48,178 nt of DNA from Bacteroidota bacterium (GCA_020048155.1 JAIFMY010000042.1:1-48178); one strand, 5' to 3'. Numbered from the stretch's first letter, positions 1-48,178 are shown. Translations and numbers: made by a program. The notes: generated by a model from the letters alone, not told the origin.

Positions 1-729
1 AATTTTTTCAACGCAGTGCTTGAGGTTATGATGAAGATGACCATGTTTGTGATACAATTCACCCCACTTGGTATTATAGGCATAGTATCTGAAGTAATAG
101 CAGCCAATAAGGAGAATCTGGTAAGTCTTGCCGGAAGTCTTGGGGCATATATGGCAACTGTTTTGCTTGCCTTAGCCGTACATTCGCTCATTACGTTGCC
201 TCTGATACTGAGGTATATTGCTAAGGTAGACCTACGTAAGCATTTTAAAGCCATGCAGACCACCTTGCTTACAGCTTTTTCCACAGCATCCTCGGGTGCA
301 GCTTTGCCGCTTACTATACAATGTGTAGAGCAAAACGCTGGGGTATCCAAGAAAATCAGCAATTTCGTTTTGCCGCTTGGTGCTACTGTAAATATGGATG
401 GTACAGCACTCTATGAGTGTGTGGCTGCCATTTTTATTGCCCAAGCTTATGGCATAGAACTTACCTACACCCAAGAAATAATTATAGTATTTACATCATT
501 ATTGGCCTCTATTGGGGCTGCCGCTATTCCCATGGCCGGTTTGGTGATGATGGCCATTGTGCTCAATGCCGTAGGGCTTCCGCTCGAAGGTGTAGGATTG
601 ATATTGGCTGTAGACCGTATACTCGATATGTTCCGTACTATGGTAAATACCTTGAGCGATACTGTAGGTGCTGTAGTAGTGGCACGCTTAGAGGGCGAAG
701 AATTGCTTATTTCACGCGATAAAAAATAG
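1..729 (+). CDS. Dicarboxylate/amino acid:cation symporter (DAACS/GltP family), 5'-truncated by the window edge
   Basis: Motifs AFSTASSGAALP, GATVNMDGTALY, AVDRILDMFRT. The frame is open from base 1, so the true start lies upstream. Confidence 0.92.
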   Translation, partial: NFFNAVLEVMMKMTMFVIQFTPLGIIGIVSEVIAANKENLVSLAGSLGAYMATVLLALAVHSLITLPLILRYIAKVDLRKHFKAMQTTLLTAFSTASSGAALPLTIQCVEQNAGVSKKISNFVLPLGATVNMDGTALYECVAAIFIAQAYGIELTYTQEIIIVFTSLLASIGAAAIPMAGLVMMAIVLNAVGLPLEGVGLILAVDRILDMFRTMVNTLSDTVGAVVVARLEGEELLISRDKK

Positions 730-816
730 TTTTCCAATTATCTAAAAACTATTCCAATGATGATTTCATTTGGAATAGTTTTTTTGCGTATTTACCTGGG
801 TCAATCGCAATTTTAT

Positions 817-1905
817 TCAATAGAAATCGCATTTGTTGGTACGTGCCATGAGAAGATAGTCCGCTACCACAAGTGCGGCCATGGCTTCTACAATAGGCAC
901 TGCGCGTGGTACTACACACGGGTCGTGTCTTCCTTCGGCTTTCAGGGTGGTATCTTGGCCTTTGGTATCTACTGTTTGCTGTTCTATTTTAATGGTGGCC
1001 ACTGGCTTAAATGCAGCACGGAAATAAATATCCATTCCGTTTGATATTCCGCCTTGCACCCCCCCCGAATTGTTGGTACGTGTAAGTATACGCCCATCCT
1101 GATTGTAAAAAGCATCGTTGTGTTCAGAACCTTTTAGCCCAAGTGAGCCAAAACCTGAACCTATCTCAAAGCCTTTCACGGCGTTTATACTCACTATCGC
1201 TTTGGCTAGTTCTGCATGCAATTTGTCGAAAACCGGCTCACCAATACCGGGGGGAACACCTTTTATAACGCAAGAAACGGCACCGCCAATGGTATCGCCG
1301 GCATCGCGCACAGTTTCAATAAGCGCAGTCATTTGGGCTACAAGTTCTGTTTCGGGGCACCTCACATCGTTGCTTTCGGTCATACTCAAGTCTAATTCTG
1401 CGTAGCTCTTGCTCATGTGCACATTGCCAATAGACGATGTATATGCCTGCACGGTAATATCGTAATGTGCCAAAAATTGCTTCGCAATGGCACCGGCCAC
1501 CACACGCGCAGCCGTTTCGCGGGCAGAGGAGCGTCCGCCACCACTTACATCGCGTATTCCGAATTTTTCGTCCCATGTATAGTCAGCATGCGATGGGCGG
1601 TAAGTTTGCTGCATGGCATTGTAGTCAGATGAGCGCTGGTTGGTATTGCGTATCAGAAAACCAATAGGCGTGCCGGTAGTAGTGCCATCAAGCAAGCCGG
1701 ATTGAAATTCCACTGCATCCAATTCGTTTCGTGGGGTAGTGAGGGCCGATTGTCCCGGCCTACGACGAGCCATTTCAGCCTTGATCATGCCCATATCCAG
1801 TTTTATACCACTGGGGCAACCATCAATAATACCGCCAATACTCGGGCCGTGCGATTCGCCAAAAGTTGTAAGCCTGAATATATTTCCTATCGTATTTCCA
1901 GCCAT
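817..1905 (-). CDS. aroC: Chorismate synthase
   Basis: [43 protein letters not shown] signatures. Start placed at ATG 1905; the longer ORF extension overlaps the divergent intergenic region. Confidence 0.97.
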
Positions 1906-2047
1906 ATATTTTCCATTTTCATTTTCAGCAAAATTAATTGTACATTTGATTGCATACTTCAATGCATATGAATTTATTTTGGAAAAAAGTCGATATTGTT
2001 TTTCAACAAGCAAGTTGTAGGAAATAATGACTGATAATAAACATATT

Positions 2048-3409
2048 ATGAAAAAAAAAATATTATATATTCTGGTAACTTTGCTTACCGGAATGCTGCT
2101 GAGCACACAAACTAAAGCCCAATTGGGTTCAGATGATGCAGAGACAGGATGTGGTGCATCGGAATTTTCGCTGGGCTTGCTATTTTCGCCCCCATGGGCT
2201 CAAAATCATGAATATTTGTTCGATATACTTGACAAAGAAGGCTATTACACAACATCAGATTCTCTGGACTATATTGTATATCGGATTCCAATAAAATTAT
2301 TTGTGTATAAGAGGTCAAAAAACCCATTGGTAACAGATGAAGTAATAAAAACCTACATTCAGGAACTGAACCATTATAATTTGTTGAATCGCACCGGAAT
2401 AGTATATTATCTCAATGATAGGCCTGAAATAGAGACCAATGACCGCAAGGCCCGGCTTGGTTATTATTTAGAAGCACCATGGATCTCGCTTTGGAATTAT
2501 GAACGTGGTTGCGTAAATGTGCATATAGCTGAATACATAAACAAAGGAAAAGGTACTGTGCGCGGAACTTATAACTATGCCACTAAATCTGCATTTGTAA
2601 AGGCCAACTCTTCCAGTACATCTCTTGCACACGAAATAGCCCACCATTTCGATTTGCTTCATCCTCACAGGCATTGGAAACGAGGCAAGATGAGACAAGA
2701 AAGTGTTGACCGTAATCGGAAAATTAAATTTTCGCTTTTCAGACATGGAAGAAATTGCGATAACAATGGCGACAAGCTTTGCGATACACAGGCAGAACCA
2801 AATCTGACCAACTTTGTGAACAAGCAGTGCGAGTATACCGGTACCAATACCGATAACTGGGGAGATGCTTACCATCCGGAAACAAACAACATCATGAGTT
2901 ATCCCACTTACAGAGATTGCCGCAACGAGTTTACCCCCTCGCAAATAGCCGTGATGCTTGCTGCTGCTTCCAAAAGCAGACATGCCAGTGGTTGGAAGGT
3001 AAAAAACAAAGGCCAAAACGTGAATCAGCAATTGAATTTCGATTTTAATGAGCCAGACAATACCCTGAAAATGGCTACAGAATTTAAAATGGGTGAAAGA
3101 CAATGGCATAGCTTTCATTCGATATACAAAGGCAAACGAAAAAAATCTGCAGTAGATGTTTGCGATTGGGTAAGGGTGTATATAGCCGACAACAAGCCGG
3201 TTACGCTCAGGCTTGTAAGCGCGCAGGCCGCTATGCCTACTGTAAGTTTGCAGGCTTTCAATTCTTCAGAAAAACTTGTAAGTACGGAGTCTGCCGATGC
3301 TTATACCATCACCATACCTTCAGGTTTCGAAGGCCAGACGGTGTACATCAAAATTACCAACAAATCGAAAAACCCTTATTCAGATTATTACCTGGAATGG
3401 GTTAAGTAA
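2048..3409 (+). CDS. Secreted zinc metalloprotease, metzincin M43 (pappalysin/ulilysin)-like, with C-terminal beta-sandwich domain
   Basis: Signal peptide MKKKILY..TKA; [11 protein letters not shown] zinc motif; GDKLCDT; NIMSY Met-turn; FTPSQIAVM; DFNEPDN motif before the C-terminal domain. Confidence 0.8.
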
Positions 3410-3424
3410 TGAAGTCTACGAAGT

Positions 3425-4576
3425 ATGATGAATGCTGAAGCTCATGAAACGCTGCCTTTAGGACTTTATAAGTTGTTGAAGAAATGCATTTCGGATAAAA
3501 TAGAAACGCCGGTATTTGTAACACATCTGGAGCAGGTAAAAAAGAATTTAGATTTCTTTTGCCATACTTTTGGTTTTACGCCAGATGAGGTGTACTATCC
3601 GGTGAAAGTAAATTTTGAACCCCAAATACTTTTATTATTGCACAGCCTTGGCTGCCAATTTGAAATAGCTACATACCAAGAGGCTGAAAAACTTAACCAA
3701 CTAGGCATACCGGCTTCGAAGATGCTGCTGGGGCATCCGGTATGCCCGTTTGACCAGATGCAAAAATTGTATAGGCTTGGTGTAAGGCAGATGGTGATAG
3801 ATAGCCCGCAAGCAATAATAAAGATTGCAAAGTTGGGACGCGATGTGGATGTTCTGATGCGCCTGCAAGTAAGCAACAAAGGCTCTGAATGGTCGCTGGC
3901 AGATAAGTTTGGAGTTCCCGAAATTGACATCTATTATTTATTAGAAAAAGGGATGGATTTTGGATTAAAAATGCATGGTTATTCGTTTCATGTGGGTTGG
4001 AACAATCAGAACCCTGAAACTTGGGTGAAAGCCTTGCAACATGCCTCTACATATTTTCCATTTATCGACGGGAATGGTTATGAAAAAATAATACTCAATG
4101 TAGGGGGCGGATGGCCTGCACATATGGTGCAGCAGAAAGAAATTGCTGCGAACCTTGCCCAGGCTATTTTACCCCAATTTGAATCTTTTAGAAAAAATGG
4201 AGTAAAAATAATTGCAGAACCCGGTTCCTTTCTGGTTGCCAACTGCAGAGCCTTGCTCATGCAGGTAAACGAAATACATTACCGTGGTCTCAACAAATGG
4301 GTTTATATGAATACGGGTATACAACAAGGTTTTCATTGGATAATGGGGGGATTGAAGTATAATATATTTATGCCCGAAGCCGAACCCTATGCCACTGCCA
4401 CCAGGTTTGTCATCACCGGTGCCAGCCAGGATAGCCACGATATTTTCGATGACAGATGTATGTTGCCTTCAAACCTGAAATCGGGCGATTATCTCGCAGT
4501 TTTTCCGGCAGGAGCTTATAACTATACAAGCGGATCTTATGGCGGGCTAAGCATGCCACCCGATATAATTCTGTAA
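3425..4576 (+). CDS. Fold-type III PLP-dependent enzyme of the Orn/Lys/Arg decarboxylase family with non-canonical active site
   Basis: YYPVKVN (PLP lysine), KFG, SFHVG, NVGGG, AEPG, GAY motifs. The GPTCD motif reads GASQD here. Confidence 0.85.
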   Translation: MMNAEAHETLPLGLYKLLKKCISDKIETPVFVTHLEQVKKNLDFFCHTFGFTPDEVYYPVKVNFEPQILLLLHSLGCQFEIATYQEAEKLNQLGIPASKMLLGHPVCPFDQMQKLYRLGVRQMVIDSPQAIIKIAKLGRDVDVLMRLQVSNKGSEWSLADKFGVPEIDIYYLLEKGMDFGLKMHGYSFHVGWNNQNPETWVKALQHASTYFPFIDGNGYEKIILNVGGGWPAHMVQQKEIAANLAQAILPQFESFRKNGVKIIAEPGSFLVANCRALLMQVNEIHYRGLNKWVYMNTGIQQGFHWIMGGLKYNIFMPEAEPYATATRFVITGASQDSHDIFDDRCMLPSNLKSGDYLAVFPAGAYNYTSGSYGGLSMPPDIIL

Positions 4577-4605
4577 CCCTACTTAAAAAAAACTACCTTC
4601 GCGCC

Positions 4606-5919
4606 ATGAAAGCAATGCTAAAGAAAAACTTAGCCAGATACCATACGCTTACCCCTACCGAAAGCAGAACTTTCAGGCTGCATATTGCCTATTCTATCAT
4701 AGAGGGTATCATAGCAGGTGTGGTGATACTCAACGATTTTATATTGCTCAAGAGTTTGCAAGGTACCAAAGTGCAAGTGGCATTTCTGGTACAATCTGCT
4801 TCAATAGTACTTTTGGCGTCTGTAGTATTCAACGAGATGCTAAACCGAAGCCGCAACCGCAAGAAATTGCTCTTATGGGTGGCCATTATGTTCAGAGGGC
4901 CGTTGGTGTTTTTGGCAATGTTTCCGCAAAGCTATGAGCAATTGGGCAATCCGGTCATATGGCAACACTCATTTCTCATCATTTTGTTTATGTACTATTT
5001 GGCTCAGCCCATGATGCTTCCTACCATTTCGCTTTTCCTGAAAAATATATACAGGCATGAGTATTTCGGCCAATTGTATGGTTTTGCTACCATGACCAAT
5101 AAAATAGTGATGCTCGTAGTTACTGCGGTTTTTGGCATAGCGCTCGATGCCGATCATTTTGCTTTTACCAAAATATACCCTGCACTTGGGCTTGCCGGTA
5201 TTTTGTCCATATATCTCATTTCGCGCATTCCATATGTTTCAGCCACAGCCGCAAATATAAAATTGGCCCTGTGGCAATCGGTGAAGAATTTGGTGTTCGA
5301 AATGATTCATATTTTAAAGACGAATGCTCCATTTCGCGATATGCAAATCGGCTTTATGCTTTACGGAATAGCGTTTTTGTTGGCAGAGGCTATGTTGTCA
5401 CTATTTTTACTCAATATTCTCAACTGCAATTTTACAACCGTGGCCTTTTACAAAAATTCATACAATATACTGGCCATATTGTTGTTGCCATTTTTTAGCC
5501 GACTAATAGGCAAGCTCGATCCTCGCCGCTTTGGAGTATTTACTTTTGCATCGCTTGGCTTGTTTTATTTCTTCTTTATGCTTACCGAGTATTTTCCGTA
5601 CCATTTCCAGATTGGAGATATAGCCATATACCCCATGTTGCTCCTCTCATATGTTTTTCATGGCATATTTGCTGCTACCATGAGCCTGTTGTGGTTTATA
5701 GGGTCTGCATATTTTTGCAAACCTACTGAGGCAGGCACATATCAGGCAGTACATACATCGCTTACAGGAGTGAGGGCCATTTTTGCACCGCACATGGGTG
5801 TGTTTTTTCTTGCATATATCAGCTATACAGGTGTTTTTGTCATTGCTATTTTATTTTTGTTATCTGCCATACTCGTATTGCTGGCTTCTATGAAGTTAAA
5901 AAAGGTAATTATTTCTTAA
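4606..5919 (+). CDS. MFS transporter
   Basis: 437 aa with about 12 hydrophobic segments in two halves; LIGKLDPRR loop motif. Confidence 0.8.
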   Translation: MKAMLKKNLARYHTLTPTESRTFRLHIAYSIIEGIIAGVVILNDFILLKSLQGTKVQVAFLVQSASIVLLASVVFNEMLNRSRNRKKLLLWVAIMFRGPLVFLAMFPQSYEQLGNPVIWQHSFLIILFMYYLAQPMMLPTISLFLKNIYRHEYFGQLYGFATMTNKIVMLVVTAVFGIALDADHFAFTKIYPALGLAGILSIYLISRIPYVSATAANIKLALWQSVKNLVFEMIHILKTNAPFRDMQIGFMLYGIAFLLAEAMLSLFLLNILNCNFTTVAFYKNSYNILAILLLPFFSRLIGKLDPRRFGVFTFASLGLFYFFFMLTEYFPYHFQIGDIAIYPMLLLSYVFHGIFAATMSLLWFIGSAYFCKPTEAGTYQAVHTSLTGVRAIFAPHMGVFFLAYISYTGVFVIAILFLLSAILVLLASMKLKKVIIS

Positions 5920-5958
5920 AATATATTTCAATTACTTGTAAGTAAGCATAATATGTCA

Positions 5959-5966
5959 TAGGTTTG
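5959..5966 (+). promoter_or_regulatory. Bacteroidota sigma-A -7 element (TAGGTTTG)
   Basis: Matches TAnnTTTG, about 30 nt before ATG 5995, with TTG about 20 nt upstream. Confidence 0.6.
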
Positions 5967-5994
5967 CTATGCATTCATTAAAATCATACCATTC

Positions 5995-6531
5995 ATGAAA
6001 TCGATTTCACTATTCATATTGTCATTAATTATTTCAAGTACCATCATGGCACAAACAAATTTTCACAGTTTCAAAGCCAAAGACATTGATGGCAATGAAG
6101 TGATGTTAAGCAAATATGCAGGTAAAAAGCTGCTTATAGTAAATGTAGCATCGAAATGCGGTTATACCAAGCAGTACAAAGACTTACAAGAATTGTACAA
6201 TAGTTTTGGAGGCAGCAATTTTGAAATTATTGCCTTTCCTGCCAACGATTTTCTATCACAAGAACCAGGTTCAAACGATGAGATAAAAGCATTTTGTACT
6301 CAGAATTTTGGAGTATCATTTACCATGATGTCTAAAATATCGGTAACAGGAGATAAGATTGATCCAATTTACCAATGGCTCACTCAGAAAAGCCAGAACG
6401 GAGTATTGGATGCACCGGTAAAATGGAATTTTCAGAAGTTCATGATTGATGAGAATGGTAATCTTGTTGATTTTTGTGAACCAAAGGAACTACCCACCAG
6501 TGATAAAATATTGAATTGGCTCAAAAAGTAA
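5995..6531 (+). CDS. Glutathione peroxidase (Cys type, exported)
   Basis: IVNVASKCG, FPANDF..QEPG, WNFQKF. The catalytic codon is TGC (Cys, not Sec). N-terminal signal peptide. Confidence 0.95.
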   Translation: MKSISLFILSLIISSTIMAQTNFHSFKAKDIDGNEVMLSKYAGKKLLIVNVASKCGYTKQYKDLQELYNSFGGSNFEIIAFPANDFLSQEPGSNDEIKAFCTQNFGVSFTMMSKISVTGDKIDPIYQWLTQKSQNGVLDAPVKWNFQKFMIDENGNLVDFCEPKELPTSDKILNWLKK

Positions 6532-6564
6532 GTTTTTCATAGTTCAGGGTTAGATTTATATTTG

Positions 6565-6593
6565 AAAGCTATTGCTACGGCAATAGCTTTTTT
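6565..6593 (+). terminator. Rho-independent terminator
   Basis: AAAGCTATTGC-TACG-GCAATAGCTTT followed by further Ts. Confidence 0.85.
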
Positions 6594-6648
6594 CGTTATA
6601 TATATGGGATTAAAAGCCCAAAGGGTTGTAAATGCGCCTGCGTTAGAC

Positions 6649-6656
6649 TAATTTTG
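6649..6656 (+). promoter_or_regulatory. Sigma-A -7 element (TAATTTTG)
   Basis: TAnnTTTG about 20 nt before ATG 6675, with TTG about 20 nt upstream. Confidence 0.55.
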
Positions 6657-6674
6657 CAAGAATGAACAATAGAA

Positions 6675-9272
6675 ATGTTTATGCCTGAACAATTGTTAGA
6701 AATTGAGTACTGGAAAAGTCTTTATGAAAATAAGGAGTGCCTTGTTGCAGTATTTTCAGATGCTTTATTGGCAAAGTTTCACAATTTAAATGAACCGGCA
6801 GAAAATATTATTTTGTCGGCTGTCTCAGATTTTATACGTCAATATGCCTATAATAAATCTGATCAGCCTGTTTCAGTGGCTTTGCCCGATGGCCGCAATG
6901 CACTTATTTCACAATTACAAACCCCACACGGAAATCTGATTGGCTATAAAGCCGTTGTTTCTGCCAGAAATAAATATCTCATAAGTGAAAGTACCGATGC
7001 TGTTAGTATAGAAACATTATCGAATCTTTATGGAAATATGCCTTACGGTTGTGCTATTTTTGTACACAAAGGTATGCCCTACGATGCCTTTCCGGTTGTT
7101 TTTGTAAACAGAATGTTGCGGAATTTGTTTGAGATTGATATTGCGGATGATGAAGAAATTGACATTTTGCAATTGATGGCAGATATCCCTGAATTTCAGA
7201 ATCATTTGCAGCTGCTTATACATGAAGGCTTGTCGCAGGATTTTTCAACAGAAGTAGATAGGCGGCAAATGCAATTTCGAATAAGTTTGTTGCCACTTGG
7301 CCACCAAAAATATGCATTACTTGTTAGCAATACCACCGCATCGTACCAGATTCTGCAATCGGTTCTGAGTACCCAGAGTTACCTCAAGCAATTATCAGAC
7401 CACATCGATTCACTTTTTTGGTTGAGTAAGTATAGTCCCAACGGCAATATCAGTTTGTTGTGGATCAATACCAAATCTGCGCATTTGCATGCCCTATGCG
7501 ATGCCAATAGCGGCAGCAAACTCATTTGGTTTTCTGAACGTGTATTTCCGACAGACATGCATATTATTCATGATGCCAATTTTGTAAGCGCACCCAATCA
7601 TCTGAACAGAAACCTGACTCTGCGATTATACGATGAGCAAGATAGGCTCAGGTGGTACTGGTTAAATACCTATGCGGTAAACGACAATACTACAGGTGAT
7701 ATACGCATAGCCGGTATAGCTACGGATATAACTCTGCGCGTAGAAGCTGAAGAAAAACTCTACAAGAGCGAAGAGAATCTGTTAGCCATGGTCAATAATT
7801 CGCCACAGGTGTATTTGCTCATAAGCATACAAGGTACTTTACTCAATTTCAATAGCTCAGCTTCGCAGTTCTTTCATAATATCTTTAATTTTAGTCTGTA
7901 CGAAAACGTATCGTTGATGACTTTGCCCGAATTTGAAGAGAAAGATGCCCTGATGGAACATTTTATGCTATGCATAAATAATGAATATCAGCATTTTAAT
8001 ATATCTTTCAAAACAGGAATAGGGATTATATGGCTCGATGTACATATGATGCCGGTATTGGGACGCAATGGGCAGCTTTATGCTATATCTCTGAGCGCTT
8101 TAGATGTAACCGAACGTTACATGTCTGAGAAAATGCTGAAAGAAGCCAAAGAGATGGCCGAACAGGCCGACAAATTGAAATCCGAATTTCTTTCGAATAT
8201 GTCGCATGAATTACGCACACCCATGAATGCCATCATTGGCTTCAGCGAGTTGCTGCGCGATGAAATGAAATCGGAAGAATATACCGAATATCTGAACATC
8301 ATACACGAATCGGGGCAGCAACTGATGGTGCTTCTAAACGATATCATAGATATCTCTAAGATAGAGGCCGGACAACTACAAATACATGAGCATTCGTTCA
8401 ATCTGAATATATTGCTATCGGATTTATACAATTTTTTTGCATCCAATCAGCTACTCAGCAACAATTCTATTGCCTTCACAGTGCACTATGCACTAAGCAA
8501 TATTGATGCACACTTTATGGGCGACGAACAACGAATCAGGCAGATAATCACCAATTTTCTGAGCAATGCTTTTAAGTTCACATCCAAAGGTTCCATCAAG
8601 CTGGGTTATACACTCACCAACCAATTTATACGCATATACGTATCAGATACCGGCCCTGGTCTTACAGCAGTGCAAGAAGGCATTATTTTTGAGCGATTCA
8701 GGCAAGCCGATGGAAGCATAACACGCAATTTTGGAGGCACCGGGCTAGGTTTGGCCATTTGCCGTGGACTGGTTGAGCTCATGCATGGCGAAATAGGAGT
8801 AAATAGTGTGTTGGGTCAAGGCTCAACCTTTTACATTTCAATCCCCCTCAAAACCGTAAACCTTTATAGAACAGATGATTTTGCAATTGAATTTGCAAAC
8901 CTTCCATATAATTGGAATGGCAAGGCCATACTTCTGCTCGATGAAGAAAAAGATAATATTTTATACATAAAAAAAATACTTACTCCCACCCAAATAGAAG
9001 TTCTCAGTGCAGTAAACGGCCATACAGCCATAGAGTTACTAAATTCTGAAAACCAGATTATGGCGGCTATTATAGATAGTAAAATGCACAACTCTAAACC
9101 CGATGAGGTGGCACGGGCTCTTACTATGGTAAGGAAAAATCTGGTTGTCATTTTACAATGCGAGAATACCGAAGTATCGGCTGATAGTAGCTTTGAATAC
9201 CATGCGCAGATAAACAAACCCGTAGACAGAAACCACCTACTGAGGCTCATAAAACTAATGGTGAGGGAGTAA
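6675..9272 (+). CDS. Cytoplasmic PAS-domain hybrid histidine kinase (HisKA-HATPase-REC)
   Basis: H-box FLSNMSHELRTPMN, N-box NFLSNAFKFT, G1 DTGPG, G2 GTGLGL; PAC motifs (IATDIT, ALDVT); divergent C-terminal receiver; no evident TM segment. Confidence 0.92.
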   Translation: MFMPEQLLEIEYWKSLYENKECLVAVFSDALLAKFHNLNEPAENIILSAVSDFIRQYAYNKSDQPVSVALPDGRNALISQLQTPHGNLIGYKAVVSARNKYLISESTDAVSIETLSNLYGNMPYGCAIFVHKGMPYDAFPVVFVNRMLRNLFEIDIADDEEIDILQLMADIPEFQNHLQLLIHEGLSQDFSTEVDRRQMQFRISLLPLGHQKYALLVSNTTASYQILQSVLSTQSYLKQLSDHIDSLFWLSKYSPNGNISLLWINTKSAHLHALCDANSGSKLIWFSERVFPTDMHIIHDANFVSAPNHLNRNLTLRLYDEQDRLRWYWLNTYAVNDNTTGDIRIAGIATDITLRVEAEEKLYKSEENLLAMVNNSPQVYLLISIQGTLLNFNSSASQFFHNIFNFSLYENVSLMTLPEFEEKDALMEHFMLCINNEYQHFNISFKTGIGIIWLDVHMMPVLGRNGQLYAISLSALDVTERYMSEKMLKEAKEMAEQADKLKSEFLSNMSHELRTPMNAIIGFSELLRDEMKSEEYTEYLNIIHESGQQLMVLLNDIIDISKIEAGQLQIHEHSFNLNILLSDLYNFFASNQLLSNNSIAFTVHYALSNIDAHFMGDEQRIRQIITNFLSNAFKFTSKGSIKLGYTLTNQFIRIYVSDTGPGLTAVQEGIIFERFRQADGSITRNFGGTGLGLAICRGLVELMHGEIGVNSVLGQGSTFYISIPLKTVNLYRTDDFAIEFANLPYNWNGKAILLLDEEKDNILYIKKILTPTQIEVLSAVNGHTAIELLNSENQIMAAIIDSKMHNSKPDEVARALTMVRKNLVVILQCENTEVSADSSFEYHAQINKPVDRNHLLRLIKLMVRE

Positions 9273-9291
9273 CATAATCAATCTGAAAATC

Positions 9292-12200
9292 ATGAACGTG
9301 AATAGTTTTCTTATTTCCTGCGTAAAAGATATTTTCAATAAGACCCAAGCAACCGAAAATTTGCCCATTTGGCGCGAAGAATACAAACGCTTGAGAATGT
9401 TGTATACACAGGCATTTGATTTTATAGATGCTGGTCTTGAAGGAATAGAAAGTAAAAACTTGGAGCTTAATCCGGAACAAATATTAGAAGACCTTACTTC
9501 ATTCAATCCTCATCTTCAGTTTCTTGTGGATAATGTGACTATCCCTATAGACAATGCCCCCATAGGTGTAGCCATGCTCAAAGATGGCAAGATAATGTAT
9601 AGCAACGACGCGGTAAGCGATATTTTTGGATACACCAAAGCAGAATTGCTTTCAATAGAACCGGGGGTCCTTATATCAGATGATTTTCGAGATAAAATAA
9701 ACTACATGCACGGCAATATAGGTTTTGTAGGTAGCAATAGCCCGAGTGGATTCGATGTAAAAGTTGTGGCTAAAGGAGCGATAAATAAATGGATAAATAT
9801 TTCAAGCACACAATTCATAAACAACGAGCAGAATTTCATCATCGATTTTATCAGAGATATAACCATTCGTAAAGATTTCGAACTGCGACTGCTCAATTCC
9901 GACAATCTTTATTTCAGCACCATCAATTCGTTGCGCGATTTCATTTTTGTAATCGATCGCGATTTTCGCATCCTATTGGCCAACGAAGCATATATGGGTT
10001 TTCACCGCACTATATTCGGCGACAAACCATTTATTAATGAGAATCTGTCGGATGTGAGGCCTTTTTTCGACGATAACACCTGGGAGGAGTACAATTCTGT
10101 GTTTTTGGTAGGAAAAGAACATGAATCGGATCAAAAATTTATCATAAAGGGAAAGGTATTTTACCTAAAAATAAAAAAATCGCCTGTGGTCATAAATGGA
10201 TCAGTGGTAAGGGTGATAACCATCATCATAGATATTACCAAAGATACCATAGTTAAACAGACAATGGCTCTCAATGAGCAAAAATTCAGGCAACTGGCAT
10301 ATGAGGCCACCGAAGGTATCATCATGTCTGATTTGCATGCCAAAATAGTAGATTGGAACCGTACTATGGAGCGTATCACCGGGTATACCAACGAAGAAAT
10401 GGTAGGCAAAATGTTGAATAATTTTGAACAGATGTTGCCTGACCATACACCTATAAGTACCGATTTGACAGCGTACCACCAACTCCTCAAAAATCCGGCC
10501 CCCGATGTTTTTAATGTAAAACGTGAATTCAGGCTGCAAAAGAAAAATGGCAATCTGGCAAATGTACAAATCACCCTATTCCCTATAAAAACCGATGCTG
10601 AGTATCTGCTCGGAATACTGCTCAATGATGTGACCGACATCAGACGTATAGAGCAAATGCGCGAGCAACGCCGGCAGGAAGTTGTAAAACTATCACAAGC
10701 AGCACTCGATATGATGGAAATACAGTCGCTGCATGGTACACATACATATATTGTAAACTGGTTGTCCAACAATTTGTTAGGCGCGCCAGTTTTTTATCTC
10801 AATATAGAAGAAATAAAAAGTACAGCCGAGTTTAGCGCATATACAGGCATTCAGACATCGCAACGGGAAATTCTCAACGAGGCTTTCCCTGCATGGGATA
10901 AGACTCATATATCGCTCACAGAGGAGTTTTTGATATTGCTTCAACGTGGAAAATTATTCAAACTCGAAAAAAATATTCCCGAATTTGTGCTGCAGAGCTA
11001 CAGCAATGAGGAGCTCAATATGTTTAATCACATACTTGGTACTGTAAGCATATATGGCATAGGCCTCACTTGGATTGGACAGATTTTTGGGGTGATACTA
11101 CTTCAGATCCCGGACGAAACTGCAACCGACCATACACCTGTGATAGAAGCTTTTGTGCATCAGGCAACCATAGCTGTGCGGCGCAAGATAATTGAAGCGG
11201 ATTTGGCCAAAGCCAGAACACGTGCAGAAGAAGCCGACCATATGAAATCTATGTTTCTGGCCAATATGTCGCACGAAATACGTAGCCCGCTCAATGGGAT
11301 ACTTGGGTTTACAGACCTTATGCGTCGTATGCAACTGCCCGATAAGGCGCAAAAGTTTACTCATCTGATACACCAGAATGGGAACCACTTGCTTGAGCTT
11401 ATCAACGATATTATTGATTTTTCGAAAATTGAAGCCGGACAGCTCGAAATAAACCCCGAGCAAGCTAATCTTTACGATTTGGTCACCCAAATAGATCAAA
11501 TGTTCCGTAACCAATTGTCTTCGCAAGGCATTTTAATTGAGCAGCTCAAGTTTACTGTTGTTAATGAATTGGAGGCCGGAAACTCGCAGTATATGCTCGA
11601 CTCACTGCGCTGGCGGCAGGTTATTATCAATCTGCTTAGCAATGCATTCAAGTTCACCACTGAGGGGGAAGTCAGGTTTATTGTTAAAAAACAAGAACGC
11701 GATTTGTATTTTGAGGTGTCAGATACAGGTATAGGCATTCCCCCCGAAAAACTGAAATGGATATTCGACCGTTATTCTCAAGTTGGGCCCCAAATCACCC
11801 GTCAGTATGGTGGTTCAGGCCTCGGATTGTCCATAACCAAAGGGCTGGTTTCGCTTATGGGAGGCGAGATAAAAGTATTGTCGCAAGAAGGTGCCGGCTC
11901 TGTTTTTAGCTTCAAGATTCCGGCATTGCATACACCATCGCAACCTGAACTAGAACAGGTATTAGCCGCAAGCCAACAAATAGATTTGAAAAATAAGCAT
12001 GTTTTGCTCATTGAAGACGATATCATCAGTCAGGAATATATTTTGAATATACTTGAAAACCTGAATGTGAAACTTACTATTAAAAGTTCGGCTCGAAGCA
12101 TAGATAAGTGGTTGCAAGAACTTGGCCATATCGACATTGCACTGATAGATCTTCAATTACCTGATGTCGATGGTTTTGATGTGATAAAAAAAATAAAAGA

Positions 12201-12348
12201 GTACGACGCAGCAATATATTGCATCGCACAAACAGCCTTTGCCACTGCCGAATATAAGAAAAGGTGCTTCGACGCCGGATTCAATTTTTATATTTCAAAA
12301 CCATACAAAAGCGGCCATCTGGTAGAAGCCCTCATGCAAGCAAATTAG
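9292..12348 (+). CDS. Cytoplasmic multi-PAS (plus GAF-like) hybrid histidine kinase
   Basis: Three PAS/PAC units (RDIT, IDIT, NDVT); MSHEIRSPLN, NLLSNAFKFT, DTGIG, GSGLGL; intact receiver (IEDD, IDLQLP, QTA, SKP). Confidence 0.93.
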   Translation: MNVNSFLISCVKDIFNKTQATENLPIWREEYKRLRMLYTQAFDFIDAGLEGIESKNLELNPEQILEDLTSFNPHLQFLVDNVTIPIDNAPIGVAMLKDGKIMYSNDAVSDIFGYTKAELLSIEPGVLISDDFRDKINYMHGNIGFVGSNSPSGFDVKVVAKGAINKWINISSTQFINNEQNFIIDFIRDITIRKDFELRLLNSDNLYFSTINSLRDFIFVIDRDFRILLANEAYMGFHRTIFGDKPFINENLSDVRPFFDDNTWEEYNSVFLVGKEHESDQKFIIKGKVFYLKIKKSPVVINGSVVRVITIIIDITKDTIVKQTMALNEQKFRQLAYEATEGIIMSDLHAKIVDWNRTMERITGYTNEEMVGKMLNNFEQMLPDHTPISTDLTAYHQLLKNPAPDVFNVKREFRLQKKNGNLANVQITLFPIKTDAEYLLGILLNDVTDIRRIEQMREQRRQEVVKLSQAALDMMEIQSLHGTHTYIVNWLSNNLLGAPVFYLNIEEIKSTAEFSAYTGIQTSQREILNEAFPAWDKTHISLTEEFLILLQRGKLFKLEKNIPEFVLQSYSNEELNMFNHILGTVSIYGIGLTWIGQIFGVILLQIPDETATDHTPVIEAFVHQATIAVRRKIIEADLAKARTRAEEADHMKSMFLANMSHEIRSPLNGILGFTDLMRRMQLPDKAQKFTHLIHQNGNHLLELINDIIDFSKIEAGQLEINPEQANLYDLVTQIDQMFRNQLSSQGILIEQLKFTVVNELEAGNSQYMLDSLRWRQVIINLLSNAFKFTTEGEVRFIVKKQERDLYFEVSDTGIGIPPEKLKWIFDRYSQVGPQITRQYGGSGLGLSITKGLVSLMGGEIKVLSQEGAGSVFSFKIPALHTPSQPELEQVLAASQQIDLKNKHVLLIEDDIISQEYILNILENLNVKLTIKSSARSIDKWLQELGHIDIALIDLQLPDVDGFDVIKKIKEYDAAIYCIAQTAFATAEYKKRCFDAGFNFYISKPYKSGHLVEALMQAN

Positions 12349-12362
12349 ACTTGAGTATATGG

Positions 12363-14957
12363 TTATTTGAAAAACTGATTGAATATATCGTCGGTGAAAG
12401 TGGTATATACAGTCTGATGTCCTTTGCTCTGCTTTTTTACCTCATCGGCTATGAACATAAGTTTGTTTTTTTCAGCAGGTTTTAGATTGAGCAATACATT
12501 CCGAAACAAATAGTTGTGCATATATTTGCCGGAATAGCTAAAAGGCAGGTTGCTCATAAGGTAAAAAGTACCTGTGAACACTGGGGGGGCGGCAAGCAAA
12601 TAATTGTGCTCAGTCCTATAATTTACACTTTTGTAAGCAACCGATGCTTGATCTATTATTACACCCACAGTATCGGAACCCGCATGCCTGAAATCTGAAA
12701 TGATTTGGTTAAGACTAATGCCTTCAACCGAGATATCGCAAGATTTCTGTATGAGCGCAAGATTGGGAATAAAATAATTGATTGAGTCGAGATAAAATAC
12801 TGTTCCAGCAAAGTACAATATAACTTTGCCGCTATGCTTTTGCTGTTGCACCAATGCTTTGCGCAAAGTAAGCAGAAAATCAGCCCTGTCAGTTTGGTTT
12901 ACAATATTTACTTCGTATCCAGAGCCTTCAAACCATTCTATAAGTTCATCTTTCCGTTCGAGCGTCACATCAGAAGTCTGAAAAATCCAGACACTATTTT
13001 TCCTTATGGGGTTTGATTCTATTTTAACTTGAATTATTTCCGATTCGGTTTTTCCATAATCGTTGATAGCCTGAACCTGTATCAGGTTATTTTCTTCTTT
13101 AACCAAAGCAGTACATTCTATGATGATATCGAAACCGTATTCCGGATTTTTAGCAAAGTTTATCTGCATTTGATTATACACCAACTTATGATTTACATAT
13201 AATTGTATATTGTGCAACGGAGTAGACGAACGTATACCAAACTTCAGGTTTACCAATTTTTGGGTAGAACGGTAAGAAGCATCGATGGGTTTAATCCAAA
13301 GTACTTCGGGTGCCAACTGTGTAGGGGGGGTTTCGGTAATAAATACATTTTTACGGAAAAGACCTTTAAGGGTATCCTTTTGGTTTGTATACACCCCGTA
13401 TCCATCGTACATATCATCTTTCCAACTACCCAGATAAGATGCACCATTGCTCAGAAGTTGCAAACCAAAACCATTTCTATAATTATTTTTAAACATACCT
13501 TGAAAATAGTTTCCATGCTCATCAGTGTATCTTCCGAATCCATGAAAATTGCTCAGAAACCAAGCGCCGGAGTATTGCCAACCGCCAGATGAGATGTATT
13601 GTCCTGTGCCTTCGAAACAATTGCCACTAATGCAACCAAAAAAACCGTCGGTAGAAGCCACAAGTTTATGTTGTTTCCATATACCGTTCAAAATTCTTCC
13701 GTCGGGGTAGTGCATAGAACCCTCACCTTCTATAGTATCTTTTTTGAATTGTCCTTCAAATCTTTTGCCATCTGAAAAATAAAAAGTACCAATTCCATCT
13801 CGGTAATCGTCGCGGAATGGCCCCAGATATTTTTCACCATTTACGAATGTATGCAGACCAACGCCATGCTTTTTGTTGTTTCGCCAGGTTCCTTCGTATT
13901 CGTTTCCTGTATCGAAAAAGTTGTACCCCCATCCATTGCGTTTATCATCGAGCCAGAATCCTGTATATTTTTCACCCGAAACCCAAGTATATTCGCCAAA
14001 ACCACTATGGCAATTGCCGGTTTGGCAAGCGTTTTTCAAGGTATCTGCAACCAAATACTTTCCATTTACATAAAATCCTTTTTGAGAGTATCCGAAAGGG
14101 TAGGTCAATTCGCCAATTCCATGAGGCAAAAAAGCCAGCATCTCGCCGGTGTAAGTAGCACCATACAAAGGCGAATTGTTGCGGAACAACAAACTTCCGG
14201 TGCCTTTAGCGCAGTTTCCGGCAAGGCATGTATCGGCATGAAAGGCAATTACGATATCATCGAGCGTTTTTCCATTTTTCCACATATTTGTTTTTTCGCT
14301 CCCAGAAGCCATTTTATATGTACCAAGGCCATTGGGTAAGCCATTGTACCAATTTCCTACATAAGTGTCGCCATTTGGATACCACATGGTGCCAAAACCG
14401 TTGATGGTATCGTATAGCCAGCGACCATCGTATATCATACCGTTGCTAAAGATTTGTTTTCCATTTCCGTGGCGCCAGCTACCAAGCCATTCACCGTCAT
14501 ATACATCGCCATTTACCCATTTGTACAAACCTACCCCGGTACAGCAATTGCCTTGCAGGCAGCCAAACGAAGAGTTGCTTACACCCGAAGGCACATTATT
14601 GGTCCATGTAGCCGACATAAAAGAGGAGTCAGCATAAAACAGAGTTCCACTTCCGGCTTTCTGGCCATTTATCCAGTTGCCTGTATAAATTTCGCCATTG
14701 GCACCATACTCGGTACCAAGGCCCGCCCTGGTTCCTTTTTCAAATAACCCTATATAAATGAGTTTGTTGTCCTTTTTGAGGAGGCCTTTGCCCTCGGGCA
14801 TATTTCCTGCAAAATTGCCTTCGTAAGTATTTCCATCAGCAAGTTTAGCTATGCCATACCCATCTGCACAATTTCCGGAGATACACTGGATTTTGCTTTG
14901 GGCCGAAGCGAAGAAAGGAAAAAGAATACAAGCCAATACGAATAAATAACGGTACAT
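12363..14957 (-). CDS. Secreted MORN-repeat protein with Ig-like linker and degenerate caspase-like (C14) C-terminal domain
   Basis: Signal peptide; many YxGxWxxGxxxGxG repeats in blocks started by CxxGNCxxGxG; C-terminal VILYFAGT..NYFIP and VIIDQAS resembling caspase-fold motifs. Confidence 0.8.
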   Translation of the reverse strand: MYRYLFVLACILFPFFASAQSKIQCISGNCADGYGIAKLADGNTYEGNFAGNMPEGKGLLKKDNKLIYIGLFEKGTRAGLGTEYGANGEIYTGNWINGQKAGSGTLFYADSSFMSATWTNNVPSGVSNSSFGCLQGNCCTGVGLYKWVNGDVYDGEWLGSWRHGNGKQIFSNGMIYDGRWLYDTINGFGTMWYPNGDTYVGNWYNGLPNGLGTYKMASGSEKTNMWKNGKTLDDIVIAFHADTCLAGNCAKGTGSLLFRNNSPLYGATYTGEMLAFLPHGIGELTYPFGYSQKGFYVNGKYLVADTLKNACQTGNCHSGFGEYTWVSGEKYTGFWLDDKRNGWGYNFFDTGNEYEGTWRNNKKHGVGLHTFVNGEKYLGPFRDDYRDGIGTFYFSDGKRFEGQFKKDTIEGEGSMHYPDGRILNGIWKQHKLVASTDGFFGCISGNCFEGTGQYISSGGWQYSGAWFLSNFHGFGRYTDEHGNYFQGMFKNNYRNGFGLQLLSNGASYLGSWKDDMYDGYGVYTNQKDTLKGLFRKNVFITETPPTQLAPEVLWIKPIDASYRSTQKLVNLKFGIRSSTPLHNIQLYVNHKLVYNQMQINFAKNPEYGFDIIIECTALVKEENNLIQVQAINDYGKTESEIIQVKIESNPIRKNSVWIFQTSDVTLERKDELIEWFEGSGYEVNIVNQTDRADFLLTLRKALVQQQKHSGKVILYFAGTVFYLDSINYFIPNLALIQKSCDISVEGISLNQIISDFRHAGSDTVGVIIDQASVAYKSVNYRTEHNYLLAAPPVFTGTFYLMSNLPFSYSGKYMHNYLFRNVLLNLKPAEKNKLMFIADEVKKQSKGHQTVYTTFTDDIFNQFFK

Positions 14958-14975
14958 AAGTCGGTATTTTTATGA

Positions 14976-14983
14976 CAAAGATA
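14976..14983 (-). promoter_or_regulatory. Sigma-A -7 element (TATCTTTG on minus strand)
   Basis: TAnnTTTG about 20 nt before the MORN gene start. Confidence 0.6.
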
Positions 14984-15075
14984 AATCAATATACAAATTT
15001 TTCCACTAAGAAAAAAATCGCTCAAAGGTAATGGGGACTACATTAATTAACAAATATCAAATATAATACCAATAT

Positions 15076-15129
15076 AAAAGGCCTGACTTATCTCTTTTGG
15101 GACTCCAAGGAGATTGGTACAGGCCTTTT
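15076..15129 (-). terminator. Long imperfect hairpin, probable terminator of the 15156-15575 gene
   Basis: AAAAGGCCTG...CAGGCCTTTT outer stem plus imperfect inner stem (ATCTC..TTGG / CCAA..GAGAT). Confidence 0.6.
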
Positions 15130-15155
15130 CGATAAACTGTAGACTTATATAAAAC

Positions 15156-15575
15156 TTAGCTTGCCATTTGTAAATCTTTATTGAGCCAACTCTGAGCCTT
15201 TTCATACGTGTCAAAAAGTTGAAATTCAATAGTCTCGGGCTTCAAATGCCTGAGTAAATCATCTATCACTATTTGAGTGATCATGTCACCACTTTTTACA
15301 AGAGCTATTTTCCCAATTCCATTTTTACTGATTACAGTATTTATGAATTTGTAAAAATGTGGTTTAAAGTCAAATTCACCTTTATATGTTAGGTTTTCCA
15401 AATTAGCCAATACTTTCTTGGGTTTGGAATATTTAAGATAATAAGCCAGATTTAAAAGTTTCGAACGATAATTTTGCTGCCTGAGCTGTGAACTAGCCTG
15501 CGACCATTGAACTTCTAGTAAAGATTTTGAAGTCAGGTAGTTCAGAGTTTGATATTCATCTGCGTAAATGATCAT
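15156..15575 (-). CDS. Hypothetical protein, STAS/SpoIIAA-like small alpha/beta domain
   Basis: 139 aa with the pattern KPKKVLAN..GIGKIALV..FDTYEKAQSWL, typical of SpoIIAA-like proteins. Confidence 0.6.
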   Translation of the reverse strand: MIIYADEYQTLNYLTSKSLLEVQWSQASSQLRQQNYRSKLLNLAYYLKYSKPKKVLANLENLTYKGEFDFKPHFYKFINTVISKNGIGKIALVKSGDMITQIVIDDLLRHLKPETIEFQLFDTYEKAQSWLNKDLQMAS

Positions 15576-15781
15576 AATGCAATTATTTTACTCTTAAGAT
15601 GCAATGCATGCCTTGCGCGTTGCGTGATGATCTATTTTTTTTTGGAAAAGAATAGAATACTTATGTGATGAGATTAATCATATGTCCTGCAAACGTTTTC
15701 CGTGTAAAAGAATTGGCAGGCACAAAGAACTATTTTACTTTAGCGCCTATAAAGCAAATAATTTAATTAATATTGTAAATA

Positions 15782-17854
15782 ATGGTAAATCAGCAGCTTA
15801 TAAATCCGAAAAGCATAGTTGTGGTTGGCGGAACCGACAATATAAAAAGCCCGGGCGGCAAAGTGCTCAAAAATTTGATTGATTCCGGATTTGCCGGCGA
15901 ATTGTATGTAGTGAATCCAAAGCAGGAACAAGTGCAAGGCCTGAAGGCTTACAAAGATGTTACCATGCTGCCATCTGCAGATTTAGCCATTTTCGCTATT
16001 CCTGCCCGATTTATTCCGGAAACTGCAAGAATATTGGCTCAACAAAAAAATACAAGGGCATTCATAGTGCTTTCTGCTGGTTTCAGTGAGGAAAGTGCGG
16101 AAGGGAAAATGCTCGAAGATGAACTTGTATCTGTAGTAAATTCAGTAAATGGTGCGCTGATAGGTCCTAACTGCATAGGAGTGCTCAATACCAATTATGC
16201 TGGGGTTTTTACCACACCCATTCCTGCCTTGTCAACCTCAGGAGTCGATTTTATAAGCGGTTCCGGAGCTACTGCCGTTTTCATCATGGAAGCCGGAGTG
16301 CCAAAAGGACTGAGCTTCTCGAGCGTGTATTCGGTAGGAAATTCTGCCCAAATGGGGGTAGAAGAAATATTGGAGTATCTGGACAACAGTTTTGACCCCG
16401 AAACCAGCTCAAAAGTAAAATTGCTGTATGTAGAAAGTATTTCGAAACCCGAAAAACTGGTTAAACATGCCACCTCTCTCATAAAAAAAGGTTGCCGTAT
16501 AGCTGCCATCAAATCCGGAAGTTCGGAGGCCGGAAGCCGCGCAGCTTCGTCGCATACCGGAGCTATGGCTAGCCCCGATTTGGCGGTAGATGCGCTATTT
16601 CGCAAAGCAGGCATAGTACGTTGCCATGGACGCGAAGAACTGATAAGCGTAGCTTCTTTATTCATGCATAAACCCCTGACCGGGAAGAATATTGCAGTAA
16701 TCACGCATGCAGGCGGACCTGCAGTTATGCTTACCGATGCGCTTTCGAAAGGCGGTCTGAATGTGCCACCTATAAACAATGAACGAAAAGCAGAATTGCT
16801 GGAGAAACTATTTCCAGGCTCGTCGGTAAACAATCCGATAGATTTTTTGGCTACCGGAACCGCAGAACAGTTGGGACACATCATAGATTATTGCGAAAAT
16901 GTTTTTGATGAAATAGATGCCATGGCGGTTATTTTTGGTAGCCCCGGTTTGTTTGATGTGTATGATGTTTATGATCTGCTTCACGAAAAAATGAAACAGT
17001 GCAGCAAACCTATTTACCCCATACTGCCCTCTGTAGTAAATGTGAAGAATGAAATAAAAGCATTTTTGGATAAAGGACGAATCAATTTTCCGGATGAAGT
17101 AATTTTTGGAAATGCCCTGGCCAGCGTGCATCAGACACCAAGCCCATTTGTTGCAGAAGAATTGAGCATAAAAGCTGACGTGGAAAAGATACGGAATGTA
17201 ATAGAGCAAAATACCGATGGCTATCTGCTACCAGAGCAAGTGCAGCAACTGCTGGATGCAGTGCAGATAGACCGGGCACAGGAACAAACAGCCAAAAGTA
17301 CAGAAGACGCTTTGGCTGCTGCTGCTATACTCGGTTTTCCTTTAGTAATGAAAGTGGTAGGTCCTGTACACAAATCGGATGTGGGTGGTGTAGTGCTTCA
17401 TGTGAAAAATACAGAGACAGTTGAAAGAGAATTTAAGCGCATGATACAAATACCCGAAACTACGGCTGTGTTGCTTCAGCAACAGCTATCGGGCATAGAG
17501 TTGTATATAGGTGCCAACCGCGACGATGTATTCGGGCATATGATACTTGCAGGCCTGGGAGGTATTTTTGTGGAAGTGCTTAAGGATGTGCAACCCGGGC
17601 TTTTGCCTGTGGGCAAAGAAGAAGCCAGGTACATGATAAGCAAATTGCGAGGTGTGCACATGCTCGAAGGTGTCCGCGGCCAGGAACCTGTAGACATTGA
17701 TAAGTATACAGATGCTATAGTGAGGCTTTCTGAATTGCTAAAACATGCACCTGAAATAGCCGAGATGGATATAAATCCGCTTTTGGGCAGCAGCAAGCGC
17801 GTAGTAGCTGTAGATGCCCGCATAAGGCTCGACAGGACGATTCATAAACATTGA
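15782..17854 (+). CDS. Acetate/acyl-CoA ligase (ADP-forming), fused alpha-beta
   Basis: NPKSIVVVG, LIGPNCIG, SSHTGAMA (phospho-His), NPIDFL, ATP-grasp HKSDVGGV, EMDINPL, AVDAR. Confidence 0.92.
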   Translation: MVNQQLINPKSIVVVGGTDNIKSPGGKVLKNLIDSGFAGELYVVNPKQEQVQGLKAYKDVTMLPSADLAIFAIPARFIPETARILAQQKNTRAFIVLSAGFSEESAEGKMLEDELVSVVNSVNGALIGPNCIGVLNTNYAGVFTTPIPALSTSGVDFISGSGATAVFIMEAGVPKGLSFSSVYSVGNSAQMGVEEILEYLDNSFDPETSSKVKLLYVESISKPEKLVKHATSLIKKGCRIAAIKSGSSEAGSRAASSHTGAMASPDLAVDALFRKAGIVRCHGREELISVASLFMHKPLTGKNIAVITHAGGPAVMLTDALSKGGLNVPPINNERKAELLEKLFPGSSVNNPIDFLATGTAEQLGHIIDYCENVFDEIDAMAVIFGSPGLFDVYDVYDLLHEKMKQCSKPIYPILPSVVNVKNEIKAFLDKGRINFPDEVIFGNALASVHQTPSPFVAEELSIKADVEKIRNVIEQNTDGYLLPEQVQQLLDAVQIDRAQEQTAKSTEDALAAAAILGFPLVMKVVGPVHKSDVGGVVLHVKNTETVEREFKRMIQIPETTAVLLQQQLSGIELYIGANRDDVFGHMILAGLGGIFVEVLKDVQPGLLPVGKEEARYMISKLRGVHMLEGVRGQEPVDIDKYTDAIVRLSELLKHAPEIAEMDINPLLGSSKRVVAVDARIRLDRTIHKH

Positions 17855-17864
17855 TTTTTTAAGA

Positions 17865-17915
17865 GGGCTCAAATGCACAGATTATGGTAAAAATGTGTGC
17901 ATTTGGGGCCATTTT
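17865..17915. terminator. Hairpin between convergent genes (probable bidirectional terminator)
   Basis: GGGCTCAAATGCACA ... TGTGCATTTGGGGCC imperfect inverted repeat. Confidence 0.55.
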
Positions 17916-17921
17916 CGCCAA

Positions 17922-20423
17922 TCAGGAAATCATGATGTCGTTGTTTGGATTGAGATAAAAATCAATCATATGCATCAATTGTTTCTCTGAAAGAGGTTTG
18001 GCCATATAGTCATTACACCCATAGTCTTTTACCCTTTTTACATCATTTTCCATTGCATTTGCTGTAAGTGCAATGATGGGTTTGTCGAAACCCTTGTTGC
18101 GCAATTCGCGGGTAGCTTCCAATCCATTTTTTATTGGCAATTGTATATCCATCAGTACTATATCATATTTGTTGCTAAGCGCCATATCTACAGCAAGTTG
18201 TCCATTAATAGCATGATCCAGTTTTACCTGAGTAGGTTTTAAAAGCTCATAAATGAAATAATAATTGAGTTGGTCATCTTCTACCACCAATATCTTCTTA
18301 GTTTTCCAATTGAAACTTGTCGATAATCTGGAAGGACCCGAAGAACTGTATCCGGATTGTTTTTCTTCTTCAATGGGCAAACTCAGAATAAATTCAGAGC
18401 CTACATTTGGTTCCGATACCACACTCAGTTTTCCGCCCAGAAGTTCGGCATAACCGTAAGAGATGGTAAGCCCTAAGCCGGTACCTCCAAATTTGCGGGT
18501 TGCACTTTCGTCGCCTTGTCTGAAACGCTGAAAAATAATGGGCAATTTTTCCTGTGTAATGCCAATGCCCGTATCGCGCACATAGAAAATGACATTTTCT
18601 CCTTTCTGTATCTTGTAACCAATAGTAATGCTTCCATCAAAAGTAAATTTTGAAGCATTAGAAAGAAGGTGCTTCAGTATGGTCATGAGCTTTTCCCTAT
18701 CGGTGGCTATTTTTCGAATGGGTGTATTGGTATCTATATTTGTAAATACCCTGATATTCATACGCTCAGTGTTTTGGAGGCGTTCAGTTACATAATCTCG
18801 CGATTCGTCTATGAGTTGAATGAGATCCACCTCTGAGTATTCTATTTTCACCTGACTTGCTTGTAGTTTACTGGCTTCTACTATATCGGTTACTATGGCA
18901 AGTAGTTGTCTTGTACTCTCGGTGATTACGTTCAGGTATTTGTACCTCACATCGTCGGTCATGTGCCGCTCTTTAAGCAACTCGCTGAAACCCAAAATCC
19001 CATTCATGGGTGTTCGTATTTCGTGGGAAATATTGGCCAGAAAAGCAGACTTAAGCCTATCAGAGTCTTCTGCGCGTTTGAGTGCAGTTTCAAGTTGTTG
19101 GGTGCGTTCAGCTACAATGGTTTCTAGGTGTTGACGGTATTTATTGAGTTCTTCTTCAACTTTTTTACGTTCAGTGATGTCTCTTATTACACTTATTATA
19201 CCCCGGCTTCCATCGAAATCGATATTTGTAAGGTTTACTTCCACAGGTATAAGTATATTGTTCTTTGTTTTGATCCGAGCTTCAAAAATGATGCTTTTGT
19301 TGTAACCACTGGTTTCGGGAATAAAGAAATTGGCTTCGGTGAAAATTTCGTGAATAGATTTTTCAAGAATTTCTTCTTTGTTGTATTCTAGTAAGTTAAG
19401 GGCTTCGTGGTTGGTTTCTATTATTTTAGAACTTGATGTAATAATAAGAGCATCAGAAATATGTTCGAAAAGAGTTCTGAACTTAGATTCACTTTGCTTA
19501 AGAGCAACTTCAGCTTGCATTCGTTCGTTTACCTCACGGCTGAGCAATTCGTTTTTGGCATATAATTCTTCGTTTGTTGCTTCTATTTCCTCGTTCGTTG
19601 TTTTTAGAACTTCGTTTATTCGCAAAACTTCCTCAGCTCGTTCCTTTACTTTGTCTTCAAGATTTAGCCGATATAATGTAAGTTCTTCTTCAGCTTTCTT
19701 TCGGTCAGTTATATCCTGAAAGACCAATTGGGTAGCAGGTTTTCCGTTGTAGAAAATTTTTGAAATGGCTACTTCAGCATCAATCACTTCACCTTTTAGA
19801 GTAATAAGTTTTTCTTGAGCTGCTTCCGAAAATATTTCATCTCCGCTATATAAACTCTGCATGCGGCCTTTTACGAATTCCAGATAATCATGATGCACAA
19901 ATTCCAGTACACTTTTGCCAATGAAATCAGATTCTGAGTTTCCTCCAAGTATACGAATTGCGAATTTATTAATGAGTACTATCTGGCCTGCCTGATGAAC
20001 CCCAATGGCAATAGGCGATTCATCTATCAATTGTTTATACCTGTTTTTGGCATCACGTAACTCTTTCTGTATGAGTTCAATTTCAATTGCCTGACTCTGA
20101 AACACACTTATTTGTTGTCGGATTTCGTTGTTAGCACTCAGTAGCTTATCTTCAACCTTTACTTTTTTATTCAACATTTGTCTGAAAAGGTAGATACCTG
20201 ATAAGACCAAGAAAGAGGTTATGAATGGATAGTAATTGCTAAGAGAAGTGTGCCAATGGGCACCAGCAAAAAGCGATAATACCTCTAATACAATAAGCAA
20301 GCTTATGGCCACAAGAAACGCAAAATAATTTGCTTTAGTACCCACGTGTTTATACATGTTTCGCAGTAAAAACAGCGAAAAGATGTAAAATATGAGCGTA
20401 AAAATATGGATAACCAAATGCAT
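17922..20423 (-). CDS. Membrane-anchored PAS hybrid histidine kinase
   Basis: Three N-terminal TM segments, two PAS/PAC units, ISHEIRTPMN, LSNASKFT, DTGIG, GTGLGL; intact receiver (VEDD, MDIQLP, LTA, AKP). Confidence 0.93.
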   Translation of the reverse strand: MHLVIHIFTLIFYIFSLFLLRNMYKHVGTKANYFAFLVAISLLIVLEVLSLFAGAHWHTSLSNYYPFITSFLVLSGIYLFRQMLNKKVKVEDKLLSANNEIRQQISVFQSQAIEIELIQKELRDAKNRYKQLIDESPIAIGVHQAGQIVLINKFAIRILGGNSESDFIGKSVLEFVHHDYLEFVKGRMQSLYSGDEIFSEAAQEKLITLKGEVIDAEVAISKIFYNGKPATQLVFQDITDRKKAEEELTLYRLNLEDKVKERAEEVLRINEVLKTTNEEIEATNEELYAKNELLSREVNERMQAEVALKQSESKFRTLFEHISDALIITSSSKIIETNHEALNLLEYNKEEILEKSIHEIFTEANFFIPETSGYNKSIIFEARIKTKNNILIPVEVNLTNIDFDGSRGIISVIRDITERKKVEEELNKYRQHLETIVAERTQQLETALKRAEDSDRLKSAFLANISHEIRTPMNGILGFSELLKERHMTDDVRYKYLNVITESTRQLLAIVTDIVEASKLQASQVKIEYSEVDLIQLIDESRDYVTERLQNTERMNIRVFTNIDTNTPIRKIATDREKLMTILKHLLSNASKFTFDGSITIGYKIQKGENVIFYVRDTGIGITQEKLPIIFQRFRQGDESATRKFGGTGLGLTISYGYAELLGGKLSVVSEPNVGSEFILSLPIEEEKQSGYSSSGPSRLSTSFNWKTKKILVVEDDQLNYYFIYELLKPTQVKLDHAINGQLAVDMALSNKYDIVLMDIQLPIKNGLEATRELRNKGFDKPIIALTANAMENDVKRVKDYGCNDYMAKPLSEKQLMHMIDFYLNPNNDIMIS

Positions 20424-20551
20424 ATTATATTTTAACTATGCTAAAATAAGTAAAAAGCCAATCAAATTGCAACTTATCTATTATATTTTCAATCTTTTTG
20501 GAACATTCATCAAAATGTATCATTATTAGTAATTCATTGAACTAAAATGTA

Positions 20552-21991
20552 CTAAATTTCGCCAATACAATATAGCATTCCATTTTTTACTGCAACATAT
20601 ATTCTTTTATTGTACACCACAGGAGTAGCATCTATTTCCCATCCCTCTATTTTGTCGAGTATTTGAATTTCGCCTTTGCTTCCCACTTTTAGCAATACTA
20701 GTCCCGTGTCGTGTGCTACCAGTATTTTATCATGTATAAAAAGCGGTGTGGAAATGGCGCCGCCAATATACATTCTTGATAAAATGCGAGGTGAGGGCAG
20801 CCAGTCTTTGCCATTGAACGATAAACTTTTTGCTTGGGTATCTACCATATTATGTGCAACTACGGTTAAGTATCCATCGGTACCTATGATGGCAGCCATG
20901 CGCAAGGCAGTACTATCGGCAGTTGCATCATTTACGGCTACCGAGCCAACAATACCTCCATGCCAGTGAAACCATTTTTCGGATAGAGTTGGCAAGTACC
21001 ACACTATGGCTTCGCTTGGTGCCTTAGATGGGTCTAACATTAGCGCTCCGCCCGGCCCGGCAATGTAATCTTTTTCTATAGCTATTATTAACTTATTATC
21101 TGCTGTTGCAACAGGTGTACCATTGAGGTCGGCACCTATATTGAAGCACCAGGTGGTGTCCCTTTTGTCAAGATTGTACCCAATGATGCGTCCTGTACCC
21201 GTGGCTGTATATATGGTTCTACCAATCATAACCGGCGAAGACTCACATTCTATATTTGTACCATGTATAAGTGTATCAGTATCTTCAAAATATTTTATTT
21301 TCTTATAAATATGAGGTTGAAAATAACCATCCGATTTTTTTACCAATCCCGGATTGAGTATGGCAAAATATCCATTTTCGAGCGGAATGTATGCAGTATC
21401 GTTTATTACTAATGCTGAGGCATCTACATCCCGACTATAGCTGAGCGTGCGTTCCACATTGAAGCGCCACATTTCTTTACCAGTCAAATAGGATATGCCC
21501 CTGAAACTATAAGCATCTTTCGCATCTATACTCACTTTGGCCCCACGTCGGCTGCCTTGCAGTATTACATATTTCCATTCCGGGTCATTTGCTTTGGCAT
21601 TGAACCAAATAGTTGGGCTACCTTTTAGTATATCATCAAATTTGTAATCCCAGATAAGCATGCCATTTTCAGCATCTATTTTTTTCAATCCATAGTCAAA
21701 AGAAGGCTGAATAAGGTATATGCGGTTATTTTCGGACACAATAAGGGCTTGCCCGGTCCAACCGGCACCTTTCCATATTTTATCGCCCCCATAAGCAGGG
21801 CTAATTCCTTGCCCCAATGCATGTTCCCAAACTATACTCAAACTGTTTGGGAGTTCATTACCATAATAATTTCTTTTTTCGTTTCCGAGATAAGTATGGG
21901 TTCTAAATTCGATTTCTTGCGAATGAACGAAAGAAGCATGCTGCAAAAATAGTACAAGAAAAACTAAACGATGATACAACAATATATTCAT
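20552..21991 (-). CDS. Exported PQQ/BamB-like beta-propeller protein
   Basis: Signal peptide; repeated D..G..W and S/TP motifs (KIDAENGMLIW, ESSPV, ISTPL, DATPVV..GMLYC). Confidence 0.75.
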   Translation of the reverse strand: MNILLYHRLVFLVLFLQHASFVHSQEIEFRTHTYLGNEKRNYYGNELPNSLSIVWEHALGQGISPAYGGDKIWKGAGWTGQALIVSENNRIYLIQPSFDYGLKKIDAENGMLIWDYKFDDILKGSPTIWFNAKANDPEWKYVILQGSRRGAKVSIDAKDAYSFRGISYLTGKEMWRFNVERTLSYSRDVDASALVINDTAYIPLENGYFAILNPGLVKKSDGYFQPHIYKKIKYFEDTDTLIHGTNIECESSPVMIGRTIYTATGTGRIIGYNLDKRDTTWCFNIGADLNGTPVATADNKLIIAIEKDYIAGPGGALMLDPSKAPSEAIVWYLPTLSEKWFHWHGGIVGSVAVNDATADSTALRMAAIIGTDGYLTVVAHNMVDTQAKSLSFNGKDWLPSPRILSRMYIGGAISTPLFIHDKILVAHDTGLVLLKVGSKGEIQILDKIEGWEIDATPVVYNKRIYVAVKNGMLYCIGEI

Positions 21992-22020
21992 GATTTTACA
22001 TAGAATTAGATATGGCGAGC

Positions 22021-22028
22021 CAAATATA
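22021..22028 (-). promoter_or_regulatory. Sigma-A -7 element (TATATTTG on minus strand)
   Basis: TAnnTTTG about 30 nt before the beta-propeller gene start; divergent from the element at 22091. Confidence 0.55.
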
Positions 22029-22090
22029 TTAGCTTTATATAAATAATTTTGATTTATTGGCTAAACTCTTTTTACATTGCCCGAATTCCT

Positions 22091-22098
22091 TATATTTG
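22091..22098 (+). promoter_or_regulatory. Sigma-A -7 element (TATATTTG) for the 22127-27698 operon
   Basis: Perfect TAnnTTTG about 30 nt before ATG 22127; supports 22127 over the TTG at 22049 as start. Confidence 0.7.
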
Positions 22099-22126
22099 CA
22101 GTAAAGAAACCAAAAAACATGATACT

Positions 22127-22834
22127 ATGGCTTTCGATTTAAATAAAATAAAAAGTCTTTTTGTTGTAGTGGATGAGGCACCCAAAAAAGAAGAAACAAC
22201 CCCAAAGCAAGAAGAGAAAAAAACAACAGACACCCCGAAACAAGTTGTGAATCAGAAGGAAAATTCATCTTTACGTGTTGAGAATATTCCGGAAGAAATC
22301 AAAAGTGAAGGTACTTCAAAAATAAATCAACTCATTTTTGACAATCTTACTACGGCCATAAGCAAAGCCAATTTGCCGGGCGAGGATTATCTTGAATTTG
22401 TTGATGCGCTCAGAGCCATGAAGGATATACCGCTCACAGACGAGCTAAAAATGCAAACTGTATTTGCAACCCTTAGCACCAAAGGACTGACAGTACCTAA
22501 AATACTTGAAAGTGCAGATTATTATACCAAAATTTTGGAAAACGAAAAGGCCAAATTTTACGAGGTACTCAAGCAACAGACTCACGGTCAAGTGAATCAG
22601 AAAGCCAACGAAGTGAATGTGCTCGAAAACGATAACAAACGTCTGGCCGATGAAATAGCTCGCCTAACCGAAAAAATATCGCAAAACCAGGCTAAAATGG
22701 AGCAACTTAAAAAGGATATGTCCGGAAATGAAGAAAAAATTAAATCTACAGAATCTGACTTCCTCTATACTTATGATCTGGTGGCCAATCAGATTAAAAA
22801 CAATGTTGAAAAAATCAAATCAATCAAATCATAA
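22127..22834 (+). CDS. Hypothetical protein: N-terminal amphipathic helix, low-complexity linker, helical core, C-terminal coiled coil
   Basis: MAFDLNKIKSLF; K/E/T/P-rich linker; GEDYLEF motif; heptad-rich C-terminal third. Confidence 0.8.
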   Translation: MAFDLNKIKSLFVVVDEAPKKEETTPKQEEKKTTDTPKQVVNQKENSSLRVENIPEEIKSEGTSKINQLIFDNLTTAISKANLPGEDYLEFVDALRAMKDIPLTDELKMQTVFATLSTKGLTVPKILESADYYTKILENEKAKFYEVLKQQTHGQVNQKANEVNVLENDNKRLADEIARLTEKISQNQAKMEQLKKDMSGNEEKIKSTESDFLYTYDLVANQIKNNVEKIKSIKS

Positions 22835-22847
22835 ATCATAATTACCA

Positions 22848-23849
22848 ATGATAGCCGATACTCAATCAAAATCGAAATCGTTCTGGAAACGCCCGGAAGG
22901 AATAACCGGAACCGTTTTTGTGATAGGGCTTATAGTTACTATTGTGCTATTCGCCAATCCTATTATGTTATTTATTATTAGCTTATTGCAAAACTTAATT
23001 ACCACCATTGCACTATTTGTAGTACTGGGGGTGATGCTTTATGTACTGCTCGATCCCAATTTCAGGAATCTCGTTTGGTATATGTATAAAAGTGTAATGC
23101 GCTGGATAACAGGAATGTTTGTACAAATTAATCCAGTACTCATACTTGAATCTTATATCGATTATTTGTACAAAAACCTGAAAGAAATGGATACCCATAT
23201 TGGGAAACTTAAGGGACAAGTTGCCAAATTAAGGCGCATAATAGAAGATAACCGTCGCGAGATGGAAGAAAACCTGAAAATGGCTGAAGCCGCCAAAAAG
23301 AAAAACAACATGGAATTGGTAGCCATCAATACACGCCAGTTTGGCCGTTTGAAAGAATCGAACGAAAGATATGGTGTATTGCTCGGCAAAATGGAATTGC
23401 TTTATAAGGTCTTGGCTAAAATTTATAAAAACTCAGAATACCTTATAAAAGATACCGAAAATGAAGTGCGTATGCGCAAACAGGAAGCAGCCGCAATAAA
23501 AGCCGGCCATAGTGCTATGCGCAGGGCTATGAATATCATAAAAGGTGACCCCGATAAGAAAATGATTTTCGACATGGCCACTGAAGCTCTCGTAGAAGAT
23601 GTGCACAACAAGATAGGTGAAATGGAACGCTTCATCGAACTTTCAGGGAGTTTTATCGACAGTGTAGACCTGCAGAATGGTGTTTACGAACAACAAGGTT
23701 TGGAATTGCTCGAAAAAATGGAGAAAGAAGGCGTTTCTTTCTTGCTTGGCAATACCAATATTCCCGAATTGGATGATAATAAAGATGTTGAAAAAAGCGT
23801 AGACAAAGACCTCGGAAACATTAGTTCTTACAACAACCTATTTAGTTAA
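22848..23849 (+). CDS. Membrane-anchored PspA/IM30 (ESCRT-III superfamily)-like coiled-coil protein
   Basis: Two N-terminal TM helices, then INPVLILESYI..LKEM..MAEAAKKKNNMELV, echoing PspA DP..LEQ.I..A..AL..G.E.LA. The family assignment is inferred by eye. Confidence 0.65.
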   Translation: MIADTQSKSKSFWKRPEGITGTVFVIGLIVTIVLFANPIMLFIISLLQNLITTIALFVVLGVMLYVLLDPNFRNLVWYMYKSVMRWITGMFVQINPVLILESYIDYLYKNLKEMDTHIGKLKGQVAKLRRIIEDNRREMEENLKMAEAAKKKNNMELVAINTRQFGRLKESNERYGVLLGKMELLYKVLAKIYKNSEYLIKDTENEVRMRKQEAAAIKAGHSAMRRAMNIIKGDPDKKMIFDMATEALVEDVHNKIGEMERFIELSGSFIDSVDLQNGVYEQQGLELLEKMEKEGVSFLLGNTNIPELDDNKDVEKSVDKDLGNISSYNNLFS

Positions 23850-23868
23850 CCAGCAATAGATTAACACA

Positions 23869-25404
23869 ATGAAAACAAAACTGACCCCTTTTTCTAAGCT
23901 GCTCATAGTAGTGGCCATATTGGCCAGCGTAGCTGTGGCAGTAAAATACCTGAACCTCATAGATTTCAATAAAATAACCCAAAACAATCAAGGTAGCAAT
24001 ACAACCCAGAATTTTGATGCAGAGGGTAAAACCATTCGCATAGGTGTAGTAACCTGGGGTGGATATGCAGGTGGACAATATTTCAACAAAGGCTTTAAAC
24101 CCAATTCTGAATCGCGTTACCTCAAAGAATATGGTTTCAACGTTGAATTCAAAGTAATAGATGATTTCAATGCCTCTCGCGATGCATGGAAAGCCGATGA
24201 AGTTGACTTGCTCTGGACTACCATAGATGCTTATACTACTGAAGCAGCCGGATTGGCTCAATACGACCCCAAAGTAGTGTTCCAGGCCGACTGGTCGCGT
24301 GGTGGTGATGCCATAGTGGTGCGCCGTGGTATTGATAAAGTATCGGATCTGCGTGGCAAAACAGTTGCCTTTGCTGAAATGACACCAAGCCACACTTTCC
24401 TACTTTGGATGCTCGAGGCCGGTGGTCTTAAGTATTCAGATATACAACCTAAAATTGTTGAAAGTGCTATTGATGCGGCAGACTTATTTAAAAAAGGTCA
24501 AGTGGACGCTGCTGTAGTATGGTCGCCTGACGATCAGGACTGTGTGGAAAAAGTAAGTGGAGCAAAAATTTTGCAAAACACCAAAAACGCTTCTCACATC
24601 ATAGCCGACGTATTTATCGCAAAAAAATCGTTTATTGATGCCAATAGGGTAGAGCTGCAAAACCTGATAGAAGGCTGGATGAAAGGCGCTGCCGAAATAA
24701 ATACCTCTGAAGATGCTAAGAAAGAAGCATCTAAGATACTTGCAGTTGGACTCAATATGCCTGAAGATTTTTGTTACAATGCAATCAACAATGTTCGCCT
24801 TTGTACTTATGGCGACAACCGCGTGTTCTTCAATCTCGATGGCAAAACCGATGAGGTTTCGGGTGAGGATATTTACAACCGCATGGAAATAAAATACAAA
24901 GAATTGGGCTATATCAAAGATCGTATACCAAATTGGAGAACCATTACCGACCCATCTTTCATTCGCGACATAGCTACGCTTACTGGTAACGAGCACCTTG
25001 CCGAAGGCAAAGCTACTTTTAATGAAGCTACTGCTGCCGACGAGACTTCCGAAGCCATTGCCTCAAAACCCGTTAGTATTTCTTTCCGTTCCGGCGAATC
25101 TATACTCGACGATAATGCCAAGTATATCATAGACAATGAGTTTCTGCCAATCGCCAAATCTTTTGGCAATGCACGTATACGTATTGAAGGGAATACCGAC
25201 AATGTGGGTAATTATGAAATGAACAAGCAGCTCTCGTTTCAACGTGCCAGTGCAGTGGCCAACTATCTGATAAGCGAACATCATTTCGATAAAAACAGAT
25301 TCATCATAGTAGGGAATGGCCCTGATAAACCACTTGCCGACAATAATACTGCCGATGGCAAAGCCAAAAACAGAAGAACTGATTTTCAGCTTCTGCCTAA
25401 CTGA
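23869..25404 (+). CDS. NMT1/THI5/SsuA-type ABC substrate-binding protein fused to a C-terminal OmpA-like domain
   Basis: N-terminal TM anchor; DWSRGGDAIV, DLRGKTVA, VDAAVVWSP, IADVF; OmpA_C motifs IEGNTDNVG, NKQLSFQRA, NRRTDF. Confidence 0.9.
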   Translation: MKTKLTPFSKLLIVVAILASVAVAVKYLNLIDFNKITQNNQGSNTTQNFDAEGKTIRIGVVTWGGYAGGQYFNKGFKPNSESRYLKEYGFNVEFKVIDDFNASRDAWKADEVDLLWTTIDAYTTEAAGLAQYDPKVVFQADWSRGGDAIVVRRGIDKVSDLRGKTVAFAEMTPSHTFLLWMLEAGGLKYSDIQPKIVESAIDAADLFKKGQVDAAVVWSPDDQDCVEKVSGAKILQNTKNASHIIADVFIAKKSFIDANRVELQNLIEGWMKGAAEINTSEDAKKEASKILAVGLNMPEDFCYNAINNVRLCTYGDNRVFFNLDGKTDEVSGEDIYNRMEIKYKELGYIKDRIPNWRTITDPSFIRDIATLTGNEHLAEGKATFNEATAADETSEAIASKPVSISFRSGESILDDNAKYIIDNEFLPIAKSFGNARIRIEGNTDNVGNYEMNKQLSFQRASAVANYLISEHHFDKNRFIIVGNGPDKPLADNNTADGKAKNRRTDFQLLPN

Positions 25405-25417
25405 TTTTAAAAAGCCA

Positions 25418-25530
25418 GTTTCTGCTTAATCACATGTTGAAAATGGGGTTAGGCAGAAACATCATATAATATTGTGGTACAGTGAATTGAATATGCTCTG
25501 ATAGGTTTCAATATCTTCCGGAGCATATTC
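25418..25530 (+). promoter_or_regulatory. Two intercistronic stem-loops between the binding-protein and permease genes
   Basis: GTTTCTGCTTAATC...GGTTAGGCAGAAAC (25418-25460; G-U pairs valid on the + strand) and GAATATGCTC...GAGCATATTC (25489-25530); no U-tract after either. Confidence 0.6.
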
Positions 25531-25592
25531 TAAACTTTTCAGGATTATTGCATAAAAATCAATTTAAACATTCACCTTAATCACCCAAAAAC

Positions 25593-26885
25593 ATGTTTAG
25601 AGCCTTGTTCAAAATAGGAGGGCAAATAGCAGGCAAGCAGCGGATGATGATTGAAATAATCGGATTCGTTTTTTTTGTATTCATTTGGTGGCTGGTAACC
25701 CATCCTTTTCATAGCCCAAACATACAGTACAATGCTGTTGGCGGGCAAGCACCATATAAGTTCGAGTTGAAAGGCCCTGGTGGTTTTTCATATACTTCCG
25801 ACGGAAATTCCGTTGCAGGTAGTTTGGCTACAGGTTCTTATACACTTAGTGTTACAGATGGCAACGGTGCCAAAAATTTGCTGAAACTGGATGTGAAAAC
25901 CGACTCTACCTACACCACGGTAGATACAGCAGCCAATACACCGGGTATACGTGCAGATATTTCCATCCGAAAACCATTTATAAACCCCGGAATTCTACCT
26001 TCACCTGGAGATGTACTTTATTCGTTCAAAACTTTGAGTGCTGAAAAAGTAAACGTAAAACTTTCAGAAAATTTTCAGATTAGCGACGATGTGCTTAAGC
26101 AACTAGCTAAAGACAGTATACCAACTGAAGTAATAAACAAGCTGAAACCATTGGTAGGAAAATCTTTTTCGAGCAATGATGAACTGACTACTGCATTAAA
26201 TGACATACTTACACCTGCACAAACCGAAGATTTTAGTTATCAGATAGTAAATGGCTCGTTCGTAGGCAGCTATATGGGCGTGAGCAGTTTGGTTTTCAAT
26301 ACTTCGTATTCCATCATGCTCAACATACTTGGCTATTTGTGGGCTATAGTTCTGAGCCTTATGGTAGGTTTCCTGATTGCTTTGGTACCTTTTTTCAGAG
26401 GTTTGCTCAGCCGCTATATTGATGCTGTAAGGTTTATACCGCTGGCTGCTGTCACAGGCTTATTCATAGCATGGTTTGGTATAGAACTAAACATGAAACT
26501 ACAGTTCCTTGCGTTTGGTATATTCGTATTCCTGTTGCCAGTAGTAGTGCAACGTATCGATGAAGTAGACAGGGTTTACAAGCAAACAGCTTTTACGTTG
26601 GGAGCCACCGACTGGCAAATGGTTCGTTTTGTGTACTGGCCCAGTGTTATTTCTAAACTCATAGACGATATGCGCGTGCTTACAGCCATTTCATGGACCT
26701 ATATAATAGTAGCCGAAACCGTAAACAAGGACAACGGGATTGGTGCCCTCATATTCACTGCACGTCGCCACAGCCGCCTCGATGAAGTTTTTGCACTCTT
26801 GCTGCTCATCATCATCATCGGTTTTGTACAAGACCTTTTATTTACTTGGATAGACAAAAAAGTGAACCCGCATAAATACGCATAG
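25593..26885 (+). CDS. NitT/TauT-family ABC permease with two inserted soluble domains
   Basis: ILPSPGDV, RFIPLAA, AFTLGAT (EAA loop), SWTYIIVAE. 430 aa versus the roughly 250-280 aa expected for the family. Confidence 0.9.
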   Translation: MFRALFKIGGQIAGKQRMMIEIIGFVFFVFIWWLVTHPFHSPNIQYNAVGGQAPYKFELKGPGGFSYTSDGNSVAGSLATGSYTLSVTDGNGAKNLLKLDVKTDSTYTTVDTAANTPGIRADISIRKPFINPGILPSPGDVLYSFKTLSAEKVNVKLSENFQISDDVLKQLAKDSIPTEVINKLKPLVGKSFSSNDELTTALNDILTPAQTEDFSYQIVNGSFVGSYMGVSSLVFNTSYSIMLNILGYLWAIVLSLMVGFLIALVPFFRGLLSRYIDAVRFIPLAAVTGLFIAWFGIELNMKLQFLAFGIFVFLLPVVVQRIDEVDRVYKQTAFTLGATDWQMVRFVYWPSVISKLIDDMRVLTAISWTYIIVAETVNKDNGIGALIFTARRHSRLDEVFALLLLIIIIGFVQDLLFTWIDKKVNPHKYA

Positions 26886-26888
26886 GCT

Positions 26889-27698
26889 ATGGGAGTAGAA
26901 TTTATAAATACCGATTTACCAGATATAATTGATCTGAAGGGAATTTCGCAGACATATGACGGGGGAAAAAGCTACGTTATCAACGATTTTAATTTGCTTA
27001 TTGAAGATAAGCCCGAAACTGGCCAATTTGTAGTGCTGTTAGGGCCTTCGGGTTGCGGAAAGTCTACTGTGCTCAGGTACATAGCTGGTTTGCAACACCC
27101 TTCTTCCGGCGAAATTATTATCAAAAACAAGCCGCTTTCCGATAAAGATCGTATTGGAATGGTCTTTCAGATGTATTCTTCTTATCCTTGGATGACTGTA
27201 CTCGAAAACGTAGCCCTAGGCTTGCGTTTCAAAGGTATGGGCAAGGAAGAGCGTACCCAGAAAGCTATGGATATGATTAAAATAGTTGGACTGGAAGGGC
27301 ATGAAAAGAAATTTGCAAAGTATCCTACATTATCCGGAGGCCAGTTACAACGTGTGGCTATAGCCCGCAGCTTACTAGTGAACAATGAGATTATACTCAT
27401 GGACGAACCTTTTGGTGCACTCGATACCAAAACCCGACTTACCATGCAGGATTTCATGATTGACCTGTGGGAAAAGGTAAAACCTACCATCATACTCGTC
27501 ACTCACGACATTTCGGAAGCTGTGTACCTAGCCGACGATATATATATGATGGGCACTGCACCGAGCAATATAGTTGAACATGTGGCTGTAAACTTGCCAT
27601 TTCATCGCGACCGAACCATTAAGCGCGAAAAGACATTTGTAGACTTAGTAAACTACGTGGAAGACCGAATGATGAAAATTGCAGGTGGCGAAAAATAG
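26889..27698 (+). CDS. NitT/TauT-family ABC ATP-binding protein
   Basis: Walker A GPSGCGKST, LSGGQ signature, Walker B ILMDEPFGALD, VTHD. Confidence 0.95.
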   Translation: MGVEFINTDLPDIIDLKGISQTYDGGKSYVINDFNLLIEDKPETGQFVVLLGPSGCGKSTVLRYIAGLQHPSSGEIIIKNKPLSDKDRIGMVFQMYSSYPWMTVLENVALGLRFKGMGKEERTQKAMDMIKIVGLEGHEKKFAKYPTLSGGQLQRVAIARSLLVNNEIILMDEPFGALDTKTRLTMQDFMIDLWEKVKPTIILVTHDISEAVYLADDIYMMGTAPSNIVEHVAVNLPFHRDRTIKREKTFVDLVNYVEDRMMKIAGGEK

Positions 27699-27729
27699 CT
27701 CGTTTTATGTACACAAATGAATATAAACT

Positions 27730-27768
27730 AACATCCCGAAAGTATTAAAGCTTTCGGGATGTTTTTTT
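27730..27768 (+). terminator. Rho-independent terminator closing the operon
   Basis: AACATCCCGAAAG-loop-CTTTCGGGATGTT plus T-run. Confidence 0.88.
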
Positions 27769-27811
27769 GCGAGGAATTTGAAAGTTTCGGAAAACAGAAT
27801 GATTAGCTAGT

Positions 27812-28510
27812 TCAGCTCAAAAATGCTTCTGGTTTGCCCATATCACGCCACTGATAGTCGCTGATGTCGTAACCCAGAATTTTATCGCTATTTCGCATTC
27901 GCAGGTACATGTTTATGATACTAAACTTACCTTTTTCTTCTATCATATCAAAAATGCGGTTGTTGAGTATGTGAATGCCACTAAAAGCGTATTTACGGAA
28001 AAAAGGTGAATTTATATCCGTGATTTTTTCGTTGGTGAAGGTATTCATCCAACCCCGCAAAAGCATACTTTCGTCGAAAAGCAGGTAGCGACTTGTTTCG
28101 CGGCGCTGCACAGCCAGGGTAGCAAGTGCATTGGTTTCGGTGTGCTGTTTTATAAGATTCGAAATTGGAAAATTCGTAAGCACATCAACATTATAAATCA
28201 GGAAATTGCTCGTACTATTGAGTATATCTTGCGCTTTAAGTATAGCACCACCAGTATCTAGTAGTTTGTCACTTTCATCGCTTATTACTATTTCAAGTCC
28301 AAAATTGTTGTTTTTATCCAAAAAAGATAATATTTGCTCGGCAAAATGATGCACATTAATTACAAAAGATTGTATTCCTTCGGAAGCAAGTTTCATGATA
28401 GCGAGTTCAAGCAGGGTTTTGCCCTGATAGGCGACCAAAGCTTTGGGGGTATTGCTTGTGAGCGGTCCAAGTCTGGTACCTAAACCTGCTGCGAGTATAA
28501 AAGCTTTCAT
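27812..28510 (-). CDS. Sugar-phosphate nucleotidyltransferase (MurU-like)
   Basis: MKAFILAAGLGTRL..PKAL, INVHHF, LLDTGG, DMGKPE; adjacent to an AmgK-like kinase. Confidence 0.85.
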   Translation of the reverse strand: MKAFILAAGLGTRLGPLTSNTPKALVAYQGKTLLELAIMKLASEGIQSFVINVHHFAEQILSFLDKNNNFGLEIVISDESDKLLDTGGAILKAQDILNSTSNFLIYNVDVLTNFPISNLIKQHTETNALATLAVQRRETSRYLLFDESMLLRGWMNTFTNEKITDINSPFFRKYAFSGIHILNNRIFDMIEEKGKFSIINMYLRMRNSDKILGYDISDYQWRDMGKPEAFLS

Positions 28511-28896
28511 AAACTCAATTCACTATGTATTATTGAAATATGCAAATCTTCAGAAACTGCTAGTTGAGCGGCTATCCACTCTGTAGCATAAACCGACCGG
28601 TGCCTGCCACCTGTGCAACCATAGGCTACGCTGAGGTTAGAATACTTTCGTTGCTTATATTTTTCGATGGCAGAAAGTATAATTTTAAGGGTTTGTTTCA
28701 AAAACAGATCCATTTCGGGATCATTTTTAAAAAAATCTTTAATTTGCTCATCTTTACCAGTATATCCTTTTAGACTGTCTATCAGACCCGGATTTTCAAT
28801 AAATCGGCAATCGAATACAAACCCCCCCCCGTGTCCGGATACATCAATAGGTATGCCCTTTCTGTATGAAAAACTAATCACATTTACCCTAACCAT
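28507..28896 (-). CDS. Stand-alone RapZ C-terminal-like domain protein
   Basis: SFSYRKGIP, FVFDCR..NP, GCTGGRHRSV. Confidence 0.85.
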   Translation of the reverse strand: MVRVNVISFSYRKGIPIDVSGHGGGFVFDCRFIENPGLIDSLKGYTGKDEQIKDFFKNDPEMDLFLKQTLKIILSAIEKYKQRKYSNLSVAYGCTGGRHRSVYATEWIAAQLAVSEDLHISIIHSELSL

Positions 28897-28900
28897 CGTC

Positions 28901-29884
28901 TTAGCTCAATTGATTGATTATTTTATATAATTCAGACAAATTTATATAGGTTTTTGCTGATTCGGTAACTTTTTTTAAGTTTTTCAATGCTATTTCTATA
29001 CTGCTCATAAAGTGTGGTTTACGCTCAATAATACCCCTTAGCCCATAGGCGCCTAGTGTTTGTAAAATTCTGAGTAAAGCAAACATGTAGTATTCGTGTT
29101 CGAAGGATGTGTTTTTGTTCACTTCTACAGGCAATTGCCGGCTATAAAACTCAGCCATGCGCAACCTGAAATCATCGCTAAGGTTTGCTTTTGCTTGAAA
29201 TAGCAGCGAAACTAAATCGTACCATGGATTTCCCTTTCGTCCACCCTGGTAGTCAATGAAATAAAATTTGCCGGCATGCTGCATGATGTTTCTTGCCTGA
29301 AAATCGCGGTACATAAACGATTTTAGCTCAAACCGTTGCAAATGAGCAATGAGCTTATCAAAATCTTGTTCCAGTTTCAGTTCGTTGTATGTGATATTGC
29401 ACAATTTGAGATAATTGTATTTAAAATAATTCAAATCCCACTTCATGGCCATGGCATCAAATTCCTTTACCGGATAAGCAGACTCAAACGGGAAATAGGG
29501 TAGCCCTGAGAACTGAAATTGAATGAGTTGCTCAAGAACCTGCTCATACATTCCTGCTTTTTCCGTTTCAGAAACCTGGCTGATCAAGTCTAAGAAATGG
29601 ATATTTCCCAAGTCCTCAATCATGCAAAACTTTTTGTCGGTACTCGTGTGGTATAGCCTAGCAATATGCAGGTTATATTTCTCGAAATGATGAGTAAAAG
29701 ATATATACGCTTCATTTTCGTCAGCATGCTCGTTGTACGAAACCAGAAAACTGGTACCATGCGGGTTAAAAATACGATAATACCTTTTATCAGATCCCGA
29801 AGGAGGAATAAGTTCCCATGAGTGCGCTTTTTCCTTAGTAGATTGTTCGTAAAATTCCAGAATTTGAGAGGGTTCAATATTCAT
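28901..29884 (-). CDS. APH/choline kinase-fold phosphotransferase (AmgK-like anomeric sugar kinase)
   Basis: SGSDKRYYR, EDLG, YRDFQARNIM, IDYQG, YDLVSLL, LQTLGAYG. Confidence 0.85.
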   Translation of the reverse strand: MNIEPSQILEFYEQSTKEKAHSWELIPPSGSDKRYYRIFNPHGTSFLVSYNEHADENEAYISFTHHFEKYNLHIARLYHTSTDKKFCMIEDLGNIHFLDLISQVSETEKAGMYEQVLEQLIQFQFSGLPYFPFESAYPVKEFDAMAMKWDLNYFKYNYLKLCNITYNELKLEQDFDKLIAHLQRFELKSFMYRDFQARNIMQHAGKFYFIDYQGGRKGNPWYDLVSLLFQAKANLSDDFRLRMAEFYSRQLPVEVNKNTSFEHEYYMFALLRILQTLGAYGLRGIIERKPHFMSSIEIALKNLKKVTESAKTYINLSELYKIINQLS

Positions 29885-30027
29885 TTTAAAGTATTTGTAT
29901 AAAAAAATGCAATAAAACTAGGTTCATGCATAGCAACATACTAAATTAATAAAAGATTTGATGAAAATATTGTTTCAATTGAATGATGTGACTAACTTGC
30001 AACCTCTTTTTTAAATATGAAGACAGA

Positions 30028-31785
30028 ATGAAAAAAATGTTTCGCACCATACTGTTTATTAGCACTTTTATAATATTATTTCATCCAGGAATGAGGGCAC
30101 AGAAACTAGATAAAATTAGAATTAAGATAGTTGAAACAACCGATGTGCATGGAGCTCTGTTTCCATTCGACCTCATTGAACAGAGCAAAACCTACTATTC
30201 ACTGGCCAGTGTAGCTACTTATATGCGAGAGCTGCGGGCAGATACGAGCCAGCATGTACTTTTTCTGGATAATGGGGATATATTGCAGGGTCAGCCTGTG
30301 GTTTATTATTCCAATTTTGAAGACACCGCCTCGCAGCACATATGCGCCAAGGTGATGAACTATCTGAAATACGATGCTGCCACCATTGGAAATCACGATA
30401 TTGAAGCAGGACATGCAGTGTACGACAAGCTTGTGGGTGAGTTTAATTTTCCCCTCATGGCCGCCAATGCCGTTAGAAACAATGATGGTAAACCTTATTT
30501 TGTACCTTACACGGTTTTCAATAAAGGGGGGGTAAAAATTGTTGTTTTGGGTATAGTGACCCCGGGAATACCCCAGTGGTTGCCCGAAAATCTTTGGGCC
30601 GGAATGCATTTCGAAGATATGATTGTATCGGCCAAATATTGGGCGGCTTATATAAAAGAACACGAAAATCCGGATTTACTTATTGGTCTTTTTCATTCGG
30701 GTACCGACCATACCTATGGCAACAAAACTGCCAACGATGCTTACAACGAGAATGCATCGGTGTTAGTGGCTCAGCAAGTACCAGGTTTTGACCTTATTTT
30801 CACCGGACACGACCACCAAGAATACAATGCATATGTAGATGGCCCCAATGGTAAAAAAGTACTGGTAATGAATGCTAAAAGCTATGCCAGATATGCCGCC
30901 GTTGTAGATGCTACCTTCATTTGGAACCCCGCTACAGATAAATACGATGCCGGTTTCAACCCGAAACTAATAGATATGAGCCAATACAAACCCGACTCAG
31001 CTTATATGGAAACTTTTGCCTCTGACCTCAGAACGGTGAGGGAGTATGTAGAGCATCCGGTAGGCATTTTTACCCGAAAACTTGATTCGAAGTCTGCTAT
31101 TTTTGGCCCTTCCGATTTTGTGAATTTTATTAACGAACTACAGCTTGAAATCACAGGTGCCGAAATTTCATTTGCTGCCCCCTTATCTCGAAACGCAGTG
31201 ATAGACACCGGATCTATAAAAGTGAGCGATATGTTTAAGTTGTATAAGTTTGAAAACCTGCTTTATACTATGGAATTGAGCGGTTTGGAAGTGAAAAATT
31301 ACCTGGAATATTCGATAAATGGCTGGTTCAGCACTATGGAAAACGAAGATGATACACTATTGAGACTAAAAACGGACAAAAAAGGCACTCTGAACCTCGA
31401 AAATCCGTATTTCAATTTTGATGCAGCTTCGGGTATTGAATATAGTGTAGATGTAAGCAAGCCCTACGGACAAAAAGTTGCGATACATAAAATGAGCAAC
31501 GGCAAAGAGTTTAAGTTGGATCAGACTTACAAAGTAGCAATTAACTCTTACCGTGGGAATGGAGGCGGAGGGCATTTGGTGCAAGGTGCAGGCATACCAG
31601 CCGACCAACTCGAAAAGCGCATCATCAAATCTACCGACCGCGATTTGCGCTTTTATATGATGAAATGGATTGAGAAAAAAGGACACATAACCCCAAAGAA
31701 GGTGAACAACTGGCAGTTGCGTCCTGCACGATGGGTGAAAAAAGCCATCAAACGCGAAGAAAATATACTCTTTAGTGGGTACTAA
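30028..31785 (+). CDS. Periplasmic 2',3'-cyclic-nucleotide phosphodiesterase / 5'-nucleotidase (CpdB/UshA family)
   Basis: ETTDVHG, DNGDILQG, GNHD, GHDH, YKFENLL, NSYRGNGGG; signal peptide. Confidence 0.92.
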   Translation: MKKMFRTILFISTFIILFHPGMRAQKLDKIRIKIVETTDVHGALFPFDLIEQSKTYYSLASVATYMRELRADTSQHVLFLDNGDILQGQPVVYYSNFEDTASQHICAKVMNYLKYDAATIGNHDIEAGHAVYDKLVGEFNFPLMAANAVRNNDGKPYFVPYTVFNKGGVKIVVLGIVTPGIPQWLPENLWAGMHFEDMIVSAKYWAAYIKEHENPDLLIGLFHSGTDHTYGNKTANDAYNENASVLVAQQVPGFDLIFTGHDHQEYNAYVDGPNGKKVLVMNAKSYARYAAVVDATFIWNPATDKYDAGFNPKLIDMSQYKPDSAYMETFASDLRTVREYVEHPVGIFTRKLDSKSAIFGPSDFVNFINELQLEITGAEISFAAPLSRNAVIDTGSIKVSDMFKLYKFENLLYTMELSGLEVKNYLEYSINGWFSTMENEDDTLLRLKTDKKGTLNLENPYFNFDAASGIEYSVDVSKPYGQKVAIHKMSNGKEFKLDQTYKVAINSYRGNGGGGHLVQGAGIPADQLEKRIIKSTDRDLRFYMMKWIEKKGHITPKKVNNWQLRPARWVKKAIKREENILFSGY

Positions 31786-32073
31786 TGGCATATGTTTATA
31801 CCCGCAATTATTCTGAAATCGTGCATTTGATATAATCTTTGCAATTTCGAAAAGGCAAGGTATTGTTGGTGACGGATGTAATATTCTGAAATACTGATAT
31901 TTAAAATTCTCAAATATTTAGTGTATCAAAATGTACTTACTATAGCTGTTTCTTAACATATTTTTCTTACCAAACTCATATTGGCAAAATGCAATCCCTT
32001 TTGTAAAATTGTACCAGAAATCGATTGAAAAAAATGATTGATTCATAAGACGATACAAATTAATACCTTTAAT

Positions 32074-33300
32074 ATGACAACTACCAAAATGACATCGCAC
32101 GACTATATGGAGCGTGAAGAAAAATACGGCGCACACAACTACCATCCACTACCTGTAGTATTGGAAAGTGGTGAAGGCGTGTTTGTATATGACGTAGAAG
32201 GTAAAAGATATTTCGACTTTCTTTCTGCGTATTCTGCCGTAAACCAAGGCCACTGCCATCCAGTTATCATAAACGCACTTACTGAGCAAGCCAAAAAACT
32301 AACCCTCACATCACGCGCATTCTTCAATTCAGTTTTGGGCGAATACGAAGAGTATGTAACCAAATATTTTGGCTATGACAAAGTGCTGCCTATGAACAGT
32401 GGTGCCGAGGCCGACGAAACTGCCATAAAACTAACCCGCAAATGGGCTTACAAAGTAAAAGGTATACCAGCCAATCAAGCTAAAATAATAGTTTGTGCCG
32501 AAAACTTCCATGGTCGTACTACTACCATTGTATCTTTCAGCACCGATCCACAGTCGTACGCTGATTTTGGACCATTCACCCCCGGTTTCGAAGTGATTCC
32601 TTATAACGATATCCCTGCATTGGAAAAAGCCCTGCAAGACCCTAATGTAGCCGGATTTTTGGTAGAACCTATACAAGGCGAAGCCGGTGTATTTGTTCCC
32701 GATGAAGGTTATTTGAAAAAAGCTTTCGACTTATGTCGCAAACACAATGTACTGTTCATAGCCGACGAGGTGCAAACAGGTATAGCTCGCACAGGTAAAC
32801 TACTTGCTTGCGACCACGAAGGAGTTCGCCCCGATATTCTCATTCTTGGTAAAGCCCTTTCTGGCGGTGTACTTCCTATTTCAGCGGTATTGGCCGACGA
32901 TTATATCATGCTTACTATAAAACCTGGCGAACATGGTTCTACATTCGGCGGAAATCCCCTCGCTGGAAAAGTAGCCATAGCTGCGCTCGAAGTGATAAAA
33001 AACGAAAAACTTGCTGAAAATGCTGAGCGATTAGGTAAAATTCTACGCGATGGCTTGCGTAGCATCCACTCACCAATGATTGAGCTTGTGCGGGGCAAAG
33101 GCTTGCTTAATGCCATAGTGATAAAACCTACCAACGGCAAAGAAGCTTGGGACGTATGTTTGGCTATGCGCGACAATGGTTTGCTTGCCAAACCAACCCA
33201 TCAGCATATTATCAGACTTGCGCCACCGTTGGTTATAAACGAGGAGCAAATTCACGAAGCTATAGAGATTATTAAAAAATCTTTGGCTCAATTTGCTTAA
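32074..33300 (+). CDS. rocD: Ornithine--oxo-acid aminotransferase
   Basis: [54 protein letters not shown]. Start could be 32074 or 32089. Confidence 0.96.
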
Positions 33301-33341
33301 ACTTATTTCGGAGTTTATTTAGTGGATTAGTTTATTATAAT

Positions 33342-33374
33342 AAGCCTTCCGGCCATGCAGCCGGAGGGTTTTTT
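33342..33374 (+). terminator. Rho-independent terminator
   Basis: AAGCCTTCCGGC-loop-GCCGGAGGGTTT plus T-run. Confidence 0.8.
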
Positions 33375-33463
33375 ATTTTTGTGATAAAAAGTGCAAGAGT
33401 AGATAGATTCTAGCTATTGTACTGGATGAATAATTTTTACTTTTATAAAAAAAATAATTGTAA

Positions 33464-33907
33464 ATGGTACGTTTAGCAACATCTTCTGATGCCAGAATTA
33501 TAGCTGACTTTCAGGTAAATATGGCTTGGGAAACCGAGGAGTACAAATTGGATGCAGATACTGTAAAGCTAGGAGTGGATAATGTATTCCGAAACCCGCA
33601 GTATGGAAGATACTATGTGTACGAATCTGACAATCAGGTTGTAGCATCGCTTCTGATTACATATGAGTGGTCGGACTGGCGCAACCGCATGGTAGCCTGG
33701 ATACAATCTGTGTATGTAAAACCGGAATACAGGGAAAAAGGCATTTTTGCCTGCATTTACAATCACATCAAGGAACACATTTTACAAACCAATGAATTTG
33801 CCGGATTGCGATTGTATGTAGATAAGACCAACATCAAGGCCCAGAAAGTGTATGAAAAAATGGGCATGAACGGCCAGCACTATCAGCTATACGAGTGGAT
33901 GAAATGA
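33464..33907 (+). CDS. GNAT-family N-acetyltransferase
   Basis: TYEWSDWRN, VYVKPEYREKGI (acetyl-CoA motif), LRLYV..N..A..VYEKMG. Confidence 0.9.
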   Translation: MVRLATSSDARIIADFQVNMAWETEEYKLDADTVKLGVDNVFRNPQYGRYYVYESDNQVVASLLITYEWSDWRNRMVAWIQSVYVKPEYREKGIFACIYNHIKEHILQTNEFAGLRLYVDKTNIKAQKVYEKMGMNGQHYQLYEWMK

Positions 33908-33915
33908 AGACGCAA

Positions 33916-34305
33916 TTATTTTATTTCCTGCGAGCGATATTCGCTACTTCCGAATGCCAGAATAGGGGTGAATATAAGACTAAGTACCACCATGCCAGTA
34001 GTAAACCAGCCATCTTTGCCAAATAATTTCATCAATTTGTGCAAGGTTACTATGTACACTACTACATTTACCAATGGTACCAGATACAAAAATATAAACC
34101 ACCATGGGTACTGAGCTATGCGGTTGAAAACTATAAAGTTGAATACCGGTACTATGCTTGCCCAGCCAGGCTGGTCTGCTTTTTCGAAAATACGCCACCA
34201 AGCTACTACATGCACTACCAAAAATACAATATAAAAACTGAGCATCCCCATGCTTAGCCACGCCAGATATTCCAATACTTGTTCCTGAAATATGGGTTCG
34301 TTCAT
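33916..34305 (-). CDS. DUF5684-like small membrane protein
   Basis: WRIFEKADQPGWASIVP, FGK..F, ILAFG; start placed at ATG 34305. Confidence 0.75.
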   Translation of the reverse strand: MNEPIFQEQVLEYLAWLSMGMLSFYIVFLVVHVVAWWRIFEKADQPGWASIVPVFNFIVFNRIAQYPWWFIFLYLVPLVNVVVYIVTLHKLMKLFGKDGWFTTGMVVLSLIFTPILAFGSSEYRSQEIK

Positions 34306-34343
34306 CTTAATTATTTTTTGGTTTAAATGCTGATATCCATATT

Positions 34344-36374
34344 TTACCTGAATTTGAGCAATACACCCTCGACCAGAATGAGAAGCAATGCTAAAAATAT
34401 GGTATAAAACCACAAAGGCGTTTCTGTTTGAATTGGAGTATTGTTGCCAAACTGATTGGTGATTGTATTGAGATTACTCAGGTTCATCCCTTCAAAATAG
34501 GCCAATATTTCAGATTCTTCTATGTTCTGAATATTCGATTCGCTTCTCGGATAGTTTATCGAAAAATTATTCAGATTTAAACCTGCATCAGCAATTTGGT
34601 AGTTTCCGGCCGTCAGCCATTTGCCCTCTACCATAAACTGTGAACTGCCTTGATTGTTATTTTGGATAGGAACTTCAAAGGTGTTTTCCCCGTTTTCTGG
34701 TATTATAGTAGCGTTATTCTTCTCATTGTCAGATTTGTATTCGGCTACTTCAACCCCCATCATATCTGCTATGGTATAGTAGGTAGGCAATTCGGAACCC
34801 GACTGATTTGCAATTTGGAAAAAAGTAGGTGCAAAAAGTGGATGCGTGGCAAAATTACTGATTTTAGGATTGAGTGAAGTTGCCAGAAAATAAAACCTGC
34901 CCATTCCCAAACTGGTTTGTATAAGTACGGGGTATTCTTCGAGTGTAAGAAGCAGATTCTCGGTTTTCGGATTTTGATTGTCTAATAAAAGCAGTTTATT
35001 GAAAACTGGAAGATTCAGGTTCGATTGTTCTTTCTGGAAAACATCTTTATACAATCTCGAATTGTAATTTATTTGGTTTACAGCATTTTGTGCAGTATCC
35101 AGGGTTTGTATGTGAATTTGAAATGCTGTGTTTAACCAATTGTTGAGTGCTGAAGCCTGTGAGCCCAAATCCGGCAGTTGAATGATGTTACCGCCTTGTT
35201 TCAAATACTGGCTCAATTCCTCAATCTGAGTTTCGTTGGCTATTTCAATTTCGTTGATTATAAGTAAATTATAACCATTAATATTGCCCAATGAACCCAA
35301 TTTTTGTTGTTCCGATTCAAGATTCATAAATCCATCTTCGGTATTGTACAACGCCCGTATATATTTGGAAGGCTGATTTTTCCATATCTCTTTTATCATA
35401 ATACCATATGGGACATAAATACTGAAATAAAGACGATTATCAAAAGGCATATCTTCGTCGTCTATTTCTATATAGCCGCTCGTACTGGCTGAACGAGTAT
35501 TGGGAAATTCGAAAGTTGCATTTGCAGAGCTTTTACCTTGCACATCTACAAGCTGAGTAGAAACCAAAGAGTCTTTGAGGAACATTCTTACAGTAACCGA
35601 TTGAGGATTCTCTGACCAATTGTGAATGATAGAATTGAGTTTTTCCTTTTTATTCAGAAAATGGACAGGCTCTTCAAACCATGCTGTATCTACCGACAAG
35701 TTTCCTATATATTCGGGCTTCATATGCACAATATTCAGGTTGAACGTACTGTCTGAAATCTCGCTAGGACGATCGGTTTTAATACTCTGAAAATCACTTA
35801 TATATATTAATCTTGAATTGTAGTTGCCATACAATTTGTGTATTTGGCTGGCTCTGTTGAGTACCTGTACTGTGGAACGCGAGAAACTGCTGAATCTGAT
35901 GGCAGACAGTTTTTCAAGTATTTGTTCTTTGCTTAAAATGTATTCGTCCGAAGCTACAAAATCATTAGTAATAAGAATGTAAGCGGCATTTGAGTGGCTA
36001 TTGTCCACAAAATTTTTGGCCTTTTCAGTAGCTTCATGCAGGAGAGTGTATTTGTTGTGGGTTATTTCCATGCTCAGCGAGTTATCTATGTACAAGATAT
36101 TGAGCACAGGCAATGCTTTATTTTCGGCAATTCCCCTGTTTATGTAAGGGTAAGCAAAAGCCAGAACCAATGAAACAATGAATAAAATACGAAGCAACAA
36201 AATGAGAAAATGTAAGATTCTGTTTACATTTTTGTTGCTTTTTTTAAGGTTATTGAGAAATTGTGTATTGCTGAAATAAATGGTTTTCAGCGATCTGAAA
36301 TTCAGGAAATGTATGAGTATGGGAATAGCTATGGCCAGTGCAGCCACTAAAAACAAAGGATACAGGAAACTCAT
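34344..36374 (-). CDS. BatA (aerotolerance N-terminal) domain / vWA-like membrane protein
   Basis: MSFLYP..IPILIH, LLLRIL..AFAYP, IDNSLSM, YISDFQ, FDN, C-terminal TM. Confidence 0.85.
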   Translation of the reverse strand: MSFLYPLFLVAALAIAIPILIHFLNFRSLKTIYFSNTQFLNNLKKSNKNVNRILHFLILLLRILFIVSLVLAFAYPYINRGIAENKALPVLNILYIDNSLSMEITHNKYTLLHEATEKAKNFVDNSHSNAAYILITNDFVASDEYILSKEQILEKLSAIRFSSFSRSTVQVLNRASQIHKLYGNYNSRLIYISDFQSIKTDRPSEISDSTFNLNIVHMKPEYIGNLSVDTAWFEEPVHFLNKKEKLNSIIHNWSENPQSVTVRMFLKDSLVSTQLVDVQGKSSANATFEFPNTRSASTSGYIEIDDEDMPFDNRLYFSIYVPYGIMIKEIWKNQPSKYIRALYNTEDGFMNLESEQQKLGSLGNINGYNLLIINEIEIANETQIEELSQYLKQGGNIIQLPDLGSQASALNNWLNTAFQIHIQTLDTAQNAVNQINYNSRLYKDVFQKEQSNLNLPVFNKLLLLDNQNPKTENLLLTLEEYPVLIQTSLGMGRFYFLATSLNPKISNFATHPLFAPTFFQIANQSGSELPTYYTIADMMGVEVAEYKSDNEKNNATIIPENGENTFEVPIQNNNQGSSQFMVEGKWLTAGNYQIADAGLNLNNFSINYPRSESNIQNIEESEILAYFEGMNLSNLNTITNQFGNNTPIQTETPLWFYTIFLALLLILVEGVLLKFR

Positions 36375-36377
36375 GCG

Positions 36378-37007
36378 TTAGATTACAGGTTTGTTATAAT
36401 ACAAATTCCTGTCCTCGCCATAAGTTTGATTCGTTTTCTTAGCAGCCAGTTCCAAAATAGTCAGTTCCCACGGGTATGCACCTTTAAGTACATGTTCAAA
36501 AAGATTATCCGGATTTTTATATATTTCATAATACACATCGTGCAACTTGTCGATAGATTCGCGCAAAAATGCCTGAATATGATCAAATGACTCAAATTCA
36601 GAAATGGCTCTGTATCGGGCAAATTCACTTCCAAGTCCGCCTCGGTCAGAGGTATATACACTTTCTGGTTTGTTTATCCAATTTTTGAGGTTTTCTTTAA
36701 AAAAGTCTCTGTACTGCAATCGCAATTCCGGATTTTTACCATTGGTACGCACGAGTACATTCATACCTACATGGCTATAACCTTCGCTTTCAGCCTGTTT
36801 GAAATAACCAATATTGTATCCGAACAGGTAGGTCAATTCATCACGAACGAAAGCCAAACCATGAAAATGCCATGTGGGCGCAACTCTTTGGTGCGTCCAC
36901 TGTCCTAGTTTTTCTATAAAATAGGGCTTTATTAGTCGAAATAATTCCTTGTTTACTTCTTTGCTAAGTCCCAGATTTTCAGGAATTTTGGATGATTCGC
37001 TATGCAT
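36378..37007 (-). CDS. Hypothetical protein
   Basis: 209 aa soluble ORF ending 3 nt before the BatA gene; no motif recognised. Confidence 0.7.
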   Translation of the reverse strand: MHSESSKIPENLGLSKEVNKELFRLIKPYFIEKLGQWTHQRVAPTWHFHGLAFVRDELTYLFGYNIGYFKQAESEGYSHVGMNVLVRTNGKNPELRLQYRDFFKENLKNWINKPESVYTSDRGGLGSEFARYRAISEFESFDHIQAFLRESIDKLHDVYYEIYKNPDNLFEHVLKGAYPWELTILELAAKKTNQTYGEDRNLYYNKPVI

Positions 37008-37104
37008 AAACTAAACGTGGTAAACTAAATTGTTCGTTCCAAAAGTATAAAAAATAATTGAAATAATTGCAATTGTTTATAGGCATATTTAATGAAAAGT
37101 GCTA

Positions 37105-39531
37105 CTAAAATGAAATCTGAAGTCTTAGGTTGAACAATCTTCCAGTAAGCCTGTTGGGAATGGCAAATTGCATGGTATTGTATTCGATGCCCGAAGCAGT
37201 TTGGTTTGGCACTATACGAACCCATTGGTAGGATGCTGTATTGAGTATGTCGAGCAGATTGAGTACCTCAAACCACAGATATACACCCTGATTATGAGAT
37301 TTACGAATGATCTGCAATTTATTTTCGAGGAAACCAATGCGTGAGTTTATACCCAAATCTACCCGCCTGTATGGTATGGTTCTGAAAATGGGACCTGTTT
37401 CTATTTCATTGGGTGCGCTTATAGGGACACCTGTTCCGTAGGTCATATTTACAAAAAATCGCATTTTGTCCATACCGGGGAAATAATCCTGAAAATATAT
37501 ATTCACCAGGAAAAGTTGGTCATTGGGGCGAAAGCGCCATGTATCTTTTACACCGTGAACTTGCTCGCGTGAGCGCATGAGCGAAAATCCTAACCACGAT
37601 TCGGCATCTGGCACAAATTCGCCATTTACTTTTACATCTATACCTGCGGTATAACCGTTGGCTTGCCATTGGGGGAAGTAACTTATTTTTATATTATCGG
37701 CCTGGTATGGAATGATTTGCTTCAGCCATTTGTAGTAAAGTTCTGCCGTTGCTTTGAACGGGCGATTCCAGATATTGAAATTTATATCGGTTCCGGCCAT
37801 TATTTGCCATGAGTCTTGTATTGCAATATCGCTCAGGTTCATATTACCCGCATTTGTAAACTCTTTAAATTCTGGGAACTGCAAATAGTTTCCGCCACTT
37901 ATTCGGTAAAGTATATCTAACTCTTTGGCTGGTTGGTAAGAAATATTGAAACGCGGACTAAAATATGTTTTCCCGTTGAGCGTGAAATGGTTGAATCGGC
38001 CGCCGGCGTTTAAACTTACTTTTCCGTGCTGCGAATTGAGAAATCTGGTATACACGGTATACGCCGTAAGTATGGAATTCTGAATTGTGATGTTTCCATT
38101 GTACGCATGCCACAATTCAAAATCGGTGGTAGTATATGGTAAACTATATCCGGTAGAGTCCAGAAGTGTCCATTGAGCTAGCTGGCTCTCAAATTGTTGA
38201 TTCACAATACCCAGCCCAGCCTGAAGTCTGCTGTTGTACGAAAGAAACTCATAAGTCAGGTTCGATTGTATTCTGCTGGAAAGAAGATAATTGCGCGCAT
38301 GTTCGAGCGTACTTCCTATGCCAATATTGAGCAAACTATCGCCATATTCGGGAGAGTCGAGCTGCTTGTTCAACTCATTGAGCCAATACTGCGCCAAAAT
38401 GTCGAATGTTTCGCTTTCATTGGCTCGGTAATACGAAGTACCGAGGCTAAAAGTTGAATTTTCTACAGGTTTGTACGTATATATGAGTGCCGAAAGGGTA
38501 GTTGTGTATAAATCATCTTCTTTACCATCGAAATACGTCGATATTTTGAGCGGTTGGCTTGCTGTTCCAAATTCGGTTTGTCGGTTGGTAGGTATGAAAA
38601 CATATCTGTTGCGTGCTGCGTAGGTGAAAAAATCGAAATTGCTTTTGCTGGAAAGTTGGTGGTGATAAAATATTTGTGCATCCATGAAGTTTGGCTGGTA
38701 TTCGCCATTCGTTTCCAAAGAACCGAGCAAGTATTTGCTTTGCTTGTATCGCAAACCAGCAAGTAAGTAGTTGTTTTTACCAACGGGGCTCATAGCTGAT
38801 ACACCTGCCCCAAGCAGTCCACCATATGCATTTCCAGCAAATTCGCTCGGCTTTTTGTACTCAATACTCAGTACCGACGAGATTTTATCGCCATAGGAAG
38901 CATCGAAACCACCTGCTGAAAAACTTACCAACCCGGTGAGGTCGGGGTTTATAATGCTCAAGCCTTCCTGCTGGCCGGAGCGAATAAGAATAGATTTTGG
39001 AATTTCAATGCCATGAATATACACTAGATTCTCATCGTAATTTCCGCCACGCACCGAGTACTGGCTGCTCAGCTCGCCGGCAGAACTTACACCGGGCAAA
39101 GTTTTTATCAATCCTTCTATTCCCCCTGAAATGGCGCCCGGCAGTGTAGATGCAATTTTGGGCGAAAGATTCACAACTGGCAAGTGTCTGTCCTTTTCAT
39201 ATCTTACTCGTATTTCATTCAATTCTTTATCAGACACATACATAGTTATGCGCACAAAAGAAGTATCATTAGCATCAAATTTTTTTTGTACAGATGAGTA
39301 CCCCAATAGAGTAAAATATATGCTAGCTTGGGTGGTGTCAGGCAGAACCAATTCGAAGCGACCGTACACATCGGAAGATGTGAAGTAAGAACTAGCAGGA
39401 ATACCGATTTTAACATACTCGAGCGGCGCCCCCATGGGATCGATTACCGTGCCATGTATACGGTAATTTTGAGCCTGTATGTGTAAAGAAATGGCTGACA
39501 ATATTGCCAGCCACAACAAACGAATCTTCAT
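37105..39531 (-). CDS. TonB-dependent receptor with N-terminal carboxypeptidase-regulatory-like domain
   Basis: Signal peptide; plug LPGVS..YSVRGG..ENL; GGFDASYGDKISSVL; EVLNL; terminal Phe. Confidence 0.9.
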   Translation of the reverse strand: MKIRLLWLAILSAISLHIQAQNYRIHGTVIDPMGAPLEYVKIGIPASSYFTSSDVYGRFELVLPDTTQASIYFTLLGYSSVQKKFDANDTSFVRITMYVSDKELNEIRVRYEKDRHLPVVNLSPKIASTLPGAISGGIEGLIKTLPGVSSAGELSSQYSVRGGNYDENLVYIHGIEIPKSILIRSGQQEGLSIINPDLTGLVSFSAGGFDASYGDKISSVLSIEYKKPSEFAGNAYGGLLGAGVSAMSPVGKNNYLLAGLRYKQSKYLLGSLETNGEYQPNFMDAQIFYHHQLSSKSNFDFFTYAARNRYVFIPTNRQTEFGTASQPLKISTYFDGKEDDLYTTTLSALIYTYKPVENSTFSLGTSYYRANESETFDILAQYWLNELNKQLDSPEYGDSLLNIGIGSTLEHARNYLLSSRIQSNLTYEFLSYNSRLQAGLGIVNQQFESQLAQWTLLDSTGYSLPYTTTDFELWHAYNGNITIQNSILTAYTVYTRFLNSQHGKVSLNAGGRFNHFTLNGKTYFSPRFNISYQPAKELDILYRISGGNYLQFPEFKEFTNAGNMNLSDIAIQDSWQIMAGTDINFNIWNRPFKATAELYYKWLKQIIPYQADNIKISYFPQWQANGYTAGIDVKVNGEFVPDAESWLGFSLMRSREQVHGVKDTWRFRPNDQLFLVNIYFQDYFPGMDKMRFFVNMTYGTGVPISAPNEIETGPIFRTIPYRRVDLGINSRIGFLENKLQIIRKSHNQGVYLWFEVLNLLDILNTASYQWVRIVPNQTASGIEYNTMQFAIPNRLTGRLFNLRLQISF

Positions 39532-39540
39532 TCAGAATAG

Positions 39541-40647
39541 TTATTTAGCAAATATTTCGGCCAATTTGGCTTCAAGCTTTTCTCCACGCAGATTTTTTGC
39601 AATAATTACCCCATTCGGGTCAATGAGCACGGTGAAAGGAATACCTTGAATACCGTATAATGCAACTGCATCACTTTCCCAGTATTTCAAATCGCTCACA
39701 TGGGGCCATGCGCCTAGTTGGTCGGCTTGAATGGCCTGCAACCAGTCTTCCTTTTCTTTGTCGAGCGAAACTGAAAAAAGAGTAAACCCCTTGTCTTTAT
39801 ATGTATTGTACATTCTTACCATATTGGGACTTTCCATGCGGCAAGGGCGGCACCATGCAGCCCAAAAATCTATCAATACATATTTACCTCTGGTACTTGA
39901 AAGAAGCAGAATATTTCCGCTGGTATCCGGGAAAGCTATTTCTGGGGCTACCGCACCTACTGCAAGTTTGCCAGCCAAGGAAACCTGGTTTGCAAATTCT
40001 GTAACATACTGGTTAGTCGGGTAGTTTTTGCGCAAGTCCTCAGAAACTTTTTTGAACAAGGTATAGTTTTCATCCATATCTAGTTTGTCTACAAAAAACA
40101 TAACTGTAAGTTTGCCGGCATTGTTTTGTATGAGGTTTTTTAGAAAGTCTATCTTTTTCTCTTCCAGAGCAGTATATTCTTCAAGCAATTTTTGAGTGGT
40201 CGCTTCGTCTTCACTATAATAACTTTCAGAGTATACGGCATCCAGGCTATCTTGCTTCGATTCGTAAAAGTTGAGTGTGCGCAACGAAGCGTAAAACAAT
40301 TCTGTTTGCTCTGAACCTGTAATTTTGGGCTCAAAGAATTTGTCGATATTGATTTCAATGGTTATATTCTGATTCGGGTCAAGAATAAGAATAAGATAGT
40401 TAGATTCGTCGAGTTGCAATTTATAAAAGTCACTTTCAAGCACATTGGCTTTAATGTTAAACTCATTCTTTTTGTTCAGCTCTGAGGTACCAATTACTTT
40501 GTTGGCTATCATGTCTACCAACTCTATTTTGGTGAAAGCTGTGTTGTTAAGCAATTTACCTTTAATTTGATTTACAGCGCTCACCTGATTTGTAAAGAAA
40601 ACCAAGATAACGAGCGGCAATGCTATTTTTATAAAAAATTTTAACAT
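39541..40647 (-). CDS. TlpA/AhpC-TSA family thiol-disulfide oxidoreductase
   Basis: GKYVLIDFWAAWCRPCR, SVSLD, GIPFT, KNLRG; signal peptide. Confidence 0.92.
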   Translation of the reverse strand: MLKFFIKIALPLVILVFFTNQVSAVNQIKGKLLNNTAFTKIELVDMIANKVIGTSELNKKNEFNIKANVLESDFYKLQLDESNYLILILDPNQNITIEINIDKFFEPKITGSEQTELFYASLRTLNFYESKQDSLDAVYSESYYSEDEATTQKLLEEYTALEEKKIDFLKNLIQNNAGKLTVMFFVDKLDMDENYTLFKKVSEDLRKNYPTNQYVTEFANQVSLAGKLAVGAVAPEIAFPDTSGNILLLSSTRGKYVLIDFWAAWCRPCRMESPNMVRMYNTYKDKGFTLFSVSLDKEKEDWLQAIQADQLGAWPHVSDLKYWESDAVALYGIQGIPFTVLIDPNGVIIAKNLRGEKLEAKLAEIFAK

Positions 40648-40978
40648 GAGAAAAAGTTTAAAATGTATGATTTATGGATAAAAAATTCAAGTAATTTCGC
40701 ACATTATAAGTCTTATTCAGTGTAAAATAGATCTTGTAATGTGGTCATAAAAGTAAATAAAATATGTGTTGACAAAATATAAAAACGCTTAAACTTCAAA
40801 ATTTGTATCTCACATTTTAACCCAAACCAATAGAGTAAGTTAAAAAAAGTGATTTATATGAAATCATGTGTTAAAAAAGTACTCAAATTCAAATCCATAC
40901 CCATTTACACAAAATTAGATTTGAAATTATGGGTAAATGAAATTATTTTTGCATGGCTTTCAAAAAACAAATTCATCT

Positions 40979-41785
40979 ATGATACGAGTTTTAGTAGTTG
41001 TACTATTTGCTGCCATTCTGAGTTGCAACAATCAGCCAGCAGGAAACACCGGTAATGAGTTTGAAAAGGATTCGATGCAATCTGAAACCTCTTCACCAGT
41101 TTTTCTCATCCCATCGCCTGCCGAAACATTTCAACTTCTGATGAATGAAAAAATGCAAATGAAACCCATTGCAGGCAATAGTCCCGATAATGTAAACAAG
41201 TATCAGACAGTTTTTTCTAGGGCTGCGAATCTGGGAATATACTCAACAGATGCCACATATGCAGTGCTATCCGGACAAAACAACCAAATAGGAGGTTACT
41301 TCAAGACCATCAAAATATTGCTCGAACAACTAAACCTAACACATTCGCTCGACCAGACTACCCTAGATAAACTGGAGCAAAATATGAATGCAACAGATTC
41401 ATTGTATGCCATGTCATTGGTGTTGTATGAAAAAATGAATACAGAGCTCGATAACGAAACTGGCCGACCTTTGCAAATAATGCTTATGTACGGCGGATGG
41501 ATAGAAGGTATGTACCTGACTACTCAATTGATAGAAAAATACGACTCAAAAAATCCATTGGCACTGCGTGTGTCAGAGCAAGATTTGGTATTAGACAATT
41601 TACTGGGTGCCATAGAAACTGTGCCGCAAGATGCAGAAACGGAGCTGATCGCTGCAAACATTGTGGAACTAAACAGCATATTGCAAACCCGATATGAGCA
41701 AGCCAATGCAATGCTCACCCCCGACAAATACGCAGAGTTTAAAACGAAAGTGAAAGAATTACGCAATAATATAGTGAATAATTGA
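40979..41785 (+). CDS. Hypothetical all-helical lipoprotein
   Basis: Lipobox ILS-C after M at 40979; TATTTTTG -7 element at 40944-40951 supports this start; IPSPAE, NLGIYSTD, GGWIEG motifs. Confidence 0.75.
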   Translation: MIRVLVVVLFAAILSCNNQPAGNTGNEFEKDSMQSETSSPVFLIPSPAETFQLLMNEKMQMKPIAGNSPDNVNKYQTVFSRAANLGIYSTDATYAVLSGQNNQIGGYFKTIKILLEQLNLTHSLDQTTLDKLEQNMNATDSLYAMSLVLYEKMNTELDNETGRPLQIMLMYGGWIEGMYLTTQLIEKYDSKNPLALRVSEQDLVLDNLLGAIETVPQDAETELIAANIVELNSILQTRYEQANAMLTPDKYAEFKTKVKELRNNIVNN

Positions 41786-41787
41786 AT

Positions 41788-42288
41788 ATGAATGTTCAGC
41801 GATTGATTTTCGTTTTAGGTTTAATTTATTTTTCAGTACAATCGGTTTCCGCACAAAACAAGTGCGCAGCTCAAAGCTTATGCACAGCTGATTTTCTCGA
41901 TGGCTACGATTTTAAAAGCCAATCACGGTACCTTGCGATGAAGCCAGGCGACTCTTCTGTAACCAATATAGTACTGTATGCAAACCAGAACTACCGTGTA
42001 CTGGTGTGCAATGAAGATAGCGAAAATCCTGCACTTTTTAAGATACAAGCCAAAACAAAGCGCCCCGAGAGGCAAGTAAAACTCATAAGCGGCAACGATA
42101 CCATTTGGGAAGTTAAGTACTACATAGAAACCAATGAAGTATTTCATTCAGCCGGCAATTCTATTGACGTGTACGATATTTCCCCACGCAAAACAGCACA
42201 ATACACAGTAATAGTTTATCGTCCGCGTACTAAAAAACAAGTAGCAGACTGTGTAAATATATTAGTAGGAAGAGAATTAAGTAACTAA
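41788..42288 (+). CDS. Hypothetical secreted protein
   Basis: Signal peptide (..VSA-Q), four Cys, beta-rich; starts right after the lipoprotein stop. Confidence 0.7.
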   Translation: MNVQRLIFVLGLIYFSVQSVSAQNKCAAQSLCTADFLDGYDFKSQSRYLAMKPGDSSVTNIVLYANQNYRVLVCNEDSENPALFKIQAKTKRPERQVKLISGNDTIWEVKYYIETNEVFHSAGNSIDVYDISPRKTAQYTVIVYRPRTKKQVADCVNILVGRELSN

Positions 42289-42302
42289 ACGATTCAGATA
42301 AA

Positions 42303-42647
42303 ATGGAAGAACAAAAAAACGAACAGAACTCAAACAAAGATCTTTATGCAATGCAAGAGATCATGCTGAAGCAGCAATCCTTGTTACTTCAGCAATTTGA
42401 AACCATGTCCAAAATGCAAGAGAAAGCAGAAGAAAAAAAGGATGAAATTGACCTAAGAAGATTGGTACCCGGATTTTTGCGAAGAAAAAAGAAAATATCA
42501 GACAATCAGGGTAATGAAAACTTAGAAGGAGCGTTTTTAACTTTACCAAAAATATTGCAAAGGGTACGAAAACTGGATTTTTCACAGTTATTCGCCAAAC
42601 TTTCAATTATCTGGGTAATAAATATATTGAGAGTATTGGTAAAATGA
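42303..42647 (+). CDS. Hypothetical protein; probable N-terminal fragment of a Wzz-like protein
   Basis: Contains DEIDLRRL, typical of Wzz N-termini; overlaps the next ORF at ATGA. Confidence 0.55.
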   Translation: MEEQKNEQNSNKDLYAMQEIMLKQQSLLLQQFETMSKMQEKAEEKKDEIDLRRLVPGFLRRKKKISDNQGNENLEGAFLTLPKILQRVRKLDFSQLFAKLSIIWVINILRVLVK

Positions 42648-43519
42648 AAACTCTCATTTGGGTTTTTGTAATTTTAGGATTTGGGTATGGGATTTATAAG
42701 TTCATGACTGATGATAAATTATATAGAAGCTCTATGTTAATTGACTCAGGAGCCATTGAAATGACTTTTTACGAAGCTTTGATAAATAGTTTAAATAAGC
42801 TTGCAGGTTCACAGAGTTATAATGAACTCGCCAGAAAACTGAATATTACCCCTTTGCAAGCAGAACAAGTAGTAAAACTGGAATGGAAAGAATTTGATTA
42901 TTATCTGGATGTTATAAAAGAAGAAACAGACAGTACAGATGCTGAAATGAAAACCATTTTCTTCACCATTAGTGCTACGGTAAAAGATAACAGCATACTA
43001 CCTGTAATTCAGGACAGGCTTTTTGTATACATGTCGCAAAATATTTTTGCGGCTAACTCTAAGGAAATTAAAAAAGCAGTTCTTTCTGAGTCAATCATTA
43101 AATTAGAAAGCGAGCTCAATGTATTAGATTCGTTGAAGATGGCAGTTGTAGATCGAATAGGAGCTAAGAATAATGATCAGTATTTTGTTAAAGAAGCGAA
43201 TCTAGGTACTCCCGGAGGTATAATATTAAGTCAAAATCAGGAGCTTGAAGTAGAACCTCTTTTACCTTTTGAAAGAAGTCTGCAATTGCAGCGTGAACAA
43301 ATAAGAATGAAATCGGATGTATTGAAATTGGAAAGTGATTTCAAACTTATCGACGATTTTGCAGCCATCAACAATCCTGTTTATCCCGGTTACAAGACCA
43401 TTCTCTACTGGGCTATCGTAGGTACTATATTGGGCTCCGGTTTGGGTTTCTTAATCTTTCTATTAGCACCTGCCAAAACTAAAATGACAGAAACAGAAAT
43501 ATCAAATTCTGCAGTTTAA
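42644..43519 (+). CDS. Wzz/polysaccharide co-polymerase-like membrane protein
   Basis: TM at each end, periplasmic coiled coil, NPVYP motif before a Gly-rich second TM. Confidence 0.6.
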   Translation: MKTLIWVFVILGFGYGIYKFMTDDKLYRSSMLIDSGAIEMTFYEALINSLNKLAGSQSYNELARKLNITPLQAEQVVKLEWKEFDYYLDVIKEETDSTDAEMKTIFFTISATVKDNSILPVIQDRLFVYMSQNIFAANSKEIKKAVLSESIIKLESELNVLDSLKMAVVDRIGAKNNDQYFVKEANLGTPGGIILSQNQELEVEPLLPFERSLQLQREQIRMKSDVLKLESDFKLIDDFAAINNPVYPGYKTILYWAIVGTILGSGLGFLIFLLAPAKTKMTETEISNSAV

Positions 43520-43561
43520 TTAATGTTAGATTAAGAATTTAGGACTTTTATATAAATCTGT

Positions 43562-43597
43562 AAACCTTGATATGTTCAGCATATCAAGGTTTTTTTT
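43562..43597 (+). terminator. Rho-independent terminator
   Basis: AAACCTTGATATG-TTCAG-CATATCAAGGTTT plus T-run. Confidence 0.88.
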
Positions 43598-43630
43598 ATC
43601 TCCTTTGTGTGCCAAATGTATTCTTTTTAT

Positions 43631-43638
43631 TAGCTTTG
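43631..43638 (+). promoter_or_regulatory. Sigma-A -7 element (TAGCTTTG)
   Basis: TAnnTTTG before ATG 43656, with TTTG about 25 nt upstream. Confidence 0.6.
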
Positions 43639-43655
43639 ATAGAAAATTTTGAACT

Positions 43656-44459
43656 ATGCGCATACAAGAATCTGAACTAATTATAAATCCAGATGGCAGT
43701 GTATATCATCTGCAACTCAAGCCCGGTGAGGTGGCTTCTAAAGTCATATTAGTAGGCGATCAGGGTAGAGTGGATACTGTAGCCGGTTTTTTTAGTTCCA
43801 CAGAGTTTGTCCGTCAGAATCGAGAATTCAGAACCATTACCGGAACCTACAAAGGCGAAAGAATTACTGTTTTATCAACCGGAATAGGTACCGACAATAT
43901 TGATATAGTATTGAATGAATTAGATGCGCTCGCAAACATTGACTTGCAAACCCGCACACCGAAAGAGAAAACTACTTCTTACACTTTTGTCAGAATTGGT
44001 ACTTCAGGTTCACTGCAAGAAGATATACCTGTAGATATGCCGGTTATAAGCGAAATTGCATGTGGATTTGATGGCTTACTCAATTTTTACGATGGTTATG
44101 CCCGTATTTGCGACATTGACCATAGCCATTTGGTAGCTGCATTTGAAAAACTGGGTGTAAAAGGCATAACCATATCCGCCCCCGGGTTTTACGGCCCGCA
44201 GGGAAGGGTACTGAGATTGGATATTGTAGATCCGTATATCAATGAAAAACTACAGACATTTGCTTGGAACAACAAACGCATTACCAATTACGAAATGGAA
44301 AGTAGTGCTATTTACGGTCTTTCTGCATTGCTTGGCCATAAGGCTGTAACCATATGCAACATAGTAGCCAACAGGTATAAAAAGCAATATAGCCAAAACC
44401 ATCACCAAGCCATGCTCAATACCATTAGCAATGTTTTAGAAATCCTTATCAAGCTCTGA
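43656..44459 (+). CDS. Nucleoside (uridine/purine) phosphorylase, PNP_UDP_1 family; possibly with an internal in-frame deletion
   Basis: GSVYHL, VGDQGRV, STGIGTDN, RIGTSG, GFYGPQGR, NYEMES. Confidence 0.9.
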   Translation: MRIQESELIINPDGSVYHLQLKPGEVASKVILVGDQGRVDTVAGFFSSTEFVRQNREFRTITGTYKGERITVLSTGIGTDNIDIVLNELDALANIDLQTRTPKEKTTSYTFVRIGTSGSLQEDIPVDMPVISEIACGFDGLLNFYDGYARICDIDHSHLVAAFEKLGVKGITISAPGFYGPQGRVLRLDIVDPYINEKLQTFAWNNKRITNYEMESSAIYGLSALLGHKAVTICNIVANRYKKQYSQNHHQAMLNTISNVLEILIKL

Positions 44460-44460
44460 T

Positions 44461-45333
44461 ATGTCTGATATTTCGCAGAATAAAATACAAGTGCTTATAA
44501 AACTTTTGGATGATCCAGATATACTGGTATACAACGAAGTTGAAAAAAAAATTCTGGAGATGGGCTCATCTGTGATTCCAACACTTGAAAAAGCATGGGA
44601 ATCATCGGACAACAGTCTCCTGCATTCGCGCATAGAGAATATAATCCAACAAATTCAGTTTACCGAAGTATACACCGGATTTTCAGCTTGGCGTCAATCA
44701 TTGGAACTCAATATTGTGGAAGGTGCATTTTGGGTCGCCAAGTTTATATATCCTTACCTTGAGATGGACCGAATAAATACCAAACTGAGTAGCATCATTT
44801 TGGATTTGAGAAACGAATTGAACCCTTCTATCACGCCACTTGGTAAAATTAAGGTTGTAAATCACATTTTGTACGATATCCATAAATTTTCTAGAAATGT
44901 GTCAAATCAAAGCTCCCCTCAAAACTCATGTATTAATGAAGTTCTCGAAATTGGAAGAGGCAATTCAGTGACATTAGCCATTATTTACCTTACAATGGGC
45001 TGGGCTGTAGGCTTACCGCTTGTTGGGGTTAATCTGCCCATCAATTTTATTATCGGATATCTGAAACCCGGTGCTGAAAGCCTGACAAGAAGTAAAATAA
45101 AAGCTTCGGACATTGAGTTTTATGTTAATCCTACCAACTATGGCGCGGTACTTAGAACCGCTGAAATAGACCAGTTCCTCAAACAGCAACAAATAGAAAA
45201 ACGAAATGAGTATTATCTGCCTTGTAACAACATTACTATAATAAAACGTCTGATTTCTACCCTCATTCTATTTTACGAGCAAGGCCCATATGACAAGCTA
45301 AACAAACTCAATAAACTTATGGATTTACTATAA
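44461..45333 (+). CDS. Transglutaminase-like (SirB1/Transglut_core2) domain protein
   Basis: LIKLLDDPD, INEVLE..GNSVTLAIIY, GVNLPINF, FYVNP. Confidence 0.8.
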   Translation: MSDISQNKIQVLIKLLDDPDILVYNEVEKKILEMGSSVIPTLEKAWESSDNSLLHSRIENIIQQIQFTEVYTGFSAWRQSLELNIVEGAFWVAKFIYPYLEMDRINTKLSSIILDLRNELNPSITPLGKIKVVNHILYDIHKFSRNVSNQSSPQNSCINEVLEIGRGNSVTLAIIYLTMGWAVGLPLVGVNLPINFIIGYLKPGAESLTRSKIKASDIEFYVNPTNYGAVLRTAEIDQFLKQQQIEKRNEYYLPCNNITIIKRLISTLILFYEQGPYDKLNKLNKLMDLL

Positions 45334-45334
45334 A

Positions 45335-45359
45335 AAAAACCTCCGATTTGGAGGTTTTT
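45335..45359. terminator. Bidirectional terminator
   Basis: AAAAACCTCC-GATTT-GGAGGTTTTT between a + strand CDS and - strand tRNAs. Confidence 0.85.
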
Positions 45360-45363
45360 CAGG

Positions 45364-45436
45364 TGATCCGCCTGGGATTCGAACCCAGGACCCCATCCTT
45401 AAAAGGGATGTGCTCTACCGGCTGAGCTAGCGAATC
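45364..45436 (-). tRNA. tRNA-Lys(UUU), copy 2
   Basis: GATTCGCTAGCTCAGCCGGTAGAGCACATCCCTTTTAAGGATGGGGTCCTGGGTTCGAATCCCAGGCGGATCA; cloverleaf, anticodon TTT, no encoded CCA. Confidence 0.96.
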
Positions 45437-45470
45437 TAATACTCAAAATTTGAATATCGATATTTTTCAG

Positions 45471-45543
45471 TGATCCGCCTGGGATTCGAACCCAGGACCC
45501 CATCCTTAAAAGGGATGTGCTCTACCGGCTGAGCTAGCGAATC
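45471..45543 (-). tRNA. tRNA-Lys(UUU), copy 1
   Basis: Identical 73-nt sequence, separated from copy 2 by a 34-nt spacer. Confidence 0.96.
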
Positions 45544-45566
45544 AGTTGCTTAACTGAAAAGCGTTG

Positions 45567-45574
45567 CAAATATA
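45567..45574 (-). promoter_or_regulatory. Sigma-A -7 element (TATATTTG) for the tRNA pair
   Basis: Perfect TAnnTTTG about 25 nt upstream of the first tRNA, with TTG about 20 nt further upstream. Confidence 0.75.
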
Positions 45575-45661
45575 CGTTGTTTACTGAATATTGCAATACA
45601 AATTCATATTTTTTTAAAATATTTAAGTAAATAATTCTAAATATCATAAAAACAGATATTT

Positions 45662-46612
45662 ATGTTACAGAATGTACCTTTAAAAGACGATATTACAGAG
45701 TCCTACAATAGAATAGTTAGATATATTCATCGAACACCTATCTTTACTTCTGAAACCATAGACTACATATCGGGAGCTTCTATGCATTTCAAGGCCGAAA
45801 ACTTGCAAAAAGTAGGTGCTTTTAAGTACAGAGGCGCCACCAATGCCATTCTTTCTTTACCCAAAGAAAAACTTGTACACGGCGTTTGCACACATTCGTC
45901 GGGTAATCATGCACAGGCGCTTGCTTTGGCAGCCAAAAATATGGGGGTGAAGTCCTATATTGTCATGCCGTCTAATTCGCCACAGGTTAAGAAAAATGCT
46001 GTAGCCGGATATGGTGGGATAATTATTGAATGCGAACCAACACTGGCAGCGCGCGAATCTACACTCGCAGATGTTGTGAAGGAGCACCAAGCAGCTTTTA
46101 TTCACCCATATGATAATTATGATGTGATTGCAGGGCAAGGGAGTTGTGCATTTGAAATTATCCAAGAACTTGGCCATCCAGATTATATTGTCGTACCCGT
46201 GGGTGGAGGCGGATTGCTGTCTGGTACACTTCTGGCAGCACATTATTTTTCGCCCCAAACCAAGATTATTGCCGCAGAACCTGAAGGTGCTTCAGATGCA
46301 TGGAAAACTTTTGCAACTGGTGTTTTTCATCCTTCAGTAAATCCAACTACTATAGCAGATGGCCTACTTACGTCATTGGGCGAATATACCTGGCCTATTA
46401 TCCGGCAATACGTATCAGATATTATTACCGTTTCGGATGAAGATATAATTGCGGCCATGCGTTTGGTGTGGGAAAGAATGAAACTAGTAATAGAGCCCAG
46501 TGCAGCTGTATCGCTTGCAGCGGTTCTACACAAAAAACAGATTTTTGCAAATAAACGTGTAGTTGCTATATTTACGGGTGGAAACGTAGATTTAAGCCGT
46601 TTACCTTTTTAA
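45662..46612 (+). CDS. Serine racemase / serine-threonine dehydratase family PLP enzyme (fold type II)
   Basis: KAENLQKVGAFKYRGA, THSSGNHAQA, PVGGGGL, TIADGL, EPS, TGGNVD; no ACT domain. Confidence 0.9.
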   Translation: MLQNVPLKDDITESYNRIVRYIHRTPIFTSETIDYISGASMHFKAENLQKVGAFKYRGATNAILSLPKEKLVHGVCTHSSGNHAQALALAAKNMGVKSYIVMPSNSPQVKKNAVAGYGGIIIECEPTLAARESTLADVVKEHQAAFIHPYDNYDVIAGQGSCAFEIIQELGHPDYIVVPVGGGGLLSGTLLAAHYFSPQTKIIAAEPEGASDAWKTFATGVFHPSVNPTTIADGLLTSLGEYTWPIIRQYVSDIITVSDEDIIAAMRLVWERMKLVIEPSAAVSLAAVLHKKQIFANKRVVAIFTGGNVDLSRLPF

Positions 46613-46616
46613 TGAT

Positions 46617-47030
46617 ATGATACAAGCGGATACAAAAATAAGGGTCAGATACGCCGAGACCGACCAAATGGGATATATGTATTATGGCAACTATGCATCG
46701 TACTACGAAGTGGGACGTACCGAACTTATGCGAAATGTAGGTGTCACTTACAGCGAGCTGGAGAAAATGAACATCATGATGCCAGTAATTGAACTAGCCA
46801 TAAAATACCGCAGGGCAGCCCGCTATGACGATGTGGTAACGGTGCGCACCATGCTGAAGGAAATGCCCGAAATGCGAATTCGGTTCGATTATGAATTGTA
46901 TAACGATTCTGAGGAATTGCTGAATACGGGACATGTGACACTCTTTTTCATAGATGCCACTACCCGCAAGCCAACCAAATTGCCGCAGGAAGTATACGAT
47001 TCTATAAAAGGCTATTTTGGTGAAGTCTGA
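46617..47030 (+). CDS. YbgC/FadM-family acyl-CoA thioesterase
   Basis: RVRYAETDQMG..YYGNY..YYEVGR, ARYDD. Confidence 0.92.
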   Translation: MIQADTKIRVRYAETDQMGYMYYGNYASYYEVGRTELMRNVGVTYSELEKMNIMMPVIELAIKYRRAARYDDVVTVRTMLKEMPEMRIRFDYELYNDSEELLNTGHVTLFFIDATTRKPTKLPQEVYDSIKGYFGEV

Positions 47031-47037
47031 TATGTTT

Positions 47038-48131
47038 CTATTCGTTTATAACACCTGAGCCGCAAAGCTCGCCATTGAAATACCAAGCTGCAAATTGTCC
47101 TGCGGTGATGCCTCTTTGTGACTCGTCGAACTCTATAAACAATCCTTCCGCAAATTGACGCAAAATGGCTTTTTGCAATGGTTGTCGGTATCTTATACGC
47201 ACCATGTATTCTCTCGTTTCGCCAGGTTGCAAGAAGAGCGATGGCCTTACCCAGTGTGTTTCAGTATTTTTTATAAAAAGTGCCTTTCTGTATAGGCCAG
47301 GGTGTTCATCACTTTGTCCGGTGTATACACTGTTGGTATTCACATCTATGGCTATTACAAACAAAGGTTTGGCTTTTCCACCCACATTCAGACCTTTGCG
47401 CTGACCAATGGTGTAAAAATGCGCCCCTCTGTGCTTTCCTACTACTATGCCATCTTCCGGTTTATAAAAATAGGGTTTGGCCATTGCTTCCAGCGAATCA
47501 CCTCGTTTATGAAAATTGTAGTACACTTCAGGAATTTCGAATATAAAACCATCTTTGGCTTGAAGTTGCTGCTGTAGAAAAGTAGGCAAATCAACTTTTC
47601 CCACAAAGCAAATTCCCTGAGAGTCTTTCCTCTCTGCGGTTGCAAGTCCAAGGTCCGCGGCAATTTTACGTACTTCGCCTTTCACCATATGTCCTATAGG
47701 AAAAAGCGCAAACTTAAGCTGCTCTTGGCTTAGCTGGCAGAGGAAATAGCTCTGATCTTTGTTGGTATCAGCCCCCGCTATGATACAATATTCACCGTTT
47801 ACTTCAGATTTTTGGGCATAATGGCCAGTGGCTACATAGTCTGCCCCTTTTTCGAGGGCTACTTTCAGGAAAATATCAAATTTGACCTCACGGTTGCAAA
47901 GTACATCGGGGTTTGGAGGTCTACCACCTCAAAAGGGATATCTAATTTTCGCGCTACAAGTTGGGCAAAGGTTATATCGTCATTGGCAGGACAATCGCCA
48001 TGAAGCAAGCCAGTGGTATCGTGCCAGTTTTTCATATAAATAGCATGTACATCGTAGCCGGCATCCTTTAGCAACCATGCCGCCACGCTCGAATCTACAC
48101 CACCTGAAAGGCCAACAACTACTTTTTTCAT
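47038..48131 (-). pseudogene. mnmA: tRNA 2-thiouridylase MnmA, frameshifted by an internal deletion near 47917 (possible assembly error)
   Basis: Frame A: [24 protein letters not shown]. Frame B from 47916: [48 protein letters not shown]. Confidence 0.85.
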
Positions 48132-48178
48132 TGAAAAGAAATTTCGTTGCAAAATTGATATTTTTTCCAAGAAAACAT

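Follow-up and report, generated by a model that had tools for sequence, protein, structure and literature searches.

Positions 22127 to 27698 of a 48,178-nucleotide stretch of DNA from a Bacteroidota bacterium (hereafter the window) carry five ORFs, all on the + strand, referred to as genes 1 to 5. We propose that the two halves of this operon, a PspA-like pair (genes 1 and 2) and a wall-tethered importer (genes 3 to 5), constitute one envelope-maintenance cassette whose parts act together and which is widespread and mobile, a reading to which we assign a probability of roughly 0.55. The operon in the window would be one chromosomal copy of this cassette. The case is built on the structure of the genes, their folds, homologies and intact motifs, the conserved synteny and the presence of the cassette in phages.

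Layout and expression signals of the operon

The five genes form a genuine operon. Successive genes are separated by gaps of 13, 19, 188 and 3 nt, and ORF and hairpin analysis bore out the description given in a first-pass annotation of this DNA, namely one promoter, five co-directional genes with these gaps and one terminator. The gene composition that it had described was likewise confirmed by domain calls. A promoter-like -7 box, TATATTTG (22091-22098, + strand), lies 28 nt upstream of the gene 1 ATG and fits TAnnTTTG, which we take to be the Bacteroidetes -7 consensus. Since this motif is common (85 occurrences in the whole window against 60.7 expected), it is by itself weak promoter evidence; no second + strand copy occurs from the 22091 box through 27768, operon included. 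Behind gene 5, an intrinsic terminator-like hairpin with a T run (27730-27763, + strand; 14 pairs, six of them G-C) can be read from both strands and is common to the operon and a convergent gene. Around the operon, the window carries ordinary chromosomal genes, and phage hallmarks are absent among them.

Two strong hairpins (25418-25460 and 25489-25530, + strand; MFE -52 kcal/mol, z -5.2) lie in the 188-nt gap that separates gene 3 from gene 4, and relatives have terminator-like hairpins at the equivalent position. Neither a matching Rfam family nor further copies in the genome were found. The hairpins are a probable attenuator or mRNA-stabilising element and, because they stand in this gap, genes 1-3 and genes 4-5 are probably expressed unequally.

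The membrane-anchored PspA-like protein and its helical partner

Gene 2 (22848-23849, + strand; 333 aa) starts with the conserved motif K-S-F-W-K-R-P-E-G-x-T-G, followed by a hairpin of two transmembrane (TM) segments (26-44 and 50-68). The AF2 model, with a pLDDT of about 90 or more across 61-220, has the order TM-TM-alpha0-hairpin-alpha4-alpha5: helix alpha0 (70-94), an alpha1/alpha2 hairpin (96-151 and 155-232), helices at 235-266 and 281-297, and a disordered C-terminal tail. The match to PspA_IM30 (Pfam PF04012; 19.4 bits, E 9e-4) is below the gathering cut-off of 33.9 bits. Among 67 gene 2 relatives PF04012 is the commonest Pfam family, reached by 21 at E<=0.01 (best 7.3e-8); the second-commonest has seven members.

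Alignment of the 67 family members with 16 canonical Bacteroidota PspA by hhalign gave a probability of 92.4% (E 5.2e-7) over 194 columns, residues 79-294 pairing with PspA 3-209 and thus colinear over the whole domain. A separate run returned 91.1% for gene 2 and PspA, and the reversed-profile control 0.6%. In a Foldseek search of the model against the PDB, Vipp1 and PspA structures fill ranks 1-11, ahead of CHMP1B, with modest scores (a single match at E<=0.001). The top ten VIA-align matches are entirely Vipp1 or PspA. The superposition on Vipp1 7o3w covers 156 residues (model 73-228 on Vipp1 2-157; Z 13.3, rmsd 4.5 A), and E. coli PspA 4whe has a Z of 12.0, with unrelated helical hairpins slightly below the Vipp1 and PspA matches at Z 11-12. 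Identity to the solved structures matched by Foldseek and VIA-align is 12-16%, and HMM searches of PDB sequences did not find PspA. The hhalign result, the AF2 model, Foldseek and VIA-align agree with the first-pass annotation in making gene 2 a PspA/ESCRT-III-like protein with the hairpin fold; judged from profiles and a predicted model, the part of it in the cytoplasm is remotely homologous to PspA/Vipp1, within the ESCRT-III superfamily.

Like PspA, Vipp1 (IM30) and LiaH, gene 2 has a cytoplasmic domain with alpha0 and the helical hairpin, colinear with full-length PspA; unlike them, it brings a two-TM anchor of its own, fused N-terminally. Canonical PspA is peripheral to the membrane and is recruited by separate membrane partners, these being PspB/C or LiaI for PspA/LiaH. 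In our model, gene 2 would reside in the inner membrane through an N-in/C-in TM hairpin, with a complete PspA/Vipp1-type domain facing the cytoplasm. By analogy with PspA, Vipp1 and LiaH, this domain may polymerise on the inner leaflet through the amphipathic alpha0 helix, and the polymer may stabilise or remodel stressed membrane. As a canonical PspA is also encoded in the same genome, gene 2 is not necessarily the main membrane-repair protein.

Gene 1 (22127-22834, + strand; 235 aa, within an ORF of 22049-22834) encodes a putative cytoplasmic helical partner. A short conserved N-terminal helix (F/L-x-K-I/L-K-S-L-F) leads into a disordered K/E/T/P-rich linker (residues ~16-62), a head of three helices (68-117) with a G-x-D-Y-x-E motif and a single 112-residue helix (123-234); the predicted model has a pLDDT above 92 across 70-230. 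The first-pass annotation had counted this protein, too, as PspA/ESCRT-III-like. We reject an ESCRT-III/PspA/Snf7-like identity, since the hhalign probability is 9.9% for PspA and 20.9% for the gene 2 family, Foldseek finds no fold match (best E 1.3) and the model is no hairpin, a fold verdict taken from a monomer model with which a hairpin-like oligomer is compatible. Pfam, NCBIfam, PHROG and PADLOC assign gene 1 to no family. As a near-constant partner of gene 2, it would most likely be a regulator or scaffold of the gene 2 polymer.

The wall-tethered importer

Gene 3 (23869-25404, + strand; 511 aa) combines an N-terminal TM anchor or signal (7-25, without Cys), a binding domain of the SsuA/TauA/NMT1 class (~55-390; nearest PDB neighbours SsuA 2x26 and TauA 6ssy) and an OmpA-like peptidoglycan-binding domain (PF00691; 406-502; 64.9 bits against a cut-off of 27.2). 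Its GNTDNVG...LSFQRA...NRRT lines up with GHTDNTG...LSLARA...NRRV in A. baumannii OmpA (3td3). Both conserved residues of the TD...RA motif, D and R, which have a role in diaminopimelate binding, are present. PHROG family phrog_25518 matches gene 3 over its full length.

Gene 4 (25593-26885, + strand; 430 aa) is a NitT/TauT-type permease with a BPD_transp_1 core at 256-424 and NrtB and CmpB as nearest PDB neighbours. TM1 (18-36) is followed by a lineage-specific stretch of about 210 aa ahead of the core. The extra domains that the first-pass annotation ascribed to the permease do exist in gene 4; they are no general feature of it, the N-terminal part being conserved in five close relatives only and the extra domain missing from phage copies and many bacterial copies. 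Gene 5 (26889-27698, + strand; 269 aa) is a TauB/SsuB-like ABC ATPase (ABC_tran, nearest TauB), and its translation has Walker A, LSGGQ, Walker B and H-loop all intact.

The Pfam scores of genes 3-5 exceed their cut-offs, and as read from their sequences the three genes are an intact type-I ABC importer of the NitT/TauT type and SsuA/TauA class. They are no TauABC/SsuABC equivalogs: the NCBIfam scores lie far under the equivalog cut-offs (SsuA_fam 81.8 against 163.5 bits, TauC 67.8 against 342, TauB 209.4 against 357), and for this reason we make no assignment at the substrate level. The set resembles TauABC, SsuABC and NrtABC in that the binding protein is near SsuA/TauA, the permease near NrtB/CmpB and the ATPase near TauB, and differs from them in a binding protein that is membrane-anchored and OmpA-fused and in a permease with the extra ~210 aa. 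Genes 3-5 would import a small solute, gene 3 being held between the membrane, through its N-terminal anchor, and the peptidoglycan, through its OmpA-like domain. Fused longer forms were not found, an absence that counts weakly against the model.

Gene order, phage copies and related systems

Gene order around gene 3 was surveyed in 80 loci, 58 of them with at least 2 kb upstream and 50 with at least 2.5 kb downstream. Upstream, genes 1 and 2 are present in 50 of the 58 loci, gene 2 only in four, gene 1 only in two and neither in two. Downstream, both genes 4 and 5 are found in 30 of the 50, one of them in three and none in 17; of the 41 loci for which both flanks are available, 21 have all five genes. 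Each of the most divergent pair of gene 2 homologues, at 31% and 26% identity, has genes 1-5 in order. Within a phylum sample of 251 genomes, gene 2 occurs in ten and gene 3 (E<=1e-30) in five. A gene 4 match is absent from the three gene 2 genomes that have no gene 3, and in one genome gene 3 adjoins a gene 2 paralogue with gene 4 on a separate contig; from this pattern, we conclude that gene 3 and the transporter co-occur at the level of the genome. The linkage of genes 1-2 to the ABC genes is conserved but non-obligatory. Among loci fetched with gene 2 and with enough room, gene 3 is not adjacent to gene 2 in 58 of 89; one genome has genes 3-5 unlinked from two gene 1-2 pairs, two metagenome loci lack gene 2 but have genes 1, 3, 4 and 5, and on a FastTree tree the adjacency of genes 2 and 3 switches at least 14 times. 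The first-pass annotation had held that its proposal would fail if genes 1-2 were not linked to the ABC genes elsewhere; since the neighbourhood survey finds this linkage in many distant relatives, that objection does not apply.

Such looseness could mean that the two halves are co-regulated neighbours only, an ordinary sulfonate/taurine-type importer and an independent PspA-like stress pair that share an operon without coupling because both are wanted in one condition, for example osmotic or nutrient stress. The canonical and intact transporter parts, the hairpins between genes 1-3 and genes 4-5, and the loci in which genes 1-2 (58 of 89) or genes 3-5 (one genome) stand alone would all suit this explanation. 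It is the strongest of the alternatives, and nevertheless we hold it to be unlikely. Gene 3 directly follows gene 2 in 54 of 58 loci, as against 30 of 50 in which it precedes the permease and ATPase, the five-gene order is kept down to 26-31% identity and has been transferred into phages of different lineages, and gene 3 never occurs without gene 2 in the same genome (five of five in the 251-genome sample). With the two halves read as a single cassette, gene 3 probably doubles as the part of the PspA-like module that reaches outside, towards wall or ligand, because it is tied more tightly to the PspA-like pair than to the permease and ATPase, and the transporter would import the bound solute. 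Physical contacts between the products, and a physiological trigger, would be part of this model. Two activities that the first-pass annotation offered for the ABC module, sensing of wall-membrane spacing and ATP-driven assembly of the polymer, are speculative.

The five-gene cassette is found in identical order in Lak megaphages and in phage genomes of 462 kb and 735 kb. Lak-A1 has genes 1-5 in order, four ORFs downstream of a terminase-like gene, and the order is unchanged in LR756501, LR756500 and the IMG/VR contigs L116 and L118. In Ralstonia phage RsoM2USA, genes 1-2 adjoin a different NMT1_3 binding protein, with no ABC genes within 7 kb. This phage, the conservation into phage copies of the gene 2 N-terminal motif and of a gene 3 N-terminal motif (K-L-T-x-F/G-K), and the 17 of 50 loci where genes 1-2-3 have neither permease nor ATPase within 2.5 kb or more would fit a role of gene 3 mainly as a trans-envelope sensor, whose TM helix reports ligand occupancy or membrane-wall separation to the gene 2 TM hairpin, thereby gating the PspA-like polymer, with the permease and ATPase as dispensable accessories. 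We regard this as less probable again, given that the genome with a gene 2 paralogue/gene 3 pair and no permease nearby has its gene 4 orthologue elsewhere, and that genomes without gene 3 have no gene 4 match. Least probable is a cassette that is primarily a giant-phage set, keeping the infected cell's membrane energised and importing solute during long infections, with domesticated acquisitions in chromosomes: the complete phage cassettes, the PHROG family that spans the whole binding-protein fusion and an Atlas cluster near gene 2 that is 52% viral speak for it, whereas the window has ordinary chromosomal neighbours, bacterial copies are many and diverse (1291 clusters at 50% identity) and phage copies sit on long branches at scattered positions of the gene 2 tree.

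Defence against phage, a role put forward in the first-pass annotation, is unsupported as far as known anti-phage systems are concerned. PADLOC-DB 2.0 gives domain-level matches only (ZorB via the OmpA domain, mad3 or PtuA via the ABC ATPase) and none for genes 1, 2 and 4, and phages carry the cassette themselves.

As the first-pass annotation had supposed, the literature holds no characterised system of this five-gene composition, and no functional study of the operon type is known; the type itself, however, has already been noted computationally, and the functions given here for the cassette are predictions. By comparative genomics, Ravi et al. (mSystems 2024, PMC11237479) described a PspA/TM-Snf7/AAA+/ABC/PBPB-OmpA operon type. 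The window operon corresponds to this type as that study presents it, in an arrangement conserved in relatives, and both come with a proposal that connects membrane remodelling to solute transport. Differences are the AAA+ ATPase, associated with the published type and absent from the window operon, and the second helical protein (gene 1), here not detectably ESCRT-III-like. Among the loci we fetched, an AAA+ gene (PF00004) adjoins the cassette in L116/L117 only. The main text of Ravi et al. makes no mention of phage copies ('bacteriophage' and 'huge phage' occur 0 times). A preprint (bioRxiv 10.64898/2026.10.24.761521) reports that 15 of 189 phage pspA genes have complete ABC systems (binding protein, ATPase and permease) next to them and suggests that pspA and ABC systems cooperate in mitigating membrane stress. 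Its passages on these systems have no mention of the OmpA fusion, the coiled-coil partner or chromosomal Bacteroidota counterparts, and it counts as pspA the genes whose best hit is PF04012, a family that gene 2 relatives often fail to match.

Makarova et al. (2024, PMC11188069) outlined archaeal 'Meth_adaptin' ESCRT loci that include a ProX-like binding protein. These loci are similar in the genetic linkage of an ESCRT-III-type system to an ABC-type solute-binding protein. Unlike the window cassette, they have another binding-protein class and Vps4/adaptin-like partners and no OmpA; they are a parallel of the cassette, not a relative.

Layout and signals of the operon

Five co-directional ORFs on the + strand and a hairpin at their end confirm the single operon, with its gaps of 13, 19, 188 and 3 nt, that the first-pass annotation had described. 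Gene 1 (22127-22834, 235 aa from its ATG, an upstream TTG at 22049 being also open) encodes a helical partner, gene 2 (22848-23849, 333 aa) a membrane-anchored PspA-like protein, gene 3 (23869-25404, 511 aa) a binding protein-OmpA fusion, gene 4 (25593-26885, 430 aa) a permease and gene 5 (26889-27698, 269 aa) an ABC ATPase; all five in this order are referred to as the cassette. The terminal hairpin (27730-27763, + strand) has 14 pairs and a T run, and also faces a convergent gene. The promoter-like -7 box TATATTTG (22091-22098, + strand) fits TAnnTTTG, the Bacteroidetes -7 consensus, and is its single + strand copy from 22091 to the operon end. With 85 copies in the window where shuffles predict 60.7, the motif is common, and the box is at most consistent with a promoter. 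A sigma-70-type promoter scan gave fewer sites than in shuffles and is uninformative in this phylum.

The 188-nt gap between genes 3 and 4 (25405-25592) is predicted to fold into two hairpins (25418-25460 and 25489-25530, + strand) at -52.2 kcal/mol (z -5.2), a stability reached by 0 of 200 shuffles. Among five relatives with a gap of enough length, four showed strong or terminator-like stems in the corresponding position (L010, L134, L001 and L005), with a T run in L010 and L134, and L004 showed none. An Rfam scan over the operon including the gap gave nothing credible, a search of the genome with the hairpins returned their self-match alone, and the + strand of the gap holds no TAnnTTTG. These folds point to graded expression inside the operon, and the simplest reading would be that attenuation or a stabilised mRNA gives genes 1-3 higher expression than genes 4-5.

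The neighbours of the operon (an ADP-forming acyl-CoA synthetase, a hybrid histidine kinase, a beta-propeller protein, a nucleotidyl transferase and an APH-type kinase) are ordinary chromosomal genes, and no phage hallmarks were found among the flanking genes. The convergent neighbours (27812-29884, - strand) encode the nucleotidyl transferase, a RapZ C-terminal-domain protein and the APH-type kinase; transferase and kinase presumably resemble the MurU/AmgK pair of MurNAc recycling. This group is not conserved beside the cassette in relatives. The window also encodes a MORN-repeat-rich protein of 864 aa (12363-14957, - strand).

The anchored PspA-like protein and its helical partner

PspA, Vipp1 and ESCRT-III proteins are ancient membrane-repair machines. 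Taken together, the evidence places gene 2 in the PspA/ESCRT-III superfamily, as a distant member to which a transmembrane (TM) anchor is fused. Two hydrophobic segments (residues 26-44 and 50-68) are followed by a strongly amphipathic one (72-92). The protein matches Pfam PspA_IM30 at E 9e-4 with 19.4 bits, under the 33.9-bit cut-off, and PF04012 is the commonest Pfam match among 67 diverse relatives (21 members, the next family 7; best E 7.3e-8). Compared by hhalign with 16 canonical PspA proteins of the same phylum, the profile of the 67 relatives aligned with a probability of 92.4% (E 5.2e-7) over 194 columns, placing residues 79-294 onto PspA 3-209. In separate runs the probability was 78.7% when the alignment was shallow and 91.1% when it was deep, compared with 0.6% for a reversed-profile control. 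Sequence and HMM searches of PDB chains with the single sequence and two profiles returned no significant PspA or Vipp1, and CHMP1B rows appeared in the sequence searches at E ~2.5.

In the AF2 model (mean pLDDT 75.8, ~90 or more across 61-220) two TM helices precede helices 70-94, 96-151, 155-232, 235-266 and 281-297, a predicted order that corresponds to alpha0, the long hairpin, alpha4 and alpha5 of PspA/Vipp1. Foldseek against the PDB placed Vipp1 and PspA at ranks 1-11 and ESCRT-III CHMP1B next; the best E was 6.6e-4, the sole match at or below 0.001. The top ten in VIA-align were likewise all Vipp1 or PspA, and the model superposes on 7o3w (Z 13.3, rmsd 4.5 A, 156 residues) and on E. coli PspA 4whe (Z 12.0, rmsd 2.7 A, 122 residues); since unrelated helical hairpins follow just behind at Z 11-12, Z alone is not discriminating. 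The hhalign probability, the helix order and the Foldseek ranks thus bear out the PspA likeness first proposed for gene 2.

The gene 2 family is large: 1623 of 6036 candidates belong to it at E<=1e-3, and at 50% identity it forms 1291 clusters at that cut-off (972 at 1e-10, 514 at 1e-30). No family in the Pfam copy searched covers it. Seventeen relatives share the N-terminal motif K-S-F-W-K-R-P-E-G-x-T-G unchanged, and phage copies still show it in recognisable form. Fused forms sought among longer proteins were not found, which is weak evidence. The window's own genome carries a canonical PspA on another contig (C191:34061-34744, 135 bits), where its neighbours are an XRE-type HTH gene, a DUF4907 gene and a rhomboid gene.

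For gene 1, Pfam, NCBIfam, PHROGs and PADLOC assigned no family; scans of 34 relatives gave generic coiled-coil families and nothing else, and the matches among PDB sequences were generic coiled coils too. By hhalign its probability was 9.9% with PspA and 20.9% with the gene 2 family. Its AF2 model (mean pLDDT 82.6, >92 for 70-230) has a four-residue helix (6-9), disorder at ~16-62, short helices (68-80, 88-97, 105-117) and a single uninterrupted helix (123-234), and found no Foldseek match (best E 1.3). Without a PspA match by either method, the plural in which the first-pass annotation spoke of PspA/ESCRT-III-like proteins is unsupported; it holds for gene 2 and fails for gene 1. The gene 1 family conserves a short N-terminal peptide, e.g. 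F-x-K-x-L-K-S-x-F followed by acidic residues, and a G-x-D-Y-x-E motif. Some homologues (P0270, P0272-P0274 and others) carry the precomputed Pfam accession PF28256.1, for which the Pfam copy searched has no entry and a literature search gave no paper; a recent Pfam release may name the family already.

The wall-bound importer and its ties to the PspA-like pair

Gene 3 starts with a single hydrophobic segment (7-25) and contains no cysteine, hence no lipobox. Its binding domain is of the NMT1, phosphonate-binding and SsuA type (Pfam), with SsuA 2x26, TauA 6ssy and the nitrate-type 3e4r as the closest solved proteins. The OmpA domain (64.9 bits) can be aligned with OmpA of A. baumannii (3td3) and retains the TD...RA...NRR motif. 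Sixteen deeply divergent homologues from bacteria and phages keep N73, S82, S143, D147, D213 and T238 of the binding domain, a small polar set consistent with a conserved pocket. Gene 4, closest among solved permeases to NrtB and CmpB, has TM1 at 18-36, a stretch of ~210 residues and then the BPD_transp_1 core (256-424). The extra stretch is kept in five close relatives only (25-38% identity) and homologues are shorter (261-382 aa, phage copies 264-279 aa), so it is lineage-specific. Gene 5 is TauB-like with the full set of ATPase motifs. All NCBIfam equivalog scores of genes 3-5 lie far below cut-off, with no substrate-level match. In three loci (L019, L041, L049) a TENA/PqqC/haem-oxygenase-2-like gene stands between the gene 4 and gene 5 homologues; this may be a weak substrate hint, e.g. 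for a thiamine-pyrimidine-type compound, or chance.

Our preferred reading, to which we give a probability of roughly 0.55, combines two halves. Gene 2 would be a PspA-type polymer former fixed in the membrane and gene 1 the regulator or scaffold of its polymer; genes 3-5 would be a working importer of a small solute, and the binding protein, held to wall and membrane, would be common to both halves. What the analysis establishes are the folds and homologies, the intact motifs, and a gene order that persists over deep divergence and in phages.

How closely the halves travel together was surveyed from both sides. Starting from gene 2, 599 pattern matches in species-representative genomes, 557 of which encode a relative, yielded the best 80 loci. 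Clustering of their ORFs placed gene 1 in 61 of the 80, gene 3 in 20, and genes 4 and 5 in 12 each, two of the gene 5 cases (L027, L052) lying away from genes 3-4. Where genome and viral contigs fetched with gene 2 had enough downstream room, gene 3 adjoined gene 2 in 31 of 89 loci and not in 58, and a FastTree tree requires at least 14 changes of this adjacency. Further genes that recur around genes 1-2 (GT2, arginine deiminase, FolD, GNAT, beta-lactamase and others) are unrelated housekeeping genes and look like lineage synteny, not like partners.

Such turnover would fit genes 1-2 and 3-5 being co-regulated without coupling, a reading that we consider unlikely and that the phylum sample also bears on. 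Among its 251 genomes, the window's own included, gene 2 (E<=1e-10) occurs in 10 and gene 3 (E<=1e-30) in 5, and all 5 of the latter also have gene 2. Genes 1-5 are colinear in the window's own genome (G000) and in G167, G087 and G155, with a gene 2 identity of only 31% in G087 and 26% in G155. G079 has its genes 1-2 in divergent orientation ~2 kb from genes 3-5; in G071, gene 3 adjoins a gene 2 paralogue and gene 4 lies on another contig; G131 carries genes 3-5 unlinked to genes 1-2. For G067, G143 and G207 the loci are all of gene 2 (gene 1 at 5 of 6), with no gene 3 and, at E<=1e-10, no gene 4.

Seen from gene 3, in a biased sample (the best 80 of 553 confirmed metagenome loci, 50-64% identity), the linkage that the first-pass annotation had put forward is evident: 50 of 58 loci with at least 2 kb upstream have genes 1 and 2 there (gene 2 alone in 4, gene 1 alone in 2, neither gene in 2). 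With at least 2.5 kb downstream, 30 of 50 have genes 4 and 5, 3 one of these and 17 none; all five genes are present in 21 of the 41 loci with both flanks adequate. By these counts the locus-level tie of the binding protein to the PspA-like pair is tighter than its tie to genes 4 and 5, the permease and ATPase of its own importer. That would suit a sensor-tether device able to do without the transporter, which we regard as improbable; at genome level, despite the locus-level tie to genes 1-2, gene 3 goes with the transporter.

Phage copies and the reach of the cassette

The cassette also occurs in phages. An Atlas cluster near gene 2 is 52% viral, and IMG/VR contains five loci: L116 and its truncated twin L117, with an AAA ATPase (PF00004) followed by genes 1-5; L118, from a 154-kb contig, with genes 1-5 at 26-32% identity; and L115 and L119, with genes 1-2 only. 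Their neighbours include homing endonucleases and Nudix hydrolases. PHROG family 25518 spans the entire binding protein-OmpA fusion. In GenBank phages, 26 records match gene 3, and for 20 the match spans >=80% of the gene 3 length (15 Prevotella Lak megaphages, LR756501, LR756503, two of Bacillus phage G and one fragment), and gene 2 matches 16, namely 15 Lak and Ralstonia phage RsoM2USA.

Gene order was inspected in six of these genomes. Lak-A1 has genes 1-5 in order, with a terminase-like gene four ORFs upstream, and so do LR756501 (735 kb) and LR756500 (462 kb) have them in order. LR756511 has several gene 3-like genes and gene 4, with genes 1 and 2 absent within 6 kb. Bacillus phage G encodes gene 4, gene 5 and a pair of gene 3-like genes (gp243, gp245, gp249, gp250); genes 1 and 2 were not detected. 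RsoM2USA_52 to _55 comprise gene 1-2 homologues and then an NMT1_3 (TAXI-like) binding protein without OmpA domain; no ABC genes were found within 7 kb. Both paralogues of the fusion in phage G, which infects a Gram-positive host, have another residue in place of the D of the OmpA TD motif, and gp246-gp248 belong to no family.

An intact cassette in megaphages of 462 to 735 kb suggests a self-contained benefit to the infected cell. It would also agree with a primarily phage-derived takeover module, which we hold to be very improbable; phage rows in the gene 2 tree (FastTree) are long-branched and scattered, so they allow no conclusion on the direction of phage-host transfer. Defence against phage, also suggested in the first-pass annotation, finds no support, given that PADLOC returned domain-level matches only and that phages carry the cassette themselves. 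That earlier interpretation is supported in part: the gene 2 fold and the linkage stand, and gene 1 as an ESCRT-III-like protein and phage defence are unsupported.

The preferred reading of a membrane-fixed polymer and an importer sharing one binding protein can be taken further, to a trans-envelope device that we think doubtful. As its outer arm, wall-bound gene 3 would be anchored in the membrane next to the gene 2 TM hairpin, and a ligand or the membrane-wall separation would drive assembly or disassembly of an ESCRT-III-like polymer at the cytoplasmic face, with gene 1 as regulator, in a portable system common to Bacteroidota and the largest known phages. Phages would then use it to preserve an intact, energised host membrane over a lengthy infection. 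Polymerisation, contacts, solute and trigger are what we infer for the cassette.

The operon type was described by comparative genomics, and a link between membrane remodelling and solute transport proposed, by Ravi et al. 2024 (PMC11237479, accessible part), and according to the accessible part of a 2026 preprint (10.64898/2026.10.24.761521) complete ABC systems adjoin 15 of 189 huge-phage pspA genes. The accessible part of Makarova et al. 2024 (PMC11188069) offers a parallel in some archaeal ESCRT loci with a ProX-like binding protein, and that of Popp et al. 2022 contains nothing specific to the cassette. Literature searches found no characterised system and no experimental study of it. The cassette type is thus described by computation and experimentally untouched, the window's copy being a further member, and its existence will be unsurprising to the specialist. 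What it offers is a PspA-like protein permanently anchored in the membrane and genetically tied to a peptidoglycan-bound solute-binding protein, usually also to an ABC importer: a concrete, testable link between wall, periplasmic ligand and cytoplasmic membrane-remodelling polymer. The standing question of how PspA-like polymers are placed and triggered thereby becomes directly testable. Experiments are feasible in cultured carriers, which by source names include Hymenobacter and Ferruginibacter for gene 1 homologues, and in Flavilitoribacter nigricans DSM 23189, which has genes 1-2-3.

A variant cassette with genes 1, 3, 4 and 5 and without gene 2 occurs in two metagenome loci (L163, L176); the order in L163 is a DEAD-box helicase gene, gene 1, gene 3, gene 4 and gene 5.
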